A stretch of 63,360 nucleotides of DNA from Clostridia bacterium (GTDB taxonomy: Bacteria; Bacillota; Clostridia; UMGS1883): contig JBJDXJ010000006.1 of assembly GCA_051866635.1 (NCBI GenBank), positions 10,287 to 73,646 of the forward strand, given 5' to 3'. The notes beneath the pieces are model-generated. The model ran no database searches. It saw only the letters and a program-made list of their open reading frames with translations, and was not told the origin of the DNA. Position 1 is the first letter of the stretch, and each line of letters begins with the position of its first letter. The position numbers and the translations under genes were made by a program. Shown in pieces: positions 1 through 63,360 of this stretch.

Positions 1-253
1 GAAAGTTAAGCTTTCTCTTGAAAGTCTTAATATATACGGAGTGGTATCGAAGTGGGGACGTTTGCGAGTGCGTCCTGCGGACGATGAAGCGAGCAATAAG
101 GAGTTGCAGCGGTCAAAACTTTGCACGAAGTGCGAAAAGTTTTGGGCACCGCAATAGGACATAACGGACTGTCCGTTATGAGAAAAAATCTGAATAGTGA
201 AAGTTAAGCTTTCTCTTGAAAGTCTTAATATATACGGAGTGGTATCGAAGTGG
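1..253 (+). repeat. Direct repeat of at least 55 bp (1-55 and 199-253) covering the tRNA-Ser leader and its first 18 nt
   Basis: GAAAGTTAAGCTTTCTCTTGAAAGTCTTAATATATACGGAGTGGTATCGAAGTGG is identical at both sites, period 198 bp; the first copy is cut by the window edge. Confidence 0.95.
38..181 (+). pseudogene. Interrupted tRNA-Ser 5' fragment with a 103-nt structured insert in the D-loop
   Basis: 38-55 equals tRNA nt 1-18; insert 56-158; 160-169 CATAACGGAC resumes the tRNA sequence; 171-181 is its inverted copy. Confidence 0.75.
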
Positions 254-324
254 TCATAACGGACATGACTCGAAATCATGATGCCCCCTGAGGGACGTGG
301 GTTCGAATCCCACCCACTCCGCCA
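236..324 (+). tRNA. tRNA-Ser(CGA)
   Basis: Acceptor stem GGAGTGG/CCACTCC, anticodon arm CATGA-CTCGAAA-TCATG, long variable arm, GTTCGAATC T-loop, G discriminator plus CCA. Confidence 0.97.
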
Positions 325-376
325 AAAAGAGCTGTGAAAAACGATTTTTTGATCGTCTTGTTCACAGCTCTTTTTT
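324..376. terminator. Bidirectional intrinsic terminator
   Basis: 15-bp arms AAAAAGAGCTGTGAA / TTCACAGCTCTTTTT between the convergent tRNA and TM2 gene. Confidence 0.85.
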
Positions 377-413
377 CAATCAGCAAAAACCTTTAATATA
401 TTGTGTAAGCAAT

Positions 414-599
414 TTACGGATAATAGGGATTAGGCTTGAAAAGCAGAATAATCAAGTCAATTAAAACCCCTATACCAAAAAGTCCACCCGTACACAGATA
501 AACTACACCCAACAGAATTCTTCCTTCATAAAACTTGTGGATACCAATATATCCAAAAAACAGACATAGGAAAAACGAAATCCATTTAGATTTTGCCAT
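414..599 (-). CDS. TM2 domain protein
   Basis: KSKWISFFLCLFFGYIGIHKFYEG...YLCTGGLFGIG..IDLI pattern; GGGAGG RBS. Confidence 0.9.
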   Translation of the reverse strand: MAKSKWISFFLCLFFGYIGIHKFYEGRILLGVVYLCTGGLFGIGVLIDLIILLFKPNPYYP

Positions 600-667
600 G
601 ATTATTCCTCCCCGAAAAATTTAATTTATATGATTATCTTCATCATACCGCTTGAACACGTATATGC

Positions 668-717
668 AAAAAATACAGACCATAAAGATGCCATGACACC
701 TTTTTAGTCTGTATTTT
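668..717 (-). terminator. Probable terminator after the PspC gene
   Basis: AAAATACAGAC/GTCTGTATTTT arms followed by a T run on the minus strand. Confidence 0.55.
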
Positions 718-725
718 CTTCTCAC

Positions 726-923
726 TTATGAACCGTAATATGTACTTTGGGGAATAATGATTGCGGCTATAATATAAGCTATAATACCGCTACCACCCAA
801 TGCACAAAACGCAATCCAACCTAAGCGAACAATAGTCGGATCGATATTAAAAAATTCTCCGATTCCGCCACAGACACCTGCTAATATTCTGTTAGTGTTT
901 GATTTATAAAGCCTTTTATCCAT
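726..923 (-). CDS. pspC: PspC domain protein
   Basis: KRLYKSNTNRILAGVCGGIGEFFNIDPTIVRL; ATG at 923 follows AAGGAGG. Confidence 0.9.
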   Translation of the reverse strand: MDKRLYKSNTNRILAGVCGGIGEFFNIDPTIVRLGWIAFCALGGSGIIAYIIAAIIIPQSTYYGS

Positions 924-997
924 AGTCAAAATCCTCCTTGTGTTACTTCATTTTATAAATCCCAATTTATCATTTTTGGCAATTTTTAAATCTGTCT

Positions 998-1522
998 TTA
1001 AAATTTGAGCCTGTAATATAAACCCTCCGTTACTGTACCGTCACCGCATTTATACGGTGCCTTTCTTTCCAAACGAAATCCAAGCTTTTGCAATACGCGG
1101 CCTGATGCCTTGTTTTTTGCCGCATGAGCTGCAATACATTCTTTAATCTTCAACTCTTCCTCGGCATACATCATTACTCTGCTCATCGCCTCGGTCATAT
1201 AACCCATTCCCCAAAAGCGTTTTCCGAGATTATAGGATATATCCCAGTTATTTTCTTCTTCGTTAAAGAAAATAAGACATGTGCCGATTACGTCTTCCGT
1301 ATCCTTTAAAACAATAATCCATCGGTGCCACTTTTCATTTTCAAGATTATTCATTTCAAAATCAATGAATTCCCTTGCCTTATTTATGTCATTGCTTGCT
1401 TTCCAGAGCATATATCGTGATACATCTTCATCTTGCATCCAACACCTAAAAACATCATCTGCATCATCAGAATTAACGTGTCGCAGTATAAGTCTGTCTG
1501 TTTCCAACCACACAAATTCCAC
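998..1522 (-). CDS. GNAT acetyltransferase, RimJ/RimL type
   Basis: LETDRLILR; FWGMGYMTEA; NKASGRVLQKLGF. Confidence 0.9.
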   Translation of the reverse strand: MEFVWLETDRLILRHVNSDDADDVFRCWMQDEDVSRYMLWKASNDINKAREFIDFEMNNLENEKWHRWIIVLKDTEDVIGTCLIFFNEEENNWDISYNLGKRFWGMGYMTEAMSRVMMYAEEELKIKECIAAHAAKNKASGRVLQKLGFRLERKAPYKCGDGTVTEGLYYRLKF

Positions 1523-1621
1523 CTCTGTAAAACATATATTTATGCATTTATCCCATTGCGGCAGTACAACCGATAATTTTAATCATTTGTAACACCGCCT
1601 CTAGTTGTAATAAAGAGGAAT

Positions 1622-2026
1622 TTATGTCCATAAGGATGTTATAAACATCGGTGATGCATCCTTACTTTTTACAAATCCGCAATTTTCATAAAAATGCATT
1701 TCATTATCGTATGCAATAACCGCTATACGCATAAAGTCCTTATACTTTTGCTTAACCATATTTACAAGGGTCCTGCCAATTGTTTTTCCATGATAATCTG
1801 GATCCACAAGAAGATAATGAACATAAGCATTCATTATTCCGTCATCCATTGCACATACCATACCGACAAGCTTATTCCCATCCCAAGCAGAATAAACTGT
1901 ATCAAAATTTTTCATTGCAACTACAAGTTTATCCGGGAAATGACCAGATGACCACTCAACCGAAAGAAATAGCCGTTCAAGTTCATCACAGCCAAAATCA
2001 TGGATATCTTTATACTCAATATTCAT
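1622..2026 (-). CDS. GNAT acetyltransferase
   Basis: LLVDPDYHGKTIGRTL; FYENCGF. Confidence 0.9.
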   Translation of the reverse strand: MNIEYKDIHDFGCDELERLFLSVEWSSGHFPDKLVVAMKNFDTVYSAWDGNKLVGMVCAMDDGIMNAYVHYLLVDPDYHGKTIGRTLVNMVKQKYKDFMRIAVIAYDNEMHFYENCGFVKSKDASPMFITSLWT

Positions 2027-2075
2027 TATATTTTACCTCTGTAAATGCCAATTTATCCGGTTCTGAAGCTTGAAC

Positions 2076-2522
2076 TTATCTAACCAATACATATTCCTGA
2101 ACCGGATTGCCAAATTCTTCTGTCAGCCTTCCTTCAACAAAACCCATCTGCTTATAGAATGCTCTTGCAGCTGTTCCTTCCGGTACTCCTTCGCAATATG
2201 TTGTGACAACAACATCCTTTTTAGAATCCAGAAATGTCAGCATATATGACAACATTTTTGCTGCAATATATTTTCTACGATATTCGTTATCTACAGCTAA
2301 AAAACAGATCATATTATTGTCTCTTGAAAACAACAACACGCCGACGACCTTATCATTTATTTTTGCACATATTGCGGAGTCTCTTCTTATAAAATTTATA
2401 ACCGTATCCCTATGTTCATCCAAAGCTTCTTTCGTTTCAAGTCCGGGAAAGCTTTCTTTTACTTTGTTTACAAGTTCCATCCAACTATCAATATCACTTT
2501 CATGTCCAAGTATAATTTTCAT
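2076..2522 (-). CDS. GNAT acetyltransferase
   Basis: LAVDNEYRRKYIA; ARAFYKQMGF; start moved to the ATG at 2522, downstream of a GGAG RBS. Confidence 0.85.
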   Translation of the reverse strand: MKIILGHESDIDSWMELVNKVKESFPGLETKEALDEHRDTVINFIRRDSAICAKINDKVVGVLLFSRDNNMICFLAVDNEYRRKYIAAKMLSYMLTFLDSKKDVVVTTYCEGVPEGTAARAFYKQMGFVEGRLTEEFGNPVQEYVLVR

Positions 2523-2661
2523 TCCGTTCATCTCCAAATTCCACTTTGTCATTTTGGACAATTTTTTATATCTGCCTTACTTAAACCGTTTTTCTTGCCC
2601 TCTGTCGTAAAGCTAAGATTACATATTAATCACTCAGTTTAATAAACCTACATTTAACAAA

Positions 2662-3303
2662 CTATAAAACCCATGTAATTAAATCCCAAGCCGAATGAAG
2701 AATTGCCCCTGTCCATATTGACCTATTTTTCCTGAATACCCACCCAAATATTAATCCCAGTGCGTATACAGAGATACTTGTTATAATAATAGTTGTTAAT
2801 TCATATCCTGCAAAAATCCATCCCGGATAGTGTATTAACACAAAAAGTGCAGAGGAAATCAAATTTGCCTTGCGTTCACTTACAAAGGTCGATATCGAGT
2901 TTAAAAACCATCCTCTGAACACGCTTTCCTCAAAAATACCAACCGTCATTGCCGTAACAACAAGATCGTACAATTTCATTTTTGTTCCGTATCCGCTGCT
3001 GTAAATGAAAAATCCCACTATATTGTAAACCAATGTAAATACCAAAAGCGGCAGCAATACTTTGAGTTTAGGTTTTGTTGTAATCATTTCTTTCAGTGAT
3101 ATGTTCAAATAATCGCTGTATCGTTTAATTAAAATAAATGCAAACAAAGGCCACCACACAACATGAATTAAAAAGCTTATAACCCATGCCAAAAACTCAT
3201 TCATCCCCGATAAATCCAAACATACAACTCGTAGTGTCCATCCCGCCAAAAATATAAGATAAGATATTACTACTGTTCGTATTCTTAAATGTTTTGTTTC
3301 CAT
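2662..3303 (-). CDS. CPBP (CAAX protease/Abi) intramembrane metalloprotease
   Basis: EESVFRG, FVLIH and HSAWD motifs; multiple TM segments. Confidence 0.9.
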   Translation of the reverse strand: METKHLRIRTVVISYLIFLAGWTLRVVCLDLSGMNEFLAWVISFLIHVVWWPLFAFILIKRYSDYLNISLKEMITTKPKLKVLLPLLVFTLVYNIVGFFIYSSGYGTKMKLYDLVVTAMTVGIFEESVFRGWFLNSISTFVSERKANLISSALFVLIHYPGWIFAGYELTTIIITSISVYALGLIFGWVFRKNRSIWTGAILHSAWDLITWVL

Positions 3304-3331
3304 AAGAATCCTCCGTAAATTCCGATTTGTT

Positions 3332-4045
3332 TTACTGTTTTTTATAATTGATATTTGCCGACCTTGCTTGTTTGCATAAATCTTTTGTCTGTAACTTATA
3401 TTGTTTGCCGTCTTTTATGAAATGAGTTCCGCACTGTCTAAATTCAAAGTCAACATTTTTTCTGATACATTGATTGCGGATATCTAAAACCCAATCATAG
3501 TCAAGCACTCGAGCATCTATGTCTGACTCTCCGCCGACAACTACTAATTCTATATCATCAAGATATTGTTCAATGTTTATTTTTTCAAGCAATGGTTGTG
3601 CGGTGATACATTTGTGGTTAATTGGCAGCTTTTCAAAAACAGACAGCTTTTTATCTGCATTTTTCTGATTTTCGATAGTGCAGCACACAACCACATTTTT
3701 ATATCCGTCACCCCAATCATCCGGAATACATTCTGAAAATCTTTCTATTCGCTTTGTGAGAAAAAGAAATGTGCAATCAGACCGTTCTTTTATCATAGAC
3801 CAGCATTCTTCACGCCATTCGTCAGCTTCTTCAATCAAAAAATCTGTGGAGAAACAAGTATAAACAATTCCTGCTTTCATTTTATAGTTGCCGTTTTTAA
3901 GTCGTTCGATAGGCTTTTCAAAATCCTTTGTTTTTACAATGTTATCCGTAACAATACCACGCTTTGCATCGCCTTTATGGATATAGCAATACAGACACCC
4001 ATCGCTGCATTTTTTACACCCTCTCCACGGATTCCACATAGACAT
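3332..4045 (-). CDS. DUF5131 (Gp37Gp68-like) Fe-S protein
   Basis: WNPWRGCKKCSDGCLYCY, FLTKR, VVGGES; real start at 4045 after AGGAGGTG. Confidence 0.85.
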   Translation of the reverse strand: MSMWNPWRGCKKCSDGCLYCYIHKGDAKRGIVTDNIVKTKDFEKPIERLKNGNYKMKAGIVYTCFSTDFLIEEADEWREECWSMIKERSDCTFLFLTKRIERFSECIPDDWGDGYKNVVVCCTIENQKNADKKLSVFEKLPINHKCITAQPLLEKINIEQYLDDIELVVVGGESDIDARVLDYDWVLDIRNQCIRKNVDFEFRQCGTHFIKDGKQYKLQTKDLCKQARSANINYKKQ

Positions 4046-4131
4046 AATCAAACACCTCCTCAAATTCCGAGTTGTGCTTATTATTTCAGTCCGCCTAACT
4101 GTTTTCTGTCTTTGAATAAACCGGAATTTGT

Positions 4132-4374
4132 TTACTTGTTTTTGAATTTGCTGATAATCCATTTAATTAGCAAAATTCCACCTGTGATGGTAGCAACCTT
4201 TATCAAAGAAACTACAATCGTTGTTGCGATAAGAGGAAGAACTTGTTCCTTTGGCATTGTGGTATAAATGGTCATAATATCTTTTTCAATCCACATATAC
4301 ACGATATATGCAATCGCTATAATTCCAACAATAATTCTCCATGGTTCTTTTTTTCTTTTTTCATTGTTATCCAT
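4132..4374 (-). CDS. Small two-TM membrane protein
   Basis: Two hydrophobic stretches; AAGGAG RBS. Confidence 0.75.
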   Translation of the reverse strand: MDNNEKRKKEPWRIIVGIIAIAYIVYMWIEKDIMTIYTTMPKEQVLPLIATTIVVSLIKVATITGGILLIKWIISKFKNK

Positions 4375-4405
4375 ACGAATGTCTCCTTTGCCAAATTCCG
4401 ATTTG

Positions 4406-4549
4406 TCATTCTAAATTTTTTAACAAGATAATCTCTAAAGGCTCACGAGGCAGCAATAAAGAGCCGCAATCTACATATCCGATTTTTCTGTAAAAGAATT
4501 GTGCTTGCTCGTTGGATTGGGTGGAAGTCAAAACTATTTTATACTTGCT
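4406..4549 (-). pseudogene. C-terminal remnant of a GNAT acetyltransferase (not in the ORF track)
   Basis: Hand translation SKYKIVLTSTQSNEQAQFFYRKIGYVDCGSLLLPREPLEIILLKNLE*; no plausible start, 5' part replaced by the neighbouring gene. Confidence 0.8.
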
Positions 4550-4551
4550 TT

Positions 4552-4881
4552 TTATTCTGATAATTTCCTCTTACAAAAGCTCTTTTCTTTGCAATTGGGA
4601 CATTTTAAATATCTTCTTGTAATCGTATGCGCTCCCCAAACATATGCCCCAAGTGTAGGTTTGAATCTTTGTCCGCATTTTTTACATTCATAATATCCTG
4701 CACTGTAATCAATAAGTACCGCCGCTATAAGTGCAATGATAAATGTTATACTGCTCAATACAACAAGCAAAATTGACCAGTCAATCGGCAAAAATTCAAA
4801 CACTGAAGCACTTATCATAATCAAAATAAGAGATATAAGAAGTATACATACCGATAAGAGAATTCTCGTTAAATTTTTCAT
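4552..4881 (-). CDS. Membrane protein with C-terminal zinc ribbon
   Basis: Two TM segments, then YECKKCG...LKCPNC; start 4881 chosen from RBS (track start 4902). Confidence 0.75.
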   Translation of the reverse strand: MKNLTRILLSVCILLISLILIMISASVFEFLPIDWSILLVVLSSITFIIALIAAVLIDYSAGYYECKKCGQRFKPTLGAYVWGAHTITRRYLKCPNCKEKSFCKRKLSE

Positions 4882-4882
4882 T

Positions 4883-5713
4883 TTACTCAAGCTCCTTTTC
4901 ATTGTCTTTTGCCTTAAATGTGATGCTTAGTTCTCCTATGCCTCCGTCGATTTCGATAAAGTTTTTGCCTGCACCGTAAACCGAGTCATCACTCATTTTC
5001 TTACCTTCAAGCCATGCCTCTCCGATGCCTTTGTCAAGTTCTATCTTATAATCATCTTCTTCACCGATAAGTACAAGATTTGTTTCTCCGACTCCGTAAT
5101 CAATACTGCTTTTGCCGGAAAGCTCGCTTATTAAATTAAGCTCACCTACACCCATATCAATGTCTGCATTGCTAAGGTATCCGCCTTTAATTGTTACACT
5201 GCCGGCACCGCCGCCAATTTCAGCATTATATAGAGCATCAAGCCTTTGTGCAGTAAGTTCACCTGCTCCAAGATCAATATTAAGCATATTTGATAAAAGC
5301 TCATCTATTGTAACACTTCCTGCTCCGGCTCTTATATCCACATAGTCAAAAATTTTGTCTTTAGGTACTGTGACAATCACTTTCATACCTCTCGGATGTG
5401 AGGCAAATAGCGTTCTTGTTTCACTTATTTTAAGAATATCATCTTTTTCTTCACATTTTAAATATTTGTGATTTGTTTCCACATCAAATTTATAACCTGT
5501 TTTTATTTCAAGTTCTGCCGCACTTAAATTTATGCTGATACTTGTGAAATCAGTTCCAATAGTATGATTTATCGCTATTTCATCATCTGTATTTGGGCTA
5601 AAGAGATTTGCAACTGTAAACAATGCACCACATATACCTGATATAATACTGATACTCAAAAATATCGCAAATGCCAGTGCAAGATATTTGATTATTTTCT
5701 GAAAGGTTGTCAT
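4883..5713 (-). CDS. DUF4097 beta-strand repeat protein (LiaG/adhesin-like)
   Basis: N-terminal TM; repeated IxxGxGxL/V units. Confidence 0.8.
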   Translation of the reverse strand: MTTFQKIIKYLALAFAIFLSISIISGICGALFTVANLFSPNTDDEIAINHTIGTDFTSISINLSAAELEIKTGYKFDVETNHKYLKCEEKDDILKISETRTLFASHPRGMKVIVTVPKDKIFDYVDIRAGAGSVTIDELLSNMLNIDLGAGELTAQRLDALYNAEIGGGAGSVTIKGGYLSNADIDMGVGELNLISELSGKSSIDYGVGETNLVLIGEEDDYKIELDKGIGEAWLEGKKMSDDSVYGAGKNFIEIDGGIGELSITFKAKDNEKELE

Positions 5714-6381
5714 TTTATATCAACTCCTCCGAAAACGCAAGTGCCGTTCAAATAAATTGTTGGTTGATTGTCTTTTGAAGTTCTGTGATTCTTATTATCA
5801 ATACCACCGAAGATAGAATTGGAATTAACCTTTACATTTACATTGTCGGGAAGAAAAATATCTGCACCGCCAAAAATACAACAAGCATTTATAACGGTAT
5901 CACCTTCAAATATGGCATTTCTTAAGTCAAGTTTTATCCCTCCGAAAATTGCAGTAAGCTCTGTTCCGCAAAACACTTCATTGTCATAAATAATGTCATG
6001 TCCCGAAAAAGCCGCAAAAGCCGTTTTCATATTACTGTGAGTTACATCTATACATTTAACTTTGTTTTTTTCCATGCCGCCAAAAATCATTTTAATTCCG
6101 ATTACGGCGATTATTACAGGCATTGTAAGCTTCCACACAATATCAAAATCAAGAATATTCTGACAGGCGAGAAGTAAGAACGTTCCTATTAAAAGGCCGA
6201 TAATATTTGCGGTTTTGTCATGACCGTTAAACAGTCCGATGAAGCTCGGAACGATAATAAACAGTGTCCACCAGCCGTCAAAGAATATCTCTATGCTTGT
6301 TATTTCAAATGCGTTTAAAATCAGTACAGCACTTACCGCAAGCAGAGCCAACCCCCATAAAATACTGTTAATTCTTTTCAT
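5710..6381 (-). CDS. LiaF-like cell-envelope stress membrane protein
   Basis: Four N-terminal TMs; AIFGGIKLDLRNA, IFGGADI, VFGGVDIK repeats; ATG at 6381. Confidence 0.8.
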   Translation of the reverse strand: MKRINSILWGLALLAVSAVLILNAFEITSIEIFFDGWWTLFIIVPSFIGLFNGHDKTANIIGLLIGTFLLLACQNILDFDIVWKLTMPVIIAVIGIKMIFGGMEKNKVKCIDVTHSNMKTAFAAFSGHDIIYDNEVFCGTELTAIFGGIKLDLRNAIFEGDTVINACCIFGGADIFLPDNVNVKVNSNSIFGGIDNKNHRTSKDNQPTIYLNGTCVFGGVDIK

Positions 6382-6505
6382 ATCTTTTCTCCTCCTCAAA
6401 TTCTTTTAAAGCGGCTTTTACAGCCAATTTTATAACAAAGTAAGCCACAACGGAAATTGCTCCGATAATAGCTCCATACATAATAATTATCGCAAGTGAA
6501 CCCAT
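6368..6505 (-). CDS. 45-aa single-TM protein (not in the ORF track)
   Basis: MGSLAIIIMYGAIIGAISVVAYFVIKLAVKAALKEFEEEKRYEKN*; GGGGGG RBS; overlaps the next start codon. Confidence 0.7.
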   Translation of the reverse strand: MGSLAIIIMYGAIIGAISVVAYFVIKLAVKAALKEFEEEKRYEKN

Positions 6506-6523
6506 AATAATGTCCCCCCAACT

Positions 6524-7210
6524 TTATTTAACATTTCCATTTACAATTTGAGCATAAACCTCTTCCGGTATCATTGGCGTATTCAGCTTTTTCATTGTAT
6601 CAGCTTCTATTTTTCCATCCCCTGCATATTCACGCCCTGCCTGACGCATCACATCAAGAAACGGCTTGGTAACCTCAGCTGCCTCGGGCACATTGAACAT
6701 AGGACTTTCCGGTACTGTTATGATTGTGTTGTCATGAGGAAACATCAGCTCAAACTGCTTGATCATACCCTCAAAATTATTTTTGCTGTTTGGAAATCCG
6801 CATCCGCAAATCATCACGTAACGCAGATGAGAAAAATCAGCCTGTGCAACATGTTCGTAACGCTCTCCTACCTTTTGCATTGCCATACTGCCAAGAGGAA
6901 GTGTACGGTCCATAAGTGCTTTTAGCGGTGCAGGCATACCATAGCCGTATAGAGGAAAACTGAAAATCAGTACATCACTTTGCAAAATTTCATTTAAAAT
7001 GTCGTGCATATCATCACTATGAATACACTTTCCGCCGTTTTTCATACACTCAAAGCAACCTGTGCAATATTCTATCTTTTTATCAATCACATCAATTATA
7101 CGCACCTCATTTTTGCAGGTATCGTCCATTCCATTTAAAAAAGATCTTGTCATATGCATGGTATCGCTTTTATTTCGTTTTGGGCTACCGTTTAACACCA
7201 ATATTTTCAT
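6524..7210 (-). CDS. Flavodoxin family / iron-sulfur flavoprotein-like FMN reductase
   Basis: ILVLNGSPKR; CTGCFEC..NGGKC; FPLYGYGMPAPLKALMDR. Confidence 0.85.
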   Translation of the reverse strand: MKILVLNGSPKRNKSDTMHMTRSFLNGMDDTCKNEVRIIDVIDKKIEYCTGCFECMKNGGKCIHSDDMHDILNEILQSDVLIFSFPLYGYGMPAPLKALMDRTLPLGSMAMQKVGERYEHVAQADFSHLRYVMICGCGFPNSKNNFEGMIKQFELMFPHDNTIITVPESPMFNVPEAAEVTKPFLDVMRQAGREYAGDGKIEADTMKKLNTPMIPEEVYAQIVNGNVK

Positions 7211-7319
7211 AGTAACGTTTCACTCCTTCTTTGTTTCTGTACCTACATTTTACGACATTTTTCGTAAAACATATAGGCAAATTTTTCAGATAAATGTGTC
7301 AGAATTATAGGTTGTAATT

Positions 7320-8069
7320 TTACTTCTCTCCGCCTAAAAATTCTCGTCTGAATTGGGATGGGGTAATTCCTTCTGACTTTTTGAACACCTTTGTAAATAC
7401 TCTGTATTCGCTATATCCTGTATGCTCTGCTATTTCGGTTACAGAAAGTGAAGTGGAAAGGAGTAGCTTTTTTGCCTTTTCTATGCGGATATTCGTAAGA
7501 TAAGCTAAAAATCCTACTCCGATTTCGTTTTTGAAAAGCTGACTGATATACTGTGGATTTAAGTGAAATTCATCCGATAAAACAGAAAGGCTTATTTCCT
7601 CGGACAAATGCTCCTGCATATATCTCGTTATGGATGAAATAACTCTTTCGTCACTTTTATCCAATTCTGAATTCTCTCTTGTCTTGCTCTCGTACATAGA
7701 TATTTTTAAGTTATCAATCGAACTGCCAAATTCTTCATAGTTTACAGGTTTCAAAATATAATCTGTAATCTGAAGCTTAAGTGCTTTTTTACAATATGAA
7801 AAGTCATCATATCCCGATACAATTATATAAGCAATTTTAGGATGTTTTGTGCGGCTTAATTCAATAACCTTTAATCCGTTCATAATCGGAATATTTATGT
7901 CCATGATAACAATATCAGGAATGAGTAAATCAATTTGTCCCAACGCTTCCATACCGTCTGATGCTTCGCCCACTACCTCACAACCGTGTGCCTCCCAGTC
8001 AAACAGGCGTTTAAAGCCCTCTCTTATCATTATTTCGTCATCAACGAGCAGTACCTTGAGTTTTCTCAT
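7320..8069 (-). CDS. YesN-type response regulator (receiver + AraC HTH)
   Basis: LLVDDE, MDINIP, YILKP; C-terminal FTKVFKKSEGITPSQFR. Confidence 0.92.
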   Translation of the reverse strand: MRKLKVLLVDDEIMIREGFKRLFDWEAHGCEVVGEASDGMEALGQIDLLIPDIVIMDINIPIMNGLKVIELSRTKHPKIAYIIVSGYDDFSYCKKALKLQITDYILKPVNYEEFGSSIDNLKISMYESKTRENSELDKSDERVISSITRYMQEHLSEEISLSVLSDEFHLNPQYISQLFKNEIGVGFLAYLTNIRIEKAKKLLLSTSLSVTEIAEHTGYSEYRVFTKVFKKSEGITPSQFRREFLGGEK

Positions 8070-9373
8070 TTATATTCCTCCTGCAAAAGTGGCAACAGTA
8101 TATGTGCGGTTACGCCGCCACCTCTATTCTCAGTGTAGCTAAGTCCAAATTCCTTGCCGCACAAAAGTTTTATACGCTTTTGAACATTTAAAATGCCTAT
8201 ACTTTCTGTCTTTGCTTTTTCCTTGTCGTAATGCAGAAGCATCTCATCAATTTTGCTTTTTACACCTTGTTCAAAACCGCTTCCTGTGTCTGATACTTGA
8301 ATTTCTATACAATTTTGATTTGACTTTTTAGCCGATACTGTAATTTCTCCTTTGTAGCCTTTATTTTTAAGCCCGTGAAGGAGGCTGTTTTCGATAATTG
8401 GCTGAAGAATAAAGTTCGGCACAAGTGCATCACCTAAATCAGGATCAACATCACAGTTGTATTTCAGGTTTGGATAACGGCAACACATTAGCTCCATATA
8501 TGCATCTGAAAGCTCTATTTCGTCTTCAAGTACTGTCATCTGCTTGTCTGTTTTTATGCTGAGACGGAAAAAATCCGATAACCGCATCAATAAATCGGCT
8601 GTTTTCTTATCACCGCCAAGCTGTGCCTGAATACGGATTGTATCAAGGGTATTGTACAGAAAGTGGGGATTTACCTGACTTTTTAAATACAGCATTGACA
8701 TTCTCTGCTCAGTAAGCTCCGCACGAAGTATATCGGGATTTTCCAGAGTTAAATAGAATGCAAGGGTCATCAGGGTGATACCCATTCCTGAAATCAGCCA
8801 AGTGGGAATTATTGCTTGTAAAACCAACACGATACCTTCAATTATGAGTGCCACACCGATTGCCGCTTTCTTTTTCCTATCAATTTGTCTGCGATTTTTA
8901 AGCAGCAACCACAGGCACACAAATAAATAAAACGCAACGCTTATGTAGCAGGCAAATACATAAACACCATACGAATAATTTCCCTTTTCCGTGATCGTAT
9001 ACTGCATCGGCAAAATCATTATAAGAAATTCTGCTATTATCAAATATATTTTTGCCGCAAGGTGAAAGCGTACAGGCTTTTTTGTTTCCTCCTCAACCAA
9101 AATGGAAATGTATCTGTAAAACAAATATACAACAATCACCATTGTTCCGATAAACAGCCTGTGTAGAATTTCATTTAAAACAGGCGGTACTGTTTCCAAG
9201 TGATTTACCGTATAAACGGTTGCGGCATCAAACGCAAAATGCAGCGGCGTTATAATCAGCAGTGCCGAAAAGGTTTTGTGCAGAGGCGTATTTCTTCTGC
9301 CCGCACTAAAATATATAAATGCGATGAAAACCAAAACCAAAATCAAGGCTATTTCCATTCTCATCATATGCAA
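8066..9373 (-). CDS. YesM/LytS-type sensor histidine kinase with multi-TM input
   Basis: LKSQVNPHFLYNTL, LQPIIENSLLHG, DTGSGF, IGILNV. Confidence 0.9.
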   Translation of the reverse strand: MHMMRMEIALILVLVFIAFIYFSAGRRNTPLHKTFSALLIITPLHFAFDAATVYTVNHLETVPPVLNEILHRLFIGTMVIVVYLFYRYISILVEEETKKPVRFHLAAKIYLIIAEFLIMILPMQYTITEKGNYSYGVYVFACYISVAFYLFVCLWLLLKNRRQIDRKKKAAIGVALIIEGIVLVLQAIIPTWLISGMGITLMTLAFYLTLENPDILRAELTEQRMSMLYLKSQVNPHFLYNTLDTIRIQAQLGGDKKTADLLMRLSDFFRLSIKTDKQMTVLEDEIELSDAYMELMCCRYPNLKYNCDVDPDLGDALVPNFILQPIIENSLLHGLKNKGYKGEITVSAKKSNQNCIEIQVSDTGSGFEQGVKSKIDEMLLHYDKEKAKTESIGILNVQKRIKLLCGKEFGLSYTENRGGGVTAHILLPLLQEEYK

Positions 9374-9406
9374 TCACTTCCCTTAACAATGCTATATCAG
9401 ATTTTT

Positions 9407-9793
9407 TTATTCTCCTTCATTTTTTCGTTTTCTACTTTTTTGTTGTTTTCTCAGCTCGGTTGCATTTAAGAAAACAGCAATGCAGTTCAGCACCAGTGCC
9501 AAGGGCAGACACCAGTTGGTATGCCCGTCAGGAGACAAACCGAAAATTCCTTGCACCAAAACGAAAATAGAACCTAATTCAAAAACTATTGTCAGAATAT
9601 TCAAAAGAGTTACCTTTTTACAGAACGCAAGGATAAACATCAGTACCATTAAATCCGCATACAATCCGTAAACAATTCCCGTAATCCGACTGCTCCAGGG
9701 GAAGGACATCTCCGGATGCCACATCCCATAAATGACAAAGCCGATGGCGGCAATGAGCATCACACAGGCGGGTATTAAAAATCTTTTTTTCAT
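9407..9793 (-). CDS. Four-TM hypothetical membrane protein
   Basis: Hydrophobic pattern; AGGAGG RBS. Confidence 0.7.
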   Translation of the reverse strand: MKKRFLIPACVMLIAAIGFVIYGMWHPEMSFPWSSRITGIVYGLYADLMVLMFILAFCKKVTLLNILTIVFELGSIFVLVQGIFGLSPDGHTNWCLPLALVLNCIAVFLNATELRKQQKSRKRKNEGE

Positions 9794-9835
9794 CCAAACT
9801 TCCTCCTTATTGAAATAAACATGACCAAAATAGCT

Positions 9836-10129
9836 TTATTTATCTTGGTCATTGTCCTCACCGTGATTTTCTTTCTTTATACAAGTTCCGATAGCAAGAC
9901 CAATCAGCAAGCCCAGTGAGATGCCGATACCGGTATCATTTCCCAGCGAGGTGCCAATGGCTGTGCCAAGGCACATGCCAATACACATACCCTCTGTGCC
10001 GTAATTACCACTTTGTTCTTTCTCCTTTTTCTTTCTCGCATTTATTGCAAAATAAAATGCTATTAGCAGACCAATTGCTATATAAGGCAATGCTGCCATA
10101 AGAAAATCAAATACATTTCTCATAATCAA
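9836..10129 (-). CDS. Glycine-zipper-like membrane protein
   Basis: GMCIGMCLGTAIG...GISLGLLIGLAIG. Confidence 0.7.
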   Translation of the reverse strand: MIMRNVFDFLMAALPYIAIGLLIAFYFAINARKKKEKEQSGNYGTEGMCIGMCLGTAIGTSLGNDTGIGISLGLLIGLAIGTCIKKENHGEDNDQDK

Positions 10130-10239
10130 AATCCATCCTTCCCTTTTTTCAACAAGTTACAGTAATATTATACAAGAAGACTTTTGACGAATATATATGG
10201 ATTTTTAAGCAATATGTGTCCATTTTATAGATATATGTT

Positions 10240-11316
10240 TTATTTATTCTTCTTTTCGCCACTTATACCGCACACGCACCAGCGTAGAATTGGAATACGG
10301 CTGATGATTTCATACAACAGAAAAGCACCTACAAATGCCGCCACACCCACAATAGCATACATGGCTACAGGTGGTAGTTCTGCATAGATATGTAAGTACC
10401 ACGCACACACAGCAAGCGGCAGATAGTGGAACAGATACAATCCCCATGATTTTCTATTCATAAATCGGGATAATGAATTATCAAAATTGCCCCATCGTTT
10501 CATCACTGAAAAAACTGCCAATACCGCTGTCCACGCATACAGATTACATAGGAAAGTATCCAACACTTCGTGTTCTGCATATGGTGCACCCCAAAATCTA
10601 AGGACAAATATAACTCCTGCCAAAAGTGCCACCGGCAAAAAAATCCACCACCATTTTTCCAACTTTTCCATGACTGAATCGTGGGAAAAGATGAAATATC
10701 CAATCAAAAATCCTACGCCGTATATACCAAATCGATACACCACGATGATAGGTGTATTTAGGATTTGAGCGGCTCCCCAAACAACTAGTACCAGAGCAAT
10801 CAAAATGGGTACATTTACCGATTCACAAATCCGATACAGTCTGTCTTTTTCAATTCTGCAAATCAATAGCAAAACCGATGAAAACAGCCATAGCATTTGT
10901 ATGTACCACAAGGGACCTGTGCCGCTTAATGCCATTACGATAAAACGTATAGGCAAAGGTGCCTGTGACAAGCTTTCAAATCCACCGCCTATTAACGTGT
11001 TGTAATACCCAAGAATCCACCAGAACACAAAAAGACCAATAGTTGAAGGCACCAACAGTTTTGTTGTCCTGCTTTTCACAAACTCTTTTGAGGAACTGTG
11101 TTCAAGGGAAAATCTTGCACTCATACCCGAAACAACAAACAAAAGCAGCATAAACCATGGATAAACAATATACTGGTACACATCCTGATACTGCACAGCT
11201 GAAAAAGGTCCAATTACCCCAAAGGTTACAATGCTGTTAAACATATAAATCACGTGGTAAATCACTACCAAAACCACGGTGATCCACCTGATATTGTCAA
11301 CGTAAACTTTTCTCAT
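10240..11316 (-). CDS. Acyltransferase family 3 membrane protein
   Basis: YVDNIR..VVIYH, FMLLLFVVSG, LWYI, SWGLYLFH. Confidence 0.88.
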   Translation of the reverse strand: MRKVYVDNIRWITVVLVVIYHVIYMFNSIVTFGVIGPFSAVQYQDVYQYIVYPWFMLLLFVVSGMSARFSLEHSSSKEFVKSRTTKLLVPSTIGLFVFWWILGYYNTLIGGGFESLSQAPLPIRFIVMALSGTGPLWYIQMLWLFSSVLLLICRIEKDRLYRICESVNVPILIALVLVVWGAAQILNTPIIVVYRFGIYGVGFLIGYFIFSHDSVMEKLEKWWWIFLPVALLAGVIFVLRFWGAPYAEHEVLDTFLCNLYAWTAVLAVFSVMKRWGNFDNSLSRFMNRKSWGLYLFHYLPLAVCAWYLHIYAELPPVAMYAIVGVAAFVGAFLLYEIISRIPILRWCVCGISGEKKNK

Positions 11317-11317
11317 G

Positions 11318-11614
11318 CTATTTCCTCCACCGATATTTTTCTAAATCCACCTTATAGTCCGTAACCTCAATCCCGTCTGATTTGAGTTTTTCTTTTTGCT
11401 TTTCTATACCGCCAAAAGCGTATTTTTCCGAAAGATAACCTTTGCTGTTTACAACCTTATAGCAAGGGTATTTTTCACCGTCCGGATTTTTGTGCAAAAT
11501 ATTTCCCACCGCCCGTGCATAATGCTTGTTTCCTATCATTTCGGCAATCTGAGAATAGGTTATAACCTTACCTTTTGGAATGTTTTGTAAAATTCTATAT
11601 ACTTCTTCCTTCAT
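11318..11614 (-). CDS. MGMT-family DNA alkyl-repair protein (short form)
   Basis: IPKGKVITYSQIA, ARAVG, PCYKVVNSKG. Confidence 0.88.
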   Translation of the reverse strand: MKEEVYRILQNIPKGKVITYSQIAEMIGNKHYARAVGNILHKNPDGEKYPCYKVVNSKGYLSEKYAFGGIEKQKEKLKSDGIEVTDYKVDLEKYRWRK

Positions 11615-12024
11615 ATCAAAACTCCGTTACAATGGTCTATTTCATGTTGAATAATCTGTGCAGTCCATCCCTCAAAGGTTTTGACACGCACTTTAAAATC
11701 CTTCGTCTGATACCTTACTTTAATTTTTTTGTACCTTTTTGTCTTTCTTGGTCCGCCCAAAAGTGACAAACAGCTTTCTTCCGTTTCGTAAACATGGGAT
11801 GCAGTAATAATTTCAGGGTTAAACATTGTTATATACGTTCCATTATCATTAAAACAGATGATACATTTTTTAACACCTATCATATTTGCCGCCATCCCCA
11901 CACAGGACTCCTTGTGAAATATCAATGTTTCCATAAGATCTTCCGCTGTCTGCAAATCGGCAGCTGTTGCCGCTATTGACTTCTGTCCTAAAAATATTGG
12001 GTCGTGCATTAATTCTTTTATCAT
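11611..12024 (-). CDS. def: Peptide deformylase (short, divergent paralog)
   Basis: GMAANMIG, ESCLS, QHEIDH. Confidence 0.85.
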   Translation of the reverse strand: MIKELMHDPIFLGQKSIAATAADLQTAEDLMETLIFHKESCVGMAANMIGVKKCIICFNDNGTYITMFNPEIITASHVYETEESCLSLLGGPRKTKRYKKIKVRYQTKDFKVRVKTFEGWTAQIIQHEIDHCNGVLI

Positions 12025-12189
12025 AATTTACTTCCTTTAAGGTTAAATCTTTTTCTCGTACATTTATCGTTTAAATTTTACAACATCTCTGTAAAACGAT
12101 TATACCTATTTGAAAAACATTTGTCAACTAACCGGTATTGCACCATTTTAAAGAATATTCAATTACTTCTTGCCTATTGTTTATAGTTT

Positions 12190-13662
12190 GTGTTATTGTA
12201 TCTGTATGGAAGTTTTTTGGAGGGAAAGATATTGAATTTGATAAGTTTTCAGCACACCATTCTTTTTATATCTGTTTTCGCTTTACTTGTAGCTTTTATT
12301 GTTTTTAAAATTATTTCATATTCCAACCCCATTGGCTATACTACCGAATTATTTTCTGAAAGCAATGGTCCACTTGAAAATCCCTACTGTGGATTTTATC
12401 ATATTATCGGTTATACCCTATCTGAGGAATATACAAACTCCGACAATTTTGTTTACAGTGTCAAATCATATACTGAACCATTAGTACTTATTGAAATAAA
12501 CCTTAAGAACTATCGCAATTCAGAAATAGGCGAAAAAGGTCTTTCCATGCTAAATGATATTTTGTCGGCATGGGAGCAATCGCCCAAACATACAAAACTT
12601 ATACTACGTTTTCTTTACGATTGGGACGGTACGGCTTTCGCTACAGAGCCAGATTCACTTCAAACAGTTTTAAAGCACATGGAACAATTAAGCCAATTAG
12701 TAAACCGATATAAAGGCACCATTTATATTATGCAAGGTTGTTTTATAGGTGCTTGGGGAGAAATGCATAATTCCAAGTTTGCAAACCTTCACTCAATAAA
12801 AACCCTTATGAACCGTTTAAATGAGCTTATTGACCCTTCTATTTATCTTTCCGTTCGCACCCCTTCACTGTGGCGCGGTATAACAAATTTGTATGAAGTT
12901 CCCGAAAACTTTTCCTTATCTATGAAGGAAAACACAATTGCAAAAAGGCTTGGACTTTTTAATGACGGGATTTTAGGCTCCGAAACTGACCTTGGCACTT
13001 ACGGAAATACATTAAAAAAGGACGCCAATTCTCCATCCCATAAAGGCATAAGGAAAGAGGAATTAGAATTTCAGAATAGGCTTTGCCTTTATGTTCCCAA
13101 TGGCGGTGAAGTTATTTACAACAGTAACCTGTCAGAACTTGAGAGTGCTGCTATGGCACTTAGAAAAATGCATATATCTTATCTTAACGCCGATTATGAC
13201 AGCCGTGTATTGGAACAATGGAAAAAATCAATCTGGAATGGCAGAGATGTATTTAACGGTTCAGACGGCTACAGTTACATCAAGGCTCATCTTGGGTACC
13301 GCTATCTTATAGACTCTTGTAAAATAAAGAAATCTATGCTTATAAACAAAGATTTCACATTGAGCATCATTGTCAAAAATGTGGGCTTTTCAAACGCCTT
13401 AAAGCCCTTTGATGTATCTCTTTCTCTGATTAATGAAGAAACAGGCGATTGCACTACTCTCCCCTTTAATATGGATTTACAAAGCATATACGGAGGAAGT
13501 AAAAAAACCTTCACAGAAAAGCTACCTGTGAAGGAATTAAAAAAAGGTAATTATCTTATTTATTTTTCAGTAAAGGATAAAACAAGCGGACAGACAATTT
13601 TTTTAGGCAACAAAAACGAACTTACTGAAAATGGTTATTTATTGGGGCGGTTTGAAAAATAA
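12190..13662 (+). CDS. DUF4874/DUF4832 protein, putative membrane-anchored glycoside hydrolase
   Basis: LENPYCGFY, ILRFLYDWDG, QGCFIGAWGEMH, GLFNDG, NGGE, HLGYRY; likely start TTG 12232 after GGAGG. Confidence 0.75.
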   Translation: MLLYLYGSFLEGKILNLISFQHTILFISVFALLVAFIVFKIISYSNPIGYTTELFSESNGPLENPYCGFYHIIGYTLSEEYTNSDNFVYSVKSYTEPLVLIEINLKNYRNSEIGEKGLSMLNDILSAWEQSPKHTKLILRFLYDWDGTAFATEPDSLQTVLKHMEQLSQLVNRYKGTIYIMQGCFIGAWGEMHNSKFANLHSIKTLMNRLNELIDPSIYLSVRTPSLWRGITNLYEVPENFSLSMKENTIAKRLGLFNDGILGSETDLGTYGNTLKKDANSPSHKGIRKEELEFQNRLCLYVPNGGEVIYNSNLSELESAAMALRKMHISYLNADYDSRVLEQWKKSIWNGRDVFNGSDGYSYIKAHLGYRYLIDSCKIKKSMLINKDFTLSIIVKNVGFSNALKPFDVSLSLINEETGDCTTLPFNMDLQSIYGGSKKTFTEKLPVKELKKGNYLIYFSVKDKTSGQTIFLGNKNELTENGYLLGRFEK

Positions 13663-13671
13663 TCAGCCGCC

Positions 13672-14880
13672 CTACTTATTGTTTTCTGTAAGTTTTTTTA
13701 CAAGTTGTCCCCTACTGCCCGCCTTTTTCATTATGTCCACGAGGGATCCACGGTTCAACTTTCTGTTGTTGTACAAAAATCTGATTAGCGTTGCAATCCA
13801 TAAAAGGGGCCAAAAGAGTGCTACTTTTCCCAATGCAGGAAAATTAATATGCATCTGATGGTGAAATTCCCTTACATAAGAAACAACCGAATTTCCCTCC
13901 ATCCCAACCATACGTGCCTTTTCGCTATAGCCAAACTCACCTGCATCTAAAATGTCCCTTAAAAATTCGTCCGTAAGGCTATCTTCCGTCAGCTCATCAC
14001 AAGGAAAGGGACTTTTTTCTTTTGTTAAAGAAAGGTACTTAACACAAACGGAATTTACAGCTTTTACAAACTTTTCCGTTCCGCTATCCTGTGCCATTTT
14101 TATAAAATCCTTACGGGTGTTTTCATCGTCACAATTTTCCCACAAAACAACCCAGTCGCAAAGATTTCTGATGCCGAAGCCGCTTCCCACAAAGTGCGTC
14201 AGCATATGAATAATTAGGTAAAACGCCTGCCAAGCCGTGTCATATACATAAATATTTGTCTCATTAAAACTTATCTTTTGGCAATGGTTGCTGCTTTCTT
14301 TTTGAATAGCTTTAAGATATTTATTCAAATGCTTATCCTTAAAATCATCTGCCCATGCAGTATGAAGCTCCACAGTTTCGTTTTTCTCGGAAATCAAGAC
14401 AAAATGATGATTTGCGTGCCACTCCTTTGAAAGTTTAAAGCCGTTTTTGCAGAGAATTTCTCCGGCTTTTTTTGCATCTTCGCCGTTTAAAAAGAATAAG
14501 TCAATATCGCTTGTCTTTCTGTATTCGGGAACGGGGTAAAATCTTGATACGGCATAACCTTTTAAAGTGATTGCCCTTATGCCTTCCTTTTCCAAAAGAA
14601 TAGTAAGATGGGAACTAAGCGACTGCAAGGTAATGGCTTTATGTATGGTCCTTGCCATTTTAATCTGAAAACTCTCTTGCATTTTCTCGGGCATACTATC
14701 GGGTAGTATATTGCCAAGGAGTGTCAAAACCTGGTGACGTTCCGCAAGATAGAAAACACATTCCAATTCTTTACCTCTAAGGCAGGGGATTTCTTTCTCA
14801 CTGCATGTGGTTTTAAGGCTTTCTCCAAGATATTTAAGAAATTTAACTTCTGTTTCACAAATTGTTGAATTTAATGCCAT
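13672..14880 (-). CDS. Nucleotidyltransferase (NTP_transf_5 type)
   Basis: ITLKGYAVSRFYPVPEYRKTSDIDL, VELH, GIRNLCD. Confidence 0.88.
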   Translation of the reverse strand: MALNSTICETEVKFLKYLGESLKTTCSEKEIPCLRGKELECVFYLAERHQVLTLLGNILPDSMPEKMQESFQIKMARTIHKAITLQSLSSHLTILLEKEGIRAITLKGYAVSRFYPVPEYRKTSDIDLFFLNGEDAKKAGEILCKNGFKLSKEWHANHHFVLISEKNETVELHTAWADDFKDKHLNKYLKAIQKESSNHCQKISFNETNIYVYDTAWQAFYLIIHMLTHFVGSGFGIRNLCDWVVLWENCDDENTRKDFIKMAQDSGTEKFVKAVNSVCVKYLSLTKEKSPFPCDELTEDSLTDEFLRDILDAGEFGYSEKARMVGMEGNSVVSYVREFHHQMHINFPALGKVALFWPLLWIATLIRFLYNNRKLNRGSLVDIMKKAGSRGQLVKKLTENNK

Positions 14881-14925
14881 AACATATTTTCCTCGTTATT
14901 TAATAAGTTAAATACAGTATGTTTA

Positions 14926-15744
14926 TTACAGCTTCACTTTTTTAAGAATCTTTCTCGACTGCCACATAAGTCCGTAATGCTTCAATACACATTGAATTTC
15001 CCAAGGCAAAATTTCTTTCAGCCTTTTTATGAAATCGCTTTCGGAAGCATTTCCGTTCCACTTTTCTTCATAGTCGCCCTGTTGCAAAACCAGTGTGCCA
15101 TCTCTGTCCTTTATTTTTTTTGCAACAATATACAGCTCGGCAGGAGTAAAGCCGTTTAACTCGGTGCGATTTGTAATATCGCGTTTTTTAATTTCACGTA
15201 TGGTTTTGGAGCGAAAAGCATTACATAAATAAAGATGCTTTAATTCCATTCCGTTTTTTTCGCAGAAAAGCTGCATGTACAGCATAGGCGATAGTTGATA
15301 AAGACCGTGACCGTTCCAGTTATTTGAGGGAATCAGTCCTATATAATAACCTCCGATATCTAACATATCGATAACATTTTCCATCGCCTTGTCAAAGGAA
15401 AAAACATGCTCTGTTGTTCCGCCGTCTATTATACAGGTGAATTTATTTTTATACTCCATGGGGATAGGCTTGTTAAGATCCCAAACCATATCCGCACCTT
15501 CAAAATCAGAAGCGTCTAAGGAATGAATTTCCTCTGCACCCAAAGAGCTTAAAAAGCCTTCGCAAAATTTTTCCATCTCAAAGTCGCTTTTAAGAACGTC
15601 TTTGTAATCCTTGCAAAATGCCTTAATCTGATGCTTAGTAAGGCAAAGCTCTTGCCTGCCTAACATACATACATTGCTTAAATTGCTTTCCCCTTCTCTT
15701 TTTAAATATCCCAACAACCTTGCACTGCTTGTTTTAATACCCAT
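14926..15744 (-). CDS. Class I SAM-dependent methyltransferase-like protein
   Basis: SLDASDFEGAD..WDLNKPI; IIDGGTTEHVF. Confidence 0.7.
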   Translation of the reverse strand: MGIKTSSARLLGYLKREGESNLSNVCMLGRQELCLTKHQIKAFCKDYKDVLKSDFEMEKFCEGFLSSLGAEEIHSLDASDFEGADMVWDLNKPIPMEYKNKFTCIIDGGTTEHVFSFDKAMENVIDMLDIGGYYIGLIPSNNWNGHGLYQLSPMLYMQLFCEKNGMELKHLYLCNAFRSKTIREIKKRDITNRTELNGFTPAELYIVAKKIKDRDGTLVLQQGDYEEKWNGNASESDFIKRLKEILPWEIQCVLKHYGLMWQSRKILKKVKL

Positions 15745-15757
15745 AACAATTCTCCCT

Positions 15758-16897
15758 CTATAATTTAAATCTTCTTGCTATATAACGCATAAGTGAAATG
15801 CCTCGCTGTATTAAGTTTTTCTTAAGATAAGTGCATAAAGTATCGAAACTTTCACCCTTTTCTACACCTCTATAAAACTTTTTTCTGTTGGGGTGCATTC
15901 TTACAGACCTTCTTGACTCGGCACCCTCGGGCAATGCTTTGTCAAGTATAGCTTCTTTTATGTTAAGATCTTCTTTAATTTTATCAAGCATTTGACTGCC
16001 GTTTTCGGAGTGAACCAAAATAACAGACGTTCCCTTGTCATCATCCATATCGGGCATATATTTCTCTATTCCCCAGCTGTCACCTATTGTCATGTCGCTT
16101 ACTCTGGGAATGCCTTTAAAATGACAGTTATAACAGGAGGGACGCAAAGAAATATTACCTAAAAACATTTGCATAAATTTATCTTCGTAAAATTTTACAC
16201 CATAATGCTGATTATTTGAAAAGTCAATATTCATACAGAAGTTTTTCCATCCCATGTCCTTGCCACGGAATTCTATTTTCTCAATCGGTGCATTATACTG
16301 TTTCTTTTTATCTTCTAAGTACATTTTCCATACTTTAGGTGACGGCACGCCATGGCAAAGAACATCAATCGTATATAAGTTTTCATAATCTTTTTCAAGG
16401 TAGTTTTTCAGCCCTGCAATTTGGCAGGCTGTACCCGTAAACAAAACCTTGCGGTTATTTTCAAGATACTTTTTTGCAATTGGGTAGGAATTTCCTAGGT
16501 CGCTTTGAACGTATTTACTTCCCCTTAGTTTTTTAAGGTCTTCTTCGTTTTCTGCCGCAAGATGGAAAACATTGAAGTTTTCATCGAAGGCGGCTCCGAA
16601 AACAACGCCATTTTCCTTTAAAATCCATTGTGCTACAGAGGAAAATATACCCCCCGAGGAGCTTTGTTTTCTTATTTCTTCGTCTTTTGTATAACCTACA
16701 AATGTTTTGGTTTGTACATCGGGGACTTTTATATTCTCTTTGGGACAAACCATTTCGCACTTATGACAGTTAATACACTTTTTACTATTTATTACAGGAT
16801 AAAGAAAGCCTTCTTTATCCTCTTTCATTTCAATGCATTTTACAGGGCATGTATGTACACAGGCACTGCAACCACAGCAGTTTTCTGTATTTACCAT
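15758..16897 (-). CDS. F420 hydrogenase/dehydrogenase beta-subunit family Fe-S protein (EPS-locus type)
   Basis: Two CxxCxxCxxxCP motifs, SSSGG, GSKYVQS, GTACQI, CHGVPSP, LRPSCYNC. Confidence 0.88.
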   Translation of the reverse strand: MVNTENCCGCSACVHTCPVKCIEMKEDKEGFLYPVINSKKCINCHKCEMVCPKENIKVPDVQTKTFVGYTKDEEIRKQSSSGGIFSSVAQWILKENGVVFGAAFDENFNVFHLAAENEEDLKKLRGSKYVQSDLGNSYPIAKKYLENNRKVLFTGTACQIAGLKNYLEKDYENLYTIDVLCHGVPSPKVWKMYLEDKKKQYNAPIEKIEFRGKDMGWKNFCMNIDFSNNQHYGVKFYEDKFMQMFLGNISLRPSCYNCHFKGIPRVSDMTIGDSWGIEKYMPDMDDDKGTSVILVHSENGSQMLDKIKEDLNIKEAILDKALPEGAESRRSVRMHPNRKKFYRGVEKGESFDTLCTYLKKNLIQRGISLMRYIARRFKL

Positions 16898-18414
16898 CTT
16901 TTCACCTTCCTTGCCATATCCATTAACATACGTTTTTCTTCATTATTACAGCTAAGGGCAACAACAGAAGTGCAATAAATAACGCTGAAAACACAGATGC
17001 TTATAAAAAATACTGCCATATTTTTAAAGGGTACACACCTCATAATAACAATTGCCGCTATCACAGGAATAATCATCCCTTTAAATGTTTTAAATATTTC
17101 TTTCCAGAAGTACTTCATATCTATCTTTAAAGCCTTATGGTAAAAAACATTCATAATCAATATATTTGCAGTGACAAGACCAATGGCAGTTCCTGCCGAT
17201 GCACCCACTGCACCAAACCTGTTTGCCAAAGGTATACTTATAAATATATTTAAGATTGCCATTATTAAATAAATAATTGACCTGAACTGGTGCTTATTAA
17301 GTGCCCTTTGCATTTCAATGCCAACATTCTGAATAAGCGGAATGATTGCAGGCAGTATCAGAAACAGTGCGACTGTATAGGCATCTTCATAGCCATTTCC
17401 GGCGTAGATATTTACAATAAAATACTTTCCGAAAATAATAAATCCTAAGGTTGGAAGCCCTAAAATAAGCCATTGTATTCTGCCGATTTTAGCCATAAGA
17501 TTTGTGTAATCCTTTATGTACCCATCCCCCTTTTGTGCCGCGATAAGATTGACACGCGGTGCAAAAACAGATGAAATTGTTGTGGAAAAGGTCATAAACA
17601 GGCTGTTAAACTGACATGCAACACCATATATCGCCACTTCGTCAGTTCCGTTTGTATGCCCCAAGATGAGCTTATCAACATTCCAGTTTATCTGGTCAAT
17701 TATCATATTTATAAAAAGGAATGAGCTGAACAATGCTATCTCTTTTAACTGACCCCACTCAAACCTTTTGAATGAAATGGGGATTTTTATTTTTTTTAAG
17801 CAAAACCATATATTTACCATAAGACGGACAATGGTGATGACGGTTGTAACTGTGACCAGCATAATGCTCCTGTAACCCATAATCAGTAGCGGAAGAGCTA
17901 CAAAGGGATTTACAACCGTAGCGGCAAGACCTATAAGACGCTGAAACACAAACTTTTCATAAGCACTTATAATAGATGCAAGAATACCATTTATAAGAGA
18001 AATTGCTATATTCACAACCAAGATGAGCATTAATATTCTGGCTTTAGACAGCTCTGAATCCGACAATTTGGCACCAAAAATCTCTTTTGGAAAAAAGCTT
18101 AATACTACACCGCATATTGTTGCAATCAATGCCAACACAATAAACAGAGTTAAAAACATTCCGTTTAAAGAGGCAGTTTTTTCTCTGTCATTATAGGACT
18201 TAGCAAAAAACCGCATATAGGCACCTGAAAAGCCAAGACTGAACAGACTCAAATAACTGACAACACCTGAAACAAGTGAATAAAGACCATATTCGCTTTG
18301 CCCCAGCAGTCTTATCATAACGGGCATATATACAAGCTGTATAACAATTGAAACCGCAGTTGATATGTATGATAACACAACGCCTGCTTTTAACTGATTT
18401 TTAATTTGCATCAC
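16891..18414 (-). CDS. wzx: Oligosaccharide flippase (Wzx/MATE family)
   Basis: Many TM segments; LGQSEYGLY; VDKLILG. Confidence 0.88.
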   Translation of the reverse strand: MMQIKNQLKAGVVLSYISTAVSIVIQLVYMPVMIRLLGQSEYGLYSLVSGVVSYLSLFSLGFSGAYMRFFAKSYNDREKTASLNGMFLTLFIVLALIATICGVVLSFFPKEIFGAKLSDSELSKARILMLILVVNIAISLINGILASIISAYEKFVFQRLIGLAATVVNPFVALPLLIMGYRSIMLVTVTTVITIVRLMVNIWFCLKKIKIPISFKRFEWGQLKEIALFSSFLFINMIIDQINWNVDKLILGHTNGTDEVAIYGVACQFNSLFMTFSTTISSVFAPRVNLIAAQKGDGYIKDYTNLMAKIGRIQWLILGLPTLGFIIFGKYFIVNIYAGNGYEDAYTVALFLILPAIIPLIQNVGIEMQRALNKHQFRSIIYLIMAILNIFISIPLANRFGAVGASAGTAIGLVTANILIMNVFYHKALKIDMKYFWKEIFKTFKGMIIPVIAAIVIMRCVPFKNMAVFFISICVFSVIYCTSVVALSCNNEEKRMLMDMARKVKRW

Positions 18415-18437
18415 TTTTGGTCCTTTTCTGAGTTAAT

Positions 18438-19502
18438 TTAAGAAAAAGCCTTTATTATAAAATCTTTTGCTTCTTCACGTTTCTTTTCTAAAACCTTATA
18501 GCCTTCTGAATAATCATATGTTAAATATTCATCTATATTTCGGCTTTCATTATATCTGCACTCTTTAAGTGAAAATGTTGACATAAATGTTTCCATGCGA
18601 GTATTCATGTTTATTCTCGTATTATCTCTGTCAAAAACAATAAATGGACGGTTAAACAAAAACGCAAACAATGCAGAATGAAAAGAATCTGTGCAAACTA
18701 AGAATGCGTTTTTTTCCAAATGTAAAAAATGCTGAGGTCCGCAGGCTTTAAACAAACTGTCTTTATTGAAAACATCTATTATTTCACAGGAATACTTTTC
18801 TGCAATGCTTTTTATAACACTGTCATATTTTTCAGAACCGCCCAAAAAATACGATAAAATATATTTAGGCTTATAGTCCATATCAGGCTTTTCCATTACT
18901 TTTTCCCAATCCTCTACATTCAAAAGCAATGTGGGGTCAACTAAAACCTGAACATCTCTTCTGCCTGTCAAATCTTCAACAATTTTCTTTGCGGCATCCT
19001 CACGAACGGATATGCTTTTAAACTTCTTCAAATAGTATTTGTACTTTTCCGTTACCTCTTCAGGCAACTTGCTTACGCCGATGCTTGCTGAAAAGGAAAC
19101 TTTTTTTTCATCGCTTGCAAAGTTTAATAAATCCACTTCCACTCTTTTTCTGTAATAAGGATTCCATACCTGGTCACTGCCGGAAACGAAAAAATCATAC
19201 ATTTGGGGCAAACGCTCATTATATTTACCGCAAACTATTTTTTCATTGGAAAACTTAATGTTTTTATTAAATTCCAGAAAGTTTTTTTCTCTTTCTGCTA
19301 CTGTTTTTCTGTTCTTAAAATCCGTTATATAATGATACAGCTTTCTGGCACAGTTAAACATAACGCCTTCACGAGTGTTTCTGTTATAGATATTGTGAAC
19401 AGTATATCCCATTTTTTCCAAATAGCACTGAACAGCATAACACTGCAATCTGTTCCCGTAATTATTATAATCATTCAATGTGATTACACCTATTTTTTTC
19501 AT
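18438..19502 (-). CDS. Polysaccharide pyruvyl transferase family protein
   Basis: NYGNRLQ, GSDQVWN, ISVRE, DPTLLL, TDSFH. Confidence 0.9.
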   Translation of the reverse strand: MKKIGVITLNDYNNYGNRLQCYAVQCYLEKMGYTVHNIYNRNTREGVMFNCARKLYHYITDFKNRKTVAEREKNFLEFNKNIKFSNEKIVCGKYNERLPQMYDFFVSGSDQVWNPYYRKRVEVDLLNFASDEKKVSFSASIGVSKLPEEVTEKYKYYLKKFKSISVREDAAKKIVEDLTGRRDVQVLVDPTLLLNVEDWEKVMEKPDMDYKPKYILSYFLGGSEKYDSVIKSIAEKYSCEIIDVFNKDSLFKACGPQHFLHLEKNAFLVCTDSFHSALFAFLFNRPFIVFDRDNTRINMNTRMETFMSTFSLKECRYNESRNIDEYLTYDYSEGYKVLEKKREEAKDFIIKAFS

Positions 19503-19518
19503 TGTTATTTACACCTTT

Positions 19519-20496
19519 TTATAAGAATTTTTCCAACCGGCTTCTGAACTTCATCGCCGTTTTGTATGTAAAGACAGGAAACAAAGATATTGAAATAAGG
19601 GAAACCTTTTTTACAAAGGATAGATTTCCGCCCATAAGCTTTTTTGATGTTTGTTTTATAAATTTTCTTGTTTCCTGTACTCTCTTTTTGTTTTCGCCCT
19701 TAAATTTTGCCGTAATACATCTTGTAAAAGGGTCTAACAAGTAAATAAGAACTTTATAGCTTTCGTCATAGGAATATTTATGTTCAAAATATATTTCCAG
19801 TCTTTCACGGAAAGCGTCAAGTAAATCAAGATAATTTTCCGCCTTTTGTGTGTTCATTGTACTGGAATATAAAACCCTGTGATAACACAAAATGTCGGGT
19901 ATTATGTGAACCTTATCGCATTTTAAAAACAATCTGTCTGTAAAAAACTCGTCTTCAAAATACTTTCCGTCGGGGAATTTTAACCCCTCAAGGACTTCTC
20001 TTTTGTATATTTTATTCCACACAATTGTCCATACACCGTAGTTTTTTACATTTTTCAAATGCTCTAAAACTTCTCGTCCGCTTACGGTTTCTTCCTTTAA
20101 ATTCAGGCAAAAATTTTCTCGTCCTTCGGGGACAATATTTAAAAAATCGCACACTACAATATCATAATTCGAACCTTCTATTTCCTTTAAAAGCCTTTCA
20201 ATCATATTTTCGGCAAAGTAATCGTCGCCGTCCAAAAAAGCAATATACCTTCCCGATGCATTTTCAAGCCCTATATTTCTCGCTGTTGCCGCACCGTTAT
20301 TTTTTGTATGTATAACATTAATTCTTTTATCCTTTGCACTATACATATCACATATACTTCCGGAATTATCCCTTGAACCGTCGTCAATTAATATCAGTTC
20401 AAAATCAGTAAAAGTCTGATTTAAGACACTCTCGATACATTGTGCTATATATTTTTCCACCTGATAGACAGGTACAATAATACTAACTTCCGGCAT
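19519..20496 (-). CDS. Glycosyltransferase family 2
   Basis: SIIVPVY, IDDGS, ARNIG, FLDGDD, ED. Confidence 0.92.
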   Translation of the reverse strand: MPEVSIIVPVYQVEKYIAQCIESVLNQTFTDFELILIDDGSRDNSGSICDMYSAKDKRINVIHTKNNGAATARNIGLENASGRYIAFLDGDDYFAENMIERLLKEIEGSNYDIVVCDFLNIVPEGRENFCLNLKEETVSGREVLEHLKNVKNYGVWTIVWNKIYKREVLEGLKFPDGKYFEDEFFTDRLFLKCDKVHIIPDILCYHRVLYSSTMNTQKAENYLDLLDAFRERLEIYFEHKYSYDESYKVLIYLLDPFTRCITAKFKGENKKRVQETRKFIKQTSKKLMGGNLSFVKKVSLISISLFPVFTYKTAMKFRSRLEKFL

Positions 20497-20510
20497 TTTT
20501 TATTCTCCTA

Positions 20511-21533
20511 TCAGTCTGCTTTTCGTATAACTTTCATAAATATGGGTCCTATTAGCAGTAAAAGCTTTTCAAAATGCATACAAATCAGCTTTAATTTGAT
20601 TTTATCACCAAACGACAGCCCCTTTAAATCGGCGTATGAAGTATACATATCTATCTGTAACTCTTTTCTTACGAAATCGATTTTATCAGATTTTTCTTTA
20701 AAGGATTTATTACACTGGGGAAAGCATAATAAATAAATCACGTATGAATAAGCGTTTAATACCATGTTTGACAGTATTTTTGTTTTTCTTTCCGTTTCTA
20801 TCCCAAAGCTATCCATAAAATGGTAGCAAGCATTTATCATATACAATTGGCACTCTATTCCCGTTTCTTGCCAACGGTTGGCAGAGGAGCCCATCCTCAT
20901 ACAGTAATGATACGGTTCTTTTGAAAGGAAACAGATTTTTTCACATTTCTGAAGCACCCGGAGGACAAAAACATGATCCTCGGAAATTTTTATATCGGGG
21001 AATTTTACGTTTTCCAACGCTTCTCTTTTAAAGAAATAGTTCCACACATAATTACTGCAATTTTGCCAGAACTGCTCCATTTTTTCGGCTATCTGACTAT
21101 GAGTAAGTGAAAAAGCAAAACAAGGTGCAACTGCTTTTTCTTCATTTACGCATTTTCCGTCCTTCCAAAGCTTGGTTATGTGACCGTGTCTTAATACATC
21201 AGCGCCCTCTTTTTTAATGCATGAAACACAATCCTCTATCATGGTGTTGTCTATTTTATCATCGGAATCCACAAAGCAAATATAATCACCCTTTGCACAT
21301 TCAATTCCCTTATTTCTGGCAACGGAAACACCGCTGTTTTTTTGATGAATTACCTTTACCCTTTTATCTTTCTTTGCGTACTCGTCGCAGATTAGTCCAG
21401 AATTATCCTTTGAGCCGTCATCAATCAGTATCAGTTCAAAATCAGTAAAGGTCTGGGAAAGTATACTGTCTATACAAAAACTTATGTATTTTTCCACCTG
21501 ATACACAGGCACTATAATGCTTACCTCTGCCAT
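20511..21533 (-). CDS. Glycosyltransferase family 2
   Basis: SIIVPVY, IDDGS, ARNKG, FVDSDD; N-terminus closely paralogous to the adjacent GT2. Confidence 0.92.
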   Translation of the reverse strand: MAEVSIIVPVYQVEKYISFCIDSILSQTFTDFELILIDDGSKDNSGLICDEYAKKDKRVKVIHQKNSGVSVARNKGIECAKGDYICFVDSDDKIDNTMIEDCVSCIKKEGADVLRHGHITKLWKDGKCVNEEKAVAPCFAFSLTHSQIAEKMEQFWQNCSNYVWNYFFKREALENVKFPDIKISEDHVFVLRVLQKCEKICFLSKEPYHYCMRMGSSANRWQETGIECQLYMINACYHFMDSFGIETERKTKILSNMVLNAYSYVIYLLCFPQCNKSFKEKSDKIDFVRKELQIDMYTSYADLKGLSFGDKIKLKLICMHFEKLLLLIGPIFMKVIRKAD

Positions 21534-21552
21534 ATTCTCTATCCTTTGTTAA

Positions 21553-22638
21553 TCATAATGAGTCTAAAATATCTGTCCACTGTTTCACAATTTTATCTAA
21601 GCTGAAATCCTTCATACACAAAAATGCATTTTCCGCGAATTGCTCTCTTAATTTTGGGTCATTGATAAGTTCTTCTATTTTTCTTGCCATTTCATCACAG
21701 TCAAAGGGTTCAACAAGATAGCCGTCCTTGCCGTTATGTATCAATTCTTTTGGTCCCATTTTTACCCGGAAGGCAACGCAGGGCACTCTAAGCTCCCTGG
21801 CTTCCAGCATACCAAGACCAAGCCCTTCAAACTTACTTGTTATTACAAAAACACTTGCCTCTTTAAGATATTCGTCAACATTTTTAACATTTCCTTTGAG
21901 CACAAGTTGGTTCTGAAGCTGGTTTTCTGAAATAAACTGTTCAAGATTTTCCCGTTCTGTGCCATCGCCTAAAATTATCCATTGCCAATGAGGATATTTT
22001 TTTAATATATCAAGGGCAACTTTTTTAATGTATTCTATTCCCTTTTCCGGCACAAGGCGTCCCACAGAAAGAATGATATTTTTTCTTTCCCTTTTTTCAT
22101 CGTCCTGATAGTGGTATGTAATAGGATTGTAAATACGGGAAATATCATTTTTTCTTCCCATTATATTTTTATATTCCTCTAAATCACCGTCTGTAAGTAC
22201 AACAACATAATCAGAGCGTTTTACCGAATATTTAAGAATTAATTTACGGTACAAAACGGACAATTCAAAATCAACGTTAAAATGCTCCCACGATATAACC
22301 TTTGTCTTAAGACCTCTTGTTGCGGGAATGGAAAGCACATCAAGTACAATATCAATATCTATTATTATATCTATCCTATTTTTCTTAGCAAATTTTCTAA
22401 CCTTTTCGATTAAGGGAATATATCCCACTCCGGGATTTATCCATTTTTTACTTAAGTAATACCTTTCAATTTCTTCATTTAAGGGATAGAAGGGCTTTTC
22501 CGCCTGCTCGGTAAGGCTTAAAAAGGAAATTTCATATGTTCCCTCTTCATAAAGAGCATTGGCAATCTCCACCGCCACACGCTCTGTTCCACCGCTTCTG
22601 GTAATATCACCTGAAAAGAAGCATATTTTTTTCTTCAA
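21553..22638 (-). CDS. Glycosyltransferase family 4
   Basis: GGTER, VGRL..EKG, EGLGLGMLEA. Confidence 0.92.
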   Translation of the reverse strand: MKKKICFFSGDITRSGGTERVAVEIANALYEEGTYEISFLSLTEQAEKPFYPLNEEIERYYLSKKWINPGVGYIPLIEKVRKFAKKNRIDIIIDIDIVLDVLSIPATRGLKTKVISWEHFNVDFELSVLYRKLILKYSVKRSDYVVVLTDGDLEEYKNIMGRKNDISRIYNPITYHYQDDEKRERKNIILSVGRLVPEKGIEYIKKVALDILKKYPHWQWIILGDGTERENLEQFISENQLQNQLVLKGNVKNVDEYLKEASVFVITSKFEGLGLGMLEARELRVPCVAFRVKMGPKELIHNGKDGYLVEPFDCDEMARKIEELINDPKLREQFAENAFLCMKDFSLDKIVKQWTDILDSL

Positions 22639-22641
22639 GTA

Positions 22642-23382
22642 TTAACCCTCCCCGATTTTTGCCATTTCCTCAACCTTTTCTTCTTCGGTCAGATCAACAG
22701 CCTCCCATGTTTTTTGAAAAAACAGAATGGAAGACAAAACCTTTATCATATACTTTGTGGCATTGACAGGAGAAAGATAGCTTTGACCGTATTCTCTTTC
22801 ATTCATTTTTACTTGTATTTCCCTCACATCTGCACCCATTCGTATTAAAAATGTCAGTGTGTCGGGTTCCGGTGTTAAGTTTTCGTTTTGTACAAAAGCA
22901 CGGATAATATTTCTTTTATAAAGTCGCATACCGCTTGTGGGGTCAGTAAGCTCCTTATTTGCAAATTTACTTATTGCACCGGAAATCATTTTACCGCCTA
23001 ATGTTCTCATACGAAACGGCATCTTTTCACTTAGAAATCTGGAGGCAATAACAATATCGCAGTTTGTTTGTTCCATACAATGAAGCATATCGTCTATGTA
23101 TTCGGGCAAATGCTGACCGTCCGCATCAAATTGCAATGCCGCATCATATCCTTTTTCAAGTGCATATTTCATGCCTGTACGCATTGCAGCTGCCAACCCC
23201 TTATTTGAATGGTGGTTAATAACACGATAGTTATTTTCCTTACATAATTCTTCCGTTTCGTCAGTTGAGCCATCGTTTACGATTATGTAATCATAATAAG
23301 GACAAGTGTACTTTAAATGTTCAATTACGCCTTTTAAACTTTTCGCTTCGTTATATGCAGGTATTATTACAAGTAATTTCAT
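22642..23382 (-). CDS. Glycosyltransferase family 2, DPM1-like (polyprenol-phosphate sugar synthase type)
   Basis: IIPAYNE, NDGSTD, QFDADGQH, ASRF, TDPTSG. Confidence 0.88.
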   Translation of the reverse strand: MKLLVIIPAYNEAKSLKGVIEHLKYTCPYYDYIIVNDGSTDETEELCKENNYRVINHHSNKGLAAAMRTGMKYALEKGYDAALQFDADGQHLPEYIDDMLHCMEQTNCDIVIASRFLSEKMPFRMRTLGGKMISGAISKFANKELTDPTSGMRLYKRNIIRAFVQNENLTPEPDTLTFLIRMGADVREIQVKMNEREYGQSYLSPVNATKYMIKVLSSILFFQKTWEAVDLTEEEKVEEMAKIGEG

Positions 23383-23394
23383 ATGTCATTCCCC

Positions 23395-24603
23395 TTACGA
23401 TAACAATGTAAGAAACTCATCCAATCCCCTATTGTTATACGGAATTTTTTCCTTTGCTTTTTCTCCGTATTTTTTACATTCATCAGGATGCTTTATCATA
23501 TCTAAAATAACTTCGCTTATCGCTTTTGGGTCAAGTTCACATATACGGCCGTCAACACCGTCTGAAATATGCTCCCTGTTTCCGCTGCAATTTGTTGCAA
23601 GAATTGGTTTTCCTAAAATCTGCGCTTCCTGAACTGCAATACTCTTTCCCTCAAAGGCAGTTGCATGAACATACAAATCGCAGTCCCTATAATAGGGGAA
23701 CGGGTTCTCCTTAACCCCCATAAGGATGAAATCATTTTCAAGCCCCATAGATTTTATCTGTTTCTCTAACTCATTCCTAAGCTCGCCTTCACCTAAGGCA
23801 TACCATCTTATGGGAACGTCGCTTTTTTCTTTAATAATGCTCATTGCCTCAATGGCAATATCATATTTTTTCTGCTCTGTCAGTCTTCCCACAGTTAAAA
23901 TCCTTATGCCCTCAAAACCGTCGGAAAAGCTTTCGCCTTCATTTGCCATTTCTATTATTTTTTTCTGATTTAGAATATTGTTAAAAACAGCAATTTTTTT
24001 CTCATATTCGGGATATACCTCAAGGAAGTTATCCCTAACCTCATCTGACACAGCGAAAATACGGTCAAATTTGTCATAACAGTTTCTATCCAAATCCCTG
24101 CTATAGCCTGCTCTTTTATAATCTATGTGTACAAATGCGGCCTTTTTTTTCGCCTTAATATGCTCTGCCACATAGTAAGTGGCACCGCCTTCAATATAAG
24201 CCACCGCTAAATCATATTCCTCGTTTAGCTTTGGACTGCTATCTGAAATCAGCCTCCATAAAAGCTTATCCGGCAGAATTTTTCCGTTTTTCAGCATATT
24301 TATAAAATTCTTTATAAGATACGGAGCAAGTTTAATAAACGAGCCTTTTTTTATACCATCTTTTAAGACCTTTGCCCTCAAAAGCTTTCTGCCTTCCTTT
24401 GTAAGGACAGATACATCTTTGTAATTTTCATTAAGTAAATGCACATGTTCAGGCAGTTCGCTACGTAACTCACCCTGGGCGGTAAGAACAAGCAGAGAAA
24501 TGTCATACTCATTGGAATCAAGTACGCACAGAAGATTAATCATAGCACGTTCGGCACCGCCACAGCCTAACGTATTAATTATGAATAGCAGTTTTTTCAT
24601 CAT
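23395..24603 (-). CDS. Glycosyltransferase family 4
   Basis: GGAER, VGRL..QK, EGKSIAVQEA; start MMKKLL at 24603 or 24600, overlapping the pelG end. Confidence 0.9.
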   Translation of the reverse strand: MMKKLLFIINTLGCGGAERAMINLLCVLDSNEYDISLLVLTAQGELRSELPEHVHLLNENYKDVSVLTKEGRKLLRAKVLKDGIKKGSFIKLAPYLIKNFINMLKNGKILPDKLLWRLISDSSPKLNEEYDLAVAYIEGGATYYVAEHIKAKKKAAFVHIDYKRAGYSRDLDRNCYDKFDRIFAVSDEVRDNFLEVYPEYEKKIAVFNNILNQKKIIEMANEGESFSDGFEGIRILTVGRLTEQKKYDIAIEAMSIIKEKSDVPIRWYALGEGELRNELEKQIKSMGLENDFILMGVKENPFPYYRDCDLYVHATAFEGKSIAVQEAQILGKPILATNCSGNREHISDGVDGRICELDPKAISEVILDMIKHPDECKKYGEKAKEKIPYNNRGLDEFLTLLS

Positions 24604-26101
24604 CTTTCTGTCCCTCCTCTTTTTCCTTTTCAACCAGGAGACTGCCTTCTTCCTTTCTTTGTTCTTCAAGGTCAAATACTTTCGGCGAAGGTTTAATGCC
24701 TTTTGCATGCTTTATGATATTTCCTCTACAGAACATATGCTCATCAAGATGATGCTCCATCCACCTCAGCCGCACATATGCAACCGTAAACCCGATAACT
24801 GAGCCTACCCATGCACCGAAGCCATAGAATATGGAGCTTAAATGCGTTGCCACAAGGGAAGATAAAAATGTTCCCACACAAAAGCACACTGACGTAAGGA
24901 GAGCACCGTTTAAATCCTCGAAATAATAAAGGAAGATAATCTCCGAATACATAAGGAACAGTACAAAGTACGCCGCCGCCATCATTGGATAAATACGCAT
25001 AACAAGACCGGCATAGCCCATTTGCGGCAAAAAAATTACAAACCCCAGATAAATAAATACCGACACTACAAATTGCAGTCTTACCAAAGTCATAAGCTCG
25101 CTTGCAAGCTGTCTGAACATACGCTTTTTTGTGTTTCTTATATCAAGCCCTCTGCCGCCGAACACTGCATCGGCATAATCACGGTATCTTTCGTGAAAGT
25201 ACATTTCAACTCTCGATATAAAGATAACACTTGCAGATACATTGGTGAACATGGCAAGGCAAGTTGCCATATCATAGGGCTGATTGCACACAAAACTCTT
25301 AACTAAGTGCATTGCCATATCTGTTCCCCAGAATACAAAGTTGTGGATAAACAGCCCCAATGTATAAAGGAAATTAATCAAAATCAACTGCCAGTATTTT
25401 CCGAAATATTCAAAAACTCTCGTATATTCTTCGCTGTTATCAGGAAAAAACTGATGAACTTTTGCCCATTCAAGCACTGCGGTAAGGAAGAAGCCTATAG
25501 TCAATGCCAGAAGCATACTGTATGGAATACTCATTTTACAAATAAATCTGAAGAATAATGACAGTAAGAATGATGTAAACATTCCTATAAAAAAGTAGAG
25601 CGAAATCAATTTGTATTCTTTACATATTGACAGATACAGCATGTTGTAAAAAACCAGAACAAGGCTTACAAAACAACAATATCCCGTAAAGACATAATAA
25701 ATTGGCACTCCGCCTACTATATGCTCATGTATGCAAAAGGGGATTGCAAAAAGGCAGCTGAAACATATATTAACAAGCAGTCCCACCCTGTGGCATGGCT
25801 GAACATCTTCATACCTTTCTTCAAAAATAACATCCGACATATATCTTGACAATACAGCATTAAATGGTGATGTTGTAAGAAGTGAAAATATGAAAATATA
25901 AAGAACTGTACAGGAAAAAAGTTCTCGGTTAATATAGCTTACAGTATTGAACTTAAGCACGTACTGCATCAGCATAAGGTTGATAATTACAACAAGAACA
26001 GGTGCAATTGTCATAATCGTACTGTAAAAAAATCCGACAATGTTAGTTGTAATAGTGTTTTTTCCGTAAATTTTGTTAAGCTTTACGCCTATTCCTGCCA
26101 T
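24575..26101 (-). CDS. pelG: Pel exopolysaccharide transporter PelG
   Basis: Diagnostic MAGIG start, SRYMSD, YD motif, many TMs; follows pelF. Confidence 0.92.
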   Translation of the reverse strand: MAGIGVKLNKIYGKNTITTNIVGFFYSTIMTIAPVLVVIINLMLMQYVLKFNTVSYINRELFSCTVLYIFIFSLLTTSPFNAVLSRYMSDVIFEERYEDVQPCHRVGLLVNICFSCLFAIPFCIHEHIVGGVPIYYVFTGYCCFVSLVLVFYNMLYLSICKEYKLISLYFFIGMFTSFLLSLFFRFICKMSIPYSMLLALTIGFFLTAVLEWAKVHQFFPDNSEEYTRVFEYFGKYWQLILINFLYTLGLFIHNFVFWGTDMAMHLVKSFVCNQPYDMATCLAMFTNVSASVIFISRVEMYFHERYRDYADAVFGGRGLDIRNTKKRMFRQLASELMTLVRLQFVVSVFIYLGFVIFLPQMGYAGLVMRIYPMMAAAYFVLFLMYSEIIFLYYFEDLNGALLTSVCFCVGTFLSSLVATHLSSIFYGFGAWVGSVIGFTVAYVRLRWMEHHLDEHMFCRGNIIKHAKGIKPSPKVFDLEEQRKEEGSLLVEKEKEEGQKDDEKTAIHN

Positions 26102-26133
26102 ATGTATCTCCCCTTTCTGCCTGTTATCTTATT

Positions 26134-27567
26134 TTAATCTTCCCAAGTTTTGTTTTGCCTTTCGGCGGCCTTTTTATAAATATCTGCATATGTTTTTTTC
26201 ATGTCTTCAATTTTATACTTGTGCATCAATCTTTTATATCCTGCGTTTGCCATTTTCCGTCTTTCTTCAGGATTTTCCGCCATATAAACCATAGCGTTGG
26301 CAATTTCATCAATATTCATAATATGGGTTATAAGACCTGCTCTTCCAAAGTCATCGTCCTCGCCGTACAAAAGCCCTCGGCAATTACCTACATCAGTTGC
26401 AATAACGGGAACGTATGCCGCAAAACTTTCAAGTATCGTAAGAGGTTGTCCCTCACTTATACTGGTAAGTATTGTCATATCCATAAACCCCATATAGTCC
26501 AGTACATTAATTCTTCCGGTAAATTCTATATCCGAAATTTTCATTTGCTCTGCCATTTTAAAACATTCTGCCGCATATTCGGGCTCTTCATCGTAAGGTC
26601 CCATAATCCATAATTTCAGTTTAGGACACTTTTTTTTTGCATATCCAAATGCCTGTATCATTGTTTTAACGTCTTTTATGGGTGTTACTCTCAAAACCGC
26701 ACCTACATGGATATAGCCTTCGTTTTCAGGCGTAACAGTGGGCAAATTTTCAAATCTCTTATAATCTATTCCGTTAGGCGTAACGACAAGTTTTTCTTTC
26801 GGACAGCCAAGCTCTAACTGAAGCTCGTTTGCGTGCTTATAAAGCCCTGTGACCACGTCCGCCATATCGTAAGCTAACTTAGACATTTTCTTGAACTGGC
26901 GAATCCATATTCTTTTATAAGTTCGCTGTACCCATTCGGCCTTTATCAGTTCTTCTTCTCTCTCTCTGGTGTAAATTCCGTGTTCGGATACAATAAGCTG
27001 TCCGTTGTAAAAATGCTTACCCATACTGCCCACAATTCCGGCATACCCTGTGGCTACAGAGTGATACACGTCAGCTTTTGGAATTTCTGTTGATAATGCG
27101 AGAAAAAGCGGAAGATACATGGAACGCATTGTCCATAAAAAGTCCGAAAAAACTATATCAGGGTACTGTAAATTATAACAGTCCTCCACTGCATGATAGA
27201 AATCCTCTCCCATAAGGAGCTGATTAATTGACACATTATTATTTCTGAAGTAGTCAAACAGTACAGACCATTCAACATTCTGGTCCAGCAAAAGACTTCT
27301 GAGTGCATGATACTCCTTTTTATTAAGCCTTGCTTTATGTACCTTGTTCACATTTCCCCAGTCTGCATCCTGAAGATAAAGCTCATGAACTTCCTTTACA
27401 TTTTCGGGTAGCTTATATGCAAATTTTCCGCTTTGTTCCCTTGTTGCTATTATTGAAACCAATATAAACTCCTGTTTTGGGAAAGTTTGTATCATACTGT
27501 GCACCCAACCGGACACGCCGCCTACCACATAGGGATAGCACCCTTCGGTTATAATACAAATTCGCAT
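26134..27567 (-). CDS. pelF: GT4 glycosyltransferase PelF
   Basis: EGCYPYVVGGVSGW, TGYAG, SEHGIYTRER, SISEGQPL. Confidence 0.93.
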   Translation of the reverse strand: MRICIITEGCYPYVVGGVSGWVHSMIQTFPKQEFILVSIIATREQSGKFAYKLPENVKEVHELYLQDADWGNVNKVHKARLNKKEYHALRSLLLDQNVEWSVLFDYFRNNNVSINQLLMGEDFYHAVEDCYNLQYPDIVFSDFLWTMRSMYLPLFLALSTEIPKADVYHSVATGYAGIVGSMGKHFYNGQLIVSEHGIYTREREEELIKAEWVQRTYKRIWIRQFKKMSKLAYDMADVVTGLYKHANELQLELGCPKEKLVVTPNGIDYKRFENLPTVTPENEGYIHVGAVLRVTPIKDVKTMIQAFGYAKKKCPKLKLWIMGPYDEEPEYAAECFKMAEQMKISDIEFTGRINVLDYMGFMDMTILTSISEGQPLTILESFAAYVPVIATDVGNCRGLLYGEDDDFGRAGLITHIMNIDEIANAMVYMAENPEERRKMANAGYKRLMHKYKIEDMKKTYADIYKKAAERQNKTWED

Positions 27568-27590
27568 AAGCCACACCTCTTTTCTGATTA

Positions 27591-29429
27591 TTATTTGTAA
27601 TAAAGCTCAACCTTTGAATTTAAAGTAATCTCTGCCGTATCTGATGTAAGCGTCAAAAGATAAGCATCCTTTTCCACCTGTTTATAAGTTCCGCCTGTCA
27701 TGCTTTCAAACCTTTCACCGTGAGTTCTGAAAAGCAGATATGCCTCAGATGTAAAGTTTTCAGTCTTAATTGTAACTGTATCCCCATCTTTGGAGCTTTG
27801 AACACTCCCGTTCAAAAAGTTTCGCACACGTGTATCGCTTTGAGTTACTGTAGTTTTATCGAACACCGAAAAAGGTTTCCAGTATGTGTCGATATTAGAA
27901 GCCATCTTTTCCGCCAGATACTCCCATTGGTCTTTTTCATTTTCGGGCCACAATACCCTGTATATATCCACCTGCACATTACTGTAACCCAATGCCGTTT
28001 CAATGCTTTTAAGCTTCAAGCTGTCACTATAGCTGTGACGGTATGCATCAGTCGTTGTCCTTTGGTAAATAATCTTATCTGTCAGATAGGATAAAACTCT
28101 TTCGCTCTCATCATATTCTCCCACTATGGTGCGAATACTATTGAAATAATTCATACTGCCGTCATAGTTGATTAAATATTTAAGCTGCCTTTTATTTTCC
28201 TGACGTATATATCCGCAGGTAAATAAATAACCGATGTTAAGATTTTTAAGTTCTGTTTTTTCGTCCCTGACACTCCTTAGAATGTTAGTACTTCTTATTC
28301 TGCCGATTGATGCCCCTGCCTCCGCCGATTCCTCATTAAAATATTTAAGATATTCAACAAGGTTACTTGTTTTTGGCTTCACCTTGGTGCTGTCGCTTTG
28401 CTTTACGGAAACAAAGGATGTTATTTTCCATCCATTTTTGTTTGTTGCCGCCACAAAGGATGGCCAAAGAATATCACGGCAAAATTGTTCGGTATTCATT
28501 CCGTAAACCTCTGCCATTTTGTCCTCGTTTTCATTTGTCAAAGAAGGAAATCCCGCTATACAAAGGTTTTGTGCGTTCACCACAGGATAAAGGGAGTATT
28601 CTTTTGCCTCATAAAGCATTGCATCAAGTATTCCTAAACCGGCAGTCTTTATGTAGTCCCCATTTACCGCAAACACTGAGCCTTTATCCATATTGCTTCG
28701 CCAGATAATTGCAGGCATATCCTCGTTGTGAAGACCTTTGGAGGCTTTCTCCTCCTCCGTTAGAAAGCCTACCATGTAGGTTTTCGTTCTGGAAGAAATA
28801 TCATACCACGGAATTTCGCTTTCCATATCTATAAGGTCGGGATTTGTTACATTTTCAAAGGAATAGTGAGTTTCACCGCCCAACAAAAAGCCACTGAAAA
28901 GGCGTATTTCTTTTAACTTTACTTTTTCTGAACGCATACGTTGAATACCCAAAAGATTTCTTAATACTACACTATTCTTTATTGTATTGTAAGAGGGCAT
29001 ACGGTAAAAAATCACAATACCGCCTTTTTGTACATACTCTGTGAGCATTTGGGTATATTTATCGGTGTTTGCGTAAAGCATCTGCCCGTCTACAAGCAAA
29101 AGTTCCAATTTTTTTCCCTTACTTTTGGTTATTTCTTCTAAACCTTCAAATGTGGAAAAAGCGGCAAATGCTTTTTTTCTGTATGTTGCCCATTCCTCGA
29201 TAACAGAATAGTATCCGTTATTCTCACTCCCAAAATACAAAAATTGTGCTTTTTCAATGTCACTGACTGTAACAGATGTACTTTCTTTTTTCTCTATAAG
29301 CTCTGTCTGTGCCATATGATTTATACCATAGTCGTTAAAATATTCCTTTAAAACTACAGAAGAAAGAAAGAGTGTCAGTACAACAAAAATCATAGTCAAC
29401 ATCATTATAAGATTTCGTTTTGAAAGCAT
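27591..29429 (-). CDS. pelA: DUF2194 protein (PelA deacetylase-like, apparently degenerate)
   Basis: Position between pelE and pelF; YPVVN..FPS, F.RDILWP, GWKIT segments. Confidence 0.7.
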   Translation of the reverse strand: MLSKRNLIMMLTMIFVVLTLFLSSVVLKEYFNDYGINHMAQTELIEKKESTSVTVSDIEKAQFLYFGSENNGYYSVIEEWATYRKKAFAAFSTFEGLEEITKSKGKKLELLLVDGQMLYANTDKYTQMLTEYVQKGGIVIFYRMPSYNTIKNSVVLRNLLGIQRMRSEKVKLKEIRLFSGFLLGGETHYSFENVTNPDLIDMESEIPWYDISSRTKTYMVGFLTEEEKASKGLHNEDMPAIIWRSNMDKGSVFAVNGDYIKTAGLGILDAMLYEAKEYSLYPVVNAQNLCIAGFPSLTNENEDKMAEVYGMNTEQFCRDILWPSFVAATNKNGWKITSFVSVKQSDSTKVKPKTSNLVEYLKYFNEESAEAGASIGRIRSTNILRSVRDEKTELKNLNIGYLFTCGYIRQENKRQLKYLINYDGSMNYFNSIRTIVGEYDESERVLSYLTDKIIYQRTTTDAYRHSYSDSLKLKSIETALGYSNVQVDIYRVLWPENEKDQWEYLAEKMASNIDTYWKPFSVFDKTTVTQSDTRVRNFLNGSVQSSKDGDTVTIKTENFTSEAYLLFRTHGERFESMTGGTYKQVEKDAYLLTLTSDTAEITLNSKVELYYK

Positions 29430-29455
29430 AACACTTCCCCCTTTCTTTTAGGTAT

Positions 29456-30382
29456 CTATTTTTGAATCATTCGTATAAGCTCCAGCGTCTGACTGTCAAT
29501 TGCAACCGTTGATGCCTTCAGCTGTGCCAGCACCTCAAAGAATGCATCCTTATGCCCGGTTTCAAAATACAATTTAAGTCTTAAAGTATAGGATGCAAGA
29601 AGCGTTGGGTACTGTTCAAAAAAGCGGTTACCCCAAAACTCTGCCTTGTCGTATTCTTTAATTTCAATCATTCTGCCGATAAGCCATTCATAACTCTCAT
29701 GTGTAAGGTCGGCTTTTGAGTTTTCATAAAGTGTTTCACAAAGCTCTGCCATCTGCCCCACATAATCCGCCTGCTCGGTATCGGTGAAAACATTTTGCTT
29801 AAGCATATGATTCATATACCGAATGAGCTTTAAAATAAGCTCTTTACGTTCCTCTTCCGAGGTATCTTCATCTTCAATCATAAGCTTTGTCTTTCTCACA
29901 TTGTCACGGAAGGTATCCATCTTACTTTGTAAAAATGACGCTGCATAATGTGCAACCTCAGAATCATCGCTGTCAAGAGCCAAGGCTATAGCTGAAAAGG
30001 ACTCGTCCGTTTCGCCTAAAAGCACATTAAGCATATTAGTACGTTTCTTTTCCATGTCCGATATAAGAATAGCCTCGCCTACGGAAACGATATTTCGTTC
30101 TCTGCTTTCGTCGGCTTTAACCCTTGCAACATGTCTTTTTTTACTGAATTCCACATCGGAAAGGTCTCTGTTACCGATTTTTATAAAGCGGTACTTTAAG
30201 AAGGCAAGGACAAAATACAAAATACCTACCACCGGGCAAATAATCATAACAACAGTATTCATAATGTACTGTCGCCTGTTGTCAATATCCTTTTTAAAGA
30301 TAAGCCACCAAATCAGATACCCCACGGCAATAAGCGTATTTAAAATAAGCACGACTAAAAAAATTATTCCGGACCGTGTCAT
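29456..30382 (-). CDS. pelE: PelE-like membrane/TPR-like protein
   Basis: Two N-terminal TMs with CPVVG; ALDSDDSEVAHYAAS; synteny. Confidence 0.75.
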   Translation of the reverse strand: MTRSGIIFLVVLILNTLIAVGYLIWWLIFKKDIDNRRQYIMNTVVMIICPVVGILYFVLAFLKYRFIKIGNRDLSDVEFSKKRHVARVKADESRERNIVSVGEAILISDMEKKRTNMLNVLLGETDESFSAIALALDSDDSEVAHYAASFLQSKMDTFRDNVRKTKLMIEDEDTSEEERKELILKLIRYMNHMLKQNVFTDTEQADYVGQMAELCETLYENSKADLTHESYEWLIGRMIEIKEYDKAEFWGNRFFEQYPTLLASYTLRLKLYFETGHKDAFFEVLAQLKASTVAIDSQTLELIRMIQK

Positions 30383-32556
30383 ATGTCTGTCTCCTTACTT
30401 ATAGCTGTGCCGATTCCCTTTTTACTAAGCTCTGCTCTTAAATATTCACACTCTTCCTCGCCGGAACCTGTAAGCAGAATATAAAGTCCGCCATCTTTTC
30501 CGTAACCTACATGATTAAAAGGATAAATTGTTTCAGAAATAATCTTTCGGGTGTTTTCCGAATCCTTTGACGTAACCTTCAAAAGAACATAATTGGTCAT
30601 ATTACTGTCTTTTGCCCTGTGGTGGGTATTGAACAAATCCGAAAAGGCACTGTATTTTAACACCTTGCCGTCAGATGAAAAACGTTCATCATATATAACA
30701 TTGTAATATTCTTCAGCTCCTCTTACCGCCTTTCTGACAAGCTTACCAAGCACGGTAATACGGTTGGATTCGTCAATAGTCATTCTTTCAAAGGGTATAC
30801 TCCAAAGCATAATCATCATATTTGGTTTGCCGTTTTCCCGAACAGCGTAAGCTATCATAGGATAAGCAGAATCCATGTCACGGTTTAAAAATACAATATC
30901 TCGCTCAATTGCATCATAAAGAGGTTCTTTATCGGGCAGATAAATTCTGTTACCCATGGAAGCGGCTTTTTCTGATGTATAACCGAAAAGTTGTGCATAG
31001 TCTGATTCTTCAAAAAGGTAAATAGAAACATCTTGACACTCTGTTACATTTTTTATAAGTGTTACGGCACGGAAAAGAATTTTTGTGGGATCATCCGCAC
31101 CCAACTTTTCAATCATATCGTAAACCATACCAAGGCTGTAATTGTAGTTTACAACCTGCGTGATAAGTCCTTCCTTTACACGAAGGTTGCTGTCGTTTAT
31201 ATCGGTAATATCGGTAACACGTTCAGACAAAAAATCATGCTCCTGTTCCTTTTCTTCCTTAAGGAAATTAATTCGGTCCTTCATATAACCTACTACCAAT
31301 CCCACAATGAAGATTTCCGCAACCCACACATATGTATTATAGTCGGTCATTACCGCTATGCCCGAATTACTGTACATCTGTCGGAATATATATCCTGCTG
31401 TTGCAAGGACCGCTGATAAGGTAGCCTGCCTTTGACCATGTACTACCGCAAAAATCAAAACATAAATCAGATAAAGGTCAATCTTTGAGAAATACTCACT
31501 ACCCGTTGCACGGTTGTTCATCATAAAAAACGGGATAAAGAGAATCAAATTTTCAATATAAGGCACCCACATACCCAAGAATTTGACTGTACTGTAGTAA
31601 ATCCTCTGCCACAGACTAAGACCGGGATGTGAGCTGTCTAAGAAACGCTCGCTGTGCTTTCTCATGAAGGTCAAAGTCTTTTGTATAACCTCATCGGGGG
31701 TAAACCACACATTAAAGCCAAACTCCTCATCAAAACGCTTATTTAAAAGAATAACGGATCTCTGATCGTCTAATGTGTCATCAAATTTTTCAATTTCTTT
31801 GTCAAAGCATTTTTCTATGGCATTAACTATTTCCATTTCAGAATAAGCCTTTGATGATGAAATATTATACAAATTATAATTGTGCTTTTTACAAACAATA
31901 ACCTTGTATATACTTTCCACCGCATCACCCATATAGGTAAGACCATACACATAGTTTTTCTTGTAGTTAACCCTGCCATCTCGGAAAGCATCAAGACACT
32001 TTTTCTCGCAAATTCCCAAAAGTGCATCGTTTTTATCATCGGGAACATCATAAAGGCGGTCTAATCTTAAAATGATAACATCCTTTTCTAACCTTTCTTG
32101 GTAAAACCTACAGCTTTCTTCAGCCTGCAATAAGGTTGTTGCCCTTATTCCGAAAGGAAACGGTTTTACATCTTCCATAACAGGCACAGGATAAGAATTT
32201 CCGTACACCTCCACAGAAGAAAGATATATAAGCCTACCCTTACCCATTGCCGCCCAGGAAAGAAGAATATTCTGTAGTCCTGCGGAATATTCAACCGCCT
32301 CTTTTCTTGAATCCTTGTGGTAAAAATTACTGTCAAAAGCTCCCAACAGGATTGTAACATCAGGATTAACGCTACAAAAAACCTCTTTAAGTGAGTCAGC
32401 TGTGTATGGGAAATCATACCGTTCAAATACATGCTTATAATGCTTTGACGGATCTCTGCTTCCTGACAACACATAAATCTTGTGTCCTTCTTTATAAAGT
32501 TTTAACGATAGTTTTTTCATCATAGGCGACAGACCGCCTACAAGCATTATATCCAT
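30379..32556 (-). CDS. pelD: PelD-like protein (degenerate SDR/epimerase + TMs + GAF + degenerate GGDEF)
   Basis: IYLSSVEVYG SDR fold, central TM block, GAF-like region; synteny with pelEAFG. Confidence 0.78.
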   Translation of the reverse strand: MDIMLVGGLSPMMKKLSLKLYKEGHKIYVLSGSRDPSKHYKHVFERYDFPYTADSLKEVFCSVNPDVTILLGAFDSNFYHKDSRKEAVEYSAGLQNILLSWAAMGKGRLIYLSSVEVYGNSYPVPVMEDVKPFPFGIRATTLLQAEESCRFYQERLEKDVIILRLDRLYDVPDDKNDALLGICEKKCLDAFRDGRVNYKKNYVYGLTYMGDAVESIYKVIVCKKHNYNLYNISSSKAYSEMEIVNAIEKCFDKEIEKFDDTLDDQRSVILLNKRFDEEFGFNVWFTPDEVIQKTLTFMRKHSERFLDSSHPGLSLWQRIYYSTVKFLGMWVPYIENLILFIPFFMMNNRATGSEYFSKIDLYLIYVLIFAVVHGQRQATLSAVLATAGYIFRQMYSNSGIAVMTDYNTYVWVAEIFIVGLVVGYMKDRINFLKEEKEQEHDFLSERVTDITDINDSNLRVKEGLITQVVNYNYSLGMVYDMIEKLGADDPTKILFRAVTLIKNVTECQDVSIYLFEESDYAQLFGYTSEKAASMGNRIYLPDKEPLYDAIERDIVFLNRDMDSAYPMIAYAVRENGKPNMMIMLWSIPFERMTIDESNRITVLGKLVRKAVRGAEEYYNVIYDERFSSDGKVLKYSAFSDLFNTHHRAKDSNMTNYVLLKVTSKDSENTRKIISETIYPFNHVGYGKDGGLYILLTGSGEEECEYLRAELSKKGIGTAISKETDI

Positions 32557-32582
32557 AACTTACTCCATCTTTTTGTTTGCAA

Positions 32583-34907
32583 TTATAAGTTGTAGCCGTA
32601 ATCTATTGCAAAATTATAAAGGCTGAATACATTCTGCTCAATGTAATAACAAACAAATCTCTCATTTTCATAGTAAACCTTAAACTCGTTTGGGTAAAGC
32701 TCCAAAAACTTCTGTGCCCAGTAATACATTCTTGACATTGTAACAGAACGCTTTACTCCGCTGTAAGCTGTAATACCCTTATTCTTAGGTAAATCCTGCT
32801 CTGCCTGTTCCTCTGACACAGGAGGGATTTTACCCGCATATCCGCCGGCATAGTTTATAGGTTCTTTTTCAATATAAAAATATACCTTCTCGGTTGGTAT
32901 TGTAACCTCTTTATTACGATTCCAGTGTTCCATATCCTCTAAAAACTCAATGGTTTCAGTATGACGGCCGTATTTTTCTATCATACGAAGCTCATCATTG
33001 GCTGAAATAATAGTCCATGTATTGTTTTTTCCCTTGTTGTCCTTGAGAATATTGGCAGTACAAAGGATTGTTTCGTTCATTTCAAGATTACCGCCACCGA
33101 AGGAACCTCTTATCCAGCCAAATCCAAGACTTAGCACAAGAAGTGTCGCCGCAACCGTAAGCCCTGCAAATTGTTGCACTTTAGGAAGTCTACATAAAAA
33201 CAGAAGGCTTATCGCTCCGTCAATAGTCATTATGAAAACAGCGGGAATGAGGTATGCAAAATAAATACAAACACGACCGGGCTCCATCAGCATAGGCCAA
33301 CCTACACTGCCGCTTATAAGAATCAAAGCTAAAAGTATTTCTGCTATAACAATTGAAACAATAGCCGAGCCACGGTCTTTGTCAACATATAACAAATAAA
33401 TAAGCCCGATAACTACAGATAAAACTGCAAAGTAGAAAACATAGTTCATATCTGTAAGTGCAAAAGCCAATTGCTTACATGCACTTAAAATATTCTTTTT
33501 ATATTTCCATCCAATGAAAATAACTAATAGGACAGGTATCAAAGAATAAACAGTCAACCTTATTTTTTTAGCGGTTTTATACTCAGGTACCTTTTTATTT
33601 TCAAAGGAAATTTTTCCTTTTTTTATACCACGAAATACGAAGAAAACTCCAAATACAGTACCTGACACAACACCTAAACAGATAACTGCAAATATCAGAA
33701 CCGTATAATCACGAAGGCCTATAACATTCATAGCCCAGTACATGGAGCCCTGAAGTGATTTGCCCGTAAGAAATGCCGCCGCCATAGGAAGGAAAGCCAT
33801 CAAAAAGCTCAATATTCCTGCAAGCATAACCCTTATGAAGTATTCTTTTCTTATAAAAAGACGGCTATACCCTACACCGACTCCCACACAGATTATCAAA
33901 GCGATTATTGTGTCGTAAAAGTGGGATGTAAGTGTTAAAGAAAAGCTTAAAGCAAACCCAAAAAGATACCATGTGGATTTGCATCTGAGAAGGTTGAAAC
34001 CGTTGTTTAGCTCGTTTTCTCTCGACTCAAAAAATTTCATAAGGAAAACAATTGACGGGAGAATATACATCATACCGTATTCCTGTGGAAGCGTTGCACC
34101 ATATCTCAAATATGACGCACTTACAAAAAACTTTGCACCCACAAACATCATAGCCCCGATATAGGGAATAAATTTATTTTTGCAACAGCACCTTAAGAAA
34201 ATAAGGAGCATTATCGCAATCATAGCAAACTGGACAAACCAGAACAAACGCAAGGAAACATACACAGGCATTCCAATAAGGGTGGTTAGATAATAAAGCA
34301 TACAATGCATACCCATGGGATAAATACCCGCAACGTATATATTGTTGTCTATAAGTCCGTTTATCCAGTAGTTGTGCACCGGAAGATCAGAGGCACCGTA
34401 GCCCCATCTGTTCAGTATTCCGTTTCCGCAAATACCCCAGATAAGTGATATTAAAAACACAATAAAGGGAATTACTGCGTAATTCTCTTTAAATAAGCGT
34501 TTTATATTTCTGAATATAACCCTTAAAAACACCTTAATTTCCCTAAATCGGTGCCTTATAAAGGTTTTAAAGCCGACTTCACGTAAAGCATAATGCTTAC
34601 ACTCACCTGCCACCCTTTTTAAATAAGGGATAACAGGAATATTATAAATTTTTACAACAAGTACAATAAAAGGTACAAAGGTGAAAAGAAAAAGCGTTAT
34701 GCGATAAGATATGTGAAGCAGCTGAAGAACCTGCACAAGATTAATGATGTAAAAGTTACCTATGGTAAAATAAATCAAAAACCTTTCACAAGAGGAAAAA
34801 TTTTTCACCTTACGATAAAAAACGAGGGCCGGAAGTCCTACCGTAAATCCGATATATCCGATAAACAATTGTAATAACTGAATTACATTTAACACAGACA
34901 TAGACAT
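32583..34907 (-). CDS. Large polytopic membrane protein, GT-C-like
   Basis: Many TMs; loop SDLPVH...IYPMGMH; LPQE; soluble C-terminal domain. Confidence 0.55.
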   Translation of the reverse strand: MSMSVLNVIQLLQLFIGYIGFTVGLPALVFYRKVKNFSSCERFLIYFTIGNFYIINLVQVLQLLHISYRITLFLFTFVPFIVLVVKIYNIPVIPYLKRVAGECKHYALREVGFKTFIRHRFREIKVFLRVIFRNIKRLFKENYAVIPFIVFLISLIWGICGNGILNRWGYGASDLPVHNYWINGLIDNNIYVAGIYPMGMHCMLYYLTTLIGMPVYVSLRLFWFVQFAMIAIMLLIFLRCCCKNKFIPYIGAMMFVGAKFFVSASYLRYGATLPQEYGMMYILPSIVFLMKFFESRENELNNGFNLLRCKSTWYLFGFALSFSLTLTSHFYDTIIALIICVGVGVGYSRLFIRKEYFIRVMLAGILSFLMAFLPMAAAFLTGKSLQGSMYWAMNVIGLRDYTVLIFAVICLGVVSGTVFGVFFVFRGIKKGKISFENKKVPEYKTAKKIRLTVYSLIPVLLVIFIGWKYKKNILSACKQLAFALTDMNYVFYFAVLSVVIGLIYLLYVDKDRGSAIVSIVIAEILLALILISGSVGWPMLMEPGRVCIYFAYLIPAVFIMTIDGAISLLFLCRLPKVQQFAGLTVAATLLVLSLGFGWIRGSFGGGNLEMNETILCTANILKDNKGKNNTWTIISANDELRMIEKYGRHTETIEFLEDMEHWNRNKEVTIPTEKVYFYIEKEPINYAGGYAGKIPPVSEEQAEQDLPKNKGITAYSGVKRSVTMSRMYYWAQKFLELYPNEFKVYYENERFVCYYIEQNVFSLYNFAIDYGYNL

Positions 34908-34930
34908 CGGTTAACATCCCTCGCTCTCGT

Positions 34931-35350
34931 TTATTTTTGTATAAGGTTTAAAAATGCAAGACAACATCTTCTGATTTGCAAATTGCTGAGCCATATTTTT
35001 TTATATACCCAATACCACCATGTCTTTTCATTGACATAACGCCCGTTTATATAAAAACCTTGAGCTACGGCAATAATCTGTTCTTCATTTACTCTCTCGG
35101 CGTTTTTAAACTGATGGTCGCCCAAAACCGTAAAGATGTGCTCACTTTCTTCCTTTATTATCCTGTGAAGTACAAGCGTACCGTCATTTTTCTTGTAAAG
35201 AATTACGTCCCCTCTTTTTAATTGCCTAAAGCCTTTGTCAGCTAACTCAACTAAGGTTTCCCCCTCATTTAAAAGAGGGCGCATACTTGTTCCCTTTGTA
35301 GGTACAACTGCACAGCCAAGCTCTTTAATACAAATTTCAATACTTTTCAT
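34931..35350 (-). CDS. S24/S26-family peptidase (soluble, signal-peptidase-like)
   Basis: GTSMRPLL, GDVILY, LHRII, GD; no N-terminal TM; 1-bp overlap with the PqqD gene. Confidence 0.88.
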   Translation of the reverse strand: MKSIEICIKELGCAVVPTKGTSMRPLLNEGETLVELADKGFRQLKRGDVILYKKNDGTLVLHRIIKEESEHIFTVLGDHQFKNAERVNEEQIIAVAQGFYINGRYVNEKTWWYWVYKKIWLSNLQIRRCCLAFLNLIQK

Positions 35351-35613
35351 TATTCTAACATATTACAGGATTCAAGCTCCGATAAAAATGCATCCAAATC
35401 CTTCTCTACCGCATGGGGCTCTACAGAATATTCCTGTGCCAATGCCTCCAATAGGCTTTCCTTGTCAGTTTCTTCACGAAGCATTTTGCAAATAAACTCC
35501 CCTGTATGATTAAGCACAATCATACCGTTAAAACCAATGCTTTTATCCGGGGGAGGTACAAGCACAGTATTCTTGTGTACTTTTCTTAAAATATGACCGG
35601 CTATAAGGTGCAT
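35350..35613 (-). CDS. PqqD-family RiPP recognition element (RRE)
   Basis: LNHTGEFICKML...LAQEYSV..AVEKDLDAFLSELESCNML. Confidence 0.9.
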   Translation of the reverse strand: MHLIAGHILRKVHKNTVLVPPPDKSIGFNGMIVLNHTGEFICKMLREETDKESLLEALAQEYSVEPHAVEKDLDAFLSELESCNMLE

Positions 35614-35635
35614 ATCAATGCCCCGACCTTTCGTT

Positions 35636-35800
35636 TTATTCTATAGTTGTGTTTGTGCCGCCAAAAAATCGGTTAAGTGCGAAAGCCGCATAATCATAAG
35701 TTTCTTCATCAATTCCGCTTTCTGTCAATATACGGTCATTATCGTCAAACCTGTAAATCTTAGCTTTAGGCGGTTCATATTCATATTCGCATTTTTTCAT
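35636..35800 (-). CDS. 54-aa RiPP precursor peptide with lasso-type leader (not in the ORF track)
   Basis: MKKCEYEYEPPKAKIYRFDDNDRILTESGIDEETYDYAAFALNRFFGGTNTTIE*; YxxP motif, ILTxS junction, AGGA RBS; lies between kinase and RRE genes. Confidence 0.85.
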   Translation of the reverse strand: MKKCEYEYEPPKAKIYRFDDNDRILTESGIDEETYDYAAFALNRFFGGTNTTIE

Positions 35801-35806
35801 AAAATC

Positions 35807-36490
35807 CTATCCTTTCATTGCTTTATACGACATTTCAGCCGCATCAGGTTCGTTTTTGCAGCTCATTTCAAATATATTTACCTTCTCCGCCACTTGACCT
35901 ATCATGTCAAGCAAAAGAGTCATATCATTGACATTTTTTGGTCTGTAGGTATTATTAAGAACTAATGCAATTGCCCTGTCTGATTCAACAATCTTTATGC
36001 TGTTTTCGCTACCTCTGTTTAAAAAGCATATTCCCCGAAGGTTTACTTTACGGTTTTTTTGTAAATTCGTCTTACCTGAAAATGGTGTTCCCCATACAGT
36101 TACACCATCTTTTTGGGGGAAAATAACGGGTTTATCATCATTTAAAATGTAACTGTTCTTAAATTTTTCAAGCCAGAACTTAGTATGCGTAGATTTGCCC
36201 GTGCCTGACGGTGCCGAAAACAGGTAAGCTTCATTCCCTACAACCACAGCCGAAGCATGAAGGAAAAATCTGCCATGCTTTACTATTTCACGGCAAAATA
36301 CACTGCTTGACAACATATATTCCAAGTCTTCATCACTGCGATTTAAAAGATGTTTGTCTGTAACAGAATTAACATCAATTTTTAAATCCATTACAGGTTC
36401 ACCGGAGGATTGATATGCTTCGCACTGCCTTTTCAGGCGGTCAAATTCAGGTTCCATCTGAACCTTAATCCCTGCGATTTCGTATATCAT
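35807..36490 (-). CDS. HprK-related peptide kinase (PadeK/ScmC-like)
   Basis: LHASAV, APSGTGKST, LNDD, WGTPFSG. Confidence 0.85.
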   Translation of the reverse strand: MIYEIAGIKVQMEPEFDRLKRQCEAYQSSGEPVMDLKIDVNSVTDKHLLNRSDEDLEYMLSSSVFCREIVKHGRFFLHASAVVVGNEAYLFSAPSGTGKSTHTKFWLEKFKNSYILNDDKPVIFPQKDGVTVWGTPFSGKTNLQKNRKVNLRGICFLNRGSENSIKIVESDRAIALVLNNTYRPKNVNDMTLLLDMIGQVAEKVNIFEMSCKNEPDAAEMSYKAMKG

Positions 36491-36521
36491 TCCTCCATTT
36501 CACCTCTTTTAACAATGAACT

Positions 36522-39500
36522 TTAGCCGGGATAATGTGAATTTTCCCTATACTGTCCTGCCGCGGTATTTACCACTCCGTTACTGCTTGTAACCTTTGTA
36601 CCGTCTGTACCGTTAACTGTAATTGTTGCTGTAGCACCGGGTGCATACAAATTGTCGATTATAAATCCGTATGTGCTATTGGCTTTAAGTCCCGTTGCAT
36701 CCCAGAAATATTGAAGGACTGTTCCATCCTTTATCCTCTTGATACTGCCCTGATTGTATTTTACGCCTTCGCCGTCAGCAACAATATCTCCGCCTGTACC
36801 TTCAAAATCGCTTTCAGGTCCAACCTTTACATAGGCTGTATCGGGAACATTTACATCAATCTGTATTGTGGTGACATTTGTCATATTATCGATTGAGTAT
36901 TTAAAGCCTGTGGCAATTGTGTTTCCGTATTTTTCACGACCGTATCCTATGTGGTTTCTGTCTGTTCCTGCATCTCTGTCATCAAATACTGCGGGAATTT
37001 CGCCTTCGCTTTCAGCAATAAAGGAAAGATAAGGACCTTGAACTGTAGTGTTGTAAACAGGTTCAAACCTTGCGTAGTAGGTATCGCCGTCTGTATCATC
37101 TGCTAAAGTAACAGAATAGGTCGCATCTTCGCTCAATTTATTTCCGCTTCCATCGTACCAACCAAGGAATATGAAACCGCTGTTTGCTGTTGCTTTACTG
37201 CTTGCTGATGTGCCTTCCACATCAGTTACCGAAGCTACCGAAACCTTACCGCCCACATTATCGGTTTTAAAAGTACCGTTTGCCTGCTTTGTCTGTGCCA
37301 CAAAATTTACGGTAAAGGTTCTTTCAAAGCGAGCGTAATATGTGGCGTCGCCTGTTGTGGTGTAGCTTATTGTTGCACCGTCGTTTATAAGCATATCGTC
37401 GCTGACTTCGTTAAACGCCTCATCATACCAACCCACAAATTTGTAGCTTGTTTTTGCGGTAGCTGTGGAGCTTATGGGGGTGCCCACAACGTCTGTGTAG
37501 GTATATCTGCCCAGTACGCCGATGTTATCGTCTTCTGTGTCTTCCCATGTTTCTCCGCTTCTTGCCTTGCCGCCTGAAACTTTGACCTGACGGATATATG
37601 TCTGTGTGACATTGCCATCAAACCTTGCATAATAAGTTTTTACGCTTTCTTTTGTTTCGGTGTAGCTGTAGGTTGGGTTTGTGGTAACAAGGTTTCCGTT
37701 TTCGTCATACCAACCCTCAAAGGTGTAGCCACTTTTTGCTGTTGCCTTAACGGTTACCGTTTCATCTGTTGCGGCGTAATATGCTTTGCCGCAGGTATTA
37801 TATACGGCTTCATAATTTTCATCGGTTTTATCTGTTACGCTTGTAATTTCAACCGTGCCGCCCTGCTCGGAATTGTTATATGTGCTGCCTTTATTAATCT
37901 GGGGGATGAACGCCTGTCTCCAGCGCCATTGTGCAACCATGGTAAGACCTTTGTGGACATTGGCATAGGTTATAGCCTCGCCGTTATCTGTCCACGTTAC
38001 ACCGTCAACCTCGCCGTTTGTGCTGTTGTTGTTGATTACTTTTGTTAAGGCGACAGTTCCGTCATAGATTTTAAAGTACTGTGCCGACGATACATCTGAC
38101 GCATCGCTGATAGAATAGTCACAGGCTATGGTATGCTCCGCAGGAAGCAACAAGCTGCCTAATTTATCTGCATTTATCAGTGTCTTTGACGAAGTGTTTT
38201 CAACAACATCACCTGTGAGCAGCCAGCCCAAGAACTTCCATCCGCTGTTCTGACCTTCCGCCGCCTTTGAAACATAAGGCGGAATAAACATTGTGCCTGT
38301 CTCTGCCTCAGCACCTGTACTGCCCGAAGCCGGCTTAAAGCTGTATACATTTTCGGCTTCGTCTTTATTATACTCTCTTTCCACAACATACTTCTTACCG
38401 CCGTTGGGATCGTAGGTTACTGTGGGGTTTTTAATAAATATAAAGTGCAAGTCTGTGGCAGAGGTTATATTATCAAGGTAATAGGTATAAACCGTATCGC
38501 CGTCTGCATTGGTAGACTTTATCCATTTGCCTGCCTTTTCCTCATCGGTCAGGCTACCTGTGTCCTCAATTTCATTGCCTGCCAACTGCAAAAACTGGGT
38601 AACGGGGTTTCCGTTTTCATCTTGCTTTGTATAATACACGCCTACAAATTCACAGCCTGCATCGGCGTCGTTTTTCCTTACAATACCCTGAATTTTAAGG
38701 GGTTCGCCGTCTGTTACATAAGTGGCAAGCTTGTCGTCTATTGTGACCTTATGACCTTCCGAGCTGCCCTCGCCCTCGCTTGTTCCGTCACTGCCACCCA
38801 CAACAGCACTGCCGTGGGTAGTGGTACTGCCCGACAAGGGGTGATAAATCTGGAAATTAATCTTATCAAGGAAGTTACCGTAGGTTTTTTCCTTACCTGC
38901 TGCTGATTGCGGCGGATCCAAAAATCCAACTGATACAAAGCCGAACAGCGTGTCGGTCTGACCTGCCGGTACGGTGTAAAGATAATACTTGCTTAAATCC
39001 ACCGTTGTACTGCCGTTTCCGTTGCCGCTTCCGGCAGAACCTTCGGCATTGGAGCCGTAGCTACCCCAGGGGTTTTCAGTTTCGCCGGTGGCTGCACTGT
39101 TGTCTCTTATTATCCAAATATGCCATTCTTCCGTATAGATAGTGCTTGGTATAGCACTGAAGGCGTTATTTCCTGCATTGTCCTGGAATGTGCCGCCTGT
39201 ATCAAATTTTTTACTGTAAACAACAAACTGTTCTTCGTGTGAAATGTTGTAAATTGTTTCACCACCGATATTATATTCGTCTCGCAATTCTCCGTCGGGG
39301 AAAAGCCAGTCTGTCATCTGCATAAAATGGTCACGCCCATCTTTGCTGGGCTTTGAGGGATTAACGCTCTGCTTGGGACCTATAACAAGTGCCATAATGT
39401 CAGTACCGTTACGGGCACCGTGGTCAAGACCCCATTCATAAACGCTTGAGGGGGTTGTTTTTACATTTTGGTACAAGGTGCTTTCTTCGTCCGCATTTAA

Positions 39501-39815
39501 TTCAGCGGCATAAGTACCGTCGGTAGGCGTTAATTTTACATTTTTAACGTATGTTCCTGTGTTTTCTCTGAACAATTCAAGCTTGCCCTGAAAAGCCGTT
39601 GTATTCCAATAGGGAACATCACCTTGAGCAGGCTGATAATAAGCGTTAGTGAATGACTGCCCTTCTTCAAAGCTACCGTTCTGCAATTTTCTGTTGTCTT
39701 CTGCGGCAACATATGAAATGTTTCCGCAGAACATAGCAATAATACACACTACTGCTACAACTGCACGCAGATTTCCAATAATCTTTCTTTTTTGATTTTT
39801 ACTTATAAATTTCAT
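36522..39815 (-). CDS. Large secreted protein with InlB B-type (Flg_new) repeats
   Basis: Signal peptide; repeated ATAxxxYxFxGWYD...TYYARF units; no LPXTG, SLH or C-terminal TM. Confidence 0.8.
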   Translation of the reverse strand: MKFISKNQKRKIIGNLRAVVAVVCIIAMFCGNISYVAAEDNRKLQNGSFEEGQSFTNAYYQPAQGDVPYWNTTAFQGKLELFRENTGTYVKNVKLTPTDGTYAAELNADEESTLYQNVKTTPSSVYEWGLDHGARNGTDIMALVIGPKQSVNPSKPSKDGRDHFMQMTDWLFPDGELRDEYNIGGETIYNISHEEQFVVYSKKFDTGGTFQDNAGNNAFSAIPSTIYTEEWHIWIIRDNSAATGETENPWGSYGSNAEGSAGSGNGNGSTTVDLSKYYLYTVPAGQTDTLFGFVSVGFLDPPQSAAGKEKTYGNFLDKINFQIYHPLSGSTTTHGSAVVGGSDGTSEGEGSSEGHKVTIDDKLATYVTDGEPLKIQGIVRKNDADAGCEFVGVYYTKQDENGNPVTQFLQLAGNEIEDTGSLTDEEKAGKWIKSTNADGDTVYTYYLDNITSATDLHFIFIKNPTVTYDPNGGKKYVVEREYNKDEAENVYSFKPASGSTGAEAETGTMFIPPYVSKAAEGQNSGWKFLGWLLTGDVVENTSSKTLINADKLGSLLLPAEHTIACDYSISDASDVSSAQYFKIYDGTVALTKVINNNSTNGEVDGVTWTDNGEAITYANVHKGLTMVAQWRWRQAFIPQINKGSTYNNSEQGGTVEITSVTDKTDENYEAVYNTCGKAYYAATDETVTVKATAKSGYTFEGWYDENGNLVTTNPTYSYTETKESVKTYYARFDGNVTQTYIRQVKVSGGKARSGETWEDTEDDNIGVLGRYTYTDVVGTPISSTATAKTSYKFVGWYDEAFNEVSDDMLINDGATISYTTTGDATYYARFERTFTVNFVAQTKQANGTFKTDNVGGKVSVASVTDVEGTSASSKATANSGFIFLGWYDGSGNKLSEDATYSVTLADDTDGDTYYARFEPVYNTTVQGPYLSFIAESEGEIPAVFDDRDAGTDRNHIGYGREKYGNTIATGFKYSIDNMTNVTTIQIDVNVPDTAYVKVGPESDFEGTGGDIVADGEGVKYNQGSIKRIKDGTVLQYFWDATGLKANSTYGFIIDNLYAPGATATITVNGTDGTKVTSSNGVVNTAAGQYRENSHYPG

Positions 39816-39898
39816 CTACCTGCACTCCTTCCACGCAGACAAACGCGTTTAATTTATATATCAAGTTTGAACTAAAAAATTATATTCCCAATCAATTT

Positions 39899-39927
39899 AT
39901 TATATCTTATAATTACAAGAAAATCAA
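39899..39927 (-). promoter_or_regulatory. Candidate sigmaA promoter downstream of the riboswitch terminator
   Basis: TTGATT-17 bp-TATAAT. Confidence 0.5.
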
Positions 39928-39941
39928 TCGTTTTTTTCAAC

Positions 39942-39972
39942 AAAAAAAGGTTGCAATTTAAAATTGCAACCT
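39942..39972 (-). terminator. Riboswitch expression-platform terminator
   Basis: AGGTTGCAATTT-T-AAATTGCAACCT followed by a T run; 5' arm overlaps the aptamer 3' end. Confidence 0.85.
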
Positions 39973-40048
39973 GGCAAGCATAACAAATTTATTTGTCTTA
40001 GCCCCATAGCTTTGTGCCCCTACCTTTCGATAGGTTTACTAAACTTAT
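39964..40048 (-). ncRNA. c-di-GMP-I (GEMM-I) riboswitch
   Basis: AGTAAA-CCTATC-GAAA-GGTAGG-GGCACAAAGCTATGGGGCTAAG...TATGCTTGCCAGGTTGC: GNRA P2 loop, CTAAG/TATG receptor, CAAAGC junction. Confidence 0.9.
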
Positions 40049-40058
40049 TATTTATTAT

Positions 40059-40087
40059 ATTATATTCCAAAATTCAGAATTTGTCAA
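40059..40087 (-). promoter_or_regulatory. Consensus sigmaA promoter for the riboswitch leader
   Basis: TTGACA-17 bp-TATAAT. Confidence 0.85.
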
Positions 40088-40161
40088 GAATTTTTACATA
40101 AATCTAAAGTTTATGATACACCACATATGCTTTGAAGATACCGGTCGCACACTTTATTTCG

Positions 40162-41769
40162 TTACAAACACTTTTTGTACCATTCTTGTTTATCCATGTA
40201 CATACGCTCATCAGCCCTGGTTAAAAGTTCACTTTTAGGAATATCCGGAAACTCTGATGAAAGTGCATATCCGCAGGCAAAATATATCTTGGGATCCTCG
40301 TCTGAGTTGTTGTAATATTCTACCGCCTTATGAACAGCATTATCATAACGTTCCATTTTTTCGCGGTCTGCATTTCTTACAACAACTGTAAACTCATCTC
40401 CTCCCCATCGGCACACAAACTCACCCATAGCAAAGGTGCTTCGTAAAATTTCAGAAAATTTCATAATCATCATGTCGCCCATTTCATGACCGAGAGTGTC
40501 GTTGGCATACTTCAAGCCGTTTAAGTCCATCATCATAATTCCAATGGGCTCACTGTCGGGTATTTCTTCGATAAACTCCTTCCAACGGGTTTTATTAAAT
40601 AATTTTGTAGTTTCGTCAATATACGCTTTTTTATTTATATTCAAAATATTTTCGGTAAACAGATACAGTGTATAGATTAAAAAAGTAACCGTTGTAAACA
40701 TCATGCTTGAAGAAGTATTCTTAATATAAAAATAAACAAAATCTGAAATACTGCCCGCAACAAGCAAAAGAACAAATATCATTGTGTTTATTTCTTTAAC
40801 GCCTTTTTTAGCATTAATTACGGAAATGAAAAACAAAGCTAAAATATCTGTAATAAGTATTATGTGGCAGACTGTAAGTGTTTCACGCAAGTCTTTAATG
40901 CCTGTAACCTGACACACCAGGCAAATAAAAGCCATAACACAATTCAAAAATGTCACAGGTCGTATTGCAACATTGAATTTTTCCTCATAACGTTCATCTA
41001 TATAAAGCAGTAAAGGAACCGACATCGTAAACAGAGCAGACAAACTTATATATCCCAAAGCGGCTGTATGATTTCCAAACATTACGGGAGAAAAACGTGT
41101 GTCTGTAATACGCCAGATTCCCATAAGCAGTGAAAAACAGCCCAGATACAGCATGTCAAATGCTGTGGTCCGCTTTTTAACAATAAAGATTAGCTGTACA
41201 GTAATAAGCAAAAGCCCCATTATAATGCACAGTGAAGACAAAATTATCTGTGGCAAATCAGCTTTTAACCTTTGCATAAAAACAGCATATCTTGAACCGA
41301 TTTTGAATACTGTTTCCCTGTTCTGCATACTTTTATACACAGGTGTCAGAATGACTCTGACGTTTCTTCCCTCATCTGATGGGTAAAGTGGAACCACAAC
41401 CCAATTACTGCTGGGAGATTTGCCAACAGAATTGTTCTCATCAGATGCAAGGGCATAAATCAGCTCATCATCAAAATAAACCTGAGCGTAACTATGCACA
41501 ATATAGAACATCAGACAGCTTTCGTTGTTATCCACCTGACCGATTTTCCAGCTGTACTCCTTCCGCAGTCCGATAGGTGCTGAAGCGTCCTCGATTTCTT
41601 TTACGGAATAATTATCTACCGTTTTATATGAAGCAATATTTCGGGTGTTGTAAACATTATTGTCTTTAAAGAGAAACATATAAACCGCAAGAGCAAAAAA
41701 CAACAAAACTGTTACGGCATATGTCGCAATTGTAATGCGTCTTAGATTGAGATGTGATTTCCGAGTCAT
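40162..41769 (-). CDS. Membrane-bound diguanylate cyclase (GGDEF)
   Basis: DLNGLKYANDTLGHEMGD, RWGGDEF, ADERMY; extracellular domain plus about 7 TMs; ATG 41769 after GGAGGTG. Confidence 0.9.
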   Translation of the reverse strand: MTRKSHLNLRRITIATYAVTVLLFFALAVYMFLFKDNNVYNTRNIASYKTVDNYSVKEIEDASAPIGLRKEYSWKIGQVDNNESCLMFYIVHSYAQVYFDDELIYALASDENNSVGKSPSSNWVVVPLYPSDEGRNVRVILTPVYKSMQNRETVFKIGSRYAVFMQRLKADLPQIILSSLCIIMGLLLITVQLIFIVKKRTTAFDMLYLGCFSLLMGIWRITDTRFSPVMFGNHTAALGYISLSALFTMSVPLLLYIDERYEEKFNVAIRPVTFLNCVMAFICLVCQVTGIKDLRETLTVCHIILITDILALFFISVINAKKGVKEINTMIFVLLLVAGSISDFVYFYIKNTSSSMMFTTVTFLIYTLYLFTENILNINKKAYIDETTKLFNKTRWKEFIEEIPDSEPIGIMMMDLNGLKYANDTLGHEMGDMMIMKFSEILRSTFAMGEFVCRWGGDEFTVVVRNADREKMERYDNAVHKAVEYYNNSDEDPKIYFACGYALSSEFPDIPKSELLTRADERMYMDKQEWYKKCL

Positions 41770-41900
41770 GTGAACACCTCCGTTGCCCAAAAACTTGCCA
41801 TATTTATTATACCATTTTTAAAAGTTCACTTCAAGTTAAATAATTTTGTAAAGGTTTTTTTGTGCTATATGTACAAAAAAAGTGCTGTTTCTATTATTTT

Positions 41901-41960
41901 TTAATGAAAAAAGGCTCATCTGTTAATGCAAGCATTAACAGATGAGCCTTTTTTCATTAA
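41901..41960. terminator. Long perfect palindrome, probable terminator
   Basis: 29-bp perfect arms with a 2-nt centre; overlaps the stop codon at 41957. Confidence 0.8.
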
Positions 41961-44296
41961 TATAAATCCTTAATTTCATCTGCCGTAAGGGCTCTGTTAT
42001 AAACTCTGAAATCGTCAATGATACCGTCAAAATAGGGATCGTTCCACTGGGATTTACCTATGTAATTTGCAGAGGTGAATCCTAAATCAGATGGGTTACT
42101 TGTTATTGTTTCACTTCTTCCGGCTTCCTCACCGTTTATGTAAATAATTCCCGTATCTCCCGAAAGGGTCACGGCAATATGATACCATTTGTTGCTTTCT
42201 ATTACGGTGTTTGTTAATATTTCCTGTTCTTTACCTGTAGCTAAGGTTTTAGTTGCAAATTTCACCGTACCGTCAGAGGATTGCGGAGTTAGGAACATAT
42301 AGCTTGATGTATTTGAACCAAAGTCAAATACTCTCTGCCACCCTTTTACCTCACGGAGGTTTATCCATGCAGAAATTGTGCAGTCAGAAAGATACTCTGT
42401 AATACCTGTGTCCAGACTTACAAAGCTTCCTTTTCCGTTAAGGTCAACACCCATATTGTCATGTCCCAATGTATACTTTTCTGTACCCATGAAAAAGCCT
42501 TTGATGCCACTGTTTGTACAATTCACATTATTTTCAAAATCGAACTTTAATATAGGGTCATCCTTAATAACAGGTTCTGTTACAACTGATGCTATTTTTA
42601 AATATTTGTTCCACTTTACCTCTGCCCCCAATGCTTCCGAAACAAATCTTACAGGTACCATAGTTCTGTTATTTCGTATAATTGCAGGTGTATCAAGGGT
42701 AACAATTTCTCCGTTGACCTTGGCTTCTAAATTGTCTATTGTAAGCTCAATTACTTTATCGCCCTTTACGGCAGTAACGGTTTTTGTATCCTGGTTCCAT
42801 TCAATACTTGCACCTATGCTTTCAAAAATTGCTCTTAAAGGCACCAAAACTCTGTCGTTTAAAATAAAGGGTGCAACATCTGTTTTTATCTTTATGCCGT
42901 TAACATTAACGGAAGGTGTAACCTCCTCCCCTTCACCCAATGTGAGAAGGAGCGTTGATGCCGCCGGGTAATCGTCACTTGTAGGCTCGGGCATATTGCT
43001 TTCGTAAACACTTGCAAGATACTTAAACCTATCTTCTGTCATGTTCTGCTTTTCAATGTATTTATAATAATTGTACACCGCTCCGGCAAGTGCCTCTATT
43101 CTGCCTCTGCCATCTTCATTTATCTTTGTGTATGTATAGCCGTCCTGGACTGTAGGTGTCCACAAAACATCTTCACCCATGTGATAGCGGACAAGATAAC
43201 TGTAGCCCTCTAAAAATCTGTCGTTACCGAAGTTAAAGGGATTAACCGCATCTTCACCTACTGAAACTGTTCCTTTTACAGGGTCTACCATTGTTCCCTG
43301 TGCAAAAATCATTTGCAAAAGTGTAGAAAGTCCTCCTATATCATCATAAGAATGTCCTGCATCTCTGCCCATTTCAGTAAGCTGAACGTGGTAGTCTTCT
43401 TCCGAAAGCTCTTCACCTGTTTCTTCATTTTTTGTCATAAGCCGCATTACCTTAGTAAGAGCACCGTTTCTGCCGCCTTCGTCGCCCTCTTCATTTACAA
43501 GTGCCGCTTCCACCGCTTCCTCGTACATTTTAAGGTCGTTTGTAAAGATTGCCTGTGCCATGCCGCCCATAACACAGAACTGATGCTGTGCCATCCAGAA
43601 GGTGTGCATATTATAAGTAATGGAAAGCTGTTCCATCATATTTGCAAGATTTTTTGTATCTTCCTCTGTCCACTTAAGTTCCTCTGTTTCGCAATCGGTA
43701 TAACGGAATATTTCACCTGCCGCCGCAAGGAAATATGTAAGTATTGCATAGCGGAAATTAACGTGCCATTGCACCGATTCAATAGATGACCATGCTCTGA
43801 TTATCTTCATGGAGTTTGCTCTGTAAACATCATCACCTGTTATATACCACATAATAGCCTGCTTAAAGGCAGTGGCACCATCCCAGTTTGCACGCATACC
43901 GCAATATACATCAAGTGCCTGATTGTTCTGTTTTGTCCAAGGGCCTAAAATATTTACAAAATAATCGTTACCGAATTCGTAATATATACGGGGGTTTTTA
44001 CTGCAGTCACCGTCTGCCGCAAAGGCTACAAATGCACTTCTCCAAGGTTCCTGTCCGCTTCTTACCTTATCACGCATATTGTCAAGGTACATTTGGTTAA
44101 CTGATATACCCGGGTGCATAATTGTGCCTTCATGCACGCTTCCCTCCTCATCGGTATAGCTTAAGTTTTCATAAATCGTAACTGCCTGAGGCACATAATC
44201 TGTTATAAGGTCGTATGCATCCTCAGCTTGTGCTAAAATCGGTACAACGCTCAAAAGCATAATTAAAGAAACCAATAAACTTACTGCTCTTTTCAT
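41957..44296 (-). CDS. Secreted alginate-lyase-like domain + copper amine oxidase N-terminal domain + LamG
   Basis: HPG..LDNMR.KV..G.EPW, WYITGD..Y, EMGRDAGH; DRVLVPLRAIFE; WYHIAVT...IDDFRVYNRALT. Confidence 0.75.
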   Translation of the reverse strand: MKRAVSLLVSLIMLLSVVPILAQAEDAYDLITDYVPQAVTIYENLSYTDEEGSVHEGTIMHPGISVNQMYLDNMRDKVRSGQEPWRSAFVAFAADGDCSKNPRIYYEFGNDYFVNILGPWTKQNNQALDVYCGMRANWDGATAFKQAIMWYITGDDVYRANSMKIIRAWSSIESVQWHVNFRYAILTYFLAAAGEIFRYTDCETEELKWTEEDTKNLANMMEQLSITYNMHTFWMAQHQFCVMGGMAQAIFTNDLKMYEEAVEAALVNEEGDEGGRNGALTKVMRLMTKNEETGEELSEEDYHVQLTEMGRDAGHSYDDIGGLSTLLQMIFAQGTMVDPVKGTVSVGEDAVNPFNFGNDRFLEGYSYLVRYHMGEDVLWTPTVQDGYTYTKINEDGRGRIEALAGAVYNYYKYIEKQNMTEDRFKYLASVYESNMPEPTSDDYPAASTLLLTLGEGEEVTPSVNVNGIKIKTDVAPFILNDRVLVPLRAIFESIGASIEWNQDTKTVTAVKGDKVIELTIDNLEAKVNGEIVTLDTPAIIRNNRTMVPVRFVSEALGAEVKWNKYLKIASVVTEPVIKDDPILKFDFENNVNCTNSGIKGFFMGTEKYTLGHDNMGVDLNGKGSFVSLDTGITEYLSDCTISAWINLREVKGWQRVFDFGSNTSSYMFLTPQSSDGTVKFATKTLATGKEQEILTNTVIESNKWYHIAVTLSGDTGIIYINGEEAGRSETITSNPSDLGFTSANYIGKSQWNDPYFDGIIDDFRVYNRALTADEIKDLY

Positions 44297-44301
44297 TTTC
44301 T

Positions 44302-45054
44302 CTACACCTCTATTTTAAAAATTCCGTCTTCATCACGTTTAGCTTCAATAATCCGTCCATCGGGATAAATTATTCCCGATGGATTTCTTTCTTCTGCCAT
44401 TTTAGGAAGATAGGGCAGTGCCATTGCACCAATCATGGGCAAATTCACTTCCTTAGCTCTTTTTAAAACATATTCCTTTTCCCAACCCCAGGTTGGACAT
44501 AAAACAAAGTCTGCACCCATATTTTTTAGATTTATTACAGTTTCTGAAAACTGTGCATCGTAGCAAATCATAATGCCAGCTTTTCCCACCGGTGTGTCAA
44601 AGGTTACATATCTATCCCCTTTTTTTAGTGCATCTCTTTCGTCTCCTGCAAGGTATATTTTATCGTAAATATCAATTATATTCCCGTTTGGGGCAAATAT
44701 ATATGCACTGTTATACAAATCTTCGCCCAATATCCGATACAGCCCTGCAACAACATAGGAACGGTGCTTTTTCGCAATATGGGAAAATGCTTCAATATAG
44801 CTATCCAAATTCTTTTTTACACATTCTTTTAAAATTTCTTTTCCGCATTTCAGATTTCCCGGGAAATTTACAGCCTCGGTTGTGACAATTATTTCACCAA
44901 AGCCACATGTATCGCACAATGCAATAACTTCATGTGCCATTATGTCCGACAATGATATTCTGTCCGATATGGCAAGCATGGGATTATTCTCAAAATCATA
45001 CAGTCTGTTCTGAACAGATTGTACAAGTGAAATTTTCATGTTCTCACCCCTCAC
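44302..45054 (-). CDS. Carbon-nitrogen hydrolase (nitrilase superfamily)
   Basis: E-K-C triad: TTEA, YDKIYL, ICYD; LYNSA. Confidence 0.85.
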   Translation of the reverse strand: MRGENMKISLVQSVQNRLYDFENNPMLAISDRISLSDIMAHEVIALCDTCGFGEIIVTTEAVNFPGNLKCGKEILKECVKKNLDSYIEAFSHIAKKHRSYVVAGLYRILGEDLYNSAYIFAPNGNIIDIYDKIYLAGDERDALKKGDRYVTFDTPVGKAGIMICYDAQFSETVINLKNMGADFVLCPTWGWEKEYVLKRAKEVNLPMIGAMALPYLPKMAEERNPSGIIYPDGRIIEAKRDEDGIFKIEV

Positions 45055-47953
45055 TTACAAGTTGCATATAATCAATATCAATATTTCCTTCACCTTCAAA
45101 TGCAAGGAACATCATTCTCTGCCTTAAAGGTGCACCTTTATTTACAGAAAGCATCACAGTTTTCCACTGACCGTTTGTACTTGGAATAATGCCTTCTGCA
45201 AAGGGCAGATTTGAAATATTTTCGTTTGTTATACTGATTTTAACGTCACCTGTCGTTCTAACCCTAAGTACAACATAATCCGATGCTTTGGGAAAATATC
45301 CGTTTGTGTAAGCAATTCGGCTACCGACCCTGTCAGTTTTTACAGAAGCATAGACAAATTCATCATCTTCCCTAACTTCCGCTTCTCCGTAATTTAAGGC
45401 TGTAAAGTTTTCTATCTGCCATGTATCGTCAGTATCTAATCTTCTTATGTCCTTCTCGGGCTTTACATAAGTTTCTGCCGCACAATCGGGTGTAAACAAA
45501 AGGGTTGATGCGGCAAGGCAGTCGTCATTTGTTCCCTCGGGCATAGTCATTTCATAAACCTTCGTCACGTACTTAATGTCGTCTGCTGTCATGTCTTTAT
45601 TTTCAATGTACTTATAGTAGTTATATACAATGCCCCAGCCTGCGTCAAATCTGCCCACATTCAAATCGTTTATGGACGCATAGAAGCCGTCGCCGTCACT
45701 GCCTGTAGGAATATATTCAACCTGATTGCCTAAATTGTACTTTAATATGTAATTTACCCCTGCAAGAAGTCTGTCATCAAGGTAGTTAAATATATTTACG
45801 CCTTCAGGGTCAATTTCGCCTGTTTCATTGCTTACCAATGTTCCCTGATAGTAGATTATTGCGGCACTTGTTCCCATACAGTCCACGTTGCCGTAGGCAT
45901 GACCCATATCTCTTCCCATTTCAACAACCTGAATATTAGGCTCTACTTCTTCCCCTGTTACAATGTTTTTAGTTACCTTTCGTATCTGCATATTGATTGA
46001 ACCGCTTCTTGGGCTTGTGCTTTCCTTATTTGCGGTAATTCTTTCAACACCCTTTGCATAATCTTCAAGATTATTTCTGAAAATACCGCTTGCCATCATG
46101 GCATTAGTGCACATAACATGCTGGTTCATAAAGTGCCACCAGCGGTCGTATTTATCCTTTGTAAGCTCTAACATATGTGTAAATTTGGCTGTATCATCAT
46201 CTGTCCAGTTAAGTTCCTCGTTTTCGCAGTCTGCATACCTTAAGATTTCAGCCGCCGCACACATTTTCAAAACTCCTACGCTTACTCGTATCTGTTCATC
46301 GTACAATGCCGAAATTGACTGCATCTGAGACCAGCCACGAAGAATGTACATCGCATTTTTTCTGTACACTTCGTCACCTGTTATATACCACATAACAGCC
46401 TGGTTAAACGCCGTGCTTCCGTCCTCAGCCATCCATCTGCCATGATTATATCCGGTGTTGTTCCAAGGAATGTTTATGTATTCATCTTCTCCGTTCCAGC
46501 GTATAAAAGGTGTTTTTGAGCTTCTGCCCGTCTTTGCAAAGCTTTCAAAAGCACCAAGCCAAGGCTCCGTCCCTTCACGTACCCTTTTTTGCATAACATC
46601 TAAATTATTTTTTGTCAGACCAACCCCGGGATGCACAATGCCTGTTTCTTCGTCAATAACTTCAACAGCTTCCGGTTTAAAAGGGGTAATATAATCTTTT
46701 AAAACGTCTTGACCGTCATTCTCTGCTTTTACATATTCCCCTATATCATTTAAAAACCACACATCGCCATCCTCGGTCATTTTACTGTTATCTATAAAAT
46801 TTTTATTGTCAAGCCCTGTTATTTTGTAACCGCCTTCAGAAGGTATAAATCCCCATTTTTCATTGTTCGCATTTCCAGCATTCCATGTTATAACAATGGC
46901 ACCTACATCCTTTGATGCACCGGACACATTTACGTTCTTTCCTGTTTCAACATGTGTAATTGTGTAGTAACCTGCGGGATTGCAGGAAGTCAGATACCAA
47001 CCCTGGGTATTATTTAAAAGGTGTTCACCTTCTTTGTTTGTAATTGTATATAACCTATCTGTTGAAAGGGTGGCAAATCCTAAATCCTTTGCAACGTATT
47101 CCTGTGCAATTTCATGGTCTTTCTCAGGCAACAGTTCAACAGTCCAAGGGTATTTATTCTCGGTAATGTACAGCTTTTCATTATCTTTTGCCAAATACTT
47201 ATCCGCATATTTTGAATAAATATATGTATTTCCATTTTCTTTCACTATTTTCCAGTTTTCGTTTGCACCGTTTCCGCCTGCATAAATCATCACTTCGCTA
47301 CCCTCTGCCTGTGAGGCATTTCTGATATTCAGGCATTTTCCGCTTTCTGAATCGAAAACGCTGAAACCGCCCGCAAAACTTGCGTTTTTAGTAAATATCC
47401 AAGGGTATGCTTCATTTGTGAAGGCAACCCCACCTTCGCTTGCACCAAGATATGTTCCGCTGTTGTCTTTTATTGTATAAGACCGTCTTGCCTGAACTTC
47501 ACCTGTTTTCACACTTACGGCTTTCTTACTGTCTATCCATTCAACAGACAAATCAAGGCTTTCGCATATAGCTCTGACAGGAACATATGTTGTGCCGTTT
47601 TCGATAAATGCGTCAACATTTTTCCCCTCTGCATCCTTCATTTCGAGAAGTTTTCCGTCAACATAAACATTCACCTTTCCGTCCACAGAAATGTTTTCGG
47701 GCATTTTTCCCAAAACAACACTTTTAGTTTCCCCATCCCATAATACACTCTTTCCTACAAGTTTTGCCATGGCACGTACAGGCAAATATGTAGTGCCGTT
47801 TTTTAATATAGGGTACACGTTGTTTCCATTTGCATCCTTAGCAATGTAAACATCACCATCTGTTAAAATGGATATGTTACTTTCTTTTGCAAATACAGTC
47901 TGCACGAAAAGATTTGCTATAATAAGGATAATTGCCACAATTTTCTTTTTCAT
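45044..47953 (-). CDS. Secreted protein: copper amine oxidase N/stalk domains + ricin-like lectin + alginate-lyase-like + CBM-like
   Basis: GTTYLPVRA and GTTYVPVRA; NENW/NEKW trefoil repeats; HPGVG, WYITGD, EMGRDMGH. Confidence 0.75.
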   Translation of the reverse strand: MKKKIVAIILIIANLFVQTVFAKESNISILTDGDVYIAKDANGNNVYPILKNGTTYLPVRAMAKLVGKSVLWDGETKSVVLGKMPENISVDGKVNVYVDGKLLEMKDAEGKNVDAFIENGTTYVPVRAICESLDLSVEWIDSKKAVSVKTGEVQARRSYTIKDNSGTYLGASEGGVAFTNEAYPWIFTKNASFAGGFSVFDSESGKCLNIRNASQAEGSEVMIYAGGNGANENWKIVKENGNTYIYSKYADKYLAKDNEKLYITENKYPWTVELLPEKDHEIAQEYVAKDLGFATLSTDRLYTITNKEGEHLLNNTQGWYLTSCNPAGYYTITHVETGKNVNVSGASKDVGAIVITWNAGNANNEKWGFIPSEGGYKITGLDNKNFIDNSKMTEDGDVWFLNDIGEYVKAENDGQDVLKDYITPFKPEAVEVIDEETGIVHPGVGLTKNNLDVMQKRVREGTEPWLGAFESFAKTGRSSKTPFIRWNGEDEYINIPWNNTGYNHGRWMAEDGSTAFNQAVMWYITGDEVYRKNAMYILRGWSQMQSISALYDEQIRVSVGVLKMCAAAEILRYADCENEELNWTDDDTAKFTHMLELTKDKYDRWWHFMNQHVMCTNAMMASGIFRNNLEDYAKGVERITANKESTSPRSGSINMQIRKVTKNIVTGEEVEPNIQVVEMGRDMGHAYGNVDCMGTSAAIIYYQGTLVSNETGEIDPEGVNIFNYLDDRLLAGVNYILKYNLGNQVEYIPTGSDGDGFYASINDLNVGRFDAGWGIVYNYYKYIENKDMTADDIKYVTKVYEMTMPEGTNDDCLAASTLLFTPDCAAETYVKPEKDIRRLDTDDTWQIENFTALNYGEAEVREDDEFVYASVKTDRVGSRIAYTNGYFPKASDYVVLRVRTTGDVKISITNENISNLPFAEGIIPSTNGQWKTVMLSVNKGAPLRQRMMFLAFEGEGNIDIDYMQLVSEG

Positions 47954-48063
47954 TTTCCTCTCTCCTTATATTGGTTACCTTAATTATAACATCTTTACCT
48001 TTTTACTTCAATAAGCTCAATATCCCATTTTGCTCTATTGATTTCCCGAAATATAATTTATCT

Positions 48064-48086
48064 AAAAAAGCACCTTTCGGTGCTTT
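48064..48086 (-). terminator. Intrinsic terminator
   Basis: AAAGCACC-GAAA-GGTGCTTTTTT on the minus strand. Confidence 0.8.
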
Positions 48087-48157
48087 AAAAGTAGAATTGC
48101 CTGATATTAAAATAGCTTGCATAAAAGGATAAAGCTTTTTCTCCTGACGATAATAAG

Positions 48158-48256
48158 GTGTAATTGGGGACAGGTGTAATCTGGCACATGCCACTTTTTG
48201 CACAGTTCCTTCTCATGTTTTTAAACGTGCAATTCTAGACCCGTCCCCAGTTACAC
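48158..48256. repeat. 99-bp element bounded by 18-bp inverted repeats (REP/MITE-like)
   Basis: GTGTAATTGGGGACAGGT and ACCCGTCCCCAGTTACAC, 16/18 complementary. Confidence 0.6.
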
Positions 48257-48386
48257 AAATGGCTCCCCAAATTTATGGGGTTTTGGCACAGTCTGACATA
48301 CATTCTATGGCATTCTTTACACATTACCTGATGGAAATTTCCGGTTTTTATACACGAAACAGATGTCAGCAACTGCAGTCTGATAA

Positions 48387-49481
48387 TTATTGAAAATTTT
48401 TAACCATTCTTATCGCTATAATCAATGCCTGTTCTCTGGTAGCATTGGCATATCCTGTTGCTTCATCCTCGGTAGTTATATTCCTCGGTCCGAATTTATT
48501 ATCGCCTATGCCCTTGATTATTCCATTAGAATTCATAAAGTATACACTTTCTTTTGCCCAGTCTGAAATTTTATCATCATCCGCAAACGGAGTCGGCATT
48601 GTAAATTCAAGGGATATATCATCATTATTTATGCTCCAACCGGGAATGGTAACTCTCTTAAACACTCTTGTGAGCATGGTTGCACATTGTTCTCTGTTAA
48701 GATCCGCATCAGGGTCAAATCTATCGCTTGATACACCTATTGCAACCCCAAGATTATAGGCTTTTAATACATCCAGATTATTGGTATCAACAAATGGATT
48801 GGTAATTGCCGGCAGTGCTGCTGTACCGGAAAGAGCCTCAAACACTTTTACCGAAACAGCGGCAAATTCCTCACGTGTTATTGATTTGGTCAAATCCGCT
48901 TCTTTTAAAATTTCAGGTATAATCCCAAGTTTCTCAGCTTCAGCCAATTCAGGCTGTGCCCAGTTTGAAGCAATAATGCCCCATTCACAAATAAATCCAA
49001 CATTTTCGGTAGAAAAAAACTCTTCTTCCCCACTAATCCAATTTTCATTATTGATATCATTCCATACACCAAGTTTAGATTCATCACCCCAGTGATGACG
49101 TTGCATTTGAAGATAATGCTCATTCCCCTGATAATTATTAAAGGTTACTGTAGGTCCAAAATATGTCATTTCCTCTCCTGTCACCCAAATCCATGTTCCC
49201 TCATCCAGTTCATCGGTTGCACCAAGCCAATATTGAGCCTTGTTGCCGCTTGCAACAAGATTTTTGACAATTTCTTGTTCTTCTTCTGACATAATTGTTG
49301 CTAAGTGTCCACCCATATTCTCACAATATTCTTTAGCTTCTTTCCATGACATGCTTAATTCAAACCTTTGATAACGACGCCCATCAAAATCTACAATATC
49401 ATTTTCAGCAATTATCATCATAGGCATTGATACCAAACACATCACAAATACAACTAAAACAGACAAAATTCTTTTTTTCAT
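48387..49481 (-). CDS. C-type lectin domain + SLH domain surface protein
   Basis: MSWKEAKEYCENMGGHLATI, WLGATD, WIWVTGE, WND, FICEW; ITREEF, LNREQC, ATREQA; start at 49481. Confidence 0.88.
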   Translation of the reverse strand: MKKRILSVLVVFVMCLVSMPMMIIAENDIVDFDGRRYQRFELSMSWKEAKEYCENMGGHLATIMSEEEQEIVKNLVASGNKAQYWLGATDELDEGTWIWVTGEEMTYFGPTVTFNNYQGNEHYLQMQRHHWGDESKLGVWNDINNENWISGEEEFFSTENVGFICEWGIIASNWAQPELAEAEKLGIIPEILKEADLTKSITREEFAAVSVKVFEALSGTAALPAITNPFVDTNNLDVLKAYNLGVAIGVSSDRFDPDADLNREQCATMLTRVFKRVTIPGWSINNDDISLEFTMPTPFADDDKISDWAKESVYFMNSNGIIKGIGDNKFGPRNITTEDEATGYANATREQALIIAIRMVKNFQ

Positions 49482-49688
49482 AAAAATCTCCCTTCTGCTG
49501 CTTTGCGTCATCACAAGTAGTAATTAAATTTTTATCTCTTATCCGCAAAGCAAAAGAATGATAAGAGATTATTTGCCATTGACCTTTCGCACCTTTTGTG
49601 AGAAAATTTCGGCAGTACATAATTCCGCCGGAGACTATAATGTGAAACCTTCTTTCACGTTAACACTCCTTTGAATTTTATTAAGTGT

Positions 49689-49717
49689 ATTTTATCACGA
49701 ATAACATTTTTTTGCAA
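49689..49717 (-). promoter_or_regulatory. Candidate sigmaA promoter
   Basis: TTGCAA-17 bp-TAAAAT with extended -10 TG. Confidence 0.55.
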
Positions 49718-49742
49718 GTTGATTCACTAATCTTATATATAA

Positions 49743-49899
49743 AATAAGTAAAATCGACAAGTCCCTTTATATTCCTACCTCTTCCTTTTTCACTATTACC
49801 TATTACTTTCCAAAAATCGACAAAGCTTTTTAAGGAAAAGTGAATAGTGAATAGGTAATAAGTAAAATCGACAAGTCCCTTTCGAGACTTGTCGATTTT
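49743..49899. repeat. tRNA-Gln downstream terminator hairpin with duplicated arm
   Basis: 26-bp direct repeat at 49743-49768 and 49857-49882; hairpin 49864-49899; third partial AAAATCGACAA near 49813. Confidence 0.85.
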
Positions 49900-49972
49900 G
49901 GTTGCCGGACTAGGATTCGAACCCAGACAAACAGAGTCAGAGTCTGTCGTGCTACCCTTACACAATCCGGCA
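49899..49972 (-). tRNA. tRNA-Gln(CTG)
   Basis: Acceptor stem TGCCGGA/TCCGGCA, anticodon arm ACAGA-CTCTGAC-TCTGT, GTTCGAATC, CCA end. Confidence 0.96.
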
Positions 49973-50001
49973 ATATTTTGTTCAATTTTGATTACTTGTT
50001 C

Positions 50002-50029
50002 ATTATAGCATATAATTTCATTTTGTCAA
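50002..50029 (-). promoter_or_regulatory. sigmaA promoter of tRNA-Gln
   Basis: TTGACA-16 bp-TATAAT with extended -10 TG. Confidence 0.8.
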
Positions 50030-50051
50030 CACTTTTTTTGATATTTTTTAA

Positions 50052-50084
50052 TTTTTTTCGGCGGGAAAAACCCGCCGAAAAAAA
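50052..50084 (-). terminator. Terminator after clpX
   Basis: T7-CGGCGGG-loop-CCCGCCG-A7. Confidence 0.8.
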
Positions 50085-50091
50085 TGCATAT

Positions 50092-51321
50092 TTAAGATGC
50101 AATATATTCTTCACCCTTACTGTTTACAGTATCCGCTGTAACAGTAACCTTGTTCACATCTTCCCTTGAAGGTACATTAAACATAATATCGCTCATTGTT
50201 TCCTCCATTATTGCACGCAGACCTCTTGCACCTGTCTTTCTTTCAATAGCTTTATTGGCAATTGCATTAAGAGCATCTTCAGTTACTTCAAGGTCAATTC
50301 CGTCAATTTCAAATAGCTTTTTATACTGCTTTACAAGAGCATTTTTTGGTTTTGTAAGAATTTCCTTCAAAGCATCTGTGTCAAGATTTTCTAAGCTTAC
50401 AACAATGGGCAATCTTCCGATAAATTCGGGTATTATGCCAAACTTCAACAAATCCTGAGGTTCAACATTCTTAAGCATTTCGCCTAAATCGGCTTTACTT
50501 GTTGCCTTAATCTCGTTGCCAAATCCCATTGCCTGCTTACCCATACGCTTTGAAATAATCTTTTCCAAACCGTCAAAAGCACCGCCGCATATAAATAAAA
50601 TATTAGAGGTATCAATCCTGAAACATTCCTGCTGAGGATGCTTTCTTCCCCCCTGAGGAGGAACGGAAGCAATTGTGCCTTCCAAAATCTTAAGAAGTGC
50701 CTGTTGCACACCCTCGCCCGATACATCACGGGTGATAGATACATTTTCACCCTTCTTTGTTATTTTATCAATTTCATCAATATATATAATACCTTTTTCA
50801 GCCTTTTTAATATCACCGTTTGCCGCCATAATAAGCTTTAAAAGAATGTTTTCCACATCTTCGCCTACATAGCCTGCTTCTGTAAGACTTGTAGCATCGG
50901 CAATTGCAAAGGGTACATCAAGAAGTCTTGCCATAGTCTGTGCCAGAAGGGTTTTACCGCTACCTGTGGGACCAAGCATTAAAATATTGCTTTTCTGTAT
51001 TTCAACATCATCTTTGCTCTTTACACCGATGCGTTTATAGTGGTTATAAACTGCCACCGCAAGAGCTTTCTTTGCCTTATCCTGTCCGATTACATATTCA
51101 TCAAGGAAGTTTTTTATTTCAAGGGGAAGGGGGATTTCACGTGCAGATGCAGTTTCTTCTGCCTCGTAAGGCACATCATCAAACTCGCCGTCCAATATAT
51201 CTATACATGATTCAATACATTCATTACAAATATATACACCGGGACCTGCAATAAGTCTACCCACTCTTGACGCACTTCTGCCGCAAAATGAACACTTTGG
51301 TTCGTTTGTTCCTGTACTCAT
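50092..51321 (-). CDS. clpX: ATP-dependent Clp protease ATP-binding subunit ClpX
   Basis: CSFCG..ICNEC zinc finger, [22 protein letters not shown]. Confidence 0.98.
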
Positions 51322-51390
51322 AAAGGAAAAGCCTCCAAATTTTCAATACTTTCTAAAATGAAGCCGAGCAAATTATGCTCGGCTCCAATG

Positions 51391-51972
51391 TTATCGTTCA
51401 GTAATAATTCTGTCAATCAAGCCATAATTAAGGGCTTCTTCTGCACTCATGAAATTGTCGCGTTCAGTATCTCTTACGATATCTTCCAAAGGCTTACCTG
51501 TGTTAGCAGCCAATATGTTATTAAGTTTTTCCTTTGTCTTAAGGAGCCACTTAGCATGAATTTCAACATCAGTTGCCTGACCCTTTGCACCGCCCAGAGG
51601 CTGATGAATCATTATCTCACTGTTGGGAAGAGCCAATCTCTTACCCTTTGTGCCTGCCGAAAGCAGGAACGCACCCATGGAAGCCGCCAAACCTACACAG
51701 ATAGTTGATACATCGCACTTAATGTAGTTCATTGTATCATAAATTGCCATGCCTGCTGTAACACTTCCCCCGGGGCTATTAATATAAAAATGTATATCCT
51801 TATCGGGATCTTCGCTCTCAAGGAAAAGAAGCTGTGCCACAATGAGGCTTGCTGTTGTATCATTCACCTCGTCAGAAAGGAAGATAATTCTGTCCTTTAA
51901 AAGACGGGAATAAATATCATAAGAACGTTCACCGTTTCCGGTCTGTTCAATTACGTATGGTACAAACGCCAT
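51391..51972 (-). CDS. clpP: Clp protease proteolytic subunit
   Basis: [29 protein letters not shown]. Confidence 0.98.
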
Positions 51973-52005
51973 TTAAAACACATCCTTTTCAGTTTTTAAT
52001 TAAAA

Positions 52006-53289
52006 TTAGTTAGCCGCAGAATCAGTAAGGAACTTAACAGTCTTTCTGAATTCAATATCCTGACGGATAGCTGCTTCATTAGCCGTTACAATTTCGCGAA
52101 CCTTATCTTCTTCCATGCCGTAACCTTCTGCAAGCTTCTTAACTTCTTCGTTAATGTCGTCCTCTGTAGCAGTGATGCCTTCAGCCTTTGCAACATTTTC
52201 AATAAGAAGGGCAACCTTTGCACCTTTTTCTGCCTGGGGACGGATATTTTCACGGAAAGCTTCTTCAGTCATGCCTGTAAACTGCATATACTGTTCAAAG
52301 GAAAGTCCCTGAGATTCAACACGGTACTTCATGTCGTTAACATAGGAATCAATCTGCTTTTCAACCATAACCTTGGGCATATCAACTTCCATCATATCAG
52401 CTGCCTGTTCCAAAACGGAGTTTTCAAAGTCGGCTTCTGCTTCCTTTTCATTTCTTTCCTTAAGTTTTGCCACGATATCTGCCTTATATTCATCAAGTGT
52501 ATCAAATTCAGATACATCCTTTGCAAATTCATCGTCAAGCTCGGGAAGTTCCTTCTTTACGATAGAATGCATAACGCACTTAAATACGGCTTCCTTACCT
52601 GCCAAAGCTTCAGCATGGTAATCTTCGGGGAAGGTTACATTTACAAGAACTTCTTCGTTAAGTGCCTTACCTACAAGCTGTTCTTCAAAGCCGGGGATAA
52701 AGCTACCGCTACCTAATTCAAGGTTGTAGCCTTCTGCCTTACCGCCTTCGAAGGGTACGCCGTCAACACTGCCGTCAAAGTCAAGTACAACTGTGTCACC
52801 GTTTGCAGGTGTGCCTTCTTCAACTGTTGTTACTCTTGCACAGTTTTCCTGAGCACGCTTAAGTTCATTTTCAACATCTTCGTCTGTTACTTCTTTAACT
52901 ACCTTTTCAACCTTCAAGCTCTTATAATCGCCAAGCTTTACTTCAGGCTTTACTGTTACGATGATAGAAAATACAGGTGCTTCACCCTTTTCAAGCTTTA
53001 CAATATCAACTTCAGGCTGGTCAACAGTGTCAAGATTAAGTTCCTTCACTGCTTCATCGTATGCATCGGGAAGCACAAAGTTTATTGCATCATCATAAAA
53101 AATTGCTTCGCCGTACATCTTTTCAATAAAAGCTCTGGGAGCCTTACCCTTTCTGAAACCGGGAATATTGATGGACTTAACATTTTTTCTATAGCTCTTA
53201 TCCATGGCAGCTTCAAAAGCTTCCTTTTCGATTTCTATTTCAAGATAAACCTGGCTGTTTTCTCTTGTTTCATTCTTTAAAACCTTCAT
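52006..53289 (-). CDS. tig: Trigger factor
   Basis: IPGFRKGKAP, FIPGFEEQLVG; start MKVLKN at 53289. Confidence 0.97.
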   Translation of the reverse strand: MKVLKNETRENSQVYLEIEIEKEAFEAAMDKSYRKNVKSINIPGFRKGKAPRAFIEKMYGEAIFYDDAINFVLPDAYDEAVKELNLDTVDQPEVDIVKLEKGEAPVFSIIVTVKPEVKLGDYKSLKVEKVVKEVTDEDVENELKRAQENCARVTTVEEGTPANGDTVVLDFDGSVDGVPFEGGKAEGYNLELGSGSFIPGFEEQLVGKALNEEVLVNVTFPEDYHAEALAGKEAVFKCVMHSIVKKELPELDDEFAKDVSEFDTLDEYKADIVAKLKERNEKEAEADFENSVLEQAADMMEVDMPKVMVEKQIDSYVNDMKYRVESQGLSFEQYMQFTGMTEEAFRENIRPQAEKGAKVALLIENVAKAEGITATEDDINEEVKKLAEGYGMEEDKVREIVTANEAAIRQDIEFRKTVKFLTDSAAN

Positions 53290-53369
53290 TGGTATTCCTC
53301 CTAAATAGTGGTATCTAAATAATTTTAGCACATTTTTTCCGCTATTTCAAGTACTTTTTTCGCTTTTTA

Positions 53370-54356
53370 TTATAATAATGTGGCACGAAGCTCTTCGCCT
53401 GTTTTCATAGACAAGTAACAAGGTGCAATATCGAACACTGTCTTTGCACCGCTTACGCCTTCCTTTGCCAATCTGTAGGCGGCTCTTGCATATGCTATTA
53501 TAACGGATGATGTAAATTCGGGGTTACTGTCAAGCTTTAAACTATATTCAATAATATGGCTGTTTTCCCCGTTCAAGCCTGTTTTGCCGCTTCTTATAAC
53601 AAATCCACCGTGAGGAATTCCCGCATGGTCACGTTTAAGTTCTTCCTCTGTGATAAAATGAACAATTGTGTCATAATCTGCAAAATAGTTAGGCATATTC
53701 TTAATTGTGCTTTCTATCTTTTCAAGGTCCGCACCTTCTTCGGGCACAACAAAACATTCACGGATATGCTTTTCACGTGTTGTAAGGCTGGGGTTTTCAC
53801 CGCTTCTTACCTTATCAAGAGCAGCCTCCACGGGAATTGTATACTGCTTACCGTCCTTAACGCCTTCTACTCGTCTTATAGCATCGCTGTGACCCTGGCT
53901 TACACCCTTGCCCCAGAATGTATAATCCTTACCTTCGGGAAGAATTGATTCCGATATCATTCTTGTTAATGAAAACATACCCGGGTCCCAACCAACAGAA
54001 ATAATACCAACCTTGCCGCTTTGTTTTGCCGCACTGTCAACCGAGGCAAAATGCTGGGGGATTTTTGCATGTGTGTCAAAGCTGTCAACTACATTAAAGA
54101 GCTTGACTGTTTCAGGGGTCTGCACAGGAAGGTCCGTTGCACTGCCGCCGCAAAGAATCATAACATCAATTTCATCCTTCCAGTTTTCCATCTCTGACAC
54201 ATGGCAAACCTTTGCCGTTTCTGTAAGTATTGAAACTGTTTCGGGATTTCTTCTTGAAAATACTGCCTTAAGCTCCATGTCAGGATTCTGCCTGATAGCA
54301 CATTCCACGCCTCTGCCTAAATTGCCATAACCTAAAATACCGATTCTGATACTCAT
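53370..54356 (-). CDS. ddh: meso-diaminopimelate D-dehydrogenase
   Basis: GYGNLG, DSFDTH, GWDPG, TFWGKGVSQGHSDA, NPEFT. Confidence 0.95.
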   Translation of the reverse strand: MSIRIGILGYGNLGRGVECAIRQNPDMELKAVFSRRNPETVSILTETAKVCHVSEMENWKDEIDVMILCGGSATDLPVQTPETVKLFNVVDSFDTHAKIPQHFASVDSAAKQSGKVGIISVGWDPGMFSLTRMISESILPEGKDYTFWGKGVSQGHSDAIRRVEGVKDGKQYTIPVEAALDKVRSGENPSLTTREKHIRECFVVPEEGADLEKIESTIKNMPNYFADYDTIVHFITEEELKRDHAGIPHGGFVIRSGKTGLNGENSHIIEYSLKLDSNPEFTSSVIIAYARAAYRLAKEGVSGAKTVFDIAPCYLSMKTGEELRATLL

Positions 54357-54497
54357 ACTTTTAACCCCTTTACGTTAAACTTTTTGTCTTTATTATACTC
54401 CCCTCTGTTCAAATTGCAAGCATTTTTTTACGAAAATGACCGTGGAAGTATTTGAACCCCACGGCCGTTTCCTTTAATAAAATGTATCTTTTAACTG

Positions 54498-56072
54498 TTA
54501 TACATCATATACACAAATCGCACCTGTAAGTGTGTTTACGATAATTTCATACCTTCCGTCACCATCAATATCCTTCACAACGGGAGAAGCCTTACCCCCG
54601 TTTGAATGAACCTTACCTTCCTTACTGTCAGGAAGAGTAACCTTGCTTATCAATTTGCCTTCATAGTTAAGAATGTACAAGCTACCGTTCATCGGTGCAT
54701 AATTCTGGTATTCGTCATAGAAAGAAGTAAATATAACCTCCTTCTTTCCGTCGTAGTCCAAATCCACGCATACAACAGGAGAAGCATATTCAAACATGGG
54801 GCTTGTTCTCTTTGTTAAAGAATAAGGCCATGCGTAAGGTTCTGTCCTGTTCAGACCAAAGCAATGAACCTTTCCGTTATAGGAGTTAAACAGAATTTCG
54901 ACTTCACCGTCACCGTCCAAATCACTTACAACAGGTGACTGGAAAACACCGGATGAAACATTGATCTTATTTTGATACAAAGGTTCACCCAAATCCGTGG
55001 GAATAATTTCCCAATTGTAGCCCTTCTGGTCATTTCTGTAACGTGTGCGGTCGGAATTCAATATTGCAATGGTCATATATTCTGTAGGCGGGTATGTAGG
55101 TGCATATTTTCTGTTACACATAATAGTTGACACAATAACTTCTTTTGTACCATTATTATCAACATCGTATACCACTGCCTTTGCGTGTCCGCCCTCGCCC
55201 TTATATAATTGTTCACGTGTTTCACTGCCGTTACAGGGATAACCCCAACCGCCGTTTTCGCTTTTGATTTCTGTGGCATAATCTTCAAAAAGTGATATCA
55301 TTCCCCAGCTTCTGTTGCCGAAAACTGTACTGTTTGCCATGAATAAACTTCCGTCAGGTTCAAAAACAGAAATCTGAGACAAGTCAGAAGGAACAATGAT
55401 TTCCTTTATACCATCGTTATTTAAGTCTTCTGCGGCAATGGAATCCATAAACACACCGTACAACCATGTTTTGCTCTTATTGGAAGGACTTAACTGAGGC
55501 CATCCCGGTCTTAATGTTCCGTCATGATTGAATACATACACAGAACCTTCACCGTCCACACCGTAGCCTACAATAATTTCACTGTAGCCGTCATTTTCCA
55601 AATCAGCAACCGTAATGCATCTTACACTGCTTACAACAGGTGTTTGTGGCCAACCGGGCATAAAAAAACCGTCAGATGAAAGAACAGATATTAAACCTTT
55701 ACCGTGACCTGTTATAATCTCCATTTTTCCGTCGTTATTTATATCACAAATTTCAACATCGCTCCATGTGTGACCGTTACTAAGTCCAAATTCCTTCACA
55801 GGAGTATTTCTGTCATAGCCTGAATTAACCTTCCATTCCGTCTTGCCGGTGGCACCGTCAAGAACAGTTATGGTGTAGTTGGAAAAAATAATTTCATCTT
55901 TTCCGTCACCGTCAATGTCACATACAGCAGGTGCAGAATAATACGACTCCTCTGTCCAAAGGGGAAATGTCCCTGCGTTACTGTACTTCAGAGTGGGTTG
56001 AATTGCCGCACTTGCCATTACGGGACACATTCCAACAAGTAATGCCAATAATATTAATACTTTGTTTTTCAT
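54498..56072 (-). CDS. Secreted FG-GAP/VCBS repeat beta-propeller protein
   Basis: Signal peptide; repeated DIDGDGxxEII and GWPQ. Confidence 0.85.
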   Translation of the reverse strand: MKNKVLILLALLVGMCPVMASAAIQPTLKYSNAGTFPLWTEESYYSAPAVCDIDGDGKDEIIFSNYTITVLDGATGKTEWKVNSGYDRNTPVKEFGLSNGHTWSDVEICDINNDGKMEIITGHGKGLISVLSSDGFFMPGWPQTPVVSSVRCITVADLENDGYSEIIVGYGVDGEGSVYVFNHDGTLRPGWPQLSPSNKSKTWLYGVFMDSIAAEDLNNDGIKEIIVPSDLSQISVFEPDGSLFMANSTVFGNRSWGMISLFEDYATEIKSENGGWGYPCNGSETREQLYKGEGGHAKAVVYDVDNNGTKEVIVSTIMCNRKYAPTYPPTEYMTIAILNSDRTRYRNDQKGYNWEIIPTDLGEPLYQNKINVSSGVFQSPVVSDLDGDGEVEILFNSYNGKVHCFGLNRTEPYAWPYSLTKRTSPMFEYASPVVCVDLDYDGKKEVIFTSFYDEYQNYAPMNGSLYILNYEGKLISKVTLPDSKEGKVHSNGGKASPVVKDIDGDGRYEIIVNTLTGAICVYDV

Positions 56073-56083
56073 CTTATCACCCC

Positions 56084-57079
56084 TTAATTTTCTCCTACAC
56101 CGCTTTTGCCAACAGTAAGATAAGACTTACCTTCGCTTGTGGTTTTAATTACAATAAACTCATATGTTTTTGACTTGTCAAGCCCGTAAACATAAAGCTC
56201 GGATACATATCCTGCAGGGTCGTGGTTGTAATAGTAAACCTCACCTTTTTCCATATATATTGAATCTTCTTTGCTAAGGCTTACCTCTCTGAGGTTACTT
56301 GTACCCTTTTCCATTACAAAAACTCTTAATCCGTAATGTTCAACTTCATCATCAAATACGATTTCATAGCTGTTTCTAAGTTTAAAAACTTCAATATCGC
56401 CCAATGTTTCATCAAGCTCCGAAAATGCATCGGAAATTGTTTTTGCCTTTAAAAGTGACAGCTTGGATGCCTTAGCCGAATCAACTGCCAATTCGTCACA
56501 AAGCTTTGCAATAAGTGTTCTTGATGAATTGTTCAGGTTTGCTCTCAAAGCGTTATAGCACATATCAATCATCGTACTTCTCAAAAGGTAATCTACATCA
56601 CTGCTACCGTCTGTGATTACACCTTTTCCCTTTGCAAAGAAGGAAACACCGTTGTAATTAAAATCACCCTTCGCATCGCTGTAGCCCAAAACTCTCATAA
56701 GCATTGTTGCAAACTGTTGTACTGTTGCATAATCTGTTGCACCGAAATAAGTATCGGATACACCGTTCACAAGATAGTTTTCGTAAAGCCAGCCAACATA
56801 ATCAGATGCCCATAGAGGTACATCTGTAAAGGGATGTGGATTTTTCTGGTAAATCGCCTTTTCTTCCTTACCTAACATTCTCACAACGGTTACGCACATT
56901 TCAACACGTGTTGCGTACCTGTCAAGTTCCAGCCCTTCCAAAGAAAAACTGCCTGTTGTGCCTTTCAGTAGTCCCAAATCATAAAGTGCTTCAGCCTTTT
57001 GGGCAATGCCTGCACCAAAGCAAGGAACCGATGAAAAAACAATTGCTAAAATTAAAAATACTGTTACGGTTCTTTTCAT
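56084..57079 (-). CDS. SLH domain protein
   Basis: ATRVEM, PFTDVPLWA, LVNGVSDTYFG; start MKRTVT at 57079. Confidence 0.85.
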   Translation of the reverse strand: MKRTVTVFLILAIVFSSVPCFGAGIAQKAEALYDLGLLKGTTGSFSLEGLELDRYATRVEMCVTVVRMLGKEEKAIYQKNPHPFTDVPLWASDYVGWLYENYLVNGVSDTYFGATDYATVQQFATMLMRVLGYSDAKGDFNYNGVSFFAKGKGVITDGSSDVDYLLRSTMIDMCYNALRANLNNSSRTLIAKLCDELAVDSAKASKLSLLKAKTISDAFSELDETLGDIEVFKLRNSYEIVFDDEVEHYGLRVFVMEKGTSNLREVSLSKEDSIYMEKGEVYYYNHDPAGYVSELYVYGLDKSKTYEFIVIKTTSEGKSYLTVGKSGVGEN

Positions 57080-57110
57080 TTGTTTACTCCTTCTTAAAAA
57101 ATATATATCT

Positions 57111-57674
57111 TTATGCGTCTTCTTCGTACACATTAAGATACTCCTCAATTTCTTCAAGTTTTTTATCGTAGTCCTTAATATCTTTAAAAACCTTAAACCC
57201 GCCGATTAAAGTAAATACATATCCCAAAAACAGATTTCCCGCACTGTAGGACATAAATTCACCAAAGTGATTTACATAATATTTAAAATATCCCGATGCA
57301 TGTTGGGCAATTGTTTCCTCGGACATAATATATATCATGCTTCCCAAAAATTCCCCGATAGGCAGTGCTATTACGCACGATATCATAACACACCAAAACT
57401 TGTTCAGATTTCGCTTAACCTTTGTGGCATCATAATACTTAGATGCCATTATAACCATTACAAACCCAAAAAGTGTGCCTATCCAGCCGCTGCTTCTCAG
57501 CATACCATACAGTATTGCACCGGACAATGCACCGGAAAAAGCCCCCCAAAAGCCCAAAAAGTAATTTGAGGAACGCATTCTTTCTTCATCCATACATGTT
57601 TTCATGTATTCTCGCTTGTCACGCTCCATCGCCGCCTTTTGCTCATTTGGAGATAGGTATTTAATTTCAGACAA
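57111..57674 (-). CDS. Hypothetical membrane protein
   Basis: About four TMs; AGAGG RBS. Confidence 0.7.
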   Translation of the reverse strand: MSEIKYLSPNEQKAAMERDKREYMKTCMDEERMRSSNYFLGFWGAFSGALSGAILYGMLRSSGWIGTLFGFVMVIMASKYYDATKVKRNLNKFWCVMISCVIALPIGEFLGSMIYIMSEETIAQHASGYFKYYVNHFGEFMSYSAGNLFLGYVFTLIGGFKVFKDIKDYDKKLEEIEEYLNVYEEDA

Positions 57675-57732
57675 ACATATAACCTCCTCTTTTGAAGTTA
57701 TGGGATTATTATAGCACTATTGCCAAAATTTT

Positions 57733-58155
57733 TCAACCCTTAATAATACCGCAGGCTATTTTTTCACCTGCATTTCCTGACGGCTGGCTTGTAAAATCAT
57801 CGGGCTTTTCATGAATAACAACCGTTTTGTTAATAATATTGCAAATCGTAAACCTGTTTGTTTCAAAGCTTAAAAACGCTTTTCCGTCATTTGAAAAAAG
57901 AGGCGGCATATCGCCTGTATGCTTTGGGTGAATATCGTTCCACAAATTCAGATGTCCTTTTGTGTTTTCAAAATTTTCACCTTTGCAATCTGAACCTTGG
58001 TGAATATGAAATGCAAATATATTTGTTTCTGTTTTGGGAAGACCCGTTATATGTGCAGTTACCAGCACATTTTTGCCCCTTTCTGCAAAAATAACTTTGC
58101 CATATATCTGAGGATACTTTTCTCCTCCCGAGATTTTTGCTGCTGCATATTTCAT
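57733..58155 (-). CDS. sodC: Cu/Zn superoxide dismutase family protein
   Basis: FHIH, GHLN, HPKHTGD, VVIHEKPDDF, GNAGEKIACG. Confidence 0.88.
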   Translation of the reverse strand: MKYAAAKISGGEKYPQIYGKVIFAERGKNVLVTAHITGLPKTETNIFAFHIHQGSDCKGENFENTKGHLNLWNDIHPKHTGDMPPLFSNDGKAFLSFETNRFTICNIINKTVVIHEKPDDFTSQPSGNAGEKIACGIIKG

Positions 58156-58192
58156 AATTCATCATCCTTTCTTTCCATTATATGAAATTGGT

Positions 58193-58220
58193 TTGACAAA
58201 TCACAAAATTTCTGTATAAT
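58193..58220 (+). promoter_or_regulatory. sigmaA promoter of aroK
   Basis: TTGACA-16 bp-TATAAT. Confidence 0.7.
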
Positions 58221-58250
58221 ATAATAAAGACATCACGGAGGTGCATATTC

Positions 58251-58769
58251 ATGAAAAACAATGTAGTATTAATCGGCATGCCCGGTAGCGGAAAGAGCAC
58301 TATAGGGGTCCTTTTAGCAAAAATAATCGGCTATGATTTTATTGACTCTGACCTTCTTATTCAATCACGTGAGGGCAAAAAGCTTTGTGAAATTATAAAT
58401 GACTCGGGGCTTGAATATTTTGATAAGGTTGAAAATGAAGTGAATGCATCTATCACCTGTTCAAATACAGTTATTGCAACGGGCGGAAGTGTTGTTTACG
58501 GTAAAGAAGCAATGGAGCATTTAAAAAAAATCGGCACTGTGGCATATCTTAACGTTCCCCTTGCTGAAATCGAAAGGCGTATAGATAACATGGCAACACG
58601 TGGCATATCAATTAAGGAAGGACAAACATTGAAAGACTTGTACAATGAACGTACAGTGCTTTACAAAAAATATGCCGATGTTGAAGTGAAATTCAACAAA
58701 AAAAGCATTTCTAAAAATGCATATGCATTGGCGGAAGCATTGGGCTTTCCAAAAGAGCTTTATGAATAA
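58251..58769 (+). CDS. aroK: Shikimate kinase
   Basis: LIGMPGSGKST, FIDSD, IATGG, LYNER. Confidence 0.92.
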   Translation: MKNNVVLIGMPGSGKSTIGVLLAKIIGYDFIDSDLLIQSREGKKLCEIINDSGLEYFDKVENEVNASITCSNTVIATGGSVVYGKEAMEHLKKIGTVAYLNVPLAEIERRIDNMATRGISIKEGQTLKDLYNERTVLYKKYADVEVKFNKKSISKNAYALAEALGFPKELYE

Positions 58770-58778
58770 AAGTATTAG

Positions 58779-58891
58779 AACAAAGTGTCTCCTCGCTTTT
58801 GGCGATAGTTGCCTCTAAAGTGAACAGAGGAGAAAACACTTTGTTACGCCATGTGCGTTTTCCGAGCTGTGCGAGGAAATTCTCGCACGGC
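58779..58891. other. Unexplained structured intergenic element (two hairpins)
   Basis: AACAAAGTGT-CTCCTC pairs with GAGGAG-AAA-ACACTTTGTT; GCTGTGCGAG pairs with CTCGCACGGC. Confidence 0.55.
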
Positions 58892-58907
58892 AATAGAATA
58901 AAATATA

Positions 58908-58995
58908 TTTTTTACATTATAGGAAATTAGAAATTTCCTATAATGTAAAAAAACTCCTGAAAATCGGATTAAAACCGATTTTCAGGAGTTTTTTT
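58908..58995. terminator. Two overlapping perfect 21-bp-arm hairpins; the second is a bidirectional terminator
   Basis: 58908-58952 and 58947-58995, between the convergent aroK and hydA. Confidence 0.8.
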
Positions 58996-59003
58996 ATTTA
59001 TAA

Positions 59004-60743
59004 TTAATATCTGTCTCTCTTTTTATAATGTGTATGGAGAAGTTCATGACTCTTATGACCGCAAGGTTCACCAAGATATTCTTCATACAGCTTTTTAATA
59101 TAGGGGTTTTCGTGGCTCTTACGAAGTTTAAGGCTCTTATCCTCATCGTAAATAGCTTTTGCACGGATTGATGCAATGTCCTTTTCCATTCTTTCCTTAT
59201 TGGAAACAATGGGCTGACCGCCGCCTGTAATACATCCGTTGGGGCATGCCATGATTTCGATGAAATCTACCTTCACTTCCCCACTCTTTATAGAATCAAG
59301 AAGCTTCTTCGCATTAGCCAATCCATGGGCAACAGCCGCACGTACAGTTACATCACCTGCAGAAACATTTGCAAATCTTATGCCTTCAAAGCCACGCACT
59401 TCTTCATAATCAACCTTATCAACAGCCTTTCCGCTAAGCACTTCCGCTACTGTACGGAGAGCCGCTTCCATAACGCCGCCTGTAACGCCGAAGATAACAC
59501 CCGCACCTGTTGCTTCATCGCCAAAGGGTGTATCAAAGACTTCATCGGGAAGCTTTGCGTACTGGATACCGCTTTCACGAATCATTGTGGCAAGTTCACG
59601 TGTTGTAAGAACTGCATCAACATCTCTTAATCCGTTTGCAGAAAGTTCTTCACGGGAAGACTCAAACTTCTTAGCAGTACATGGCATAACAGATACAACG
59701 TAAATATCCTCGGGTTTTATACCTTCCTTTTCTGCATAGTAGCTCTTCAAAACTGCACCGAACATTTCATGGGGTGACTTACAGCTACTTAAGTTATCCA
59801 GAAAATCAGGATAATTATGTTCACAGAACTTAACCCAACCGGGACTACATGATGTAATCATAGGAAGTGTGCCGCCGTTTTGAATTCTGTGTAAAAGCTC
59901 TGTTCCTTCTTCCATAATTGTAAGGTCTGCACCAAAGTCTGTATCGAACACCTTATCAAAGCCAAGTCGACGCAGTGCCGCAACCATCTTGCCTGTTGTT
60001 GCAACGCCTTCAATGCCGAATTCTTCGCCAAGTGCGGCACGTACCGCAGGAGCAGTCTGAACAACAACATGCTTATCGGATGCAAGGGCAGCCCAAACAT
60101 CACTCTTTGAATCCTTTTCGCGGAGTGCACCTACAGGACAAGCCGCAATACACTGACCGCAGTTTATACAGTCAATTTCGCTAAGGCTCATTTCAAAAGC
60201 ACAACCAATCTGTGTTTTGAAGCCTCGGCCTATAGGACTTATAGCACCTACTGCTTGAATATTATGACATACATTTACACATCGTCTGCAAAGTATACAC
60301 TTATTATTATCCCTTACAATGGATGGTGAAAGGTCATCAATTTCATAAGCTGTTCTTTCGCCCTCGTATGGAATATCAGAAACGCCAAGTTCATCTGCAA
60401 GAGCCTGAAGCTCACAGTTACGGTTTCTCACACAGGTAAGACACTTTCTGTCATGGTTACTTAAAAGAAGTTCAAGAACAGCCTTTCTTGTTTCCCTTAC
60501 CTTAGGAGTATTTGTATAAACTTCAATACCTTCTGCAACAGGGTATACGCAAGCTGCCTGAAGTGCTCTGCCACCTTTAATTTCAACAAGACACATTCTG
60601 CAAGAGCCTGTCTTGCTCAAATCCTTAAGATAACACAGTGTGGGTATTTCAATACCTACCTGTCTTGCAGCTTCCAAAACAGTGGTACCGGCAGGAACAG
60701 TTACGTCCAGACCGTTTATTTTCAAATTAACCATATTCATCAA
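59004..60743 (-). CDS. hydA: [FeFe]-hydrogenase catalytic subunit (group A, NADH-dependent)
   Basis: H-cluster motifs TSCSPGW, MPCTAKKFE, EIMACPNGCITGGGQP; N-terminal Fe-S domains. Confidence 0.96.
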   Translation of the reverse strand: MMNMVNLKINGLDVTVPAGTTVLEAARQVGIEIPTLCYLKDLSKTGSCRMCLVEIKGGRALQAACVYPVAEGIEVYTNTPKVRETRKAVLELLLSNHDRKCLTCVRNRNCELQALADELGVSDIPYEGERTAYEIDDLSPSIVRDNNKCILCRRCVNVCHNIQAVGAISPIGRGFKTQIGCAFEMSLSEIDCINCGQCIAACPVGALREKDSKSDVWAALASDKHVVVQTAPAVRAALGEEFGIEGVATTGKMVAALRRLGFDKVFDTDFGADLTIMEEGTELLHRIQNGGTLPMITSCSPGWVKFCEHNYPDFLDNLSSCKSPHEMFGAVLKSYYAEKEGIKPEDIYVVSVMPCTAKKFESSREELSANGLRDVDAVLTTRELATMIRESGIQYAKLPDEVFDTPFGDEATGAGVIFGVTGGVMEAALRTVAEVLSGKAVDKVDYEEVRGFEGIRFANVSAGDVTVRAAVAHGLANAKKLLDSIKSGEVKVDFIEIMACPNGCITGGGQPIVSNKERMEKDIASIRAKAIYDEDKSLKLRKSHENPYIKKLYEEYLGEPCGHKSHELLHTHYKKRDRY

Positions 60744-60759
60744 ATCCCACTCCTTTCTA

Positions 60760-62631
60760 TTACTTCTTCACGATAGCGCCGAACTTACATGTTTCCATGC
60801 AGACACCGCACTTAACGCATTTTTCTGTATTAATAGTGTACGGACTTCTGATTTCACCGGTGATAGCACCAACGGGACACTTACGTGCACAAGCAGAACA
60901 ACCCTTACACTTATCCTTGTCAATAACATAGCTTGTAAGTGCCTTACATACACCTGCGGGGCACTTTTTGTCAACAACGTGTGCAACATATTCATCACGG
61001 AAATATCTCAGTGTTGACAATACAGGGTTAGGAGCAGTCTGTCCAAGACCGCAAAGTGAAGCATTCTTTATGTAATAGCACAATTCTTCCAGCTTATCCA
61101 AATCTTCCAATGTTCCCTGGCCCTTTGTAATCTTTGTCAAGATTTCAAGAAGTCTCTTTGTACCTACACGGCAAGGTGTACATTTACCGCATGATTCATC
61201 AACTGTAAATTCAAGGAAGAACTTTGCAATGTCAACCATACAGTTGTCTTCATCCATTACGATAAGACCGCCTGAACCCATCATAGAACCGATTGCCATA
61301 AGCGAATCATAGTCAATGGGCGTGTCAATAAGCTCTGCAGGAATACATCCGCCGGAGGGTCCGCCTGTTTGTGCCGCCTTGAACTTTTTACCGTTGGGAA
61401 TACCTCCGCCTATTTCTTCAACAATTTCACGAAGTGTTGTACCCATGGGAACTTCAACAAGACCTGTGTTATTAATTTTACCACCCAGAGCGAACACCTT
61501 TGTACCCTTACTCTTTTCAGTACCCATAGATGCAAACCACTGGGCACCGTTTAATATAATCTTGGGAATATTTGCATATGTTTCAACATTATTTAGAATT
61601 GTGGGCTTATCAAAAAGACCCTTAACTGCCGGGAACGGAGGACGGGGACGAGGTTCGCCACGGTGACCTTCGATACTTGTCATAAGAGCAGTTTCTTCAC
61701 CGCATACGAAAGCACCTGCACCAAGACGAATTTCAATGTCAAAGTCAAATCCTGTGCCGAAAATATCCTTTCCCAACAAGCCGTATTCCTTCGCCTGTGC
61801 TATTGCAATCTTCAATCTCTGAACTGCAATGGGGTATTCTGCACGGATATAAATATAGCCCATGTTTGAACCGATTGCATACCCTGCAATTGCCATAGCT
61901 TCCAATACTGTGTGGGGATCACTTTCAAGAATACTTCTGTCCATGAATGCACCCGGGTCGCCTTCATCGGCGTTACAGCACACATACTTCTGGTCATCCA
62001 CACTCTTTGATGCAAAATCCCATTTCATACCTGTGGGGAAGCCACCGCCGCCACGGCCACGGAGACCGGACGCTTTAATCTCGTTAATAACATCTGTGGG
62101 AGACATCTCGGTAAGCACCTTACCAAGTGCCTGATATGCATCCATACCAATAGCTTCTTCAATGTTTTCAGGGCTTATAACACCGCCATTATGAAGAGCA
62201 ACTCTGTGCTGTTTTTTATAGAAATTAGTTTCTTTAAGGCTCTTTAATTTATCACCTTCAAGTGTTTCGGGATATACAAGTTCCTTAACAACTTCACCCT
62301 TTACAAGGTGGTTTGAAACAATCTTTTCAACATCTTCTTTTTGAACACGACTATAGAATGTACCTTCGGGGTACACAATAACGATGGGACCTAATGCACA
62401 AAGACCGAAGCATCCTGTTTTAACCATCTGTACCTGGTCCTTTATACCGTACTTTTCAAGCTGAAGGTCAAACTCCTTAAGTAAAGTTTCACTGCCGGAG
62501 GATGTACATCCTGTACCACCGCACACCAATACATCATACTTTACGCCTGCGTCACCTTCTTCGTTGATACGCATGGCAAGAGTAGGTCTTATTTTATCTC
62601 TTAATGCTTTGAGTTCCTGTAAATTTTTCAT
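60760..62631 (-). CDS. hydB: NuoF-like flavin/NADH subunit HydB
   Basis: GLRGRGGGGFP, NADEGDPGAFMDR, CGEETAL, ESCGKCTPCR, C-terminal 2x[4Fe-4S]. Confidence 0.95.
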   Translation of the reverse strand: MKNLQELKALRDKIRPTLAMRINEEGDAGVKYDVLVCGGTGCTSSGSETLLKEFDLQLEKYGIKDQVQMVKTGCFGLCALGPIVIVYPEGTFYSRVQKEDVEKIVSNHLVKGEVVKELVYPETLEGDKLKSLKETNFYKKQHRVALHNGGVISPENIEEAIGMDAYQALGKVLTEMSPTDVINEIKASGLRGRGGGGFPTGMKWDFASKSVDDQKYVCCNADEGDPGAFMDRSILESDPHTVLEAMAIAGYAIGSNMGYIYIRAEYPIAVQRLKIAIAQAKEYGLLGKDIFGTGFDFDIEIRLGAGAFVCGEETALMTSIEGHRGEPRPRPPFPAVKGLFDKPTILNNVETYANIPKIILNGAQWFASMGTEKSKGTKVFALGGKINNTGLVEVPMGTTLREIVEEIGGGIPNGKKFKAAQTGGPSGGCIPAELIDTPIDYDSLMAIGSMMGSGGLIVMDEDNCMVDIAKFFLEFTVDESCGKCTPCRVGTKRLLEILTKITKGQGTLEDLDKLEELCYYIKNASLCGLGQTAPNPVLSTLRYFRDEYVAHVVDKKCPAGVCKALTSYVIDKDKCKGCSACARKCPVGAITGEIRSPYTINTEKCVKCGVCMETCKFGAIVKK

Positions 62632-62649
62632 TTTGAATTACACCTCCGA

Positions 62650-63141
62650 TTACATATACTTATCAAGAATTCCCTGAACATCATCAACTGTAAGTCTGCC
62701 ATAAACATCCTCATTAACAGTGACAACAGGTGCAAGACCGCATGCACCAACGCACCTTGTTGCAGTAAGGGAAAACTTTCCGTCAGGCGTACATTCACCA
62801 ACATCTATACCGAGAATTTGCTTCAATTTTTCCAAAATATCGCCACTGCCCTTTACATAACAAGCAGTACCGAGGCATACACCGATTTCATACTGTCCCT
62901 TGGGATTAAGTGAAAACTGTGCATAGAAAGTTACAACGCCGTAAACTTCCGACAAGGAAACGCCCAAGCCTTCAGCAATAATCGCCTGAACTTCAATGGG
63001 AAGATATCCGTAAATATCCTGTGCCTCATGAAGGACGGGAATCAATGCACCCTTGGTGTCCTTGTGGCTTTCGATAACTTCCCGAAGCTTCGCTTCCTGT
63101 TCGGGAGTCCCGTTAAAAGGGATTTTTGATTGTTTGCTCAT
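62650..63141 (-). CDS. hydC: NuoE-like [2Fe-2S] subunit HydC
   Basis: VCLGTAC, RCVGACGLAP. Confidence 0.95.
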   Translation of the reverse strand: MSKQSKIPFNGTPEQEAKLREVIESHKDTKGALIPVLHEAQDIYGYLPIEVQAIIAEGLGVSLSEVYGVVTFYAQFSLNPKGQYEIGVCLGTACYVKGSGDILEKLKQILGIDVGECTPDGKFSLTATRCVGACGLAPVVTVNEDVYGRLTVDDVQGILDKYM

Positions 63142-63311
63142 TTTCTTACCTCCTGTATATTACAAATTAATTTTCTATCTTGCTCACATAAAACAATTAT
63201 ATAAAATTTTTCTACAAAAAGCAAGTGTTTTTATGCAATTTTAACAAGTATTTTAAAGGCATTTTAATAATTACATGAAATCTGCCGAAATTATTATACC
63301 AGGATAACAAT

Positions 63312-63342
63312 AAATATCCACCCGCAATAGCGGGTGGTATTT
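63312..63342. terminator. GC-rich hairpin upstream of the hyd operon
   Basis: CCACCCGC-AATA-GCGGGTGG; context truncated by the window end. Confidence 0.4.
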
Positions 63343-63360
63343 CATTTTCGGGTATAACCC

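Follow-up and report, generated by a model that had tools for sequence, protein, structure and literature searches.

Unrelated small genes follow one another on the minus strand of a Clostridia bacterium contig, with copies of a short motif at their borders. Does this motif mark the points at which genes are exchanged, and what would perform the exchange? A sequence-only reading of the 63,360-nucleotide stretch analysed here (the window) had taken the run for an integron-like capture array whose recombinase is encoded elsewhere. Read from the gene side, the consensus of the 16-base site is NNAAATTCCRRTTTRT. In the L orientation it lies directly upstream of a ribosome-binding site (RBS); R is the inverted copy, on or past the stop codon. 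A cassette extends from the L site through RBS, gene and stop codon to the inverted R site, and the array holds such promoterless, gene-only units in tandem. Its genes and sites are the following:

414..599, minus strand: TM2-domain gene; no scored site adjoining
726..929, minus strand: PspC-domain gene (Pfam)
955..970, plus strand: L site before pspC, AAATTCC-type on the plus strand, serving the minus-strand gene
986..1001, minus strand: degenerate R site with the GNAT1 stop codon, below 10 bits
998..1522, minus strand: GNAT1; no L site scored before the gene
1610..1625, minus strand: R site with the GNAT2 stop codon; within it, at 1617 and 1619, contigs from metagenomes depart from the window
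1622..2026, minus strand: GNAT2, a full L-gene-R cassette
2041..2056, plus strand: L site upstream of GNAT2, where the relatives' L-to-L deletion has one of its ends
2064..2079, minus strand: degenerate R site with the GNAT3 stop codon, below 10 bits
2076..2561, minus strand: GNAT3; to judge from the RBS, the true start is probably just past the 2534 site
2534..2549, plus strand: L site before GNAT3; spacer 2545-2622 lies elsewhere in a relative's array
2642..2657, minus strand: degenerate R site after the CPBP gene, below 10 bits
2662..3303, minus strand: CPBP/Rce1-like membrane protease gene (Pfam)
3315..3330, plus strand: L site before the CPBP gene, directly past the DUF5131 stop with no R between; other end of the L-to-L deletion
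3332..4045, minus strand: DUF5131 gene; probable start at 4045, from the RBS past the 4060 site (listed ORF to 4162)
4060..4075, plus strand: L site before DUF5131; a different gene follows in relatives
4116..4131, minus strand: R site following the 80-aa gene; together with 4060-4075, a spacer module (R-to-L) of 72 bp
4132..4374, minus strand: 80-aa membrane-type gene, a full L-gene-R cassette; missing here in relatives
4391..4406, plus strand: L site before the 80-aa gene
4406..4558, minus strand: open stretch of 50 codons that lacks a start and runs into the 4391 site, where it ends; remnant-like by eye, no Pfam match

Checked in the sequence, the six plus-strand 16-mers and the five opposite-strand copies reported earlier all lie where they had been placed. 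Each plus-strand copy had been said to adjoin a minus-strand RBS; this holds for five of the six, the exception being 955, about 25 nt from the pspC start. The TAA noted at motif positions 2-4 in three copies is a real stop codon (1610-1625, 986-1001 and 2064-2079), and at 4116-4131 the stop codon abuts the motif. Pfam bears out the cargo (three GNATs, Rce1-like/CPBP, DUF5131, PspC and TM2) and gives no family for the 80-aa ORF; in an Rfam scan of window positions 1-6000, a tRNA alone passed the gathering score.

How specific is the motif to this array? With a first matrix the copies at 986, 2064 and 2642 score less than 10 bits. A refined matrix finds 14 sites of at least 18 bits in the genome, against one or two in each of three shuffles, a comparison that is partly circular because the matrix was built in part from window sites; six of the 14 lie inside window positions 900-4450. 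When at most two mismatches are allowed, the consensus is matched 13 times across the whole window, where 11.0 matches are expected; there is hence no window-wide enrichment, but nine of the 13 (eight sites) fall within 955-4406. The source genome holds only a few sites. The motif, which the sequence-only reading had not noticed past about 4.4 kb, is not confined to the array: a genome scan located two further inverted pairs bracketing single genes, at C49:94526/95062 and C19:1111/1641.

The two ends of a cassette differ. The L core is mostly TTCCGA, the R core mostly TTCCAG, TTCCAA or TTCCGG; core positions 8-11 read CCGA in 27 of 35 L sites and in one of 35 R sites, and positions 10-11 are identical at both ends in just 2 of 35 cassettes. 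An inward promoter-like pattern accompanies 13 of 37 L sites and 2 of 45 R sites. The core difference and the promoter before L had been overlooked by the sequence-only reading, along with a dispersed R-to-L repeat and resistance cargo in other phyla.

That the genes are shuffled as cassettes, with breakpoints at the motif, is borne out by relatives, in which gene order is not fixed. Three of three gut metagenome runs, all from one study, carry an L-to-L deletion from 2039 to 3313, by which window 2040-3312 is lost, and all three lack the 80-aa cassette at its place; one metagenome contig has spacer 2545-2622 relocated. No RNA holder was listed. A slot between the tail chaperone and tape measure genes of phages was found at 32 loci (4 of them too short) with 17 cargo sets. 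Nine different L-gene-R cargos there have both sites, all nine in the sense direction; one of these nine is a tandem L-gene-R-spacer-L-gene-R, and five of the 17 sets are without a scored site. Four unrelated contexts share one GNAT gene, and the junctions fall within both of its sites. The same GNAT alternates with lnu(C) or an AAA-type ORF in the passenger slot of ISSag10/ISCco2, where the outer half-site is identical. A promoter-plus-L slot of Campylobacter plasmids holds catA13, this AAA-type ORF, or a GNAT with a second L and again the AAA-type ORF, and catA13 is bracketed by the site in both Campylobacter and Aeromonas plasmids.

Comparison of such loci maps the crossover to site positions 3-9. 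Bases 1-2 track the gene, bases 15-16 and those further outward track the surroundings, and the switch falls in between (68 pairs in 16 groups with the same gene side, 139 pairs in 39 groups with the same outer side, the groups not being independent). Both the upstream and the downstream site serve as crossover points: different genes are joined to one R outer flank, and one gene is joined to different R outer flanks. Strict core identity is not required: for one and the same gene the R core varies from slot to slot, and several cargos are still found where the outer half-site of a slot has decayed.

No inversion of cassettes was seen, nor any circle or exchange in progress. No precisely joined allele occurred among five tested in the loci compared, no slot was empty in the viral contigs, and none of 86 relatives had an empty allele for the C19 cassette. 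In 60 relatives, the genes homologous to those of the window are mostly without sites. Strict site patterns are rare, occurring in 5 of 87 and 2 of 401 genomes in separate scans; a consensus search matched 106 of 251 genomes, a figure that is no measure of spread. Several of the consensus matches are chance ones inside glnS and other genes.

We consider that the site marks crossover points for single-gene and intergenic modules and that a site-specific recombinase acting in trans, likely of the tyrosine type, likely performs the exchange, a reading drawn from sequence comparison to which we give roughly even chances. The AAA-N6-TTT form is compatible with the 6-bp spacer of tyrosine recombinases; the arms are short for a classical member, which counts against this reading, as do the tolerance of differing cores and the five phage cargo sets without a scored site. 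As had been anticipated, no recombinase was found beside the array, either among the neighbouring genes or in the genome's recombinase list: the source genome encodes 9 tyrosine and 5 serine recombinases, all without a strong adjoining site. Nor did 20 tyrosine-recombinase loci from four site-bearing genomes show one at their gene ends. None of a first set of about 250 loci placed a recombinase next to the sites, and none of 80 further viral loci had one adjoining; the closest were a tyrosine integrase of prophage type, at 365 bp, and serine integrases at about 2 kb. Membership of the integrons proper does not hold: the source genome (96.6% complete) contains no IntI above cut-off, the best TIGR02249 score being 53 bits against 265. 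Two other candidates were set aside, TnpV of the source genome, with no site pair nearby, and four-helix-bundle genes, which are commoner in repeat-rich genomes yet have the site at just 3 of 30 loci.

The main alternative, somewhat doubtful but substantial, is that the sites are the ends of a miniature transposon. The mobile unit would be the R-to-L module, a REP or MITE with tips at site position 8, inserting into AAATTT-like targets with duplication of AATT, often at stops or before RBSs; a gene between two ends would be swapped by inside-out transposition, the excised circle being the next target. Short R-to-L modules, 57 in number, fit this idea, and many are hairpins of about 40 bp with perfect pairing. 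So does their dispersal: one genome (G474) has 160 copies against 0 for the reversed control, and its repeat family also occurs in 3 of 25 relatives; another (G477) has 18 copies. A full module is newly present between two housekeeping genes, at the stop codon of relA; none of the 17 relatives scored has such a pair at the gene ends. This appearance and the 160 copies look more like transposition and count against a recombinase. In 77 of 95 modules AATT occupies positions 4-7 on both sides, although AATT is also the consensus, and the two kinds of core, L and R, would correspond to a left and a right end. The module hairpins are nested with other repeats and often provide the stop codon; the part of PMC3733652 consulted describes REP ends supplying stop codons, for GTAG REPs. 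Against transposition, no autonomous partner with the same ends was found, a weak negative given that draft genomes often lose such elements: by ORF reading, no transposase lies inside any of 13 longer R-to-L pairs, and the candidate L490 proved to be a distinct DDE element, which has inverted ends and a duplication of its own and is inserted within a module. The site ends resemble IS1380/ISEcp1-type ends, an origin that we rejected on misfitting geometry and the lack of any IS1380-family protein (PF13701) in the source genome or five site-rich genomes. In a further genome (G184) a site is followed by a broken IS1380-like gene, but the flank of this site is of the IS30 type. The draft genome G474 has no match to the Y1 transposase (PF01797), and none of six Y1 loci in four other genomes has a site in the fetched flanks. 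The missing joined alleles and empty slots also tell against transposition, and neither the L-to-L indels nor the uniform sense direction is simply predicted by it.

It is unlikely that no dedicated enzyme is involved, the repeat having spread otherwise and genes being swapped by host recombination or by replication slippage between short repeats. Some R-to-L modules are indeed reduced to one site between short direct repeats (locus L266 compared with L255; window 3315 and 4391), and hairpins promote slippage. However, many junctions have only 6-14 identical bases in common, yet phages, plasmids and an IS repeatedly show single genes cleanly swapped, and the motif is retained across Clostridia and at probable Bacteroidota loci. 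Least probable by far is that the sites are ends or binding sites of IS30-like elements, or that a regulator uses them as operators. Multiple copies of a similar motif, TAAATTCCAC, do occur at both ends of an intact IS30-family element (NF033563) and of several relatives, but the tip of these elements is displaced from the motif by about 14 bp toward the gene, the cassette breakpoints lie inside the motif, and the source genome has no such transposase. L sites often stand just downstream of a promoter, as operators might; inverted copies at stop codons and breakpoints within the motif would be left unexplained.

Under the recombinase reading, the enzyme would pair like with like, L with L and R with R. 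A cassette circle would enter right behind the promoter by an L-by-L event, giving tandem arrays like that of the window, and by a later R-by-R event the old cargo would be lost, leaving the gene replaced in a fixed slot. As the cores of L and R are not alike, inversion between the two (L-by-R) would be impeded and genes would retain their sense orientation. New slots and, in some lineages, hundreds of hairpin copies may be seeded by insertion at cryptic AAATT-like sites, frequently at TAA stop codons.

Which known system comes closest? In pdif (Xer) modules, inverted recombination sites bracket genes, two kinds of module alternate, resistance genes move and the enzyme acts in trans. On our best reading, the present system may be likened most closely to the pdif modules of Acinetobacter, as a trans-acting enzyme would exchange modules. 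Such modules are named for Acinetobacter plasmids in the consulted part of bioRxiv 10.1101/2022.12.17.520857. The present modules are likewise bounded by inverted sites, with two types alternating, but the site has 16 bp, short arms and no visible likeness to dif, the modules are trimmed to RBS, gene and stop, and the L and R cores differ. A loose scan of the source genome gave no clear dif, and by eye the consensus is without a XerD-type arm. Integrons, attC arrays and CALINs share the promoterless, unrelated small genes in tandem behind a promoter, the stop codon in the downstream site and possible R-to-L hairpins; here, by contrast, there is no IntI, both sites cross over and the gene is replaced in place, and chromosomes, phages, plasmids and an IS all carry scattered slots. 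The sfx sites of the Rci shufflon are asymmetric, with a weak arm within gene ends. The present site resembles them in both respects, but here genes are exchanged and keep a single direction, with no inversion seen and no recombinase beside the array. REP, REPIN, BIME and MITE families (PMC3733652, PMC3116915, PMC2817692) resemble the present intergenic hairpins, which reach 160 copies and often supply stops; they differ in that our motif is AT-rich without a GTAG or CGTC foot, the richest genome has no Y1 transposase, and the same ends delimit gene cassettes moving between phyla. In the transporter IS MTnSag1/tISSag10, the lnu(C) passenger occupies an L/R slot. An IS1595 transposase mobilises the entire element via its own 25-bp ends (PMC5704250), and the part of that source consulted makes no mention of inner sites or passenger exchange.

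A search of open papers found no description of the site. The cat marker of Campylobacter genetics carries an L site (primer 5705, PMC3994027), unnoticed in the part of that source consulted. Tentatively, and with rather less than even confidence, we propose a widespread, previously undescribed gene-capture system of gut anaerobes. One short site would spread as a REP-like hairpin onto stop codons and before RBSs, and a gene so bracketed would be a minimal cassette, swapped by a trans-acting enzyme among promoter slots of chromosome, phage, plasmid and IS. It would be a Gram-positive counterpart of integrons that makes its own cassettes, and a step that loads catA13 and lnu(C) onto elements bound for pathogens. 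Gram-positive bacteria are considered to be almost without integrons, yet resistance genes have one of their main sources in gut anaerobes. The site would account for the loading of single genes behind ready promoters on mobile elements, and known resistance genes would have been carried by it into other phyla. As it brackets catA13 and the lnu(C) passenger of ISSag10, it may offer a simple signature for mobilised genes; as it newly appears at the ends of housekeeping genes, it may also bear on the origin of gene cassettes.

All eleven copies of the 16-bp palindrome that a sequence-only reading had reported in the window are present. Scored with a matrix made from these same copies, eight reach at least 18 bits, and the weak ones at 986, 2064 and 2642 stay below 10 bits each. 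Genome-wide, a refined and partly circular matrix finds 14 sites at or above 18 bits versus one or two in three shuffles; six of the 14 fall in 900-4450 of the window. A loose consensus shows no enrichment over the entire window (13 matches, 11.0 expected), and nine of the 13 cluster in 955-4406. Elsewhere in the source genome, two more inverted site pairs each surround a single gene. The host probably belongs to Clostridia, judging by its gene content and by named records in which the motif also occurs. The cargo (GNATs, CPBP protease, DUF5131, small membrane proteins) matches its earlier description. The array and other features of the window are:

1-55 and 199-253, two copies of a segment spanning the 5' flank and opening bases of a tRNA-Ser gene (236-324); the copy at 1-55 comes after a run of Ns that marks a scaffold gap in contig C6 and may thus be an assembly artefact
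955-4406, the array, including the 80-aa cassette (4132-4374)
4552-12024, another co-oriented run of small accessory genes (DUF4097, LiaF-like, flavodoxin-like, others), without strong sites
12190-36490, a large cluster of polysaccharide genes, among them glycosyltransferase and Pel-like genes, judged from ORF translations

A cassette consists of an L site before the start codon, a gene, and an inverted R site at or after the stop codon. Starting at the gene side and moving outward, the consensus reads NNAAATTCCRRTTTRT, extended weakly by CGRGCA. Most L sites are 10-16 nt upstream of the start codon, and the stop codon occupies positions 2-4 in 27 of 65 R sites. Our core set holds 35 bracketed cassettes from 37 found, loci L218, L230 and L193 being excluded as false or duplicate. 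Within it, CCGA stands at positions 8-11 of 27 L sites versus a single R site, and only two cassettes have identical positions 10-11 at both ends. A promoter-like pattern is directed into 13/37 L sites versus 2/45 R sites, one of the latter being an L mislabelled as R; the sets behind the core, promoter and stop-codon counts have slots in common and are not independent.

Gene order is not fixed in relatives, as expected by the sequence-only reading of a capture array. In all three gut metagenome runs, from one study, relatives of ~90% identity join 2039 to 3313, an L-to-L span, and the 80-aa cassette is missing from its position (the letters in between are not known). Metagenome contigs part from the window at 1617, 1619 and 4060, and one places the spacer 2545-2622 elsewhere. 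One slot in phages, flanked by the tail chaperone and tape-measure genes, keeps its promoter and terminator fixed while holding 17 sets of cargo (32 loci, four too short): nine with L and R, three with L only and five with neither. All nine cargos with both sites lie in the sense direction, one of them a tandem, and two phage-slot cargos were found again in other slots.

Resistance genes occupy such slots too. On plasmids of Campylobacter jejuni and Aeromonas salmonicida, catA13 lies between L and R, and the plasmids' likeness starts and stops at the sites. Other Campylobacter plasmids carry the promoter-plus-L slot of catA13 with different first genes; two alleles differ by one GNAT gene and a second L. 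Records from Campylobacter, Enterococcus and Kurthia place this GNAT in four unrelated contexts. In ISSag10/ISCco2 the passenger slot, with a common outer half-site, holds lnu(C), this same GNAT or an AAA-type ORF. PMC3994027 prints the L site within a primer upstream of cat without remark, and PMC5704250 describes MTnSag1 without inner sites. A further cat gene lies between L and R in a mobilisable element, adjoining a relaxase gene (L140, G209:C19:471-1135). Site-like matches also occur on Enterococcus, Clostridioides and Pediococcus plasmids, near apmA, 3' of cfr(C) and 3' of an AAA-type gene (L266:1940 and 2880, L269:3512, L270:8566), and genes with L and R sites were seen on contigs whose gene content suggests Bacteroidota (L235, L238, L239).

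Sites sharing the same gene side (68 pairs, 16 groups) mismatch at 0-7% in positions 1-6, 9-26% in 7-9 and, at the highest, 41-44% in 15-16. Those sharing the same outer side (139 pairs, 39 groups) mismatch at 63% and 47% in positions 1 and 2 and little in 3-9. These profiles place the crossover in the interval 3-9 of the site.

The intergenic R-to-L unit is also mobile. R frequently faces L at a distance of 3-230 bp, and many of these pairs form perfect hairpins (57 modules). Genome G474 has 160 module copies, most with a TTCTGA core, versus none for the control; they are located at ends of ordinary genes, and the family is common to 3 of 25 relatives. In G477 a 240-bp module begins at the relA stop codon; at that place none of the 17 relatives that could be scored, of 18 tried, has such a pair at the gene ends. 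Collapse of a module to a single site is seen in locus L266 versus L255, and window junctions 3315 and 4391 fit the same event.

Several other observations concern these modules. GC-rich phage-like structural operons (L344, L350, L359, L362, L371, L310, L325) have one between most genes, with 12 sites within 8 kb in L344, and their modules contain other REP-like and heptamer repeats. In G474 inner half-sites whose outer halves differ repeatedly enclose a ~140-bp non-coding module that contains heptamer-like repeats (L411:424-598, L412:7574-7740, others). Two DDE insertion sequences lie in or between the site repeats (L490, G483:C97; L487, G479:C429), the former having inverted ends of its own as well as a 10-11 bp duplication. 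PF05635 four-helix-bundle genes give 5 to 17 matches each in G474, G479, G482, G483 and G477, versus 0 to 5 in eleven relatives.

Gene and intergenic modules alternate, joined inside one directional site. Their movement is deduced from sequence comparison, not from events seen directly. We give even odds to the idea that a trans-acting recombinase pairs each site with its own kind, L/L or R/R. Such like-with-like pairing would produce L-to-L indels, tandems and in-place replacement, and the L/R core difference would keep genes from being inverted. Against it count the short arms, the tolerated core mismatches and the decayed outer halves in slots still used; likewise, no enzyme linked to the sites was found in gene neighbourhoods at sites or at recombinase loci. 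In the source genome, a large gene comes after each of four stand-alone tyrosine recombinases that resemble one another and measure about 275-315 aa (C31:33598, C35:5486, C38:75586, C49:35440).

In the main rival reading, the R-to-L module would be a miniature transposon inserting with AATT duplication, gene swaps being inside-out transposition. AATT is read at both sides of 77 of 95 modules, as it is in the site consensus, and dispersal is better explained this way than by a recombinase; yet neither an autonomous element nor an empty slot nor a precisely joined allele was found, and we hold this origin to be possible but somewhat doubtful.

On the tests made, the system is a member of neither pdif modules nor integrons. 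Integron-like gene capture, as first proposed, holds for the cassette-like behaviour and fails for integron membership: no IntI match above the cut-off was found in the source genome, and the L-gene-R cassette differs by its two crossover points. Integron cassettes and pdif modules work similarly, but the site shows no dif-like form by eye. In some genomes the system resembles a REP family in its behaviour, without a Y1 transposase flanked by the site. IS30-like ends contain a similar motif in a different geometry; a long, cysteine-rich IS30-family subgroup (L131, G244:C85; L151-L167) carries the TAAATTCCAC-like motif several times at both ends, with the outermost copy ~14 bp in from the tip.

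Searches of openly available papers brought up no description of this site system; the main text of PMC3733652 does not mention Clostridia or Firmicutes, and PMC8138268 and PMC10782964 yielded nothing further. The motif-bounded module system is real, and what it newly offers is an array with natural deletions, a crossover interval, an L/R core difference, resistance-gene slots and REP-like amplification.
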